A stretch of DNA of 64,000 bases from Cenococcum geophilum (taxonomy: Eukaryota), in assembly GCA_050273025.1 (NCBI GenBank), contig CP158635.1:4402001-4466000 (forward strand), written 5' to 3'. The translations under genes and the position numbers were made by a program. Below the pieces are notes generated by a model. The model was not told the DNA's origin. It did not search any database and worked only from the letters and a program-made list of their open reading frames with translations. Of the stretch, positions 1 to 64,000 are shown piece after piece; positions within the stretch are counted from its first letter, which is position 1, and each line of letters starts with the position of its first letter.

Positions 1-3000
1 CCACGCACGCAATCCATAATAACGTGTAGTGTGCTAGGTGCTTTAGGTTAACTCTTAACTCGTCTTTATCTTTAAGTTTAAACCTTTATTATATTAATCT
101 AAACGTTATAACTTTATTCGTAGGTACTAAGATATATCTCTCGCTTCTCTAGTCCTCTAAATCTTTTAACGTTATAATTAAGGCTCCTTTAATATACGTT
201 ATAGCCTTTTCTATAATTAGGTGGTCCTAAATAACTTATTCATCTAACTACATATAGAAGTCTTCCCACTTATCATTATACCTTTACCTATACTACTTTT
301 AGTACAGCTGCTAGAGTATATACGGCTTGTCTATAAGGAAGTATCTTCTTATTACTGCGTTATAATAGCTCTTTATGTGTCGTTCTTTGAACCTAGTAGG
401 GATCCCTAAATCCTCTTCATCTTCTAGTTTAGTAAGCCACTTAGCTCTTAATATACCTGCCCTAAGCCTATTAGTAATTCTTTATATTAATACTCTATCC
501 TTTATACGTCCTAATATACTAAATCTCTTATCTAGTTTCTGTTCTTGCTATGCGATAATTCTTTACCTAAACTCTTCTATAGTTTCTTTTAGTTTACGTC
601 TTACGCTTAGATCCTCGAAGTCTTCATACTTCTTAATCTTAGTATTAACTTTTTGATCTTTAATCCGAACACTATATTCTACTAGTAAATCTTTTAGGTT
701 TATATACTCGTCTCCCAGTCTAATTATTATTTACGCTGCAGATTCTCTAATCTATAAAGAAGTCTCTTACCTCTTATTTATAGGTGTCCTTATTTATACT
801 CCGAATTCTTAACCCCTTTAAATTCTTAATCCTAAGCTTGCTTCTATCTTAAGCTTTACTCTAGCCTTAGTCTAACTAGGCTTACTTAGTATTCTTATCT
901 TATTTTAAGAGTCTTAAATCTTACTTATCTCGTCTTAAGAGTCTTATGCCTTTAGGAAACTTCGTCCTAAGCTTATTTGTATATTGCTAAACTAAGCCAT
1001 TGCTCTACTCTATCGGTTATCGTCCGTTATAGGTCCTTAAGCTTACCTTATCTCGTTTTAAGAATCTTAGTTGTCTCGCATCTTATTATAAGAATCTTAA
1101 GCCTTTAGCCTTTTGCCTTTATTAAGTACCAAAGTGGTTTACTATTCTACTTTTCTTATATCTTGTGAAGCGATAGACATTATATCTAGTGGGGTTTCAA
1201 TCCCTACTAATATTCCCTATTCTATAGTGGAATTATCCTCTACCTCTAGTATAATATCTCCGAGGTCTACGTGCCCCTAGTAAGCCGCTTCCGTTACCTT
1301 ATTATTATAAAATATTTCGCCTACGTTAAAGTCATCGTCCTTAATATCCAATCTATAAACTGGTTCGTTAGTTCCTCTATATCCTATAGGTGCTAGCTCT
1401 TATAGCTAATAGCTTGCGCTATACTTAGCGTCCTTATAAATTTGGTATACGTTATTATAATAAAACGTAAAACTTTTAATTAAATATTCCTTTATTCCTT
1501 ATAGCATATTATTATTTCTCTATACGTATATATCGTCTACTAGTCTTATTTCTTTTACTATATAGTAACTCTAACCATTCCTATAGTCTCTAACGTAATA
1601 ACCCTATTTTCCGCAATTTATGTAAGCTCCCTCTTTAAACTATTTTTCTTACTATAGAGTCCGCCTAAACGTCTTCTACTACTAAGATCCCTAATTTAGC
1701 CTCTGCTCCTTAGACCTTTAATTACTTAATCCTTATCCTCTAGGTTTCCACGGTTTCTTACTCTATCTCTTATAGGCTTCTTTAGTACCACTTAGGTCTA
1801 TTAGCTCTGCGCCATACCATAGTTTTTAACTTAACTTTAGTTATTACGTGCTCTGCGCCTTATATAACTGTAGAACTCTATCCTAGCCTTTCTTAGCCTG
1901 TTCCCTTTAGTAGATCTAATTATTAATCTTAATTACTTAATCTATTAGTTCCCTTAGGGTGTCTATATCTTCCATTAGGATAATTACGTCCTAGACTTTA
2001 GCCTTAAGTCCCTGTTTATACTATACTATAAGCGCCCTATTATTCTACTTTACTTGCGTTGCTAACGTCTAGAACTACGTTATATACTTAATTGCTAAGG
2101 TTTATTACGTAATATCTTAGAGTTTTCTTTCCACCGTGGTTACTGCCTCTAGGTCTCTAAATATTTATATAAGTCGTTCTATAAATCCATTCCAGCTTAA
2201 GAATATAAACCGTACCTCTTAGTTAGTAGTTGTTATGCCGTTCGCTTATATCTCTATAAGGTAAGGCTCAAACTACTTAAGTGCCCTTCCTATTAAGAAT
2301 AGTCCTGCATAGGCTATTTAATCTATAGGTGTTGCCAGCTTTGCTCCTTCCTGTGCTACCTTAAAGTACATTTATATAAGGAATCCTTTAAGCTTTAATC
2401 TCTCTCCTAAGTACCTTTTAATTAATAGTAACTTAACCTTTACTGCGCCTATCCCATTAATCCTATTTTCTAACGTTATATTATTTTCTATTAACTAGTT
2501 AACTATCTCTTATAGCTATCCGACCGTTATAGGTTGCTATAAGTTAGTATCTGCTATACTAGTGTCGTTACCTAATCTTAAAGTAGTTGCCGCCGTTAAT
2601 GGCGTCGTGGTGGCTGCTTTTAGTGGCATATTATTTGACTTTCTGTATTAATACCGTAACTAGGTAGTAATTGTGTAATAAAACCTTATAGCAAGAACTA
2701 CGGTGGGCTTGTTATTAGGCTAGGTATATAAGAAATATAAGTATAAAAGTTAATAACGTAATAATAACTGGTGGAGTGGTTGCCTAACAGATTAACTCCA
2801 ATTGTATTCTAAGAATTACTATAAGGAAGGAACTATCTAGGTAGGGACTAAGGTCCTTTAAATATACAACTATACTCTTAAGAAATCCTTCTTATACGTG
2901 ATGTACGTATGCTCTGTCTACTCTGTCACAGATTATATAGATCGTACAGATCATATAGATCACTCTACGTGACCTCGGTTACCATTCCTCATCACATAGC

Positions 3001-3099
3001 TTTATCGGCTCTATCTTAGACCGTGCCTAGATTAACCAACTAGCTTCTTCTAACTCTTCCCCAAGTAGTCATAACATTGTACTTAAAGCGTCCGTAACA
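1..3099 (-). mobile_element. Ty3/Gypsy LTR retrotransposon, 5' part (gag + 5' LTR); the rest lies outside the window
   Basis: Colinear with 18843-21949 of the complete copy. Gag-like reading and a RIP'd CCHC knuckle at ~1585-1630 on the minus strand. LTR at 2674-3099. Confidence 0.9.
2674..3099 (-). repeat. LTR (~426 bp, TG...CA)
   Basis: Starts tgtaata and ends tccgtaaca; homologous to 13999-14423 and 21525-21949. Confidence 0.92.
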
Positions 3100-4985
3100 A
3101 TATTACTAGGCTAGCTAAAAATCGCGGTTATACTAGAGCCTTCTAATCTTAGCTAAGTTAACTTAGCCGCGAATATTATATTAAGCGACAGGTACTATAA
3201 GAGGACGGGGCTGCTAATTTTGCTAGCGATATATCTTTAAGAGTGTCTATATATAGTAATGCTAATTCTAATCCGTTTGTATCTAATATAGGGCGAGAGC
3301 TTAGTCTAGGTGAAATATCCGTAGTTCTACCTACGGATATTCTATTGGGGAAGCTAGCGCGGCGTCTAAAGACTAAAGCTAAGAAAAGAGCAGCTCTCTC
3401 CTATTATATATATGCTCTTATAAATAAGGAAAAGGGCTACTTAGAAAAGATTATATTAGAGAACTATAAGAAACATTCTCCGTCCACTAGGAGCTAGGGT
3501 TATTACTTTAACTATAATTCTACTTTACGGGCTTTTAAAGAGTTTAATATTTATAAGCCGTATATAGAGGGAATTCCAAGGAAGATATAACAAAAGGCCT
3601 TTACTGTAAGCATAAAAAACTAGTTCTGTAACTAGATGGAGAAGAAATATTAGTATACTGTTTGGAATCCGACCTTAAGCTATATTATATCTAATAAGCA
3701 AATTACCGCCCTCTATAGCTGCGCCTGGTATATAACTAGCTATAAGGCGCTTAAGAAAAACCTACCTAATTGGAATTATAATCAGCTTAGTAATAATCTA
3801 GATAAGTTTATTGCCTTTATTTAAACGGAGGTAGAAAAGGTAAATTAGGTAGAGAGCTAGCTATTAGCGTTAGTAAGTAAATTAAAAAATAGTATAAAGC
3901 GGATATTACTACGGTCTAAGGTAGCAGAGAGGCGTATAGTATTAGTAGCTTAATGTCCGCAAATATAAGTAGCTCAGCTACCTTAATTGATATCCGCCGA
4001 AAATCCGTATATAGGGTAGCCGACACTATTACCTTCTTAGCCTATATCTAGCAGGAACACGCAGCTAGCTAGCTTAAACTCTAGCTAGCAGAACACCTCT
4101 AGGCTAAGTATACTAATACCCTATAACGGATATTAGTTTTAGTAACGCAATAGTTAGGTCTAGTTTTTAATATAAGGCGGATATTTAGGATCCTAAAGTT
4201 AGGCCAGGTATTAATAGCCCTAGGGTAATAATTAGAGTTAGTTGTTATTAGGTATTAAGTATTAGCCTCTTAAATATTAGGGTCTATACTATAATAATAA
4301 ATATTAACTCCCTATAGCTCCTAGATATCTAAGTCTATACTATAGTATTAAAAACTAGTCTCTAGGGCAGGCTAGGTATTATAGCTTACAAGGCAGCTCC
4401 GCACCTTAACCTTTAGAATAATTTAGATATTAGAGCTTATAACGCAGTATTAGGTCTTAGCCCTTAAAGTAATCCAGATATTAAAGCTTATAGCGCAGTA
4501 TTAAATCCAAATCCTTAGGGCAGTCTAAGTATTAGAGCTTATAGTGTAACACTAAGTCTTAACTTTTAGATAAGCCCGAGGTTTAATATTCGTAATATAG
4601 CACTAGATCTCCAATTACGAAAATTTCTAAAGTTTAAGATCTGTACTATAGCACTAGTTCCTAAGTAGTAGGAAATCCGGAAATTTAGAATTTATAACAC
4701 ATTATTAAATCTCCGCTCCTAGAGAATCTTAAGGCTTAAGATTTAAGTTACAATACTAAATCTCCGCTCCTAGGAAACTCTAAGGCTTGGGGTTTATAGG
4801 CTAATACTTAATCTCCGCCCTCTAAACTGGGCGTAGTTTAAAATTCGTATACTAATGCTCGATCCCCGCCTTTTAAATTAGGTATAGCTTAAAATTTATA
4901 GTCTAGTGTTTAATCTCCGCTCTCTAAATTGGGTGTAGCTTAGAACCTGCGGCCTAGTGCTTAATTTCCGCCCTTAGCTTTAAAT
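3100..4985 (+). pseudogene. RIP-degraded RecQ-like (SF2) helicase C-terminal part with a repetitive Q/P-rich tail
   Basis: In-frame TAY codons at 3438, 3501, 3504 and 3513 de-RIP to C-x20-CC-x2-C (RecQ Zn-binding pattern), preceded by ...IAVILEP and followed by an HRDC-like segment. The helicase core motifs are not in the window. Confidence 0.5.
4380..4975 (+). repeat. Degenerate 51-bp (17-codon) tandem repeat, roughly 11-12 units
   Basis: atctccgc-like motif at 4709, 4760, 4811, 4862, 4913 and 4964; tattagagcttat-like motif at 4428, 4479 and 4530. Confidence 0.85.
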
Positions 4986-5534
4986 ATAACGCAGCTTTAG
5001 CAGGTTAGTATTTAATATTCCTTAGCGTTCCATTTATTTATTAACTTAACTAAGACTAGGGTAGAGCTCTAATTAATATCTGGGTGTTAAGTGTTAATCT
5101 TTATATGCGTATTTAAATAGTTTATTAGATTCTTATCTAAAAAGACACTAGGGTTTATACTAAAAGCTTTTAAAACCCGTAGAACCTATATTATATTAGC
5201 TATTTAGTTTAAGTATTTTATAATCCTCTTAACTAGATATTATCCGTTCTTCTTAGGCTACTATACCTTAAGCCTTTTAGCTAATATTAAATCTACCTTA
5301 TAGTAAGAGAAAATAAAAGGACGTATCTATATACTTTAAAAGTAATAAATTTGCTTACTAAGTAAACCTAATATCCGCTTATAACCCTTCTCCAGCACCT
5401 TAATTAAGTAGTAATTTTATATTAATGTTACTTCGTAAGTTAACTAGACGGCGCCCACTTACTTTAATTAGTAGTAACTTAACTATAAAGGATTTACGCG
5501 TTACAAATAAGCGTATAAAAGGTAGTTAATATTT

Positions 5535-7427
5535 ACTAAGGTAAGTTACTATAATAGTAATTATTTATTAGTAAGCTAATTTAATAAAATCTACAGCGTG
5601 GATATTTACCTTAATTAACCTCCGCACTTTTACCTCATAACATTACACCGCAAACTTTATTATTATTGTTTTATCTACTATCTATTAGCATACTACTATC
5701 TATAATCCCTTCTTTTATACCTCTAAATACGTCTAACAGCTATTTAGTTGAGGAACTTAATACGCGCGATATTGATGATAAAATAATTAAGGACGCTTTT
5801 AAAGACGCTCTTTCTTTTACTAATCCTTTAAAATCTTTACCTAGAGAGTAAGCTTTCTAATACTAAATTATGCCTATAGCTAATATAATTTTAGGAAATA
5901 TATACTAAAGCACTCTTTATTAGATCTAGCAGAGCACTATAATAAGGTTATTGCGAAATCCGCTAGAAATTTGCTTACCTTTTCATTGCTTACCTCTTTA
6001 CCGCCTACTTCTTTACTACTTATCTCTTTGCCGCCTACCTTTAAGCCGCTTATTTCTTTATCGCCTACTACTTTTAAGAAGTTTAATCCTTATTGTGCTT
6101 TTACTTCTCTTAAGAGGCAGGCTAATAGAATTGCTGCGCAAAATTTTTAGTATAAGATAGCCTTTAAATCGTATATATTAGCTATACTCTTTTAGTATCT
6201 TATCTACTAATTTACCTCTTATAGTAACCTAATAGAAATGTTAGAGATTTTAGATAATAATAAAGAGAATAATCTTAATGACGCTAACTCTCCTAAAAGC
6301 CCTTCTCTATCCTTTTATAATCTCCACAGCCCTTATAAGCTCCGCAGTACATAGACGGCCTAAGCTATAATATTGGATATTAATATAAACGAGCGCCTTC
6401 CTATTTAAGTGCTGTTAGTAAATAAATAGTATACCCTAAAAGCTAGTGCTTAGGAGAATATAAAGGAAACTCGCTAGTAGATATATACCCACGTCTAGAA
6501 TATTAAGGGTAGCTCTAGTATGCTGCGCGATCTACTATACGCTTTATATGTTAAGCAAGACTATAAATATCGCGTCTATAAGTAAAACTCTGCGCTATAT
6601 TTTGGAGGTATGTGCTTAAGATATCGTTTAAGTAGTAGGTTGTGCAAAAAGGTATATACTAATAATATACTATTATTCTATTAGCTAACACGTATATAGG
6701 ATAGTTTGCTAAGACTAGAGCCGGTTACACCTTAGCGTAAAAAATGTACGTAATTAGCTTCTGCTAGTAGTCTAGCTAGAACGCCTACTAAAAAGGTATA
6801 ATATCCGCATTTTAATAATATGGATATTGCTAATATCCGTATAGCTTTATACCTATACTATCCCCCCTCCGGAGACCTTCCCTTCCCCTAAGACTTTTAC
6901 TTATAGTAATATACGCAGCCGTAGGGGCACCCGTTCTGCTGCTGCTCCTTTTACTCTTTTACTAATTCCTAGTACGCCTAGTACTGCTTCTAGTACTACT
7001 GCCGCTCCCGCTAGCACGGAGAATATTAGGGTATATTTAGCAATTGCTATTTCTACACGCGTTAATATAGTTTATAGATAGGTAACTAAGATAGCGAAAG
7101 ATGTTTAGGCTATAGATTGCTGGTTAAGTAAGCTTAAAGATTCTTTAAGTAAGATAAAGGATTGGCTTGCGTTTATAAGGCGTAGTATTATAGCACTTAT
7201 ATATAACGCCGGGTTGCTAAATATAGAATTTAAGTAGATATTAGTTAGCTATTGCTGCGGGTTAGCTATTACTATGGGTTAACTGTTATTATAGGTCTAG
7301 AGTAATAAAATAGTAGCTCTTACCTCTCTACTACTATATATGTAGGAATTAAGTCTCTACCTTATATTTAATAGACGTAATTAATATTATAATATCCATA
7401 TAAGCTAAGATAAAGATATTTATATAT
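5535..7427 (+). pseudogene. Copy 1 of a ~1.9-kb duplicated unit: intron-containing gene relic with a Zn(II)2Cys6-like cluster
   Basis: Homologous to 12655-13998 plus 21955-22540. GT..CTAAY..AG introns at ~5849 and ~6652. Six TGY/TAY codons at 6538-6645 spaced C-x2-C-x6-C-x14-C-x2-C-x6-C. Confidence 0.65.
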
Positions 7428-10400
7428 TATTATTAATTCTATTTATCGCCCGATTCGGTCCCTTTTTAGGTCTATGCAGGCTTCTACCTTCTATATATAG
7501 GAAAAACCCCCTAGGGGGGAAAACCTAGGTATATCCTTTTAGCTAGTCTTACGCGCTCCGCCTTCGCCTAGCCTGTGTACCTTTATATAATGTCTGCCTT
7601 ACGTACTATGCTTCTAAGGTGTCTTGGAAGATCTAGGGGGTAGTGGGAGGGTTTGGTGATTCGCCGGTATGCCACCTTTAACTAGGTAGGGGGTGTCCAG
7701 TCTCTAAGGGACTAAAAGGGGGCGTATCCTTTAGTGTCCTCCTGCTGGATCTCATTTGCTGTCTGGAACTGCTAAAGGACTCCTTGGCTTATAAGCCATT
7801 GTGCTGCTTTATATAGACCCCTGCTTATGGAGAGCATTTAGGTAATATCATTTGTGCCTATTCTAGCGAACAACTGGTCTCTTGCAGTGCGTTGGTTGCA
7901 GAATAGTAGTACGTGGCGTACTAACTGTGTAGGCCATCCGCACGTACAGTGTGGCGTAATATTTGGGACATGGATGCTTGCTAGCTATGCATTTAGCCCT
8001 AAGACCTTTGTCCTTAGTAGGAAGGCGGCCGTAGATTCTGCCTTTGTTTGTCCTTCGTATAGGGGGAGAGTTAGTATCGTCCATGGGGTGATCTATATAG
8101 CTGCCCTCTGTGTTTTTGCCGCCTTCTTCCATCATTGGTTCCACTCAATATTTGCCCATCTTGCGATGCATGTAGTGGATCTCCACTTATGCTGGTGGCC
8201 TCCTATTCTCTACTGCCGTGGTGGCGCTCCGCTGGCGTAGCGCCGGGTCTCTGCTTAGTATTATAATAGCTCTTGTATTTCCTATTCTTTCTCTGCCGTA
8301 CGTAGGCGGAGGGCTTCCTAGCTTATAAGCTTAGGCGTATTACCCCTTCGGGGGGCCCTTACTCCTTATATACAATTGAGTGTTTGGCGTATATCCTTCT
8401 CCACTAGGTGGTCTTGTACTATAGCTGCTCTCTATATGGCAATTATGTCTATATATATATCTAGTGGAGGTACTACTGCTTTGCGTTCTAGTGTGGCACA
8501 TAGTGTCCTCTTATAGGCCCCTGTAATTCTACGTAGGTATTAGTTTTATAGTTTAACTAGTGGCTCTAGGGAGCTTTTTGCTAGTGGCTTGCCTTTTAGG
8601 TCCACGCCCCAGATCTAGGCGCTGTATAGCATTGTTGGCCTTACTACAGCTATGTATAGTAGTTGTATACGTCTAAATGAGGGTCCCCAGGTTGAGGCTG
8701 CGGTACGCGATATCGCTACAAATGCTGCTGCTCCCCTATGAGTCGCCTGTATAATATGCGCATTTTAGTTTAGTCTAGCGTCCACCCATACCCCTAGGAC
8801 CTTAAGGGTGGCTTCTAGTTTTGCTTCGCAGCCCTAGATGCTTACTGTTAACGCTAAGTCGTTATTCGCCCTCCTTTTCCTTATAAAATGGATAAGCTAG
8901 TATTTATCTAGTGCAAATTTAGCGCTATACCGTTTTGCCTATACGACGCACCTATCGTGCGCCTAGTTTAGTCTAGTGCAGTTTTCTGCTGCTGTGTTTC
9001 CCTATATAATTAGGTTTATATCGTCTATAAATCCTAAGGCTACTGTTTCCTAGTTGCTCTTAAATATCTCTAGTAGCTTAGATATAAAGAATAAGAACAG
9101 GATTGGCGATAGGGGCGACCCCTGTGGGATGCCTATAGGTATTGGTATTAATTCGCTTTTGTAGCCCTTAAATACTATCTTAGTAGTACGCCCTGTTAGA
9201 AAGGCTTATGTAAACTTAACTATCCATTCTAGTAGACCCTTCTTTCTTAGGATCCATAGGAGTCTCTCATGCGATACATTATCGAAGGCTCTACTTAGGT
9301 CTAAGCTAAGCATAGATACTACGCATCCTGGGTGGGCTTGCCACGCCGCCTAGACGCTAGAGGTAATTAGAGAGAGGGCTAAGAGGGTTGATCGCTTCTT
9401 TCTTACGCCCATTTATGTCCATAGTAGTAGTCCTTACTCCTCTGCGGCGTCTTATATGCGCTCTATAACTATCTTTTCTAAAAGCTTTCCTAGCGTATTT
9501 TTAAGGGCGATTGGTTAGTAGCTTTCTGGGAGAGAGTAGTCCTTTTTATTTAGCTTTCTTAAGATAACTGTAGTTGTTGCTTTACAGCAGTCTGGTAGAT
9601 TGCCTTCGTATAAGCAGGTAGTTGCAGCGTTTACTAGTAGTATTGCTAAGGCTTCTAACGCAGCCTTAATTACCTCGTTTAGAATCCTGTCTAGTTCTGC
9701 CGCTTTGCCTATAGGGAGCTTCCAAATAGCTTCTTTTATGTCCTTTATTAAGACTATCTAGCTTATCTCTAGGGGTAGGGGGTAGTTTTAGTTGCTAGTG
9801 TTCTATAAGTCTGCTTAGCCTACGCCTAAAAAGAACCTCTCTGCTAATATTCTTGTTTTTTCCCCGTTATTATTTATATACTGGTTATATACTATCCAAC
9901 GTAGTGCGGGTAGGTAAAGGTCCCCTAGCATTTCCCCTGCGGCTCGCTTACTCCACTTTAACATTTGCCAGAGTCCCTAGTTATATGGCTTAGTGGGGTC
10001 TAAAGTAATTTCCTTAAGGAACCGGCGCCAGCTGTTTCTGCTCTCCTTCCATATTGTCTTCTTAAGCCTATTCTTTAGGGCTTTATAACTCTGTTAGTAG
10101 TAGACCTCGCCCGTCTCACTATACTATCGCCTCGCCCTCCTTAAGCCTATAAGTATCTGCGCTGCCTCTGGTGACCATTCGCGCCGGGCGTGTTTACTAG
10201 GCTAGGCCATTAGGCAATACTTATCTAGGTAGTTGCTTATAGTCTTCTAGATATCCTCTAGCGTTACCTAAGGTATTGTTGCTAGCCTATTAATAATTTC
10301 CTAGGTATATTTTTCCTAATCGAGTTTCTAGATAGCGTATCTCTGGCGGGTTTGTTGCGCTAGTATGTTAACATCAAGGGTTATCTGTATAGGTATATAG

Positions 10401-12621
10401 TCTGCAGTTATTGCCTATATATTCTCTAGCCCGCAGAAAGCTAGCCGGTCTACTAGTGCTTCGTGCATAAATATAAGGTTAATTATGCTCTCTTAGGTTC
10501 CTCTTTTCTAGGTAAGTTCGCCTATTAGGGTAATTAGGGCGAGGCTTCGCGTTTCTAGTTTATTAAGTAGGTGAGTTGCCTATACTTCTACTATAGCCTA
10601 CTATCCTCCCCATGCTGTATAGTGTGTATTAAAGTCCCCTAGGACTATTATCTCGCCTTCTACTATGTTAATTATTTATTAGAGTAGCCCCTACGTAGTT
10701 ATCTGGGGCCTGTTGTCGCTTGGGTTATAGACATTAATTATACTAATTTAGCCCCTATTTGTAGCTATTTATAGTTTAGCTATATTAGGGCTAATAGTGT
10801 AATAGCTCCAGGCCTATATATTAATGCGTTGGCTAATTAGGAAGCATACGCGGGTAGACGGGTTTAGTTTATATAGGAGGTAGTATTTTTTTAGTTAGTA
10901 CGTTTTACGGGTTTGTTTGTTATACGCTAGCTCCTATAGGGCTATTATTTAGTATTTTTCTAAGTCTAGGCTGTCGAATAAAGGGCGTGTTGCTCTGTAG
11001 TTTGAGTGTCTATAGTTATATTATATTGTTATTAATCCTTTTATAGTTCGTCTGGTGACTTATAGGCGTCTTCCATTCGTGTCTGGGGCGTTTTACTCAG
11101 GGCCGCTATAATTGGGATTCTTTATTAGGATAGGTCTCTGGCGGCGTTAGTGCTGCCTCGCGGGCGTCCTACGGCTCGTTTTACTACTGGTTAGGCAGAG
11201 GCTGCTCCTATTAGGGTAGGTATCCTAGTTCTCTTCCGCTGTTCGATTATCCAGCCACTATTATTTGCCCTGCTTATCTCCTTCTCCTTATATACGTTTC
11301 CCTAGAGCGTGGCTATAATCTAGTATAGTTAGGCTTATCTTGTCCTAGTGGCTTCTAGGTATACCTAGTAGGTTCTACATTCCGCCTTCTGCCTTACTCT
11401 ATATTCTTTTCCGCAATTTACGCATCTAACTCCCTTATCCTTAGGGCAGTCCCTAGTATTATGGTTATCGGCGTACTCTCCGCACCTTACTTACTTCCCG
11501 CATGCGTTCTAGGTGTGTCCCTATTATTAGCATCTAAAGCATTATTAGACTTGGACTCTGTAGTAGTATAGCTAGGCTTTATACTAAAGGCTATCTATAA
11601 CTACTTCTTTGCGGGCTACTATTGCCTACATCTCTTGGGTTAGTAGGTTGATTATTAGGGTGCCGCGCGTTTTAACCTTTTGGAACCCTGGTGATTCTCC
11701 TGTGTACGTTATGCGTTCTTTATAGAGCCATATAACTCTAGTTATAGTAATTCCAGGGGCTAGTTTTTTAGTGGCCTCTATAATCCTCTAGATAAGCTAT
11801 GCATTTATAGCGCCTCGTCCGCTTTCTACTTATATACTAAGTGGTACTCCTATTACTTTAACTGGGTAGTCCTAGCGGAGGATCTTACACTCGGGGGTGT
11901 CTCCCTAGGTGATAGTCTAGTCCTTTGCCTGCTGGTTAGGGAGCGTAACCTCTACGTTGCTGCTGCGTAGGACCCTTACTGCCACTGCCTTTGGTATATA
12001 TATTTTAATTAATATAAGAATCTGTTCTGGGTCCGCCCCTAATACCTTTAGTATTTAGACCCTAACTGTGGCTCTAACCGGTGCTATACTGGGTATACGC
12101 TAGGGAGTCGCCGGTTAGGCGCTTGCGGCGATATTAGCCCATATTAGCTTTGCTGCTTATGCTATTAGTGTTCTCTATAATTTTATAGCATCCTCGATGC
12201 GCCCGAGCCTATCCTCTACCGCATTCTGGTTCCTGTTATGCTTTGTCTAGAGCTCTCATACAATAAGGCCTGCTTATTGTGCCACACGCGCTACCCCTAC
12301 GCGTGGGCGTTCGTCCTCTCCCTTCCCTAGATCGTCCTTAATGTTCTTTAGGAGGTCCACAAGTTTCTGCCAATTCTAGTCGTTGTCCTTTAGTTATTAT
12401 GGTTAAGTCGCCCCCTGTTGGGTTTGTTGTGGTGTCACGATTTTCTATGCGGCGCCCACCCTTCGAGTCTACTACGACCCTCCTATATCGCGCAGGCTTT
12501 CCAGCTGTGCTGCATACATTGGTTCTAGGGCATAAAATGCCGTAGATTTGATTGGAGGTGGTTATTTCTCTATTAGGTAATTAGTGGGCGTGTTCTGCTG
12601 CTATAGCGGCTCGTTTCTATC
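7428..12621 (-). mobile_element. Full-length Tad1-like LINE (ORF1 with three zinc knuckles; ORF2 with APE endonuclease, RT and C-terminal CCHC)
   Basis: RT motifs LDLS(G)AFDN (~9280-9305), GIPQGSPLSPILF (~9095-9133) and GF(V)DD (~9021-9036). ORF1 knuckles at ~11390-11545. (AAT)n tail. TSD aagatatttatatat at 7413-7427 and 12624-12638. Confidence 0.93.
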
Positions 12622-13998
12622 TGAAGATATTTATATATCCGCACTATTGATAATTACTAAGGTAAGTCACTATAGTAGCAATTATTTGTTAGTAAGCTAA
12701 TTTAATAAAATAGGTAGCGTAAATATTCACCTTTAATTAACCTCTATACCTCTTTTTCCTTTACTAACCTTCTACCTTATAGTACCGCACCGTAAACTTT
12801 ATTATTGTTGTTTTATCTACTATCCCTTAGTATTCTTCTATCTATAATACCTTTATTTACACCTGTAAATAATATTAATGCGAATAATAGTAGCTAGGTA
12901 GTTAAGGAGCTTAATATACGCGAAATAAACGAGGATGTTGTTAAGCACGCTATAGCTGCTCCTACTAAGCCTTTAGGCTTTATTCCTAAAGAGTAAGCTT
13001 TCTAATACTAAATTATACCTATAGCTAATATAATTATAGAAAATATATACCGAAGCGCTCTTTATAGGATTTAGTAGATAATAAAAATATAGATAGAGCG
13101 AAATCCGCTAAAAATCCGCGTACCTTTTTGCTGCCTGCCTTTCCTTTACCTACATCTTTACTATAGACTACTTTGCCGTCCACTTCTTCGCTATCTGCCT
13201 CTTTGCTACTACTACCTAATACTTTTAAAAGGAGGCTTAATAAGGCTCGGTTATCTTCTTTTTTTAAAAAGTAGGCTAAAAAGGCTGCTGATATAAATTT
13301 AAAGGCTAAGATAGCCATTAAATTATATATATTAGTTATACTATTTTAATATCTTATCTACTAATTTACCTCTTATAGTAACCTAAATATTTATAAGGTT
13401 TCTTTAGATAGCAAATCTTTAAATAGCGGCAAAGATGAAGATCTTAATAACGCCGACTCTTATAATCTCCGCAGCCCTTATAATCTCCATAGCCCTCGCA
13501 ATCTTTATAGCCCTTATAATCTCTATAGTACTACAAATATAAACAAGCGCCTTCCTATCTAAGTGCCGTTAGTAAATAAATGGTATACTCTAAAAGCTAG
13601 TGTTTAGGAGAATATAAAGGAAAGTCGCTAGTAGATATTAACATACGTCTAGAATATTAAGGGTCGCTTTAATAAGCTGCGTAACCCGCTATATACTCTA
13701 TGTAAGAAGTATAGCCATAAATATCGCGTTTATAAGAAGGACTCTAGGCCTTATTTTAGGGGTATATACTTAAGATATTATATAGGTGGTAGGTTGTACG
13801 GAAAGGTATATGCTAATAGTATACTATTATTCTATTAGCTAACACGCGTATAAAAAAGTTTACTAAATCTAGAGCTGGTTACACCTTAGGGTAAAAAACG
13901 TGCGAAGTTAGCTTCTGCTAATAGTCTAGCTAAAACGCCTACTAAGAAGGTATAATATCCGCGTATTAATAATACGGATATTGCTAATATCCGCATAG

Positions 13999-14423
13999 TG
14001 TAACGGAACCTTATAGCAAGAACTACGGTAGGCTCGTTATTAGGCTAGGTGTGTAGGAAATACAAGTACAAAAGTCGACAACGTAATAACAACTAGTGGA
14101 GTGGTTGCCTAATAGATTAACTCCAATTATATTCTAAAAATTACTACAAGGAAGGAACTATCTAGGTAGGGACTAAGGGTCCTTAAATACACAACCGTAC
14201 TCCTATAAAATCCTTCTTATACGTAATATACGTCTTATATATAAGGTACGTAAGTTCCTCTTATTCCTCTTATTTAATATATAGCATATTATATAACCTT
14301 AGTTACCATTCCTCGTCATATAGTTCTATTGGCTCTATCTTAGACTATGCCTAAATTAACTAACTAGCTTCTTCCGTCTCTTCTCTAAGTAGTTATAATA
14401 TTGTACTTAAAGCGTCTATAACA
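13999..14423 (-). repeat. 3' LTR of the Gypsy element
   Basis: tgtaacgg...ctataaca, next to the polypurine tract (minus strand aaagaggagggagatgg). Confidence 0.95.
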
Positions 14424-14531
14424 CCATCTCCCTCCTCTTTATCTTCGTCCTTAAAGATTTAAAATATCTCTAAGTCGTTTACTAAAAGTATAATATCCGT
14501 CTAATTAATTTGGTTAATATTATTACTTATT

Positions 14532-15200
14532 ATACCTAAAGCAATTTCTTTTTTACACGCCTAACGTCGTGCTCGCACTATTACTGTAATACTATCTCTT
14601 AGTGAGATTATGCTATCTCCGTATTCTCGTTGTTTAAAAGAAGGGTTAGTTTATATTGCGTTAGTAAACCTATCTTTACAATAACCGTCCTCTTACTTAA
14701 AGTATACTAAAGTGAATATTCGTTTGTCCTATAACGTTCGCTTTACTTCTAATACTAAATATACGTAACCTATTACTCTTAATAGTCGTCTAGTTCCCTA
14801 ATTAATTTGTCTTAGGGTTTTATATTTAATCTGCTACTATACGGCTAGATAGTAAACTGTTATAAGCCCTTACTAAGTTAGAACGTTCCTATAACGCGGA
14901 ACAGAAGGCCTTAAATACTTAAATTACGGCATCTACTCGTCTGCTTTGTCTTAAAAAGGTTTATAAAAAGGTTTGTTTTAAGGAGTAGAAACTTATAGAA
15001 TAAGGTTTATAGAAACTAGGCGATAAAAGAATAAACTTTCCTCTAATAGAGAAGGAAATAGATCTAAGTAGTTTGGCAACTGCTCTTCTTAGGTCCCCCT
15101 TAGGTAACTTATTCTTTAGCGATCCTTTTTTATTAATACTGCCTAACCTAATCTCTTTTAATACTCCTATACCTTTCCTATAGCATTCTTTAAATTCTCT
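14532..15200 (+). pseudogene. Antisense ORF inside the Gypsy 3' region: Zn-cluster-like Cys6 plus coiled coil
   Basis: Codons 14622-14732 de-RIP to C-x2-C-x6-C-x13-C-x2-C-x8-C. A probable intron follows, then a helical A/E/K/R-rich segment. The end coordinate is approximate. Confidence 0.55.
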
Positions 15201-18200
15201 AATAGCTCCTAGGTAGTTTTAGTATAGCCTATTTACTTAACCTTATACTATATTTTGTCGTTAATATCCTTATAATTAACGATCTTTAATACTTACTATT
15301 TATCTTCTTCTTATCCTCTATATATGTCTACTTTATAAACCAGTGGCTTAACATTCCTATATACTAGCTCTAGCATTACAATATACTATATAGGGTAGAT
15401 CTTTATTTTAGCTAATAGGTTTAACTTAAATATAACTAGTGAAATCCTCTACGTAATTTTAAAAGGTCTTAGTTTAACGTAGTCCAACTTCTTACTTAGT
15501 CGTTAACTCTTAAAATTTTTATATAGTAACTACACTTTATCTCCCTCCTTAAGATCTAGTCCCTTAGATCTCTTAGCATTATAGTACCTTTTTATTCTTT
15601 CTTATACTTTCTTTACTAATTCTATAAGGTCTATATAAAGATTTATTAATATCTTTATTCTTTCTTTAGCTATACTACTCGTTTTCTTTACTTGCTATAG
15701 TAACAATAATATTCTTAACTTATATCCGTAATTTGCCTTAAATAGTAATATGCCTATTCCTTCTTAAGGTATTATATTATATGCAAACTATATAATTAGT
15801 AACAGTAATACCTAATTATTTTATATATAATTAACATAATGCCTTAGATACTGCTCTAGCGTCTAATTTAATCTTTCCGTTTAACCGTCTGTCTGCGGAT
15901 AGTATACAGTAGAAGTTACTACTTAAACTCCTTACTCTGCTAAGAACACTTCCTAAAATACTATTATAAATCTTAGGTCTCTATCTAATATAATCTTACT
16001 TAATACTCTATATCTTATAAACACTTCTTTAACATAGATTCTAACGATATCTTCCGCTAAGATTTCTTCTGTATATGTTATAAAGTATCCCTACTTTATA
16101 AGCTTATCTATTATCACTAAGATTACGTTATAATCTTATCCAGTAATAGGATCTTTTAATTTTAGCAACTTAATAATAAAGTCCCATAATATAACCTCTT
16201 ATAGTCTTTCTAGTATTTTAATAGGTTATAGCCCTCTATATAGCTTATGCCTTATTAGTTTATTCCTTTAGTAATCTAAATATTCTTTTATAACTTTTCT
16301 GGCTATCCTTTAGATTCCGTTAATAATGTACTCCTCCTAGAGTCTTAATACTAAGCCCATAGCTCTATTATATCCTTAAGTTAATCCCTTATAGAAGTCT
16401 TCTATAAACTACTCTACTATACTTCTTAGGATATACTTCACTTCTTAATTTTCGTATATATCCGTCTATAGATCTTCTAGCTATACTTTTAGAATTCTTT
16501 ATACCTAAAAGCTTTCCGGTATCTTATAGACTTTCTCTAGTTTATCGTCTTCTTAAGTTACTATAATTCTTAGATAATTATACCTAATCAATCCGTCTAT
16601 ATCCTTTCACAATAGAGCCCCTAATGGCTTCTCCTTATTTTATAGTTTAGCTTTACGGCTTAGAGTATCTGCCTTTATATTATCTATACCTTTAATATAC
16701 TAAATCTTAAAATAGTATTCCGTAAGCATCTCTGCCTATCTAACCTATCTTTAGTTAAGTTCCTTTATTATTAGGAATCCTGTTAGGTTCTTATAATCCG
16801 TTTTAACTATAAATAGTTTTTCTATACCTTATAAGAATGCTCTCTATTTCTTTAATGCTATAACTATACCTAATAACTCCTTATTATAAATGTTATAGTT
16901 TAACTCTAGTAGTATTATCTTTTAACTATAGTATGCCACTAGGTGCTATCCGTCTTAATGCCTTTATATAAAGTATGCCCCTAGTATATAGTCTAATACA
17001 TTCGTCTTTACAACCGTCTCTAGTTCTAGTTAATAGATCTTAAGAACTAGCTCCTAGGTAAATAACTCTTTAACTTTCTTAAAGAGTTCTTTTTACTCCT
17101 CTCCCTATACCTATAGTTCTTCTTTCTTTATTAACCTCGTAAGTGGCTTAATATTCTTTAACCACTGCGCTATAAACCTTCTATAGTAATTACAAAACCC
17201 TAAGAATAATCTTAACTGTGTAACGTTCTCTAGTTCCTACTAATTCACTATAGCCTTAATCTTCTTTAGATCTATACTAAGTTAGCCTAATTTAATAATA
17301 AATTTAACAAAATTAGTCTTCCTAGTAAAGAACTTATATTTCTCAATTGCTACTAGCATCTGTTCTTCTTATAGTCTCTTTAAGACCTATTTAACGTGTT
17401 CCTCGTATTCTTTCTTAGTTATTAAGTAGATAATAATATTATTGAGATATACTATAACAAATTCATCTAAGTATTATCCTAATATATTGTTAATACGCTT
17501 TTAGAATATTACTAATGCGTTTATAAGCCTAAATTATATAACCAATGGCTTATATAGTCCTTTTTTTAACCTAAAGGCTGCCTTCTATTTGTCGCCTTCC
17601 TTAATTCTAATCTAATAGTACGCCTATCTCAGATCTATCTTTGTAAAGATTTACGCATTGCCTATCCTATCTTAGATTTCGCTAATTAAGGGTAAAAAAT
17701 ACCTATCCTTCCTAGTGATGCTATTTAACTATCTATAGTTAATACACAGCCTTAGTTTACTATTTTTCTTTAGTACGAATAGTACTAGATAACCCGCTAA
17801 TAACTGCGATGGTCTAATATATCCCTTCTATAGATTTTTCTAGATAAACTCTTTTAACGCTCTACCTTCTTCTTCGGTAAGCTTATAGATTGAAAAGAAC
17901 TTTAGACTTATTTCTAGTTCTAACTCTATCTTATAGTCCTATGCTATATATTTTAACAGCTTCTTACTTTCTAATAACTATAGTTTCTTACCGTACTTGT
18001 GGTATTTCTTTAGTATATAACTTAGTCCTTTTTCTATTTCTTTATAGGTTGCTCCTACTTAGTACTATACCATCTTAGCTTATTATTACATCTTACGGCA
18101 TTAAGTATTTTTAATATTAACCTAACCTATAATCCAATCAATCCTTAGATTGTATTCCTATAACTAAGGCATACTTAATACTGCCTTGTCCCGTCCTAAT

Positions 18201-21200
18201 AGTAGGATATTAAAAGACATCTTAATTTATCTCCCTTTAATAGTTATCTAAATAGGTCCTATTTTAAGATTAATAATCCCTCCTCTATAGGTTATTAGAT
18301 CTCCTAAAATTGTAACTAATAGGTAAGGTTACTCCTTTTGTCTATAAGGTAGTCCCATTCTCTTAACTACTACTAATAAGATATAGTTTCGCGTTACTCT
18401 ACTATCTATTAGCGCTTTAAACTGCTAATCTTACTAATTAACTTATAAATTTAGGTGTTATCCTTAAATTCCTTTAAGGGTCTAAGGCTCTACTACTGGC
18501 TTCCTCTAGTTCTGTAGGCCTCTACTTTTCCTAACTATTAGCTACTTAATCCTAGTGCACTTAGCTTACTCTTTAGCCAATACCTAGTTCGCTTTTTATC
18601 TTTAATATACTATAGATACATATTTTCTAGGTATTCCCACCACTATTGTCTATCTAAGCATTCTTCCGTAAGAAATCTTCCTAGTTAAAGTACTAAACTT
18701 CCTTCCTCTTAAACCTCTACTGGATGCCATCTATATATATATTTAGTATTTTTATACTATTACTTATCTGTTATCTAATATATCCTTATAGGGTATTTCC
18801 AATTCTTTTCCTTTGGATTCTTATGTATTTTATATATATTGTCTATATACGTAATCCATAATAACGTATAGTATACTAGGTGCTTTAGGTTAACTCTTAG
18901 CTTATTTTTATTTTTAAGTTTAAACCTTTATTGTACTAATCTAAACGTTATAACTTTATTCGTAGGTACTAAGATGCGCCTCTTATTTCTCTAGTCCTCT
19001 AAACGTTCCTCTAGATCCTTTAACGTTATAATTAAGGCTCCTTTAATATGTGTTATAGCCTTCTCTATAATCGGGTAGTCCTAAATAACTTTTTTATCCA
19101 ACTATATATAGAAATCTTCCCACTTATTATTGTGCCTTTGCCTATACCACTTTTAGTACAGCTACTAGAGTGTATATAGTCTATCTATAAGGAAGTATCT
19201 TCTTATTACTATATCGTAACAGCCCTTTATATATTGTTCCTTAAACCTAGTTAGAATCCCTAGATCCTCTTTATCTTCTAATTTAGTAAGCCACTTAGCT
19301 CTTAGTGTGCCTACTTTTGGTCTATTAGTAATTCTTTATACTAGTACTCTATCCTTTATACGTCCCAATATGCTAGATCTCTTATCTAGTTTCTATTCTT
19401 ACTATATAATAATTCTTTGCCTAAACTCTTCTATAGTTTCTTTTAGTTTACGCCTTGCGCTCTAATCCTTAAAGTCGTCTTACTTTTTAATCCTAGTATT
19501 AATTTTTTAATCTTTAGTCTGAACACTTCGTTTAACTAGTAAATTCTTTAGGTCTATATATTTGTCTCCTAGTCTAATTACTATTTATGCTATAGATTCT
19601 CTAATCTATAAAGAAGCCCCTTACCTCTTATCTATGGGTGTTCTAATTTATACTCCGAATTTTTAACCCCTTAGGTTCTTTAATCCTAAGCTCGCTTTTA
19701 ACTTAAGCTTAGCTCCAGCCTTAGTCTAACTAGGCTTACTTAGTGTTCTTATCTTGTCTTAAGAGTCTTAAATCTCACTTATCTCGTCTTAAAAGTCTTA
19801 TACCTATAGGAACTTCTATCCTAAGCTTATTCGTATATCTTTAAACTAAGCTACTACTCTACTCCATCGGTTATTATCTATTGTAGGTCCTTAAGCTTAC
19901 CTTATCTCGTTTTAAGAATCTTAGTTATCTCTTATCTCGCTATAAGAATCTTAAGCCTTTAGCCTTTTGCCTTTATCGAGTGCTAAAATAGTTCGCTATT
20001 CTACTTCTCTTATATCTTGTAAAGCGATAGACATCGTGTCTAGTGGGGTTTTAATCCTTACTAATATTCCTTATTCTGTAATAAAATTATCCTCTACCTC
20101 TAGTATAACATCTCTAAGGTCTGCTTACTCCTAGTAAGCGGCCCTTATTACCTTATTATTACGGAATATTTCGCCTAGGTTAAATTTATTGTCCTTAATA
20201 TCTAATCTATAAACTAGTTCGTTAGTTCCTTTGCATTTTATAAGTGCTAGCTCTTATAGCTAATAGCTTACGCCGTACTTAGCATCCTTATAAATTCGGC
20301 ATGTATTATTATAACAAAACGCAAAACTTTTAATTAAATATTCTTTTATTCCTCGCAGTATATTATTGTCCCTTTATACGTATATATTGTCTACTAGTCT
20401 TATGCTCTTTACTATATAGTAACTTTACCCACTTTTATAGTCTCTAACGTAATAACCCTGTTTTCCGCAATTTATATAAGCTCCTTCTTTAAACTATTTC
20501 TCTTACTATAGAGTCCGCCTAAATGTCTTCTACTAATAAGATCCCTAATTCGGCCTCTACTCCTTAGACCTTTAATTACCTAATCCTTATCCTCTAGGTT
20601 TCTATAGTTTACTTCATCTCTTATAGGCTTCTTTAGTGCCACTTAGGTCCATTAGCTCTGCGCTATACCATAGTTTCTAACTTAGCTTTTGTCGTTACGT
20701 ACTTTACGCCTTATATAACTATAGAACTCTATCCTAGCCTCTCTTAGCCTATTCCCTTTAGTAGATCTAATTATTAATCTTAATTACCTAATCTATTAGT
20801 TCCCTTAGGGTATCCGCATCTTCTATTAGGATAATTACGTCCTAAACTTTAGCCTTAAGTCCCTATTTATACTATACTATAAGCGCCCTATTATTCTACT
20901 CTACTTATATTACTAGTGTCTAGAACTATATTATATACTTAATTGCTAAAGTTCGTTGCATAAGGTTTTAAAGTTTTCTTTCCGCTATAGTTGTTCCTTT
21001 TAGGTCTCTAAATATCTACGTAAATCGTTCTGCGAATCCTTCCTAACTTAAGAATATAAATTACACGTCTTAGTTAGTGGTTGTTATTCCGTTTGCCTAT
21101 ATCTCTATAAGGTAAAGTTTAAACTACTTAAGTGCTTTTCCTAATAAGAATAGTCCTGCGTAGGCTATCCAATCTATAGGTATAGATAACTTTACTCCTT

Positions 21201-21524
21201 CTTATAAGACCTTAAAGTATATCTATATAAGGAATCCTTTAAGCTTTAACCTCTCTTCTATAAATCTCTTAATTAATAATAGCTTAATCTTTACTGCTCC
21301 TATCCCGTTAAGTCTTTCTTCCAATACTATATTATTAGCTATTAGCTAGTTAACTATTTCCTATAGCTATCTAACCGTTATAGGTTGCTATAAGTTAGTA
21401 TCTACTATACTAGTATTACCTCCTGTCCTTAAAGTAGTTGCTACCATCAATGGCGTTATAGTGGCTGCTTTTAGTAGTATATTATTTAACTTCTTATATT
21501 AATACTATAACTAGGTAGTAATTA

Positions 21525-21949
21525 TATAACGGAACCTTATAGCAAGAACTACGGTGGGCTTATTATTGGGCTAGGTATATAGGAAATGCAAGTACAAAAG
21601 TCGACAACGTAATAACAACTAGTAGAGTGGTTGCCTAATAGATTAACTCTAATTATATTCTAAGAATCACTATAAGGAAGAAACTATCTAGGTAGGGACT
21701 AAGGGTCCTTAAATACACAACCGTACTCCTATGAAATCCTTCTTATACGTAATGTACGTCTTATACGTAAGGTACGTAAGTTTCTCTCGTTCCTCTTGTT
21801 TAATATATAGCACATTATATAACCTTGGTTACTATTCCTCGTCATATAGTTCTATCGGCTCCATCCTAGACCATACCTAAATTAACTAACTAGCTTCTTC
21901 CGTCTCTTCTCCAAGTAGTTATAACATCGTACTTAAAGCGTCCGTAACA
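21525..21949 (-). repeat. 5' LTR of the Gypsy element
   Basis: t(a)taacggaacc...tccgtaaca, same length as the 3' LTR, with mostly C>T/G>A differences. Confidence 0.95.
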
Positions 21950-22559
21950 CATAGCTTTGTTCTTACACTATCCCCGCCCACGCCACTATGCCTCTCCCCC
22001 CCCCCACTAAGGCCTTCCCCCCTATTAAGACTCCCACTTATAGTAGTACGCGTAGCTGTAGAGGCACCTACTCTACCGCTGCTCCTCTAACTCTTTTGCT
22101 AATTACTAGCACGCTAGGTGCTGCTGCCGCTTCCGCTAATACTAGGTTTATTAGGGTATATTTAGCAATTACTGTTTCTGCGTATATTAATATAGTTTAT
22201 AAACGGGTAACTAATATAGCGAAAGATGTTTAAGCTATAAATCGCCGGTTTAATAAGTTTAAATATTCTCTAAATAAGATAAAGGATAGCTTATATTCCT
22301 AAGGCGTAGTGTTATTATACTTATACGTAATACTAGGCTACTAGATATTAAATATAGGTAAATATAAGTTAGCTATTGCTACGGGTTGGCTATTATTACT
22401 AGTTTATAATAATAAAATAGTAGCTCTTACCTTTTTACTACTATATATATAGGAATTAAGTCTCTACCTTATATTTAATAGATATACTTAATTAATATTA
22501 TAATATCTGTATAAGCTAAGATAAAGATATTTATATATCCGCACTATAAAATAGCTTAC

Positions 22560-25455
22560 TGCTACGTTATATATTACGCACTAAGAAGATTATACGCTGG
22601 CTAGAGTTAATATTAATAAAAAGAACTCAATTAATATATTAAGACAGAAACGTATTATAAGCCTAAGTATTTAAAAGTCCTTTAGTATATTATCTATAAC
22701 CTTATTAAATCCGTCCTTATAAGGGTTATATAGTAAACCGCTAATGTAAAACATACATATATTAAAATTAGTAATGCCGCCCTATAAGAGCCGCTTTAAT
22801 CCAAGTTAAAAAATAGTAGGTGCTTTAAACCCAACGTCCCGCACACACTAACGTATAATTAAATCCTTAGCAATTATATCTGTAAGGGATTAAATATTAA
22901 CCGCAGGAGATTTAATTATATAATTAAATATCGTCCGCTTACTAAACGCATTCTTAAATTTAGTACGAAAAGGTCCGGTATAGCTTATAGTAAAAACACT
23001 TTACCTAAATAGAGAGTCTACTCTAAAGGTTAAGTTTCTATATAATTAGAGTAACTCCTTTAGCTAAAGATTTAGTAGTTTATTAAGTTAATTAGCTTTA
23101 AAAAAGCTATTTAGCTCTCCGTAATTATTAATTAGCCTATTTATAAGTATAGCCTACTAAAGTACTAGATTATACGCCTCCGTTATAATTAACCTCTAAA
23201 AGTACATTATTTTAGATATATAGTTATTACTTTTTAATCTAGTAAAGTAAAGGTAAAGGTAGGTAATTGTACGCTTTAGAAGGCCGATATCTGCATACTT
23301 AATAGTGTATTTTAACACTTTATATATTTTAACCACCTATAGATACCGAATATAATTAAAGAACTCCATATTAATAATCTAAGTAGGCTAGCTTATAGTA
23401 GCGGAGCTAGGTTCTATAAGCAATTAATCTATAATTTAAGAACTTTTGTAGGCGGAGGTCTACGGCGGAACTAATTTATTAGCCTTGCGGCCGACTTTAA
23501 AGCTAAAACCTACTACGCAGATATCCTTAATATGCTATAGAAACTACTTAGGCGTTAAGGATCTAATATATCTTTTAACCGCACCTTCTTTATAGATATT
23601 AAGCCTATCGCAGATATATATTAAGTATTACGGCACTAATATAGACCCTAGTTAGGGGCTCGGCCAAGCCTTAGCGCTATATATATAGACGTGTCCTTTC
23701 CTTAACTTTCTTCCAGACCTTGTCTTAGAATTCTCGTTTACTAGCTACTAATAGATTCTATTATTTTAACAGAGCCTTTATATTAAGAAGAGCGCAATAA
23801 TACGGGCATTAAAACTATACAGTACTAGCTCCTTAAGATAGTAAAAGGGAGGGCGCTCTATAGGAATATTTCGTCGCCTAAGGTAATTTATATAAGTATA
23901 GAGCGTAGAGTACTACTGCATATATTGCTTACTACTAAAGAAAGTCCTTATAATTATATATAGGAAGTTTAACTAAAGGTGCCAAAGACCTAGAACAGGT
24001 AGTACCTAATAGTAGCTATTATATAAAAGCGCAGCCTCCGCCCGCTCCCGCTTATAAGCGTAGATAAGCTTTACGGTTTTCTAATTACTATATACTAGAT
24101 ATAATCGGTTTTAGAAATCGTTATTACAATTAAGCTATAGTTGCTCTAGGAAGATTGTCTTAAGTATACGGTAGTTGCCATTTATAGAAGCCTCGCTTTC
24201 TATAATAGGGCCTAGGTTTATATAGGTTGTCTTTATAAATAGTAGAATATTAATCTTAGGCATACGCGGATATTTAAGTTTGGTATTAGATTTAAAAATA
24301 CCATTTATAGCGGCCGGATACGTACTTTAGAGAGTATTTGTAATTATAAAAATAGATATCCAATTTTAAACGCTATTATATATATTACCTAGCGCCTTAG
24401 CAATATCTTTAATCCAAAGCTGCACTTGGTTATATAGTATACTTTAAAGAAGGCCACTAGGGGGAATACAAAATCCGTAGATAAGCTTTTTAGTAGTATA
24501 GGAATAGAAAATACTAGTATCTCTAATTAACTAATATCGCGTTCGCTTAAGGTAGTTAAAATTATCGTATATAATATAGATATTATTAAGAGCGGATATT
24601 GATTAGAGGTAAGTCTTTAATAATATTAGTGCCAGTATATTCGCCGCTAGTATTATAACCTTCCTTAGAGCGTTCGGCTAATTCCATCTTTTAATAGTTA
24701 AGTGCTGTATATCTATTAATAAGCCCTAGTCTATAAAGCAGTAATAAAACCTAATACTTTACACCTATGCCTTAAAGATAAAGACTAAGAAGCCGAGTAA
24801 AATAGTTAGTAGAGCTTTAAGCGCGGCCTAATAAAAGGATAGACGTAAGAAGAATAACCCGCCCTAGGTATAAATTTCGCAATTTATTAGTTCTTAATTA
24901 TGCTAATAATCCTTCTATTAGTTGGTGGAGTAGAGGGGCATATTAGCTAATTGCCTTATAGCCCTATAAGAGTTAAACGTCTTTAAACTCTAGATCTAAC
25001 TTCTATGGGCTAAAGATAACCGTCTTCTGCTAAAGATTACAAAGCTCTTTATGGAGGATATTTATAACTATATTAATTAGTTCTGAATAAATATCTATAA
25101 TCTCTATAATCGCATTACGGATTTCTTTATCCCCTAGAAGGGTAGTAATAAGCCCCTTTACCTTCTTCTTTTTTTCCTTCTTCTTTTTTTACGCCTCGTC
25201 ATTTCTTATCCCTTATCTTTTATTAATACTAAGCTATAGCTACGCCAAAGAAAGGTCACTAAAGGACTATCGCTACTTCTATAAATGCTCTAGAATAATT
25301 CTAACCTTTTCTTCCTTTAATATCCGCTTAGTGGATGCTCTAGTTAGTATTTAGATAGGCGTCTGCTGGTTAACTAATATTATATTTATAGTGGGAATAG
25401 GCGATTTAATTATCGATATATTACCCGTTTAGCGGCGCTTTCTACTTAATATCGT
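22560..25455 (-). pseudogene. Academ-type (DUF6589-like) transposase, RIP-degraded
   Basis: Manual translation gives, in order: APLLHQL, YLQG.GVK..VL..L..LGL, YDNFNY...R(H)QL, LGPI.ESEAS.NGN, LVY(GDQ)KT, PVLGLWHL.LN, SFNARI, IKYADIG...NY. This is the motif order I recall for fungal Academ transposases. Boundaries approximate. Confidence 0.75.
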
Positions 25456-25700
25456 GGGGGCTAATAAGGTAGATAGGGCTCGATGAAATCGGCCTCTGTA
25501 CCTCCACGCGGTGGAGCCCGGGAACCTGGCAGCTACTATTGATATTCCATTTAGATCGTGTCAATAGACTACCAGAGCAAACGCAGAGACGTGTGTACGG
25601 CTGCGCAGCGCCTGCGCAGCAACGTGGTGGTGGTAGTGTGAAAAAATTTTTACTAGGGGGTAAGCCCTAGCAAAAAGTTTAAACACAGCTACCACGTCTA

Positions 25701-26610
25701 TTGTACACGTTCGGTCATTCGAATTAACAAGCAATTATCCCTCCGGCGTACCCCCTCCCTCCTACAAATACTATATACACCGCGCAGCACCCATATATAT
25801 ACGTAAACAATCCGCGCCCTAAATATAGCAGAGGCCCCCTATTTTAATATTACCTGGTAACCTAGGTATCTAGTTATAGGGACTGGTCCCCCCTATTAAA
25901 TACTAGAGCGTCCTCCTATACCTCATAAATAGGTACAAGGGCCTAGGTTTGGGCCCTAGGGTAAAAGCGATACTAAGTTATATACACCCCGTTATAGAAA
26001 CCTTTTAATAAAGGAATGGATAAGAGACCTTAGCATGTAGGCCTAGGCGGAGCGCAAGCGTTATTATTAGGAGATATTCATAGGAGACTTAGAAAAGGAG
26101 CTAGGGATAGGCACACGACTCTATATAGGCAATACACAGACGTGGCAAAAATAGTTCAAATAGCAGACAGGGCAAGACAGGTATTTTAGACACTCCCGCG
26201 TAAGGGGAGTCTCAAAGCAGTAACCTGACGGTGTTTTTCCCCCCGTTAATGTAGTATGGATGCTATCTGGAAGTACTACCTCTCACATTTCCCTTAGGGG
26301 TTTTTTATTCACCCAAAAATGGGTTTTTCTCAGTAAATATTGAGTTTTTACCATAGGAATTAGTCTGCGTGGACCCATTAGGGGGACCGGGTCGGACGGT
26401 AAATTAAATCTATTATTAATAAGGTAGATATATTTATTAATTATAGAGCTACTTCCGCGGATTAATTTAACGGTATTTCTGAGATAATAGCTACTATAGG
26501 GGTGTAGATTAATTTCGTTAAAAAAGGTAACTGCTCTATATACAAACAAAGTCGGATCGCTTAAGAAACGCTGGAAAAGTCTCTTAGACCATAGAATTAA
26601 CTTTTTGACA
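25701..26610. repeat. Unclassified, partly RIP-affected repeat fragments
   Basis: TpA-rich, no recognisable coding motif; small hairpin actccc/gggagt at ~26192-26210. Confidence 0.4.
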
Positions 26611-26688
26611 AAAAAGGTTAGCGATATCCGCTTGCGGATATACGTATGTCCGCTAATTGATTCTATAGTCTGAGCTTGCTGAGGTAAG
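26611..26688 (-). repeat. ~80-bp repeat, inverted copy of 41971-42050, with internal hairpin ATATCCGC-TT-GCGGATAT
   Basis: Reverse complement reads cttacctcagcaagctcagactatagaatcaattagcggacatacgtatatccgcaagcggatatcgctaacctttttt. Confidence 0.9.
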
Positions 26689-27237
26689 TAGAGCTGTATT
26701 AGTTGCTCTATTGGATAGTTCTGGTGAGCTTGGCTAGGTAGGGGCTTCTTTAATTATATCCAAGATATCGTCTTAAAGTCCTCCTGGTGTAGTGTTTGTT
26801 TCTAGTAGATCTAGAGATACTATTCTACTAGGAGTTAGTAACTGCTTAGTATCCTTTATAGGAGGTTCTGCCGAATTGTTCGATTTAGGTGTAGTCGTTT
26901 AATCTATATTTAAGGCAGGTCTATATAGGATAGATTTATCCTTAGACTTATTCTTATAGAGAGGTTCTAGTAGACTAATCGTCTAGAGGGTGTCTTCCAA
27001 TGCTTCCCTTAGCAGGTAGTCGATATCTTAACCCTTAGGGTTATAGAACGAGGTCTTGTTAAATATAACGTCTCTAGTTTGGATAACCTTGTAGAGACTT
27101 AGAATCTAAATGTAGTAGATATTAGTTAAATCGTAGCCAACTAGATATCTAATTAATGCACAAGGAGCTAGCTTATCTCCCTTTTTAACTTATTTATTTA
27201 GTGTATAGGTCTTATAACTATATACCAGTGATATAAT

Positions 27238-28594
27238 AATAATAATAATTCATTGCTTAACGTCCGATTCGGATCCCTACTGGGCCCACGCGGACTACTC
27301 CTTATTTACATATGGGGAGAAAACTCTATTTAAGAAAAATAAGAAAACCCCATGATCCATCTCCCTGCCTTTTAGGACTCGCCTGCTTAGCGCCTACAAG
27401 TTGCCTATAGTGCTCTACTACCTTACTGTTTGACCTTCTTAGGAACCACTGCTGCCGTAACAAGCCTACGGACGCGCTAGTATTACAAACTTTTACTCTA
27501 CTACTATAGAGTTACTAGGGGGCACCTACTACTCGCCCCCTTGCCTTCTATTACCATTTCCCTTACAACCCGGAACTAATTTAGCACATTTTAACTAATA
27601 AGCCACTAGGTAACCGCCTTAAGGCCTTTTTATGTTAAGAGTAGTGTATTATAGTTCTCTATGCCAGCTGCTGAGAGCATTATTTCTTAATTGGTGCGTA
27701 GGGGGCATAGCAGTATTACGTGTTTTGGTGTCTGTCTTAGCCAGCCACATTCGCATCTTAGGCTACCTACTAGGACACCTACCCAGTAAAGCCAATCTTT
27801 TAGTCCTATTATTCCTATTCTTAAGAGTATTGCTATTATATTTTCTACCTTTATTAGGCCTTCTTGGAGCCCTTAGGTATTTACCCCCTATAGCGTTAAC
27901 TATGCTATAGCTTAGGTTCGTCTTGCCTAAGTCAGCCTCTATACCTTCGACTCCTATTCGCCTCTCTAGCGTTGGTCCAACCAGTATTGCATTACGGTAG
28001 ATGGTTTCCTAGCGTTCTTATATATTCTACTTTAGCTCCTTTCTCTGTCTTGCTATTATCTTTACTAACCTCTTACGCATCTCCCTTTCTCCTCTATATA
28101 GGCCTGAGCCCTAAAGCGGCACCATTCTTCTTCTGCTTTCTTTACCTGTTTCTCTAATATCTCTTCCCTACTTTAGGGTTATTGGTTTATTCTCCTACGG
28201 GGCACCTTAAGGTCCCTCTATAGTTTACTTAGGCGTGTTTTAATATACTTTGTAACATTAGAGTTGCGTTTATTTTGCGTTCTTTATATTGCAGCGGCTT
28301 TAATATATAACTGTAGGGGGGGAATATTGGATTCCTTCTTAAGCAGTGCTGTGGCCGTTCGCTTATACCCGCCTATGATACTCCAGAGGCAGGCTGTTTG
28401 GACCTTTTAAAGTGGTTTAAGGAGTAATTTTGGGGGGCCCTTCTCAGTTTCTCCAATGGCCCAGATACTGGATCCATATGTCATGGTTGGCCAGACGACT
28501 GCTGTATATAGTAGGCGTGACCTCTAGAAGCATGGACCCCATGTGGAATTGACAATCCTGGATAAAGCGATGAACTGTGCTTGGCCTTTACGGG
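27238..28594 (-). mobile_element. 5'-truncated LINE of a second Tad1-like family
   Basis: RT-thumb motif ALSRIVNSTWGP...RLLYTAVV.PTMTYGSSIW at ~28460-28568. (TTA)n tail at ~27238-27250. ~20-bp TSD at 27218-27237 and 28595-28614. Confidence 0.85.
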
Positions 28595-28602
28595 CCGTAT
28601 AC

Positions 28603-29759
28603 CAGTGATATAATTGGTCTGGTTAGTTATAAATTTTGTCCCTATAACCAACCAATAGCCTATTTAAAGGCCCTAACCGGTTGCCTAACTGGTTAAACCA
28701 GATAAACCAAATGAGATTAGAAATATCATAAGTCTTAGACTCTTAGCATAGTGTTAAGTTAAAACAACCGTTAATAACTATATTTAATAGCATCTCCCTT
28801 ATCGCTTTCATTATTATTATTGCCGCAATCGCTCTTACTAAGCTCCCCTTCCTACTTATCCTGTTCCTTATCCTTTTCCTTATCCTTTTCTTCATCTATA
28901 TTACCTATTATATTATAACCTTTCTTAGCGGCGGCTTTAGCGGCAGCTTTAGAAGCAGCTTCTTCCTTATAAATTGTCAACGTTAGGATCAACGCCTTGC
29001 TAAAAGGCCTTGGGCTTTAGGCGCCTATATTAGGACTTTAGTAATATTAAATATCTGTGGCTTTATAAACTATCGCATATCCCTTCTCTTCCTCCTATAT
29101 ATGCGACTTCTTTATACGGCCTCCGCGCTTCCTCGTAACCTTATTATAACGCCTATACCATTAGCCGTAGACTTTAAATCGCTTTTACTAAAAGGCCTAG
29201 CTTACCGCAAGCTCTAGCGCGGAGTTAGACTTAGCTTTATAATAGGTAAGAGGCTCTACCGGAGCTTTATCCGGCTTCGTCTTTTAATACTTCCTTTTTT
29301 AGCTTTAAGACTAATAGGCGCGCTTTTTAGGGATAGTAAGAGCCTTGCCCGCAGAACGGCTATTGCCTATAAGACTACTACCCCCACTACGCGATAATCG
29401 ACCGGTTAAAATAAAGGCCTCCATTAAGTTAACAATAGGCAGAAATAAGGGCAATTAGCAATAAGGATAAAGCAATAAGCGCAATACGATAAGCGCAACG
29501 CGACGTATAAACGGGCTCTTAAATTAGTAAGGGGGTAAACTTTAACAATTAAGTGGCTCTAGCTCTTATGCGTGGCGCCTTACCCAAAACCTTAGCACCA
29601 AGACTCTATACTAACTTAATTGGTTTAGGTAGTTAACCGGTTAAGCGGAATTTTCTATAACCAACCAATCGGAAGCTAAAAAAAGCTCCAACCGGTTGCG
29701 ATTTTGGAAGCGTAACCAACCAACCAACCAAAACTTCAACCAGACCAGTGACATCACTG
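28603..29759. mobile_element. Non-autonomous hAT-type element (1157 bp)
   Basis: ~22-bp TIRs CAGTGAT...TGGTCTGGTT. 8-bp TSD CCGTATAC at 28595-28602 and 29760-29767. Many subterminal AACC/GGTT motifs. No transposase motif seen. Confidence 0.85.
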
Positions 29760-30022
29760 CCGTATACGCGCATATGGGTAAGTAATGGTATCTTGCCGTA
29801 GGCAATCTTATATGGAGTTTTCCACCCTAGTTGCTTATTTGGGGTTCGATTAAGTGCGTAGCTAGCAGTAAGGAAAGCTTCTGGTCTTAGAGATGGGGGT
29901 AAGGATGCTTCTAGCTGCATAGCTCTTAATCGTTCCATAAGGGTTCATCCAGATCTTTCGGCTCTACTATTTTGTTCTTTAGTATATGGCGCTCGACATT
30001 CAAAAGTAATGCCTTTGACACG

Positions 30023-30372
30023 AACGCACGCACGAAGCTACAAAAGAGGGGGTCAAGGGGGTCTCCCCTTAAGGTTTAATATGGAAGCTCTATATAGTAA
30101 GGCTTTACATAACACTCTATATAAAGCTCTATGCAGAGCTCTATAGGGGAAGATTTAATATAGAAGCTCTACGTAATAAGGCTTTATATATGGCTCTATA
30201 CGTAGCTTTACTTAAAGCTCTACCAAAGCTCTGCTAAAGCTTTACTACCCCTATATAAAGCCTTATTAAGAACTTAATATGCATTAACTTGTAATTATTA
30301 TAATTCAACTATACTAAACCCCGCCCCTATATATACCTAAGCCGTGCCTTAATCTACTCTGCTTACTAAGCG
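30023..30372. repeat. Unclassified RIP'd repeat end forming the AT/GC border
   Basis: Repeated aagctcta/aaggcttta units and a GC hairpin aagggggtctcccctt. The minus-strand end reads TTAC-gcttagtaagcag. Confidence 0.5.
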
Positions 30373-30461
30373 TAAACTGGGCCAGAATTTTCGTTGGCGT
30401 TGACCCCAACGACTATCATGTTACATTTCAACAGCTAGCAGCCCAGTAAAAGTACACGGGA

Positions 30462-32664
30462 CTAAGTCGTCGAGTCCAGTCCAACGTGACCACTGGCCAA
30501 GTATTTGAAGTCAGTTGGAAGATTAGCTTCATCTAACCGAAGCCTCTCGCGCAGGCAACCAGGCCGTGATGGTTTGAAAAATTGAGAGGGGTTGCCGATG
30601 GGATACTCCAGCATCCACCCCAATTTGTGTTTGAAGGTGCCTTCCGGGCGTTGGCCTTGGTCGAATTTGAAGCCCACGCAGATCGTAAGGATGTAAATTG
30701 CGGCTAGTGCACCAGCGCAATATACAGACCCCACCACGACTGTCAGCACCCAAGTCGGTTTCGTCAGCAGGAATGTATGGTGACTGTCTATGAGAACCAG
30801 AGGCATAATAACCACCAATCCGTTTCCGCAGAGAAACATCATACCGACGACCCAGCGAAGTAAGAATTGAACAGCGCCGTAGGGCATGGAGTCTTGAGGT
30901 CGTGGGTCTGGATCTTCCGAATGTGTTGAATGGGACGGCGAAGGGGAGAGGTTAGCGCTGACTTCCAACGGTGAGGCAGTGCCCGCGGCTGCCTCGTTTT
31001 GAAAGCGACGCTTTCTGATGTGTTTGTAAAAGGCCAAGAAGCCTATCCCGAGCATGACTGACAGAGTCCAGATTCAGCTTTGGCTATTATCAAAGGCCTT
31101 GAGACTTACTTCCAGAGATGGAATGTCCGTACATGAAAAAACTACTAATAAAAACTTGAGCCTCTCTGGAATCCCGAAACGCCGGCATTGTGGCAATGGT
31201 GACGAGCGATATCAACGTAATAAGTAGAAGACCTCCCCTAGGAGTGCCGTTCTCATCCCATTTAGACTTTCCGTACGTTGAGCTCGCTTGGAATGGTTTG
31301 TAGAATGGTATAAGTCTTCTCCGTGCAATTATTCTCAGTACTTTACGGGCGTCAGTCACTAGGTTCTTAAAGTGAAATATGCAGTGCAAACCTCTACTGT
31401 TGGTATATAGAACGCTGATAACATTTCCCATTGAAGAGAATGCGATACACAGTGACATTGAACATGACGTATTTTCTATTGAATGCGTAGCAAAAACCTT
31501 CAACGCAAGTCAGATGTGATCTCGAGGAAACACGGTTGAATGCAAATGGTGGAAGTGACCTTCATCGCAAAAAATGCTATCAATGATTCCTTCTTGTTTA
31601 CAATCGTGTCGAGATCAAGTAGCCAAAACTTGCAAGCAGGTTAGCAGGGCTCACCAAAATTCAGGAAGTAACGTACCAAGAGCATGTTGAACGAGAAGTA
31701 CAGCATAATGACTCCCGACACGGCGAAGTAGGCACCTTGCTTCAAAGCTTTCATTCGGCTCCGAGAACATTCGTTGAAATGCTGATCTTCACCGCCATCT
31801 ATTTCGGAGGTAACGTAATCTTCTCCCTCTCAGCTAGTACAGGGTGAAGGCGAGAGGATTCATATACTTACCTGCGGCTTGCCATCCTTGGTAGCTGTAA
31901 AGAACCAGAACGATAGCCAATGGCATATTTCGACCGTGGATGTCGTCATCAAACTCTGTCATGAAACCATCAAACCATGGAACGGATTGTCTTTCTATGA
32001 TTGCTCGTACCAACCCTGCCAAAATCATAACCAGCAGGAATATGACCTTGGTTGTAGCAACGCCCCGATTTGTGAAGATTGAGACCCTTGGCAGGCAGTA
32101 GTGCATCCAGGCAAAGATCATAATTAATGCGCTGGCAATACACATCGTGCGCCATTCATTTGGATGTGTAGATCGGTATGGAACTACATGTTGTGCAAAG
32201 GCCAATGAGCTTGCTACAGGTGTCGAAAAGGCAACAAAGAACCAGGCAAACGAGCATATGAACACCAGTGGTGGACGTGTAAACACCCTAGAAATCTGGC
32301 TTGAATATCAATGGTGGGAAGTTTACCCCTGCTTTGAAGTGCTCACATAAATAAACTCCCCTCCATTAAAGGGCCAAGCAGCAGCATACTCGAGATTAAC
32401 ATGAAGGCTGACGGTTCATTAATGATTTGAAGGTCAATGGCACTGCGTCGGAGGGAAAGGTACATACCAAAATAGAGTGTATATACCACCGAGAAGCCAG
32501 GCGACTGCCGCGGCTAGTTTACTTCCAGCGAGTATTGTTATAAAAGGTGGTAATATGAAGATATCCCAACCTATCATTCGATTAATGATAAGACAAGTAA
32601 CGTCCCACCTGACGAGCGCAAGTAGGATTGGACGACTTCCATCAGTAGAACCAGTGCCCTGCAT
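30462..32664 (-). CDS. APC-superfamily amino-acid permease (Mup1/LAT-like), multi-exon
   Basis: DVTCLIINRMIGWDIF..P, LEY...WPFNGGEFIY, VLYSYQGW, DYVTSEI and many TM segments, with GT-AG introns. Start taken at ATG 32664. Confidence 0.85.
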
Positions 32665-33180
32665 GTCGTTGTTGCACAGCGGAAAGCAGTAGATAAGTTT
32701 CTTACACAAACCAAACGCCTCAATGGTAAATCACGATCAATATATCGACGCTGTCAAGGCACTTGCTATTTACAATGCGTCGGACAATTGCGAGGAACTT
32801 TAGGGGGAAAAGCGAGAGGCGAATACTTGACGAGATGGTATTCGAAAGATTTGAGGTGGACCATCATTTTACTGGGGAATGGCTGAGGACCCCACCGCCA
32901 ACCCAGGGCTTTCTAGAAGGCGGCGAGGCAGCCTTTGGGAATAGATACGATACTGTGCGGCTCTAAAATAGAGCGGGGTTCACACAGAAGGACGCACGCA
33001 AGGCATAAATCAGCATTAGGCCCCACAGCCCCGAGCATCTGTGGGGCTTTAGTGTCAAGAACGCCTTATCGCAAAGTTCGAGGGAATAGAGAACTTCTCT
33101 CCCCAATTGCCACCGGTCAGCGACATATTGTTCGTGTTCGACGAGAAAGCCCTACGACCTCGCCCCTCGGTTCACACAGG

Positions 33181-33569
33181 ATGGAAGAACAGGTCCTTGA
33201 AGGACGGTATATTACCTACAAAAACACTCTGAGGGACTTCCTCATCGAGACTTACGGGCATGGTAATTTTCAAATCACTGTATGCTCCCAATGTTGGATC
33301 CCATAATATGTCCTAATCAACTATGCTTAAACCATCCAAGGCGGTAGACGGGGGCGAACGATGGAGCATAAGGGTACCGCAAGGCCGCACGTTAAATGCA
33401 GTAAGTAATTTCGATTGCAAAGTATTAGGAACACAATGGCTGACGACAATGGTTCGCGAAATCCCAGATTCAAAAGCGAGAAATTCAAAGGCGTTCTCAG
33501 CGTGCAATCCAGCAAGACCGGGAGGCCGAACTGGAGCAGCAACGAAATGAGGATGAAGGTCAAGAGTAG
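33181..33569 (+). CDS. 86-aa hypothetical microprotein (exons 33181-33279, 33341-33400, 33468-33569)
   Basis: Canonical GTATGC/GTAAGT donors, CTAAT/CTGAC branch sites and AG acceptors. Spliced product MEEQVLEGRYITYKNTLRDFLIETYGHGNFQITAVDGGERWSIRVPQGRTLNAIQKREIQRRSQRAIQQDREAELEQQRNEDEGQE. Confidence 0.7.
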
Positions 33570-33851
33570 AACTGCGGAACGTGAAAAATATGAAAAGCCA
33601 AGATTACATGTGTATCAGGGACAGGCACAAAATTGGGGTATTATTGCCATTACGACCTTATGCAGATTTCTTTTCCTGACACATTTCTGGGATGACAAGG
33701 CGAAGGCTTTATTGGTTTACGGCTCACCGATGAGAAATTGCATGGTAAGCTTGCTTTTGGTTGGCAGGGAGGGTGGAAGATGCACGCCATTCGGCGAAGG
33801 GCCGTCCCGCGTCGGGTTAATGCCATCCGTCTGGTTTCACACTTATCGTTA

Positions 33852-34970
33852 ACGTGGGACCCCAGGAAGCGAGACCCCCTGCAATCGAGACACTCTTGGC
33901 TTAACTTACAACTCTAATAACTTTAAATATTATTATTAAATAAAATATATTTATATTTATATAAAAAGTTAAAAATAAAAATAAAAATAAAAATCTTTTA
34001 AAAAGGTTATATATATTATTTTATTTTTATTTATTTTTAAACTTAAGGTTATATATTAATATTTTTTTATATTATTTATTTTTTAATATATTATAATAGT
34101 TTGCTAACTTTTAGGCTAGGCGAAGATAGAACGCGTAAGACTAATTAAAAGGAAATACTTAGGTTTTTTTCCTAATAAGGGCTTTTTCCTATATATAGAA
34201 GGTAAAAGCCTATATAGACCTAGAAAGGGACCAAATCGGGCAATAAATAGAATTAATAATAATAATAATAATAGTTTACTGATTTAATGTAATGTAGGTA
34301 ATAGGGTTATAACAGTTAGTATAATTATAATAGTTTAAAATATCAAAACTGCGTATAGACAAAATTTATTAGGAACCATTATAATCCTATTACCTACGTT
34401 ATAATAAATAAAATATTTTTTATCCTTTATATATTAAATTTTTAAAATAAAGTAATATATAATATTAAGTAATAGGCCCGTACGTCGGGGACCTAACTAT
34501 TACCTTGCTTATTATATATATTGTTCTACATAGCGTATCCAGCAAGTATACTAGATATTTGCTTACTTTTTTAGTATATTTAGCTCGAGTAGTATAGAGT
34601 TTATCGCTTTATATATAAATTATTATATTTCTATAATATTATATAGTTAGAAACCTTAAAGAAACCAATAAATTTTTTTTAAATATTATAAAGTATAGCC
34701 CTTACGCTAATCGGACTATATATACTAAAAAGATAAGTAAGGTAATGCGTTACCCCAAAAAATTTATACTTATAATAGTAATATAATAATAATATAATAA
34801 TATATTACGTTTTTATTACGTTTTTATTACGTTTTTATTAAGTTTTTATATCAATACTATTATTATAAATTAAATTTATATATATGAATAAATTGTTTAT
34901 TAAATTGTTTATTAGAAGGGTATTATTTAGTGTCTCGCTTGGAGGTGTCTCGCCTCCTGGGGTCCCACGT
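33852..34970. mobile_element. Non-autonomous Fot1/pogo-like (Tc1-mariner) TIR element with an extremely AT-rich interior
   Basis: ~43-bp TIRs beginning ACGTGGGACCCCAGGA at 33852-33894 and 34929-34970. TA on both flanks (33850-33851, 34971-34972). Confidence 0.88.
34111..34270 (+). mobile_element. ~160-bp 3' end of the same LINE family as 7428-12621
   Basis: Matches the reverse complement of ~7428-7575 and ends in (AAT)n. Flanks tagtttgctaactt and tagtttactgattt look like a RIP-diverged TSD. Confidence 0.85.
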
Positions 34971-35567
34971 TATCTCCCGGGTTTTACAAGTATTGCAAAT
35001 TGTGAAGAAAGGTGAAAGGAAAGAATGGAGGATGGATGATGAAGGGGGAAATTGTGTATGAAGAAGAGCATTTGCATATCTTAATAGAATTTGGAGGAGT
35101 TGCTGAAACTTGTCGCGCTCGTCCAAATTTGGACTAGCTACTGAGCTCGAAATGTGGGTCCACGTGATGATCCAGTTGAAGACAATATCATGGGAGTGAC
35201 GGACGTTCATAATTACGTTTGGGAAGATAAGTTCGTGTTGATACACACAACGTAGCATAATGTCCTAAGTTCTTGGTGCTTGTTCGAAAGCGCGGCAAGG
35301 CTGAGGCGGCGCAGCCAACCAGTTGTCATCGTGTTACGAGAAGGCAGTAGGCAAAGGGCAACCGCATGGATCCGCTTTCATTCAGAGCTGGTCTCTCGAA
35401 GAGGGATTCTCCATTACATTCGCCTTTATGTTACCTCCTTTTACTGCCTCAAGGCGACTATTCATTTCAGCCTCGCCGCCGTCCAAGTGGGGCAAGTTTG
35501 AGGGCAAAGGTATAAGGCCCCTCAGTTCCAGCTCAGTATTGTATGTCCGATGCTAGTCGAAGTCAGT

Positions 35568-37459
35568 ATGGTTGAGCGCGAGCATACTCCTGAATGTTTC
35601 CGTGGATGGCAAGAGTTCCCCAAAAATCTATCCTTATCTCTTCTTCACGTCGATTCCAACCGGTGCTCCGTACGGCTCTCCCAAGATTCCGAAAGGCTGT
35701 TCGTCTCCGATAAAGACAGTCGGCTATGGGCACTTGTAATAGACAATGCCGGAGTAACTAAAGGTCGTAGTAGCATTTATCTGCCATACTTCATGACAAT
35801 GACTGGGCTAGTACAAAGGATGGACTGCTGATCAAGCCTTTACAGACGGCCAACGGGATGTTCGGCATGTCACGTTCCAAGACTCTTCCCAACTTGCTTC
35901 CTACCTGGAACAGTCTTCCTCATCAACGCACGTATTGCAAGTGGCTTCGTATTCATTCTTTATAGTGTCAAATTATCTGACAACAAAGATTAGCTTCATT
36001 CGCCAAAGCTTTTCCTGGGGCCGACTTCTCATATCAGAGAATATGTTAAGGAAATTGTTCACGAGTCAAAACGTTCACCCAAATTTTCTCGACGTAGTGC
36101 ACACTTTTGGAGAGAAAGCCGAGCCCGTCGAAGAGAGTTTCTCGGCATTTTTCTACCATCCTCTATCACAGTATCAAGCGCTTGGTTCTGAGTCCCCTAA
36201 TGAGAATGCAGGCTATGGTAAGATTGTCCAAAATCGGGTTGACATGGAAAAAGTATTGCTCGTGCTGAACGGCCGTAGTTATTGGATACAACATTAAGTA
36301 TGTTGCAGGACACGGCAGACCATTCCTGAAAGACCCTTATTCCGTCAGGGAAACGGGTGTCTTCCAGCTATGTGCCAACAGTTCTGCGTCTGCACAGCGG
36401 TGTAGCTGGGTGTTTATTCACCCATCAGACGCTTTGGAAGAACGGCTGGGAGAGGTCTTCAAAAATGCAAAGCAGACAACTTGCACGCTTCAGTTCCAGA
36501 TCCATGCTCTAGTGCTTCTCAGTGTATCTGACAACTGGAGAACTTATACAAATTACCTAGAGGAATCGTTCCGGAGGCTGGTAAGCACTGAGCAATTCGC
36601 GGATTTAGTACTACGAATAACCATAATATCAAGCTTGAACGAGGCTTCTATACGAACATCAACGGCCCCACAGTCGAGGGTGACATTGATACAGATTTCT
36701 CTGATATTCGGAAATTACAGTTGCTGACAGATAAACTCCGTCGACTCTGTCATATATTGCAGCTCAATATCAACCTCGGGACGCAATTGAAAAGCTGCAT
36801 GCAACAAATTAAAGATAGAACATGTGCAGTATCATCTTCTGTTTCATCTTTTGATAGCTTTAATTCTCAAATGGACCTGTTTATTTCCCAACACCGGACC
36901 CACCTTGCGAGGATCGAATCGTTGGTATCACGGGCGCAAGGGGTGTCAGGACTGGTGAGTAGCTCTTCCTATCGTTCGACCCTCTTACTGATTGGGATTG
37001 GAATAGATACAGAGCATTCTAGACATCCGCACTGCAGAAAGTAGTAGTAGAATAAATACTGCCGTTCACGACATTACTCAGCAAGGTATTCAGGAAAACA
37101 AACTTATAAAACAGCTGACGCATCAATCTACTCAGGATACACGAGCGATGAAGTTGATAGCTTTGATATCTGCAATCTTCTTGCCCGCGACTTTTGTTGC
37201 TGTAGGTCTCTTTTGGAGGTGTCGTCATTGCTAGTATTAACGTTGAAGAACCATGCAGACCTTTTTTGGTTCAAACTTTTTTGGCTTCAAGTCTGATCGG
37301 AGCCGCAATGTCCTTGTAGCCGCGGAAAATATCTGGATATATCTTGTTACTGCTGTTGGACTGTCAAGTCTCACCCTAGCCGCATGGTTCTGGTGGCTGA
37401 GGAGAACAAGGCATCCTCCTCAAAGTTCAGCTGAATCGGACATTGAAGCATTCTCATGA
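35568..37459 (+). CDS. Fungal CorA-like protein with a C-terminal two-TM hairpin, multi-exon
   Basis: FIRQSFSWGRLLIS...VHPNFLDVVHTFG, YNIKYV..HGR....DPYSVRETGVFQ, NWRTYTNYLE, coiled coil, then AMKLIALISAIFLPATFVATFFGSNFF...IWIYLVTAVGLS. Alternative start at 35550. Confidence 0.85.
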
Positions 37460-38207
37460 GGTCTTTCGAGGATTACGGATTCACCGACGCCGGAAAAGTT
37501 TCAAGGGAACCATGGGCGAAGATGGTTCCTGAATATGATGTGGAACCTTTCGAAAACAGCTGGGAGCAAAATCACACCTCTTTTTCACCGCAAAGCCGCC
37601 AAGTGCTTTGCAATATCTCCTTTGCAAGGCTCATATCTTTTCCGCTGCTGTAGCTAGTATTTCATTTGGTAACGGAGCATATGTTGTTCTCTGGGAATCT
37701 GTCTCTTGATCGTCAGTATTCCGCAAAACTTTTTTGGACTTTCCTTCATTTCTCTTAGTTTTCGTTAATTGTTTGAGCTTGCGCTATCATTCAATTCTAT
37801 GGAGGCGTAAATGGATTAGTAAAATGGAGTGTTTTTGTTATTCCCTTCTTCTGTTCTACATGTTTTGCGTTAGTTTCCAGTATTCCAGAAAGCTGATTGA
37901 AAGCCGGGCGGCTTTCAGTAGGCTTTCACAGCCCCCTTGATCCTGGTATACACTAGTCTATCTATATTATGCAATCGGATATTAATTGAATTAAGGCGTA
38001 TTTGTCTGGAGGGGTATCTAGCGTATTATAACCATGCAGAAATGATATGTCCCGTGATTCTCCACCGGAACGGAAATGCAAATGCCAAAGGAGAAATAAT
38101 TAAGGAACAAACAAGAACGCCTTCAATAAAATCATGACTCGCACGCATATCTATACGCGGCAAGCAGACTCGGCAAATTGCGATGCCCGTTGCTCTCGCA
38201 CAGGATT

Positions 38208-41029
38208 CTACTCTAGGTCCTGGTTATTCATGCGGGCCTTCCTCCTTGAACTTTCCCACTCATTAAGAACGGCGTTAAATTCTCCTAGAAAATCATCAAG
38301 GTCTTATGACGGTCAGTGGGCAGCGATGACAGAATGACCGGAGTTCGTGGAAACGATGCAGGATTCGAGGGCAGCAATGTTTCAAAAGTAGAGAGTATAC
38401 TCACTTTCCTTGGTTGCAAACTCTAATTGCACTTCCTGATCCGCATTATAACTAGAAGTTTTGGAAAGATCGGTTGGGATGCCATGGGTGACGTCTATTT
38501 CGCGGACTGAGACTTTGTAGAGTCTCAGACCCGTATTTGAGGCTGTCACATCCCTTTGTGTATTATCGGATACTGGATCATCTCAGTAAGGGATAATATG
38601 CGATTAGAATAATTTAGATAATCGTACTGCATATGAGGAAGAGCTTTGAAGCTTGAGCAATAGCAATCCTCATAACGAAGGGTCGGGAGTTCATTCGCGG
38701 TTTTCCGGTTGCATTCCTGTCTGTCCAAATTTGGGATCGAGAATGGGTTATGCGGAACGAATCCCTTTTGACAAAGGGCAGCCAACCTATGTATGGTTTC
38801 TTCATGTCGAACCAAAATGAGGACACCTCGAATGACAGGCTGAAAGGGTCACATTAGCTGAAGCATTGGGGAGAAGAAAAGCAGTACCAAGCGATAGACC
38901 TCTCGTATGCGGAGGAAATTGTGAGCTAAAGCGAGGAGAGACTTACCATTCATGGACCGAATATCCTGTGAGTGCAGCCTGAAAATTGATTGTGTCTTCG
39001 AAAGTGAGCAGAATATGATGTTAGTTGAAGAGAAGGCGCGCTCACCACTCAGGGATCGAAACGAGTAGTGGTCCGTGTGTCTGTCTCCGAAAACAAGTGT
39101 GATGGTCATCGGACGGGTTTGGCATGTATTAAATCGTACAATTTCGTTGGCAGTACTTATACGGGTTTGGGGACTGTATTCATCTCGATGAACTACGGCG
39201 GTAGTCAGCGATGTAATATTCACATGAAGGTTTTCAGACAGAGACTAACTGAGAAAAGTATCATGAGGTATCTCCTGGGTTTGTTCGTCGATGTGGTACC
39301 TTTTCAGAATGACCAGTGGCGGGTTACCATGCCTGTAGAAGTAAAGTGCGCATTTCTTCTCACATTTATCGGAAGCATCGCCGAATTTGGCACATCTGGG
39401 AAGATCTAGTCAGTTAACACACCGTGAGACCCTGGGATGTGACAGGGACTACTTACAATCTCCGGTAATGACTCAAGTGGCTCGTTGGAATGGTTCCTGC
39501 CCAGGATCGTTGCCATACGTCGGGCTGACCGGTGGACTCTTGATCATATTCTGAGGCTTGATTGATAAAATGACGCAGCTGTTTCACCACTTCCGAGGCT
39601 GAAGGTCTCTGGTCTTCGGGGCCGAGCATCTGTTCTACTAGGCCGAAAAAGTCCCTGGTGTAAAATCGCATTTGCCAGGACGACAGCTCCCCACCATTCC
39701 CGCCTTTGTTCTGTTGCACCAGATTCAGAAGGGTTTTGTGTCTTTCCCTGACTGCTGCCTTCATCATCTTGTTCTTGTGAAAGCACGACCAATAGACCAT
39801 ATCCTCATTTTCCTGCGATCGTTCACTTCGGTATTCAATGAGAGCGTTTCTCTTTTGTGCATCAGAGGTCGCGACTTCAGACATCACGCACCCGAGTGAC
39901 CAGATATCGTACGCCGGGAAGCGTACATTTAGCTCGGGCGGAGAATATGCCCTTCCTGCCCAGAGGTCTTGATTTTCTGTGCTTTTGATACTATGTATAA
40001 GGCAGGAAGAACCAAAGTCTGCGAGTTTCAGCGTTTCATCATGAAGAAAAATATTCTGTGGCTTTATGTCTGAGTGAATCGTTACAGGGTCGTCATTGTG
40101 CAGGCACTCGAGGGCTTCGGTGATGCCAAGGATCTGCTTCCAGATTGACTCAGACGCGAGACCAGCAAAATCTTGCAAAAGTAGTATCTCAAGCGTGCTC
40201 TCGGCGTACAAGAAGAGAATTGAGAAGGTGTCCCCATGGATAAAAGCGCCCAATGCCTGCATGAAATGAGGATGATATTTCTGATTGATATGTAGGAGTG
40301 CCTTCCACTCCTTGCGCGCAAAGCCAAAATTGTGGCGAGCGAAAACTTTACGAGCAAAAAAAGGGAGCTGCAGAAGGCTGTCAGTAAATGCTCGCTCAGC
40401 AAAGTGGGAGAGAATACCTTCTGCTCCTTCATCCAGATCCGCTGGTATTCCGGATAAGGGAAAGAGGATTTGTAGACACTGCCAAACTGGCCAGAGCCAA
40501 TCGGATCACTGTCTTCTTCAATCGGCACCACTTCCTTTGATTGATAGACCATAGCCTGCGGGGACATTACCAAAGGTCGAATCTGGAATCTCCATTGATC
40601 GCGCAATATGCTGTCTTGAAGAAATGTTGCATCGTTGAGCGCTGATAAGAATGCCAGGTCTATAGCATTCAAGAACCGGTCACCATCTAATCTGACCTCT
40701 TCCCGAATGAACCTCCCAATCAAAGTTGGTCTTTTGTGATAAATCAGCAGAGCGTAGATTAGTAGATAATCTTCTAGAAGCCTTCTTTCAATGTTTACAA
40801 TTTGATCGATGCGGTTGTCGGTGCCATACTCGGCGCGGGAGTAGCGTTTGCAATTTGCGCATTCACAGAGAAAGATATCCTTGGCGGATAGCCCTCGAAA
40901 AAATTCGATTATAATGCTCTTTGGAAAGTAGAAGTCTGGAGCGCCTGGAAATGCATTATTGAACTGCACCTTTCTATCGTGCAGAGCCAGGCGCGCACGT
41001 TCGCACCGAGGATCTGAATGTTCCTCCAT
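38208..41029 (-). CDS. Ser/Thr protein kinase (non-RD) with N-terminal extension and long multi-exon C-terminal region
   Basis: IGSGQFGSVY, FARKVF, IHSDIKPQN, LADFG, YSPPE, DIWSLGC. The last exons splice in frame to a stop at 38208. Start and internal C-terminal exons are less certain. Confidence 0.85.
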
Positions 41030-41970
41030 AAGAACCGGAACTCTTGAAGTTTCCTTAAGTCGAACGGCATTCTAATGAGCGAAGCGTCCGAAAGGGGTAT
41101 TGGTCTGATTGGATCAGATGTAGTAGTGATAGTTTCCAATGTGCGAATTAATATTGGGATAGATTAAAACGGGACGATGGGATGAATTAGACCCTGCAAG
41201 AGGTGTATAGTGACAATGGTCGCGTGGCTGAAGCTTCGGTCTGTGCCCTTCCGAGGGTCTGTGCGTCGGGGTATAAATACGTCTGACAAGGTCTTAAGGT
41301 GACGACACCTGGGCAGCTGGGTTTCGATCAGAACGGCAAAGTAAGGAAAGACCTTTCCTATCTCTTCGCCATCTGTTTAGATCGAAGGCATCCGGGCGAG
41401 TGAGTGTCTCAAGCATCGAGGTCGCCCCGACGCTCCATTTAAGAAATGGTGTGGAGTGGAGAAGAATTGGAGCAAAGTTGAACCTCTCGTTGGCCGGCTG
41501 TCAAGAGTCCGCTATGAATTGCTGGCTAACTTTGGTCTGTTCTGGCCTCTGAATCAGAGTGGGGCTTAGACCGGTCAAGATCTGCCTCGAGAGGCAGATT
41601 TGAAGGACCATTTCCTTGTGATCTTAACGATTTCATGTTCTGCATCATCTGCGCACTCTGCTTGGGGCCTCAGTTGCCCAAGGCCAATCAACTTCTCTGC
41701 CTCATACGATGCGCCTCGAGAGCTTTAATTCTTGCTGGCCTGATGGAAAGGACTCCAGGCTGGTAGGCCGAAATTGCAATAAACAGGAATAGGAGCTTCC
41801 CGAGGATTCAACCTCACCAGGCTTAGAAGGCAAGTCGTCTTCTAGCTTGTTTACCTTTACGCTTCGTTCTGATTGCAAACCTGATGCCAAAGGCGTGAAA
41901 TGGTTTTGCGCGTCATTCCAATTTGAGTTTTCCGCATACTTGACCGGGAAAGACTCTTCCCAGGTTCGCC

Positions 41971-42050
41971 CTTACCTCAGCAGACTCAGACGCATAGAAT
42001 CAATTAGCGGACAAATGTATATTCGCAAGCGGATATCGCTAACCTTTTTT
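41971..42050 (+). repeat. ~80-bp repeat, inverted copy of 26611-26688
   Basis: cttacctcagcagactcagacgcatagaatcaattagcggacaaatgtatattcgcaagcggatatcgctaacctttttt. Confidence 0.9.
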
Positions 42051-42644
42051 CTTCAGCCCCCTTTCTCCAGCTTGTACAGCGTCATAGGGCCAATTAAGCG
42101 CCCTACCCCAAAGAACCAAAGCTAAACGGAAACCGATAGCTGCGGCGCCAACTCACCATAGGTAACACCCACATGGTATGCCTAGCGTACATCAAGAGTG
42201 GGAAACAGCGGACGTGGCAAGCCATCAAATGTGAAAGCTAAAGTCTATGGATGAACCCGGGCCGCTTTCTACAGAACATTACCACTCAAGAAAGACTACC
42301 GAGGCCCTTCAGGTGTGCCCGCCGGCCCAAAACGTTATTCTTTGCATTTATAAAGCACTTTAAGGTCCGCACGTCCTTTCTGCATCAACCCGAGACTTAA
42401 GAATAATCGCCGAGGTCCTCCGGACAAGCAGGTCTGTTAGAATACTTTTGACGATATCCACCTATAATGTCGAGAGCAATGCATTAAACGTTGTAGGCAT
42501 ATTTGGACGGAAATTTCGGTGAGTACCCTATACATTTTGGGTTTGCGCTGAGCTCGCATTCTCGCTTCGAGTGATTAGCGGAGGAGGTGTTATTATATAT
42601 TACAATAGTACAGGGACCCCGCATTTCTTAAACGGTTAGTCGCT

Positions 42645-44634
42645 CTATAAAGACGTTGACTTTTTCCATATGATCATAAACGCTGCTGTGGCACCCAAAA
42701 TTACGCCCAGCGCAACGTAAAGGTTGGTCCGGTCAACGGGTTCGTCATCCTGCTTTGGGAAAGCAGTTGATGGATAAGTGGCAGACTCAGCCAGCTGTAA
42801 TCTGTCAATTGTACAAACGGGTATAAGTTGAGCAACGGAATACTTACGTGAACAAACAACTCAGAGATGCTGCTCCAGGTCGCACTAACATGTAGTGGCG
42901 CCGCCATGTTTAGAGCGCTCGTGTACTCATCCGGTTGCTGTTCACACCTTTGCATGGTCTTATCCTGGTCCGCTTTAAGAGCGGTATAAACTGCTGGCAA
43001 ACCATCCAGTTGTGGGTACCTCTTCCTCAACTCAACAATGTGTGCAAAACTGTCGGGCTCGCTGGAGTCATAAGTGTAGCAGAGAAGATCGCAAGCGTCA
43101 AGCTTCGCCTGGTTCTCCAAGATTGCCGGTTCTAATTCCCCGAGCTCCTCAATAATCAAATAGCACTGCTTACCTCCCTTCAACTCTACACTGTTGACGG
43201 CAGAACGGGGTTTGATGGTTGGGTGGTAGGTTTGGCTGAATGGCCTGTTGAGAAATGCGGATAGGAGAGCGCTCTTCCCAGTACCACTGGCACCTAGCAC
43301 ATAACATAGGAAGACATTCCGTTCAACCCTGCTGGGCTTGTTACGCCGTTTCCGAGCCTTGGTAACTTTAAGAGCGGCGGTGGTACCTCCTCGGTCCGAA
43401 CTCTCAAAGCCAAGATACGCTAGATACTCTAAAGTTGTTTTAGGTTCTTCAAAAGTAGTCATGCTCCATTGCGCTAGCCAGCCCTGGAGAGTGATATAAC
43501 CGGCTTCGTTTCGGACCGTGCATGAGGGAAAGGCAGAATCAATCCATGAAGGAGGCACTCCTGGTGTTGGAGCAAACAAAGCGGCAAGCTCGGAATCATT
43601 CAATCCTCCATCGTTATCTTTGTCAAAAAGTAAAAATAGGTCCACAAAAAATCGGTAACCAGTGGGGCTTAACTCCGCGGAAGAGTACTGTGGAACTTCA
43701 AATTTCGGATGTAAAAATGTATCCTTTAGACTGAGGCTGTCGGTGTAGTGGAATTTCCTCAAAATAATCCAGATGGTTTCGTGACGACCCTTTTCCGCAA
43801 ATATTTTGTTCAGCAACAAGAAACCTCTTTCGTCAATCCCCCGATCGTTCGCCGATTCCGGCGCGAGCCGTTGGATGGACCGTTTGATATTGGATAGATC
43901 GTCTTCTCCGAGTGGCTTTTCGAAGCATTTGATTTGAAACCCAAGCAGTTCCTCATCATTCAGATAGCCATCCTTATCTTTGTCGCAGAGATGGAACGCC
44001 CGTTGTAAAGCAGATACAGCGGCTGGTTTGAGAGCGGCTTCCTTGGAGTCATATAGCGGGGCGATGGGGTGGGTAACCGCCTTTTGGCAGAGGAAGAAAA
44101 CTTCGTTGATGTTGTGGTGCTCTTTGGCACTGGTTCGTATGCAGGAATCAATTTCCTTGAATTCATTCATGACCGGGAGCATCTCATCAGATACCACTTG
44201 AGACGTCGTTCCATTGGACTGGAGCTCCGACTTGTTCGCGCAAAGCACGACCGGTACGTTGACGCCCAGAGAGCGGAAGTATGGCATCCAAAAAAGTGCC
44301 ACGCGCTCATAGCTGTAATGGTCCGAGTATACTAGTAAAATGACGTTGGACTTGCGCAATTCTTTTCGAAGGATATGCCGTTCATGTGGGAGAGCGGAAG
44401 TATCGACAATGATGGTGGTGACATTGTCTGGTGTCCCGAGGGTGGGTGGGAGCGTTACTTGGGGGAGGACTGGTTGGATTTTGGTGGTAACGAAGACATC
44501 TTTGACGAGCGAGGTGATGATGGAGCTCTTGCCCACCCCTTCATCACCGCAAACACAGATCCGGACTGTGACAGCGGAGAAGTCAGTCATAGTGGGGGAC
44601 ACTGCTCGAGTGGTTCGCAGTTACCAGTTGCCAT
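42645..44634 (-). CDS. gem1: Mitochondrial Rho GTPase (Miro)
   Basis: [15 protein letters not shown]ase, two EF hands, second GTPase and a C-terminal TM in the last exon. 10-nt first exon ATGGCAACTG. Confidence 0.97.
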
Positions 44635-45296
44635 GCTTTGAGTGCATCTTTAGACCATCGCCCCGCGCCGCAAAAGAAGGATCCGGGTGATTAGAGCTAT
44701 TCGTGCTAAAGGAAGCTATTCGCAAACAGGAAACAAGGTCAACCGTCTCGCACAGATGATGGGTGGAAGTTCGTTCACTTCAACGTCGTGGGATGCGAAA
44801 TGAAGTCGCGGGCATGGGTCTCTTGCTAGACCTGCAGGGTGAGGAGGTGCTGTCACGCCACGTGCGTCGCGCGCTCGGTAGCCCGACGGTTCAGCGCCGT
44901 TGGATTGGACTTGGGGATCTATCGAGGCCAAACGACTGGGGTTACATCGAATATCGCTTTTGTGGCGGCGCTCTACCCCGAAAAACCACTCTCCTAACGC
45001 GGTCGCACTCCGCATTTTGCCCAAATCCCGGGCAAATTCTTTACCAGCATCGCATCCTTCAGCTAGACGGCCTTTCTGTATTAGCCGCTCCAGATTCGGG
45101 GCCCCATAGTGGCACATGCGGGCCAGGAAGACACATACATACCGCATCCAAACCCCACATCCCCAGAGGGATTTACAGTCCTGAGCTCCATGGTCCAACT
45201 ATCGTGAAGCCAGGTTGGCTCTTTTGTGTGCGTAGAGAGAGCGTAGGGCAAGCCGACCGCATTCAGGAAGCTTGACGCCAAGTCCCGATTTGTGCC

Positions 45297-47733
45297 ATGT
45301 TGTAAGTGCCACAACCACCGTTGGTCAGCTAGACCCAATCATGCCACCCCAGAATGCGCAGAGGCTGATATGAACACTTCTGTTCTGCAGCGTCCTTCCT
45401 CCTCCGCCGAGATATCCTGCTGCAGCGTACCCGGGCGCTGCTGGGGGCGGCCCACCTATCGAGACGAACAATATTCTAACCCACCCAACTAGCCCTGAAC
45501 ATCAGCTGGTTGTGGGCGAAGGTAGCTCTCCGATCGATCGCATTAATGTTCTTAACAGCTTTCTTATGTCCTTATCATGATAGGCACCTATATTCTTCGG
45601 GACGACCTTCACTTGGCAACGCCTCCACCTCATCCTTCAGAAGCTCCTATACATAACCCGAATCCTCTTGCGACAACCATATCACCACCAACAGCAGGCA
45701 CCAAGCTCTCGCTACTCGTTCTCGCGCCGCGACAACTCTCCCAGCCCCAACTGTATCGAGTTGACACAACGAACAGCACTAGGTCGCAAGTCCCGCCGAG
45801 CATACAGGAAAGCCCGCATGAAGGGCAAAGTCAGGCCAGTGACACTGCCTCTCACACAAAGACAAATGGAGTCGCACCACCGGGGACATTCCACGCGCCA
45901 GTCTTTGGGGAGGGAAATCCACATCTGTCGGTTCTAAATGGCAAGGATTCGAAAGATCCTCTGAAACGGCGGAAACCGAAGAGTAACATCATCAAAAGTA
46001 ATTCGTCATTCGTATCGAGAGTCATCCCTCATGAGGCTTTATCGCGGCGATTACAAGAACACGATCCCAGTGGTCTATATGCTTTCGCAAACATCAACAG
46101 AGCGCTCCAATGGCTAGACCTGTCCTCGCCGTCAAAGGTGGGTAAAACTCAATCCAACACTATAAAGATTATTGGATTAACCGTGTGATATAGGAAGAGC
46201 ACATGACCAAGATCCTTTTCACCAAAGCGCATGCTCTCTGTCATGATATTAACCCCATCACAAAATGCGCCAACCATGTGGACTTTATCATGGGCTTCTC
46301 CACCGGAGATATCATATGGTACGAGCCGATGTCGCAGAAATATGCCAGGATAAACAAAAACGTAAGCAATTGAGGAGATCTACGTGGGTGCGCCTTTGGA
46401 AAAAGCAATTCTAACACGTCTTTAGGGTGCTATCAATCCATCACCAATATCAGACATTCGGTGGCTGCCCAACAACGAGAGCCTTTTCTTAGCAGCACAT
46501 GTGGATGGAACGCTTGTAGTCTACGATAAGGAGAAAGAGGATGCACCATTTGTGGCAGAAGAGCGAGCTGCATCATCGGAAAAAGCGTCGAGTGAGAGCG
46601 AGCGTAAAGTCGCCCTGCAAATTAAAAAATCCGTCCAGTCAAAAAGCCAGAAAACCAACCCGGTTGCATGTTGGAAAGTGTCCAATTCTAAAATTAACGC
46701 CTTTGCTTTCTCTCCAGATTCTCGACATCTTGCTGTCGTCTCTGAAGACGGCAGTCTGAGAATCATTGATTTCCTTAAAGAGCAGTAAGTGATGGACATG
46801 GCTCGACAACTTCAAATACTCATACTTACACGACCCTAGGCTGCTTGATCTGTACACTAGCTATTACGGAGGAATAATGTGTGTTTGCTGGTCACCGGAC
46901 GGGAGATATATAGTTACCGGAGGGCAAGATGACCTCGTTTCAATCTGGTCCCTCGAGGATAGCATGCTAGTTGCTCGGTGCCAAGGGCACAACTCTTGGG
47001 TGACCGCAGTGGCCTTTGATCCGTGGCGATGCGACGAGCGCAATTACCGGATCGGCAGTGTCGGTGAAGACTGCAGGCTTCTTTTATGGGACTTTAGTGT
47101 CGGAATGTTGCATAGACCTAGAGCGGTATGTTCGCGTGGAACCATGGCTTGAGACATGTCACTGACCAAGGTGTTGGGAGTCAGGCATCGGTGCGTCAGC
47201 GAGGAAGCGTAACTTCTGCAACGTTCAAGATCCAACGAACTCGCGCGGACGGGTCCACGAGTCGACTTCGCTCAAACTCCAACCTCACGTCTGCGAGCTT
47301 GGCTGGAGAGGACGTTATCCACCCGGTGGAACCGCGGGCATGCACTGCCATGTTACCTCCTGTTATGGTAAGGCCCGTGATAACGACAGGAAAAGTCTTC
47401 TGTTAACCAGACGAACAGGCGAAGCGTGTGGACGAGCATCCGCTCTGCTGGCTGGGATTTGAGGAAAGTTGCATAATCACATCGTGCAACAGTGGTGAGT
47501 GAATTTTTTCTTTGTCGATGTGCTTATTTTGTTGGGTTAAGGCGACCCGCCTTGATGCAGGAACCGTGCCACAGGCCTGGATGTGGCTCTGACTCCAGCT
47601 CTGGCTGACGACTTTTCTTCTAGGTCATCTCCGAACATGGGATCGTCCTAAGGAGGGCACAGGGAGCGATGATGGAGAACTTTCGACAACGTCTGCGAGT
47701 GCCAGTGCGAGCGCAGGGGCGAGCAATGCGTAG
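45297..47733 (+). CDS. creC: WD40 catabolite repression protein CreC
   Basis: [11 protein letters not shown] (5-nt first exon), [24 protein letters not shown] and WD repeats ([29 protein letters not shown]). Confidence 0.93.
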
Positions 47734-49174
47734 GCTCGAATTATATCCTGTTTTGTTCCCGTCGATAGACCATGCGTCGACCTTCTGGAATTGGGTAAAA
47801 ACATGGTTTGACCCGGTATTTTCCGAATCACATGCCTAGCTATTCTTCGTCGTTCAGCCCTAGCATGGCTTGCCGTGGCTTACCATGGCCAACTGTACAT
47901 TACTGTTTTTACTAGAGGTTCTGTTTCTCGGCAGCTTTGTATGAAATAGTTTGGGCGCTGCGTGGCTTTTTTGACATTTAGGCACCGATGTACTGAGAAA
48001 GGAAAATATCTTCTGGGGGGCGCTTCTCTCCACCAATGCTGCAGCAGATTGATTAAGAGGCAGACCCACGAATAATGGAACGTGCGGTGAATGCTCGGCT
48101 CGGTACTGCTGCGTTCACGCAAACGACGGCTATGGTTTTTTCCGATTTCGCAATCTTTCCTAAAATCAGAGGGTGGTGTTGATCGGAATGGGTACCGGCC
48201 ACACTGCCTGATGAAACTGAAGGTAGCCAGGACAAGAGCTGGAGTGCTTTCATTAAAGCTTCGCCACGTCTGATGTGACCGGGAAAAATCGCTGAGACCT
48301 CGGCAATAAAGAGCGCATGTTGGAAAAACACCTAGGTTGGCGAGCTGAAGCGGAGCTCAACGCTTTCTATCAGATCACTAAATAGGCATGGCGCCAGATA
48401 TATATGAGAGGCTCTATGAGGAAGAATCTATGGAGCTCGATCGCTCGAGAAGATATCTACTGGTCCGTGCACGTCGCCGAGCTCAACAGACTGCCCGCCT
48501 ACCCCTACCAACACTTTCTTTGCGAACGGCTTTTCAAGGTCAAGCTTGATTGAGGTAAGTTAAATGGCACCAGCAGCATAACCGATTCCCGTCGATCAGA
48601 TTCACAAGCTTTTGTGGACGCCAACGTTAGTCGGCCTGTGGTTCGGCAGCGGCATATGCTAAAGAATGAGCTCATCGTGAAGTAACAGTCATCGCACAAC
48701 ACAGGGCTCGCTGACAGGTTGACACACAAAAAGCCCCCTTCCCCCTTGAGAGGGCTGTTCATGCGGATTTGTATGCCTTGCAGGATTTTGTTGCACCGAA
48801 TTGTTGCATAGCCACCCTGAGCAAATAAGCATCGATAATCTCGCATCAGCCCACTCGCACGTCAGTCTCTGGTCGTTGGTGCTGCAAACGAACGGCTCTC
48901 GGCATTACTTTCTTTGTCCTGCCGCCCAGTTTGCCGAACCATTCCTTCTTGTAAAGTTCCCGTCCAACGCCGCAGCGTTCCGGCAACCTGGCTCCTTAGT
49001 GCGCAGCCTGCATTAACGGGTCTAATGGGCGTGGGATGATTACCAGGTTGGAGCTATCCAATGACTCCCTCCAGGTTAGTCGTGCCGTCCGCAGCATTGC
49101 CTTATTTTACACAACCGCCCTCGTACCTCCATGTAGTCGAGTTTTGACCTCCTTGTGAACCTTTTTCTGCAATC

Positions 49175-51202
49175 ATGGTCCGAACTGCTGCTGGAGTTTT
49201 TGGCGGAGGGAATTCGAAACCTACTCTCGAAATAAAGTATGCTCCTCCGGGGCACTTCTACAACGGAAAAACAAAAACTAACTGAACCCCAGGCCAGACT
49301 CCCCTTTTGTCGTCTTCTATGGCCTACCCTCTGAAGCCCAACCGGCCGAGCTCACCGGCAAGCTCGTGCTCACAAGCGCCGAGTCCATGCCTGTACGGAG
49401 CATAAAAATGACGTTATGTGGCATGCGGAAAGTCTCGTACGGTACCACCACGAAACTCGTGTGAGGAGTAAGCCAGGCTAACTGCGTCGTCTCTGCAGAT
49501 GGATGACAAACACGGTTACTCCACAGCCGATTGTTTCGAGAAGAACCTTTATGAAGCAAGAGTTGAATCTCTTTCCTGCTGACGGACTCAAAAACAAAGC
49601 GCACAAGATCAATCCGGGCGTCCACGAATGGTCGTTCAGGTTCCAGATTCCGAACGATACGGACGAGAGCGTCGAGGGGCTTGTCGGAAACTACATCTTC
49701 TACAACCTGAATGCAACCGTGGACAGAGGCTACATTAGCAAGCAGATCTCTGCCACAAAGCATGTTAGGGTTGTTAGGACACTGGGGCAAGACTTGATGG
49801 AGTCACTGCCCATGGAGCAGGTAAGGTTGCAGGCGGAACTTTAGTTGTGCATGCAGCTGACGGGGTGCTCTACAGATCAACGAAGACATTTGGGCTTCAA
49901 AATTAGCGTACAAGATCACCGTCCCGCAGAAAAATTACATTGTGGGAACCGCAATCACAGCTGACTTTGTATTGGTCCCTTTACGCAAAGGGGTAGAAAT
50001 CGGCGTGATCAAAATGGAGGTGGTGGAGCACATGTTCCTCAGTAGCGACTATGTCGGGCGTTCTATATCACATTCCCGCGAGCATGTTGTTGCGAGCATG
50101 GAGAGTGGAATGCCCTCTGATTCAGCGCACGTTGTCCCTGAGGGCGTGGAAGAAGCGGATCAATTATTTGACGAGTCGCACCGATTCCAGATGACGCTCG
50201 ATTTACCAAAGTCATTGAAACAATGCCGGCAGTCAGCTGATACTGACTACATCAAAATCGTCCACAAATTGAGGTTATATGTGAATCTTCATAATCCTGA
50301 AGGTCACACAAGTCAGGTCAGTTCGAGAGTGACGTTATCTACCACGTTCATACAGTGCTGACTTTACCTAGCTTTTGGTCAAAAACCATCTTCATCTTTT
50401 CATATCGCCAAATCTTCCTCCTGGAGAGGATCAAAGTGTATTAGTAGATCGTAACATTCTTTCTTCCAACGCTATGCGTGACGAGGCGTATCAGACTGCC
50501 CCACCGACATACGGACTACATCAGCTCGACGAACTGTACAACGGTATCGACACTAGCGGCTTTGTGACCCCTGGACCCCGTGGAAGCGCGGGTAACAGCG
50601 GCGGCAACACTCCTTTCTACAGTCAGAGTCGGAGCGGCTCAAGTGAAGATATTCCAGCTACACTTGGCGCTGTTGCTCAGGAAAACGGGAACGGTGCATC
50701 CGCGAGCGCGCTGCACTCCCGTTTAAGCAGCCTGAGCATGAATATCAACCGAACCACCCTCTTCGCTCCTGCCTGGGGTTCATATCACTCTTCAGGAGGA
50801 AGCACGCCTCATAGCACCACGGACGAAAGCTACACGGCGTCGTCAAGCAACTCACACTCGTGGCACGGGTCCATCAGGGGCTATTTCGGCGACCACGTGA
50901 CGGGAGCGGACGACTACCCGCACGCCGAGTACGATATGGAAGCACTGATCAGGACGCCGTCATATAACACGGCGGTGCGGACGCCAGTGCGCACGCCCAT
51001 CAGCGAAGACCTGCCCACGTATGAGATTGCGACCAGCAGGCCCACAAGCCCGCTGCAGCACTTGCGCAGCGGCAACGGCAGCCCCCCACCCACGCGCAGC
51101 CTCGACACGCTGACGGAGGAGACGGAGCGCAACACGCAGCCCAACCCGCGGCGTGCCTCGCCCGCACGCTCGGGATCGAGGTCGTCGGGCGAGCAGAGGT
51201 AA
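49175..51202 (+). CDS. Alpha-arrestin, CreD/ApyA/Rod1 family (HECT ligase adaptor)
   Basis: Arrestin N (ESVEGL...YNL.ATVDRG...KHVRVVRTL) and C (HKL..YVNLHNPEGHTSQL) domains; PPTY, PSY and LPTY motifs. Orthology to creD versus its paralog is unresolved. Confidence 0.88.
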
Positions 51203-52786
51203 TTTCTCTCCTCTTCGTTTTCCTTTCTCCATACCTATTCCACAAACTATGCCTGCAATTCAAGGGTCCGGCGTTTTGTTGAGGAATCGAGCCCATCATT
51301 GCTGTTTCCAGGGCATTGTTTGCATTTGCGGCTTTTAGACGGGGGAATTCGAGCCCGGCATGACAGGCAGCTCGACATGCCCCTTTTCTTCTCTCCCCCT
51401 TATCTCTCTCTCTCTGCTCTTCGCCGAAGATACCCTTCCCCTTAGCATTTCACAATTTGTATTATTATTTGCTATTGTTGTTTATTGGTCTTTTCCATGC
51501 ACGACACATAGAAAGTTTGCACATCGGCTCACGCCGCGAAGACGCTCTCACAGCAGTCCTTTCAGGCCCAGAACCAGCAGCGGCAGGCGCAAAACGGCGG
51601 CGCCGTCGTTTTGGAGCAGGGTCGTTCCTTCGTCTGTGTCTGCGTCTACATCCACATCTACATCTACGTCTTCCATCACTCCTACGCCGTTTGCATCTGC
51701 GCCAGGCAGCGCCAGGCCCAGGCCCCGACTAGCTCGCCTGCCTCGCTTGCCCCGTTGATCGGCGGCGCGTAGGCTGGCGCTCTTCGGGTTGGACGAGGCG
51801 CTGGGGGGCCGGGTCGTGCAGCGGCAGCAGCAGCAGCTCGAAGCAGCGGATAGGTCGCTACCGAAGAGTGGGCAGGGAGGAGGAGGAGGAACAGGGCATG
51901 AGCAGGATGGGCGGGATGGGCATCACGAGCATCAGGGGTTGGAAGGGGGCATTGTGGAATATCTCGGACGAGGGCGAGGGGGTTGGGATTGATTGGGAAG
52001 GTGATGGATGTGTATAGTTGGGGTTAATAGGATAATGGAAATGAAACTATTACCACCGCTACTGCTGCAATTGGTCGTGCTGGTGCTGGCGCTGGTTTCG
52101 GTTTCTGACGTTGCTTCTGGAAACATGGTTCCGAGCGGGTTCTCCTGCACTCTCCCTTGACATTTGACATGTGACAGCGGCGGCAGGTGCATCAGCATGG
52201 CGGGTTGACACATGACAGCGCTAGGTACAATCACATGCGTGGCGAGATGACGCGATGCTACACGGCAGCTCGCTTCAGCCCTATAAGCGGGTACCATAGC
52301 GGGGGTATAGCGGGGGGTATAGCAGGGGGTGAAGCGGGGGGTGAAGCAAGGAGTATACTAGGGAGTACAAGTATACTAGGATTTTTTTTTAAATTTTTTT
52401 TCCAGAAAACGGTCCTTTTGGGGGAACGGGGGGATAACCCATGGGGCAGTGGTTGCGTGTCGTGCATGACTGCATCCGCACCCATCCGGAGCATCATGGT
52501 CACCAGCACCAGCACCAACACATCAGCACATCGTCACCACCTCTCCTACTGCTGTCGACCCAGACTGACCCGTAGCACCAACCATAGCCCCAGCCCCAGC
52601 CTCACCCCCGGACCCAGCCCAGCCAGCCCGACCATTTCCCTCTCGGCCATCATCGCTGCCATCATGCAATTACTCAATGCCACCGCCAGCCCGCGCCAAT
52701 TTCTCCTCTCTATCACACGAAAGTTTCACCCGGCTCAGAGCCCGTTCAGCTCACGCGCATCTGGCCCCCAACCCCAAATCCCCCTC

Positions 52787-54265
52787 TCACCGCTCAAACA
52801 GCAGCCCAGCCGCCAGCTCCACGTGCCCATCCGTCGCATTCAGCGCCGCCACGGCCTCGTGCCGCGAAAACCCGAGCGCGACCAACGCGTCGACGTCTCG
52901 CCCGGGCCACGGCACCGCCGGCTGGGCCAGCGCCGCGACGACCGCGGCGGGGGAGGGGAGCGGGGGCGCGGGGGCGCTTGGCGCGGGCGGGGTCTCTGCG
53001 CGTAGGACGAGGCCGAGCGCCTTGGCCCAGCCCGCTGGTCCCGCCGGTGGCGTCGCGCCCACCTCCGTCTCTTCCGCCCTCGAAACCGCGCGCACGACGT
53101 CCCTGTCCCCCTCCCCCAACCCCGCATTGAAGTACTCCCACCCCATGACCCCGCCGAACCCTCCTCTCGCCGCATACCGCGCGCGCAGCACCCCGCACAC
53201 CTCCCGCAGCAGCCCCAGCCCCACGTGCCCGGCCCCGTTCGCCGCATTCGTCACCACGCCCAGCACCACCCTGCGTGGATCCCACCCCGCCGCGACGATG
53301 GCGTCGTACCACCCCGTGGTCTGCGCATCCCCCCACCCGCAGTAGAACTGGGTGTTGTACCACTCCACTAGCCGCCCCGCGGGCGAGGCCTCGAGCTCCG
53401 CATACGAGAAGCCGGAGAGGTGGGGGAGGGAGCGGTGGAGCGGGTTTGGAGTGTTCGGGGCCAGGGAGGCGGGGCGTGGGGGCGCCGGGTGCGAGGGGTC
53501 TGGGAGGAGGGCGGTGGCGACGGGGGCGAGGGTTAGGAGGAAGGAGGGGCCGAAGTCGGCGCGGAGGCGGGTGAGGAGGCGGACGGGGGTGGAGAGGGGG
53601 ACGGGCTCTTCGATGTCGAGGTCGAGGCCGTCGAGAGGGTGGTGTTGGAGGAGGGTGCGGAGGGGAGCGTAGTAGGCTTCGCACTGCGGGGGGGTGGCGT
53701 TAGCGGTTTGGATCGGTATAGGATTTAGGTAGGTGAGAGAGCTGGGAAGAAGGGAGCCGGGAGAAAGGGAGCTGGTAGAAAGGGAGCTGGTAGAAAGGGA
53801 GCTAGTAGAAAGGAATCTGGAGAGAGGGAAAGCATGGAAGCCGAGTCCAAGGTCCAAAGCTGCTCAACAGTACCATCACCCAGCCCTCCCAAACATAAAT
53901 AAATTCCTCCCAAAACATAATAAACACCCCAAACAACTCACCTCCTCATCACTCCCCCCCAACCTCTCAAAACTCCCCTTCGCCGCTCCCCCCAGCATCC
54001 CCAACACCTTAACTCCCGCACCCCTCAACCACGCCACCTCCGCCCACAGCGTCCGAAACTTCTCCGCATCGAACGGGTCGTCGTTCAGCGTGATATTCCC
54101 AGGGCCCTCGTTCAGATGGATCGCCGCGACGATGACGTGCGTCACCCCCGTGTTCTGCGTTATCAGCGGCAGCAGCGACACCGGTGTCCCTGAGCTATCG
54201 TGGTGCGTTTGCGCGTAGAGGACGAGGCGCGGGCCGGTTGAGAGAGGGAGGAGAGTTGGTGGCAT
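52787..54265 (-). CDS. GH18 endo-beta-N-acetylglucosaminidase/chitinase-like protein with a C-terminal UBA-like domain, no evident signal peptide
   Basis: THVIVAAIHLN, KVLGMLGGAA, catalytic DGLDLDIEE, WYNTQFYCGWG, GGVMGWEYFN; C-terminus DVDALVALGFSRHEAVAALNATDGHVELAAGLLF. One intron at ~53686-53941. Confidence 0.9.
53735..53830. repeat. 15-bp tandem repeat (agaaagggagctggt) in the GH18 intron
   Basis: About five to six imperfect units. Confidence 0.8.
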
Positions 54266-54926
54266 TGCTGGAGGGGGGGATGGGGAGAGGAGAGGGTGGC
54301 GGAGGGAGGGTGGCGGGAGACGCGTAGTTTGATGAAGTGTGGTGCGGTGTGGTGGAGGTTGAGGGGCGCGGTTCGGGAGCGGGTGGTTCGGGAGCGAGCG
54401 CGGTAGGGCTGACGGGAGCGGAAAGCACGGATGCACGACATTAGTGGGTGATATGCAGGGTCTACTTTCGTGCTTTCTGGGATTTAGATGGGCGGAGAAG
54501 GGGGCTGTTTTGATTAGGGATATCAAATGTAGGAATGTTTACTGATGCCTTCCGAGCTTGCGCATTTATTAAGGGGACGTTTTGCATTCATATCGTAATT
54601 CGTGTACGCCTGATAATTCAGGCATCTTAAGCTTACGGCGTCAAAGGTTACACAATCATGCCTTTCTATCCAGAAGTACCGGCGTCAGGAAACCAACCTA
54701 TACATCCAAAACCAAAGAGAGAAACAAAGCTTCCATAACGCCTGTGACAGCCCTATCCGCAATTTATGCCATCATGCTTCAAAAAAAATAATAGGCAGCA
54801 TTAAAAGTCTAGTAGAGACTCTCCCCTTTCAAGTACCAAGCATCCTCACCTGCGTCTATGCCCAAGAATGCCAACCATCCTTAAACTCCTGGCCCGCGAC
54901 ATGATACTTCGTATATATATGGTAGC

Positions 54927-56129
54927 TTAGTGAAAGCCATTTGTTAGCGGCTGTCGGCCAGGGTAAACATAGCTGCCCTCTGTGAAGTACGGGTGAATGA
55001 CGGCTTGCTTAGCGGAAATACGGCCGGCAGGATCATAAACAAGGAGGGCATCAAGGAGATCAAGACCTTGATCATCCAAGTTCTGGACAACTGTTGCGAT
55101 GTCCGTTCTGTTCCACTTAGGGAACGAGGCCTTAAAATCTGGGAATGATGTTACGCCAGGCCATTCTTGTTCTGTAGGTGTACCGAGAACGCTGTTGATT
55201 GTTAGATGCTATACATAGAAGTGTACAAACCGCGGTCTTGCAGTAATAGCAGAACTTACCGGAAAATCTTAAAGATTTCATCAATCTCCGAGTCACCTGG
55301 GAAGAGTGGCTTCCGAGTGCACATCTCTGCAAAAATGCAGCCTACAGACCACATATCCACTCCGGTGGAATACTGTCGGCCACCAAGCAAAATCTCTGGG
55401 GCGCGATACCACAGTGTGACGACCTATTACGTATTAACAAAATATGCAATGAAGAGGAAGGATATCCAAGAATGCATACCTCATGGGTGTAAGTCCTCAA
55501 TGGCACACCGAACGCCCTCGCCAAACCGAAATCAGCTAATTTCAAATTGCCCTCTTTGTCAATCAACAAATTCTGCGGCTTTAGATCGCGGTGCAGCACC
55601 CGATGAGCATGGCAGTACCGCACGCCTTCAACTAACTGGCTCATAAACTTCTTAACCATATCTGCACCCAGACCCAGACTTTGTAGCGCGCTACCGGAGC
55701 CTTCGGGAAGAGGTTTACCCCGACCACCTTGGCTTACCGGAAGCGCCTCCATATACTTCTTCAGGTCCAGGTCAAGGTATTCGAATACGAGGTACAGTTT
55801 GTGGCCATCGGCATGCACAATGTTGAGGAGACGCACGATGTTTGGGTCGTTCATTTCTTTCAGGAGAGAGATTTCTCGAATGGCCGTGCTGGGAACGCCT
55901 TCGTCTTCAGCTTCGAGACGGATCTTCTTGAGCGCAACAATGCGGTGGTCTTTGGTCGTGAGATCTTTAGCTTTGTACACAACACCGTACGTCCCTATTG
56001 GAGCACTCAAATGTTAGTAAACGGTGTTGAGGCCTCGTAATGCGGGCTAGATGCCCACGGAGGGCTAGCTCTTTGCAAAATCATATTCTTACCCTCTCCA
56101 ATCTTTTCCATCCTCTGGTAATTCTCCAT
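54927..56129 (-). CDS. cdc2: Cyclin-dependent kinase 1 (Cdc2/Cdc28/NimX)
   Basis: [51 protein letters not shown]; three introns. Confidence 0.98.
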
Positions 56130-56299
56130 GGCTCCTGCAGAGAATATCTCCGGTTTCAAATTCTTCTTCAATGGTAAGCAACAAGGCTTTGACCGTCAGA
56201 CAAATCTCCAAGGAGGTGAAGACGGAACAAAAAGCCGTAAATGAGTTAAACGAGTAGGATTAAGAAATCCGTGAGAGGCAAATTGAGGTCATGGAATTT

Positions 56300-56455
56300 A
56301 TAGTCGCGTTTCCTGGTTGTTAGTGGATATCCGGGGAGGGTTTGGCTCGTTGAGTGGACTGAAGGGTGGTTGTTGTGTGTCAGTAAACACTTCCCGACCT
56401 GTGAGAGCTCGCGAAACGCGCTGAATCGGGAAAATCTTGGCTTTCACGAAATTGT
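56300..56455. promoter_or_regulatory. Cluster of MCB/SCB-like and forkhead-like sites in the cdc2/AlkB divergent promoter
   Basis: CGCGTT 56305, GTAAACA 56383, CGCGAAA/ACGCG 56410-56420, CACGAAA 56445. Confidence 0.5.
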
Positions 56456-56579
56456 CACCCTTGACAACTCATCAATATCATCAATATCATGATCCTATTT
56501 ATTCTATTAACGAGTCCTGAGTCTTCTACCGTGAGTCTCGAAGTCATCCTGTAAAGATACAATGAAATAGAAACCCTAG

Positions 56580-57926
56580 ATGGCTTCGTCACAACACCTC
56601 GACCCTCACGAGAAGCCTCCAGACCATATTCGAAATGTCTATAAGAAGTACCAAAAAATGAAATTACGGGATCTGGACAAAGACCCAGATATAATAGACT
56701 TTAAAAGAGGACTGTTGGAAGAGCAGAAAAGGCATATCAAGGTTATCAAAGAATACAACCCTGAGGAGCTGACTGCGGCCTTCCGAGCATTCGAAGGAAT
56801 CCAAGAACCCACTAACAGCCAAGGTGGTCTGATAGACCCTCCAATCCTTGTATATGAGCATTCTCATATGCCAGGTATGTACTACTCTCTTTATCTATTT
56901 CATATCTCTCATCTCCATGACTTTCCTTAACAATTTTAACACCCTCTGTCAACTCTTCTATTCTCCAACCGTCTTACAATGCCACCTATCAAACGCACAA
57001 CCACACTACCTACCCACATGATCCTCCCTATATCCCAGCTTCCTACGCTCAACTAACCCCCTCCAGGCCTGCACATCCTCCCCGCCCTCCTCCCGCCCTC
57101 CACCCAACTCACACTCCTCTCCCGCCTCCTCCACCGCGACCTCTCCAACCCACTCCACCTCACAAACCTCCACACGCACTACACCCTAGCCTACCCCTCC
57201 AACCCCACCTCTCCATCCAGGCCCCCAAACCCCGTCTCCACCTCTTTCTTCACGCAACCCCCAAACCTCCCAACACCCCTCGCCCACCCCCTAACCCCCA
57301 CCCTCCACACCCCGCTCCCTCCCACCCCCTTGCTAACCCGCAAGCTCCGCTGGCTCACCCTCGGCGGCCAATACGACTGGACCGCAAAGCGCTACCCCAC
57401 CTCCCCGCCGCCGCCCTTCCCCCCGGACATCGCCGCGCTGTTGACCGCCGTCTTCGCCGACGCGGAGCCGCAGGCCGCGATCGTGAACCTGTACTCGCCG
57501 GGGGATACGCTGAGTCTGCATCGGGACGTGGCGGAGGGGTGCAGGAAGGGGTTGAGCAGCGTGAGTTTGGGGTGCGAGGGGGTTTTTGTTGTTGGGCCGG
57601 GGGATGCGGGTGCGCTGAGGGAGGGAAAAGAGGGGGGTGGGGAGGGGTGCCCGGGGGTAGAGGGTGAGGAGCGCGAGGAGAGAGACTGGGAAGGCGCTGG
57701 GAAGACGGTGCTGGCGCTGCGCCTGCCGTCCGGGAGCGCGGTGTATATGGGCGGCGAGGCGCGGTTCGCGTGGCATGGCGTCCCGCAGATCGTGGCGGGG
57801 ACGTGTCCGGCGTATCTGGCGGACTGGCCGGCGGCGGGGGGCGGAGAGGGAGGGGACTTCGAGGCGTGGAGGGGCTGGATGGGTGGGAAGAGGGTGAATT
57901 TGAATGTGCGGCAGATGTGGGATTGA
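56580..57926 (+). CDS. AlkB-family 2OG-Fe(II) dioxygenase (ALKBH1/Abh1-like)
   Basis: KLRWLTLGGQYDWT, AAIVNLYSPGDTLSLHRD (HxD), RFAWHGVP, RVNLNVRQ; one intron at ~56875-57067. Confidence 0.93.
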
Positions 57927-58205
57927 GTGGCCTCAGGTGCTCTGCTTGGTGACTGGAGTCAAGATGATAGGACGGAAATACCGGACAGGGGTAATCACGG
58001 CGACAACGACTAGGGCATAATGGGTCACGTCGATGCGGGAGAGCAGGAGAAAGATTAGACTAAGATGTTGCTCGTACGCTGCGTGTGTATATCAAAGGTA
58101 TCATCAGACGAAAGGAAAAGGAGCCGCAAAATCAGCTTTCAACACCACGTTTCTGGCACTCAACACGTTCTATCCAACTATCCACCATCCTCCGTCTTGC
58201 ACAAA

Positions 58206-59876
58206 CTAGTATTCTCCCGGCTTCCTCTCAACGCCCGACACCGGCGCCGCATCCTTTACATTGACACCCGCACTAGCCGGCGTGGCACTGGTTGGATGCG
58301 CACTGGTCGGATGCGCACTCCCAGCAGCCTCCTTCTCAGCCAGCAAACCCTGCGTCTGCAACGGCGCCATCTGCTTCTCCTCGGTAACCGTAGGGCTAAT
58401 CGGGCTAGTCATCTCTGACTTCCTCGTATCAGCCGGCGAGCTGGGGACGCTGGACTCGGGCATCTCATTCGTGACCTGGCCGGCCGCCTGACGGATAATC
58501 TCCCACCACTGCTGCGCTGACTGCGGGGTGTGCGCCTTGAAGGCGAGCTCATGCGACATGCTGAAGGTGTTGCCGACCTTGCCCTTGCTGACGTCCTTGC
58601 CCTTGACGTTGAATTTGTCGCCGTTGAGCGCGCCCGCGATGCAGTCGGGGAGGTACAGCGACAGCTCGGGCGACGGGTCCTTGGCGAAGTCGTCGTCGGT
58701 TTTGAATTCGTGCAGGAATTTCGACGGCGTCACGACGTAGTAGCTTGCGTCGTACTTCTTCATGATCTTGCCCTTCCGCTCCAGGGATCCGGCGATCAGG
58801 GGTTGCGTGGAGCGATGGTTCTGGTTCGGGAAGGAGACGTTGGACAGGGAGCGTGGAGGTGCGGATGGATCGATCAGAACGCCGTCGTTGCGGTGGATGA
58901 AGCCATTCCATTCGAAGTCGGGTGGGATGCGCTGAGCTGTCCCAACTATGTCGCCGTACATAACCCTCGTTTGCTCGGCCTGGCTGCTGACCACCTGCAT
59001 GAATTGGCCCATACCTTGCTGCATGGTCTGGATGATATGCGCTTCAAACCGGGCAAAGCTGTTCTGAACCGATATCATGTCTTGGCGGTTGTTGTTCTCT
59101 TCCTGAATTTGCTTGTTCAGGCGGTGCATCACACCACGTTGGATTACATATGGGTCATCAGAAGCAGCCACTTTGCCACCAGTAGAGTCGAAGGTCGCTG
59201 TGTGCTGGCCTAGCAGTTCAATGTGCTTTTGAGTAACGTTCCTGGCCTTGTCCACCGCCTTGGCGCCTTTTCCAGCACCCTTCGCGAGCTCCTTAGTCTT
59301 ATTCTTGATCTCGGAGTGGAGTCGCTCGAATACGGGGAGGATAGAGCCTTTGATTGCTTTTGCGGTATCGTAATGCGAATTGGAGATACCCTGGAAGAAG
59401 TGATCAGCACACATACACCAAAAGTGGACGCACGAAATTCTTTACCTGCGTGTTGGACCTGATGTTCTCGAACATGCCCGCAATACCACCAAGAGACTGA
59501 TCAAAGTGATGTCCTTCCCTCAAAGGATGTGACACCGTCTATATGGTCTCAATTAGCACGCGCCAGAGATTTCCGACTGTAACGGTATCTCCTACGGACC
59601 TTGAGCACTTTCTCGTATTCTTTGCCATGCGCATGCTGCAGCTTCTCCGTTGCGGTGATGTAGTCTTCGAGATATGCAATGGCATGCTTCCAAGCTTGAA
59701 GGCGCTCTTGGAATAGCTTGGTAACCTATTCGCTGTCAGCTCGGCCTTCATATGTGATTTGTTTTCTTGGAGGCTGTAAAACCTACCTCGCTGGTATCCT
59801 CGCCAGGAATGGCATCGTCATCGCTACCTTGAGTCAAGGTCCTCGTGGGGAGGTTTGCTGAAGTAGGAGTCGCCAT
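58206..59876 (-). CDS. Slm1-like BAR-PH domain protein
   Basis: ERLQAWKHA N-terminus; PH domain GSLERKGK...YYVVTPSKFLHEFK...PELSLYLPDC...AQQWW; several introns. Confidence 0.88.
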
Positions 59877-60344
59877 GACCGCGATATAGCAAAGCAGAGG
59901 GTTTTAAGTTTGACGTAGGACTGGAATATGTAGGTTGGAGGGTTGCGAGAGGCGCCCAGAAATTAGGAGGGGTGATTGCGTGGGGTTAAAATGTCACGAG
60001 TTGGTTTTGAGCAGGAAGCTGGCAGAGTATGAATGTGAAATCAATCAGCCAATTAATCAATTAGGGGTAAAGGGTGAAGAATAATAGAAGCGTATGTATC
60101 AGGCAGGGTTTATGAAGTTACTGAACCCCTCTCGTGGGGACCCTTGGACCCTTGGAAAAGATAGACATCAGATCGTCTGGGACTTCAAAAGTTCGTTGAT
60201 GTCAGTGGCTTTGTCCAGCCCACACAGCCACAGTCCAGCCGCAAATCACCCTGCTAGCTGCGGCGCAACCACCCATCAAAAATTTCTACAGGCCAGCCTT
60301 CATCTCTCTCCCACGACACCACCTCCGGCATCCTCTAAAATGCC

Positions 60345-60351
60345 AAAAAAA
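60345..60351 (-). terminator. Pol III terminator (T7) of the tRNA gene
   Basis: TTTTTTT a few nucleotides after the discriminator base on the minus strand. Confidence 0.75.
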
Positions 60352-60355
60352 GAAG

Positions 60356-60495
60356 CTCTCCGACGGGGAATCGAACCCCGGTCTTGATAGAGGTTAGTTT
60401 TATTGTTAATTAACGTTTAGTTAAGTGGCTTACCTCCCGCGCTTGTTGAGATGTATCTTGACAAGCGGAAATCATGACCACTAGACCATCGAAGA
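60356..60495 (-). tRNA. tRNA-Asp(GTC) interrupted twice: 17-nt canonical intron (60442-60458) and 51-nt GT-AG insertion (60383-60433)
   Basis: Exons of 37, 8 and 27 nt join to a 72-nt cloverleaf: acceptor TCTTCGA/TCGGAGA, anticodon stem TCCGC/GCGGG, T arm CGGGG-TTCGATT-CCCCG, discriminator G. Confidence 0.92.
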
Positions 60496-60948
60496 TATTC
60501 AGAACTCGTATTTGGAGAGCCAAGCGAAGACTCAACCGCGATTCTGATGGTTAAACTAGAAGATACGTTAAAAAAAGGAGTATATAAGCTTGAGTCAGCT
60601 CCAAGTCTGTTGCCGAGGACATCCGGGAGCACCACTATCTTTGAGTAAGACACCTTATCACCATAGTCGAAACAGCTAGACAGCTTCCTAGGGGAAATGT
60701 GTCTTGTAATGTAAGTTTAGACAGCGGTTTTATGCACAAGAAGAGGTTTTCAGGAGGTAATGTCACATCAAGATGATTTGTTCTTCACATTCCTTTAAAG
60801 TATATACATTGAACCGTTCAGGCGACATTACATATTCCGCCATCCTGGATAGTTGCACATTTGCCCGTAATACGTCAGGCGTCGCGAATGTGTCTTGAGG
60901 ACCCGTTTTGTTCCAGACCATTATAAGAATTTTGGTAATATCGCGTAA

Positions 60949-62588
60949 CTAATACTCCATTGCTTCCTCAAACAATCCCGTAAGCTGCTCCCTCTCTGCA
61001 TCCAAATTCGTCATCTCTAAGTTCGGTGCTAGCATCAGAACCCTAGCCTGCGGGATCGTGCCCTCCACCAGTGCATCTACATGCTCTTTACCAAATCCTA
61101 GTGCCTTCAACCCCCGAGGCTGGTCACCTAATTTCACTAGGAAGTCTGCAAGAGCTTCGCTTAACACCTCGCCCGCACTTTCCTTCTTCACCTGGCTTAC
61201 ATCAACGCCGAAGCACTCCGCAGCTGCGAGATGCCTCTCTGGATTCGAAGCACCTGTGAATTTGAACACAGCCGGCGCAGTAACGGCAACGCTCACGCCA
61301 TGCGGGATAATCGGGCTGTCCACCTGGTATCCCGGGTGTTTGTACCCAGGGTTTTGACCTGATATTGGATAGCTCATCCCATGGCATAGATGGACGCCTG
61401 CATTACCAAAACCTATGCCGGCCAGAGTCGCTGCCAAAAGCATCTGACTCTGCGCTTCGTGGTCCTCAGGGTCCTTCACTGCGCGCGGAAGGTATTTGAT
61501 AGTGCTTCGTAGAGCTTGGAGAGAGAATATGTCAGATATTGGGTTCGCGCCTTGGTACGCCGGCCGATTGATCGGATTTGTTGGTCTTGGGACCCGCTCA
61601 TAGTATGGGATGGCTGTCCAAGATTCTAGAGAATGACACAGCACATCTAGGCCTGAGGAAGCGTGCACAGCCGATGGCATTGTACGTGTATTTAGGGGAT
61701 CGCATATCCCTAATGTGGGCTTAAGATTACGGTGTGCAATACCAGTTTTAGCACGCTTTGAAACAAGATCAAAGATCGCTGTGCCCGTAGTTTCCGAGCC
61801 AGTACCTGCGGTCGTAGGGACGGCAATGAGAGGCTTGAGGCCTTTAGTAATTGGTTTACCTTTACCTAGGGGTGCATTTACAAAGTCGAGGAATTCGGCG
61901 TCTTGAGAGTTACGTTAGTCAGAGACATAGCTAGTAGAAATATATGAGATACGGACCAGGGAGTGTAGTATAAAGATTCATTAACTTTGCGGTGTCTATT
62001 ACTGACCCTCCGCCAACGGCTAAAAGGGCATCAGGCTGGTATGGTTTCGCGGCGGCAATTGCAGTTTTAATTCTACAATCCTATCAGCATAATTTCCTTG
62101 GAACATAAATGTCACTTTCTCTTCTCCTAAAATAATATAATTACAGTGCCCTACTGTAAGAAACCCACTCACGAGCTGTCCTTCGGTTCCACCCGCACGC
62201 CGTCGAATACCTCAAACGCAATTCCCTCAGCTTCCAAGGCCTGCACTACCTGCTTCATAGCATTCAGCTTCTTCACAGTGCTATCTGTAACCACCATGAC
62301 CTTCTTCGCTCCCATGTTTTTGAAATCCATTCCCACCTCTTTTGTACATCCCGGACCGAACCTTATACTTGATGCTGCCATTTCAAAGGCATATTCCTTC
62401 TGCTGAGAAGCATCAATTGGTGTAGCGAGAGACCGCCGAGCTTGATTTACTAAGGAAGGTGTTGCATGGTGGTGGTGGCCCGGGTTAGAGTGGCACGGGC
62501 AAGACGGCGGGTGTGTATACTGGACGGTGCGGAGGAGATTGATGGCGCGTGCTGCGTGAGTGGGGGAGACGCGAATTGCTGTAGGCAT
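60949..62588 (-). CDS. Hydroxyacid-oxoacid transhydrogenase (ADHFE1-like Fe-ADH), mitochondrial
   Basis: CPCH N-terminus, KEYAFEMAASSIRFGPG, AVGGGSVIDTAK, PTTAGTGSETT, RPAYQGANP, GVHLCHGMSYPI; two introns. Confidence 0.95.
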
Positions 62589-63210
62589 CTTGCGTTGCTA
62601 CCGGTGCTAGAGGCCAAGTGGGATCAGCAAAGAAGTGCGATGGCTTGGAGAGGGGAGTAGCAACTTCGTCGAGAAATAAAGAGTAATTAATTAATCATAG
62701 CGGAGACAAGTGCGGAGTGGTGGTGATCACATTCGAGGGGCCGAGGTCGCTTAATTGCCATTCTAGGGATCCCGAAAATAACAGTCCCAATTGTAGGAAT
62801 AAAACGTCAGCCGAAATGATCGATGCAGGGGACGAAAGCTTAAGAGTCTTGAGGGTTCTCCCATAAAAAGAAATATAGAGGCGAGTTAATGCTACAAGGA
62901 ACTCAGACTAAGCGCCGTTTTCAATCCAACACCAAAAAGCACTCCGCAAGCCTCGTAAATACAATTCGCAATCTTAATCAGGCATTTGAGAGCCCCTCAC
63001 CACTTCAATTGAGTTTGTGTGCACCGAATTTGTTCCGCCACACTGTTGGAAAGACAAAACCACCATCATAAAGATGATTAAGCAAAAAAATACGTTTAAA
63101 GGCTTGGAACCGAACACCAACCGGTGGGCTTATATGTAGTATAGGAGGCGACCCGTCCGGCGTGTCCGAGAGTCAGCGTCGCTGACAGCGTCGCTGCCAA
63201 GAGGCTGATA

Positions 63211-64000
63211 ACGTACCTAGGTAAGCAGTCAGCGAGCTTATAGAGTTGTGGCAATCAGCTATAAGACTGCAGCTAACTAACAGCACGCTGCCTTAGTGGT
63301 AAGATTTAGTAATAAGCTAAAACTTTTGGTAGAAGTTAAGAAACCTATAGGAATCTCTTACTTAGCTACGATAAATAAAACATTCTCTCCAATATCTCTA
63401 TTATGCACCGTAAACCCATTCTCCTATACTAAAATTTACCATTTTATTACCTATATAAAATGCAACATATATTATATTTTACGCATTAGCTAGGTAGTAG
63501 AGCTTCTTCCTCTACTTCTTTCCTATTAGATTTATAATCTAACACTTACTAAGATTACTTTTAATATATTCTCTATACCGGCGATAAGCTCTATATATAA
63601 ATAAGACTTAGTTAAGTTAAAAAGATTATTACCGATAAGCGTTATAGACTATTAGCTAATATAATTAAAGCAGATTAGTATTAGAGGTAGTAGTTAATTA
63701 AAGGCCATTTATTAAGTAGTTTAATTAACTATATTAACTTTAATAGAGCTTTAACTATACATTAGTTAACGAACTTAAATCTTAATTTTGTTAGCTATAA
63801 GCTAACTAGAAAAGTAGAAAAGCTGGCTTAGTAAGGTATATTTAATAGAGCTTTATATTTTAATTAAATCTAATATAGAAATAGAGCCTCTAGAGCCCTT
63901 ATTACTAACTATTCTACCTACCTTTTTAAGTCTCTACGGGTACATAGGACGAATTTAACTATATTTAAATACTATATTAGATAAATTAGGGCTAATTTTT
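63211..64000. mobile_element. Start of a second RIP-degraded repeat block, family unassigned
   Basis: Abrupt TpA-rich composition. The junction reads TA|ACGT like a Fot1/pogo TIR, but no partner end or transposase motif is visible. Confidence 0.6.

What the first reader, a model, noticed from the sequence alone, without database searches (positions are those of the whole stretch)
60356..60495. tRNA-Asp gene with a spliceosomal-type intron in the variable loop plus a normal tRNA intron
Seen: on the minus strand the gene reads exon 1 (37 nt, ending GTC-A37), a 17-nt intron, an 8-nt exon CGCGGGAG, then GTAAGCCACTTAACTAAACGTTAATTAACAATAAAACTAACCTCTATCAAG (51 nt), then ACCGGGGTTCGATTCCCCGTCGGAGAG. 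The 51-mer has a donor AG|GTAAGC, a branch site ACTAAC and a 3' AG, like the mRNA introns in this window. Removing it exactly restores the 4-nt variable loop AGAC. All stems, the A/B boxes and the T7 terminator are intact, which argues against a decaying pseudogene. Established: nuclear tRNA introns normally sit at 37/38 and are cut by the tRNA splicing endonuclease; spliceosomal introns are known in some fungal snRNA and rRNA genes. I know of no established case in a tRNA. Inference: a Pol III pre-tRNA processed by both the endonuclease and the spliceosome, possibly gained at an AG proto-splice site. Standard tRNA finders may miss such genes.
Basis: partly seen in the sequence, partly recalled or inferred. 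Interest (0 to 1): 0.92.

Follow-up and report, generated by a model that had tools for sequence, protein, structure and literature searches.

The report
Spliceosome-type intron inside tRNA-Asp gene
A fungal aspartate tRNA gene is split, besides its ordinary small tRNA intron, by a 51-base insert that carries all the marks of a messenger-RNA intron, sits at the same spot in distantly related fungi, and appears to be cut out exactly in RNA data, so this tRNA may need the mRNA splicing machinery to be made.

Summary
On the minus strand, 60495-60356 reads exon 37 nt / 17-nt intron at 37/38 / exon 8 nt / 51-nt insert / exon 27 nt / T7. Removing both inserts gives a clean 72-nt tRNA-Asp(GTC).

A metagenome scan that did not ask for GT, AG or a branch site returned 6 further tRNA-Asp genes split at the same variable-loop site. 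They fall into two lineages: Gloniaceae-like Dothideomycetes, and a second fungus whose flank best matches Leotiomycetes. In 7 of 7:
- the insert starts GT and ends AG;
- CTNAC lies 9-12 nt before the end;
- the first AG after it is the tRNA border;
- there is no T4 run.

Insert bodies and flanks have diverged to background, while the exons differ at 0-1 base. No bulge-helix-bulge motif is present.

RNA contigs show an unexpected antisense transcript spliced across the gene, using the mirror image of the signals. The sense junction was not displayed. However, the contig breakpoints in one metatranscriptome match exactly, at k=31, a hidden path with the 51-mer removed and the 17-nt intron kept.

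Spliceosome dependence and Pol III origin remain unproven. I found no such case in print. This scan has noted similar tRNA introns on other fungal DNA.

The parts
60459..60495 (-). tRNA-Asp exon 1 (37 nt: acceptor 5' strand, D arm, anticodon stem 5' strand, anticodon GTC, A37); A box TGGTCTAGTGG at 60478-60488
60442..60458 (-). 17-nt canonical tRNA intron at position 37/38
   Evidence: ARAGORN i(38,17) once the 51-mer is removed
60434..60441 (-). 8-nt exon 2 (C38, anticodon stem 3' strand, first two bases AG of the variable loop)
60383..60433 (-). 51-nt spliceosomal-type intron in the variable loop: 5' site GAG|GTAAGC (60428-60433), branch motif ACTAAC (60393-60398, branch A 11 nt from the end), 3' AG (60383-60384), no T run longer than 2
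   Evidence: conserved signals in 6 related loci; breakpoints in run X3 fit its exact removal
60356..60382 (-). tRNA-Asp exon 3 (27 nt: last two variable-loop bases AC, T arm with B box GGTTCGATTCC at 60367-60377, acceptor 3' strand, discriminator G)
60345..60351 (-). T7 run 4 nt after the tRNA 3' end, Pol III terminator-like
   Evidence: a T5-T8 run lies 5-16 nt downstream in 7 of 7 loci
60393..60450 (+). 58-nt GT-AG intron of an antisense (plus-strand) transcript. Its 5' site GTTAGT is the reverse complement of the tRNA intron's ACTAAC. Its likely branch GCTTAC is the reverse complement of GTAAGC. Its 3' AG lies in the complement of the 17-nt intron.
   Evidence: joint 60389/60448 (cut +3) in contigs of X3, X9 and X1; sequence
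60980..61032 (+). second GT-AG intron (53 nt) of the same antisense transcript, inside the last coding exon of the minus-strand Fe-alcohol-dehydrogenase gene
   Evidence: joint 60979/61033 in X3, X9 and X1; Pfam for the minus-strand ORF

Best explanation
This is a working nuclear tRNA-Asp(GTC) gene of a Gloniaceae-like (Cenococcum/Glonium-related) ascomycete. It carries two different kinds of intron.

Proposed pathway:
1. The gene is transcribed from its internal A and B boxes. Pol III is inferred from the boxes, from the T7 run 4 nt downstream, and from the absence of T4 runs inside both introns.
2. The 51-nt variable-loop intron is recognised as an ordinary U2-type intron: GAG|GTAAGC, ACTAAC, and the first AG 11 nt after the branch A. 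The spliceosome removes it and joins exon 2 to exon 3, restoring the 4-nt variable loop AGAC.
3. The 17-nt intron at 37/38 is then removed by the tRNA splicing endonuclease and ligase.
4. The ends are trimmed and CCA is added.

What is shown: the anatomy, the conservation of the signals, and the lack of a BHB motif. What is inferred from one run: exact removal of the 51-mer while the 17-nt intron is still present. What is inferred only: the spliceosome as the agent, Pol III as the polymerase, and the order of steps.
For: Anatomy. ARAGORN and Rfam recover a full tRNA-Asp only when the 51-mer is treated as an insertion. The cloverleaf is regular.

Conservation. The scan pattern fixed only exon 2, exon 3 and a 30-60 nt gap. 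Of the 39 metagenome loci it returned, 6 are tRNA-Asp genes split at the same site; the other 33 are unrelated by eye. Counting the window, 7 of 7 inserts:
- start GT and end AG;
- have CTAAC, CTCAC or CTGAC with the branch A 9-12 nt from the end;
- have the first AG after it at the tRNA border.
Only 2-5 of 20,000 shuffles per insert do as well.

Divergence. Between the two lineages the inserts share 21-24 of 53-60 aligned columns, and flanks are similarly unalignable. Exon 1, which was not in the search pattern, is 36-37 of 37 identical in 6 of 7 loci. The 8 unconstrained bases of exon 3 are identical in 7 of 7.

Contexts. Three orthologous loci lie between the Fe-ADH and BAR/PH genes (window, L017, L010). 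One paralogue lies beside a Vps29-like gene (L013). Three belong to a second fungus whose uracil-permease flank best matches Leotiomycetes.

Pol III features. The longest T run is 3 or less in the insert and 2 or less in the 37/38 intron in 7 of 7 loci, and a T5-T8 run lies 5-16 nt downstream in 7 of 7. By contrast, 3 of 5 RNA-validated mRNA-type introns at this locus contain T4 (by eye).

Intron size. Those 5 validated local introns are 53-61 nt.

No BHB. In 0 of 7 loci is there a 4/4 central helix, and the scores are no better than shuffles (76-367 of 500 shuffles reach them).

RNA. In metatranscriptome X3 the contigs break at 60384|60385 and 60433|60434. A k=31 graph simulation reproduces all six displayed records (ends and lengths 38, 101, 44, 57) only if a path joining 60382 to 60434 with the 17-nt intron retained is added. 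Without that path it predicts different contigs. Depth rises by about 58 at 60434 (113.9 against 55.8).
Against: The sense junction itself was not displayed in any of the 4 runs laid. The only raw-read RNA run (X19, another strain) had zero depth over the gene.

The X3 inference rests on breakpoints. Two unrelated events, or a DNA allele lacking the insert, could in principle give the same breaks.

The junction that is seen across the gene belongs to an antisense GT-AG intron (60393-60450, plus strand) in X3, X9 and X1. At this locus, and at its two orthologues, part of the signal conservation could therefore serve the antisense RNA.

Some signals are weak. The 3' site is AAG in the window. 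L013 has GTGAAC and L021 has GTAATT, so +5 G is missing in 2 of 7.

The orthologue L010 has a 4-nt deletion that leaves a 4-nt D loop, so that copy may be decaying.

The search pattern could not find uninterrupted tRNA-Asp genes. Whether these fungi depend on the split copies is unknown. No whole genome was available.

Splicing of a Pol III transcript by the spliceosome is documented for U6 snRNA, not for any tRNA.
Confidence: 0.68

Rival explanations
1. The intron is spliceosomal, but splicing happens only on Pol II transcripts that run through the gene. These would be read-through from the same-strand Fe-alcohol-dehydrogenase gene about 450 nt upstream, or an upstream Pol II promoter. The tRNA is then cut out of the spliced RNA by RNase P and RNase Z, or is not produced from it at all. 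Pol III transcripts of the gene are never spliced.
For: The gene lies downstream of, and on the same strand as, the Fe-ADH gene. RNA contigs cover the whole intergenic region in X3, X9 and X1. The hidden X3 path keeps the 17-nt tRNA intron, as expected for a nuclear Pol II RNA. Spliceosome coupling to Pol II is the textbook rule (recalled).
Against: A and B boxes are intact. T5-T8 runs lie 5-16 nt downstream in 7 of 7 loci, and T4 is absent from both introns in 7 of 7. This pattern is expected only if Pol III must read through. The four non-orthologous loci have different upstream neighbours. Contigs are unstranded, so sense read-through is not shown. Stranded X19 reads show no minus-strand RNA between 60337 and 60885, though that strain may be too divergent to lay.
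Confidence: 0.15
2. The split copies are not sources of mature tRNA. They would be disabled or merely tRNA-derived loci whose exons look conserved through recency or gene conversion from intact copies. The intron-like signals would be the mirror image of, or be maintained by, antisense Pol II introns such as the one seen here.
For: An antisense GT-AG intron using the reverse complement of ACTAAC as its 5' site, and of GTAAGC as its probable branch, is really spliced. L010 has a damaged D loop yet keeps the signals. No direct sense junction was displayed. Uninterrupted copies could not be searched for.
Against: An antisense intron does not explain why GT and AG sit exactly at the two tRNA-defined borders in 7 of 7 loci, nor why the first AG after the branch is that border. 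The antisense intron ends elsewhere, inside the 17-nt intron. Exons are 0-1 base different where both introns and flanks are at background similarity, including between two fungal lineages. Gene conversion from intron-less copies would tend to erase the insert, and exon 2 is only 8 nt. Terminators are kept and T4 runs avoided on the sense strand. The X3 breakpoints fit sense removal; on the plus strand those borders read CT..AC.
Confidence: 0.12
3. The 51-mer is removed by a non-spliceosomal route. It could be cut by the tRNA splicing endonuclease at a relaxed bulge-helix-bulge motif, as for non-canonical-position tRNA introns of archaea and the red alga Cyanidioschyzon, or by self-splicing.
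For: Non-canonical-position tRNA introns cut by the endonuclease exist in archaea and a few eukaryotes (review PMC3978253, seen as a search listing only; otherwise recalled). The same gene already uses the endonuclease for its 37/38 intron.
Against: My own BHB scan found no 4-bp central helix flanked by 3-nt bulges at the borders in 0 of 7 loci, and the scores did not exceed shuffles. Minimum-free-energy folds show no shared structure at the borders. What is conserved is GT, CTNAC and AG, not a structure. At 51 nt it is far too short for a group I or II intron.
Confidence: 0.05

Closest known systems
mRNA-type (spliceosomal) introns in fungal snRNA genes, above all the Pol III-transcribed U6 gene of Schizosaccharomyces pombe (Tani and Ohshima 1989, 1991; Takahashi et al. 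1993, 1996 for U2, U1 and U5 of Rhodotorula; seen in the reference list of PMC5855946)
   Same: A short GT...branch...AG intron inside a small, structured, non-coding RNA gene that has Pol III features. It needs the spliceosome to act on a non-mRNA.
   Different: The host is a tRNA, not a spliceosome component, so the reverse-splicing origin proposed for U6 does not apply directly. The gene also carries a second, endonuclease-type intron, so two splicing systems must act on one small RNA. Splicing is shown for U6 and only inferred here.
Spliceosomal-type introns in nuclear rDNA of lichen-forming and other ascomycetes (PMC8527467, title and abstract start seen in the listing; Bhattacharya et al. 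2000, recalled)
   Same: mRNA-type introns in genes not transcribed by Pol II, in Pezizomycotina.
   Different: Those are Pol I transcripts and a different host RNA. Position and function are unrelated.
Non-canonical-position and multiple tRNA introns of archaea and Cyanidioschyzon merolae (BHB-dependent; PMC3978253, listing only)
   Same: A tRNA gene with more than one intron, one of them outside 37/38. Standard tRNA finders miss it.
   Different: Those introns are defined by a bulge-helix-bulge structure and cut by the tRNA endonuclease. Here no BHB is present, and the conserved features are GT, CTNAC and AG.
Canonical eukaryotic tRNA intron at 37/38
   Same: The 17-nt intron of this gene is of this kind.
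   Different: The 51-nt insert lies in the variable loop and has spliceosomal signals. Current reviews state that tRNA splicing does not use the spliceosome (PMC13149111 section 8.1; PMC10275265; PMC12530127 introduction).

Membership tests
tRNA (Rfam RF00005), isotype Asp, anticodon GTC | Full cloverleaf match above the curated score; anticodon GTC in a 7-nt loop | tested here: met
   RF00005 matches 60356-60495(-), model 1-71 of 71, 33.3 bits against a gathering score of 29. ARAGORN calls a 72-nt tRNA-Asp(gtc) after both inserts are removed.
tRNA gene transcribed by Pol III | Internal A and B boxes, a T-run terminator just downstream, and no T4 or longer run inside the transcribed part | tested here: met
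   A box 60478-60488, B box 60367-60377, T7 at 60345-60351. The longest T run inside the introns is 3 or less in 7 of 7 loci, and T5-T8 lies 5-16 nt downstream in 7 of 7. Actual Pol III occupancy is not testable here.
U2-type spliceosomal (GT-AG) intron | GT at the 5' end and AG at the 3' end, exactly at the exon borders | tested here: met
   7 of 7 loci, with borders defined by the tRNA and not by the search pattern.
U2-type spliceosomal (GT-AG) intron | Fungal branch-site motif (CTRAY-like) a short distance before the 3' site, with the first AG after it used | tested here: met
   CTAAC in 4, CTCAC in 2 and CTGAC in 1. The branch A is 9-12 nt from the end, and the first AG downstream is the border in 7 of 7. 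CTCAC departs from CTRAY at one position.
U2-type spliceosomal (GT-AG) intron | Length and 5' site like the organism's own mRNA introns | tested here: met
   The inserts are 50-58 nt. Five introns validated by RNA joints at this locus are 53-61 nt, and one of them starts GTAAGC. Two of 7 inserts lack G at +5.
U2-type spliceosomal (GT-AG) intron | Exact excision from the sense RNA | tested here: inconclusive
   No sense joint was displayed. Contig breakpoints in X3 are reproduced only by adding a 60382|60434 path.
U2-type spliceosomal (GT-AG) intron | Lariat formation and dependence on snRNPs | not testable with these tools
   Needs lariat sequencing, splice-site mutants or spliceosome inhibition.
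BHB-type (endonuclease) tRNA intron at a non-canonical position | Two 3-nt bulges holding the cut sites, separated by a 4-bp helix | tested here: not met
   A home-made scan at all three equivalent cut registers found a 4/4 central helix in 0 of 7, and 76-367 of 500 shuffles score as well. Folds show no shared motif.
Canonical eukaryotic tRNA intron | Located between positions 37 and 38 | tested here: met
   True of the 17-nt intron only (ARAGORN i(38,17)). The 51-mer lies in the variable loop, so it is not a member.
tRNA pseudogene | Exons decaying at the rate of introns and flanks; lost stems, boxes or terminator | tested here: not met
   Exon 1 is 36-37 of 37 identical in 6 of 7 loci, where inserts and flanks are at background similarity. 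The exception is L010, with a 4-nt D-loop deletion.

The most novel reading that the evidence does not exclude
tRNA-Asp maturation in these fungi obligatorily needs two unrelated splicing machines. A Pol III precursor is first spliced by the nuclear spliceosome at an ancient variable-loop intron. That intron is either shared by Dothideomycetes and Leotiomycetes-like fungi since before the two classes split, or was gained repeatedly at the same AG|A proto-splice site. The precursor is then spliced by the tRNA endonuclease. Most or all tRNA-Asp(GTC) genes of these genomes carry the intron, so decoding of GAC and GAU depends on the spliceosome. Taken with similar notes of this scan on other tRNA isotypes, spliceosomal introns would be a general, overlooked feature of Pezizomycotina tRNA genes. 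It would also explain tRNA genes that are 'missing' from annotations.
Probability: 0.4. Interest if true: 0.95.

Novelty: new variant of a known kind. Interest (0 to 1): 0.85.

Why it matters
Textbooks and current reviews keep spliceosomal and tRNA introns strictly apart. They state that tRNA splicing does not use the spliceosome.

A conserved spliceosomal-type intron inside tRNA genes would matter in several ways:
- It would be a second class of Pol III transcript, after U6, that the spliceosome processes.
- It would tie translation capacity for Asp codons to spliceosome activity.
- It would give a natural system for studying Pol II-independent splicing and the order of nuclear and cytoplasmic tRNA processing.
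- It would show that tRNA gene counts in fungal genomes are underestimated, because standard finders skip such genes.

The mirror-image antisense intron also warns that unstranded RNA-seq can mislead at such loci.

Tried and rejected
- **Whole genome of the window.** Not held, so no census of tRNA-Asp copies with and without the insert.
- **Records behind the metagenome loci.** The genome search on L010, L013, L017 and L030 was not possible because the records are not held.
- **Raw-read RNA run X19.** Another strain (50 of 51 laid reads 95-99% alike). Zero depth from 60337 to 60885, so no verdict on the tRNA.
- **Runs X9 and X1.** Only the antisense-spliced contig lies over the gene, which says nothing about the sense RNA.
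- **BHB reading.** Rejected.
- **Fully spliced tRNA in X3.** The simulation predicts breaks at 60459 and 60488 that are not seen. This is expected for a 72-nt modified RNA in ordinary libraries and is not evidence of absence.
- **Other tRNAs in the window.** The B-box pattern and a permissive whole-window Rfam scan find only this gene. ARAGORN's tRNA-Ser(act) at 53288-53378 has a mismatched cloverleaf and no Rfam support, so I treat it as a false call.
- **Pfam on flanks of the second lineage.** ORFs of L005, L021 and L030 gave 0 families. Only a homology search placed L030.
- **Earlier findings of this scan.** Look-ups by place and by sequence gave nothing.
- **Literature.** Nine searches gave no paper describing a spliceosomal intron in a tRNA gene. 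The library lacks most subscription journals.
- **Timed-out script.** timed out and was rerun in lighter form.

Full report
**1. Observation**

- exon 1 of 37 nt, ending GTC-A;
- a 17-nt intron;
- the 8-nt exon CGCGGGAG;
- a 51-nt insert beginning GTAAGC, containing ACTAAC and ending AG;
- a 27-nt exon 3;
- after 4 nt, a T7 run.

ARAGORN finds nothing in the intact gene. It finds tRNA-Asp(gtc) with a 17-nt intron at 37/38 once the 51-mer is taken out, and a regular 72-nt tRNA-Asp once both are out.

Rfam's tRNA model, run with permissive filters, aligns the whole gene (model 1-71 of 71, 33.3 bits, gathering score 29). It puts the 51-mer in the variable region. This is the only RNA-family match with E up to 1 in the whole window.

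Only 3 of 20,000 shuffles of the 51-mer carry the full set of signals.

**2. Organism and setting**

A Miro/Gem1 ORF in the window is 97% identical to Glonium stellatum and 99% identical to unnamed records. The window therefore comes from a Gloniaceae fungus (Dothideomycetes); I infer it is Cenococcum-like. No whole genome is held.

The tRNA lies between a Fe-alcohol-dehydrogenase gene and a BAR/PH-domain gene. All three are on the minus strand.

**3. Related sequences**

I scanned the metagenome collection once. The pattern fixed only 7 nt of exon 2, a gap of 30-60 nt and 19 nt of exon 3. It did not ask for GT, AG or a branch site.

Of the 39 loci returned, 33 are unrelated: by eye, they are chance pairings with other tRNAs, mostly in GC-rich bacterial-looking DNA. 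The other 6 are tRNA-Asp(GTC) genes split at the very same variable-loop position:
- L017 and L010 are orthologues, sitting between the same two genes. L017 is nearly identical to the window. L010 is about 80% identical in the flanks.
- L013 is a paralogue beside a Vps29-like gene.
- L005, L021 and L030 belong to a second lineage. The flank of L030 encodes the N-terminus of a uracil permease. Its best-covered named matches are mostly Leotiomycetes, at only 44-50% identity, so the placement is tentative.

In all 7 genes:
- the insert (50-58 nt) starts GT and ends AG;
- it has CTAAC (4), CTCAC (2) or CTGAC (1) with the branch A 9-12 nt from the end;
- the first AG after that motif is exactly the tRNA border.

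Between the two lineages the inserts share 21-24 of 53-60 aligned columns, and the flanks are equally unalignable. Exon 1, which was not part of the search pattern, is 36-37 of 37 identical in 6 of 7. The unconstrained last 8 nt of exon 3 are identical in 7 of 7. The signals and the exons are kept while the rest drifts. That is the signature of a functional intron in a functional gene.

Ascertainment limits what can be claimed. The pattern cannot find uninterrupted copies or inserts at other sites, so the share of split copies is unknown.

One result against the reading: L010 has a 4-nt deletion that shrinks the D loop to 4 nt. That copy may be decaying. Also, 2 of 7 inserts lack G at +5 (GTGAAC, GTAATT).

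**4. Polymerase features**

- A and B boxes are intact.
- All 7 loci have a T5-T8 run 5-16 nt after the tRNA.
- None has a T run longer than 3 in the insert, or longer than 2 in the 37/38 intron.
- The window's insert is A-rich (23 A, 13 T).
- By contrast, 3 of the 5 mRNA-type introns validated by RNA at this locus contain T4 (by eye).

This fits selection for read-through by Pol III, which stops at T runs (established knowledge). It is not proof.

**5. Alternative removal by the tRNA endonuclease**

I wrote a scan for a bulge-helix-bulge motif at the borders, covering all three registers allowed by the repeated AG. It found no complete central helix in 0 of 7 loci, and 76-367 of 500 shuffles did as well. 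Minimum-energy folds show no shared structure at the borders.

**6. RNA data**

One run search and one lay were allowed. I laid a raw-read RNA run (X19), two metatranscriptomes (X3, X9) and one probable RNA run (X1) on 59300-61100.

*Positive control.* Three minus-strand introns of the BAR/PH gene appear as CT..AC joints (59391-59445, 59539-59599, 59726-59786).

*Unexpected antisense transcript.* X3, X9 and X1 all show a plus-strand GT..AG joint across the tRNA gene (60389/60448, cut +3, so the intron is 60393-60450). They show a second one at 60979/61033. An antisense, apparently non-coding transcript is therefore spliced across the gene. Its signals mirror the tRNA insert's:
- its 5' site GTTAGT is the reverse complement of the insert's ACTAAC;
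- its likely branch GCTTAC is the reverse complement of GTAAGC;
- its 3' AG lies in the complement of the 17-nt intron.

This is a real caveat, because fungal 5' sites and branch sites are near mirror images. However, an antisense intron cannot explain why GT and AG coincide with the tRNA-defined borders in 7 of 7 loci.

*The predicted sense joint (60382|60434) was not listed.* X19 is another strain and has no depth over the gene.

*Indirect evidence from X3.* X3's contigs are fragmented at 60384|60385 and 60433|60434. I simulated a k=31 de Bruijn graph:
- The genome plus the antisense-spliced form predicts contigs ending at 60392 and a 115-nt piece spanning 60363-60477. These are not what was laid.
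- Adding one path with the 51-mer removed exactly and the 17-nt intron retained predicts pieces ending at 60384, 60355-60392 (38 nt), 60363-60463 (101 nt), 60434-60477 (44 nt), the 57-nt antisense join, and a piece starting at 60448.
- Those are exactly X3 records 5, 6, 7, 8, 10 and 9 (table 8).

The only predicted piece not displayed is the 58-nt join itself. The tool states that human-like contigs are dropped without notice. From memory, the exon 2-exon 3 join is identical to human tRNA-Asp over about 27 nt; this is recalled and not tested.

Depth rises from 55.8 to 113.9 at 60434. The bin depths are fully accounted for by the listed records (my arithmetic).

I read this as indirect evidence, from one run, for a molecule lacking exactly the 51-mer while still holding the 17-nt intron. 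It could also be an intron-less DNA allele or two unrelated branch events. Its polymerase of origin is unknown.

**7. Mechanism proposed**

1. Pol III transcribes the gene.
2. The nuclear spliceosome removes the 51-nt intron (U1 on GAG|GTAAGC, branch at ACTAAC, first AG).
3. The tRNA endonuclease and ligase remove the 17-nt intron.
4. The ends are processed and CCA is added.

The order (spliceosome first) fits the inferred intermediate. It also fits the recalled fact that in yeasts the endonuclease acts after nuclear export.

| Step | Status |
|---|---|
| Anatomy, conservation, no BHB | shown |
| Exact excision of the 51-mer | inferred from one run |
| Spliceosome, Pol III, order of steps | inferred only |

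**8. Comparison with what is known**

The closest precedent is the mRNA-type intron of fungal U6 snRNA genes, which are Pol III transcripts, and of other snRNA genes (references seen in PMC5855946). Spliceosomal-type introns in lichen rDNA are a second precedent (PMC8527467, listing only).

Non-canonical tRNA introns of archaea and Cyanidioschyzon are BHB-dependent (PMC3978253, listing only). That feature was tested here and not met.

Passages read in three recent papers treat tRNA and spliceosomal introns as unrelated, and tRNA splicing as independent of the spliceosome:
- PMC10275265 (only the first 300,000 characters are held);
- PMC12530127;
- PMC13149111 section 8.1.

Nine full-text searches found no description of a spliceosomal intron in a tRNA gene. 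The library lacks most subscription journals, so this is not proof of absence.

**9. Earlier notes of this scan**

A word search shows that other agents noted the same kind of thing on other fungal DNA: tRNA-Asp with a 56-nt variable-loop insert, and Gln, Cys, Thr, Arg (two), Lys and Leu genes. Judging by their summaries, none came with RNA proof.

I did not test those notes. They are leads suggesting the phenomenon is general in Pezizomycotina. I did not raise my scores on their account.

**10. Verdict**

The reading as a conserved spliceosomal-type intron in a working tRNA-Asp gene is the best explanation (0.68).

Open points:
- direct junction reads;
- spliceosome dependence;
- Pol III or Pol II origin of the spliced molecule;
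- whether uninterrupted tRNA-Asp genes exist in these genomes.

Novelty: a new variant of known kinds, namely a spliceosomal intron in a new and unexpected host class together with an endonuclease intron. Interest is high.

Noticed in passing
window 60393-60450 (+) and 60980-61032 (+): A plus-strand, apparently non-coding antisense transcript is spliced across the tRNA gene and across the last coding exon of the Fe-alcohol-dehydrogenase gene. Its first intron uses the reverse complement of the tRNA intron's branch motif as its 5' site and of the tRNA intron's 5' site as its probable branch, making it a 'mirror intron'. Seen in contigs of X3, X9 and X1.
   Followed up: partly
L013:1415-1444(+), L005:1342-1371(-), L021:193-222(-), L030:407-436(+): A 5-6 bp hairpin (such as CCAGG...CCTGG) ends 3-4 nt before the first base of the tRNA in 4 of 7 loci, across both lineages. 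It is absent from the window, L017 and L010. Z-scores are modest, -1.1 to -3.2. Meaning unknown; possibly a 5' leader structure.
   Followed up: partly
L010 (minus strand of the locus), tRNA exon 1: The orthologous gene in a more divergent relative has a 4-nt deletion that leaves a 4-nt D loop without the usual GG, while both introns keep their signals. It may be a decaying copy or an assembly error.
   Followed up: partly
window 53288-53378 (-): ARAGORN calls a 91-nt tRNA-Ser(act) of 68% GC with several mismatched stem pairs. Rfam finds nothing there even with permissive filters. Probably a false positive.
   Followed up: partly
window 5541-5894 (+) and 12662-13039 (+): Two pairs of nearly identical AT-rich, intron-like stretches about 7.1 kb apart turned up in my splice-signal scan. 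This points to a repeated element or a segmental duplication in an AT-rich part of the window.
   Followed up: no
window 60177-60216: Reads of the other-strain RNA run X19 match only this 40-nt piece and run on unlike the window on both sides. They carry a 1-nt omission at 60196 in 6 of 7 reads. Likely a short repeat or a diverged or rearranged region in that strain.
   Followed up: no
L005, L021, L030, L013: about 40-57 nt upstream of the tRNA: TATA-like stretches (for example ATATATA) lie about 40-57 nt upstream of the tRNA in 4 of 5 independent contexts. In the window the nearest (TTATATAC) is about 100 nt upstream (by eye).
   Followed up: no
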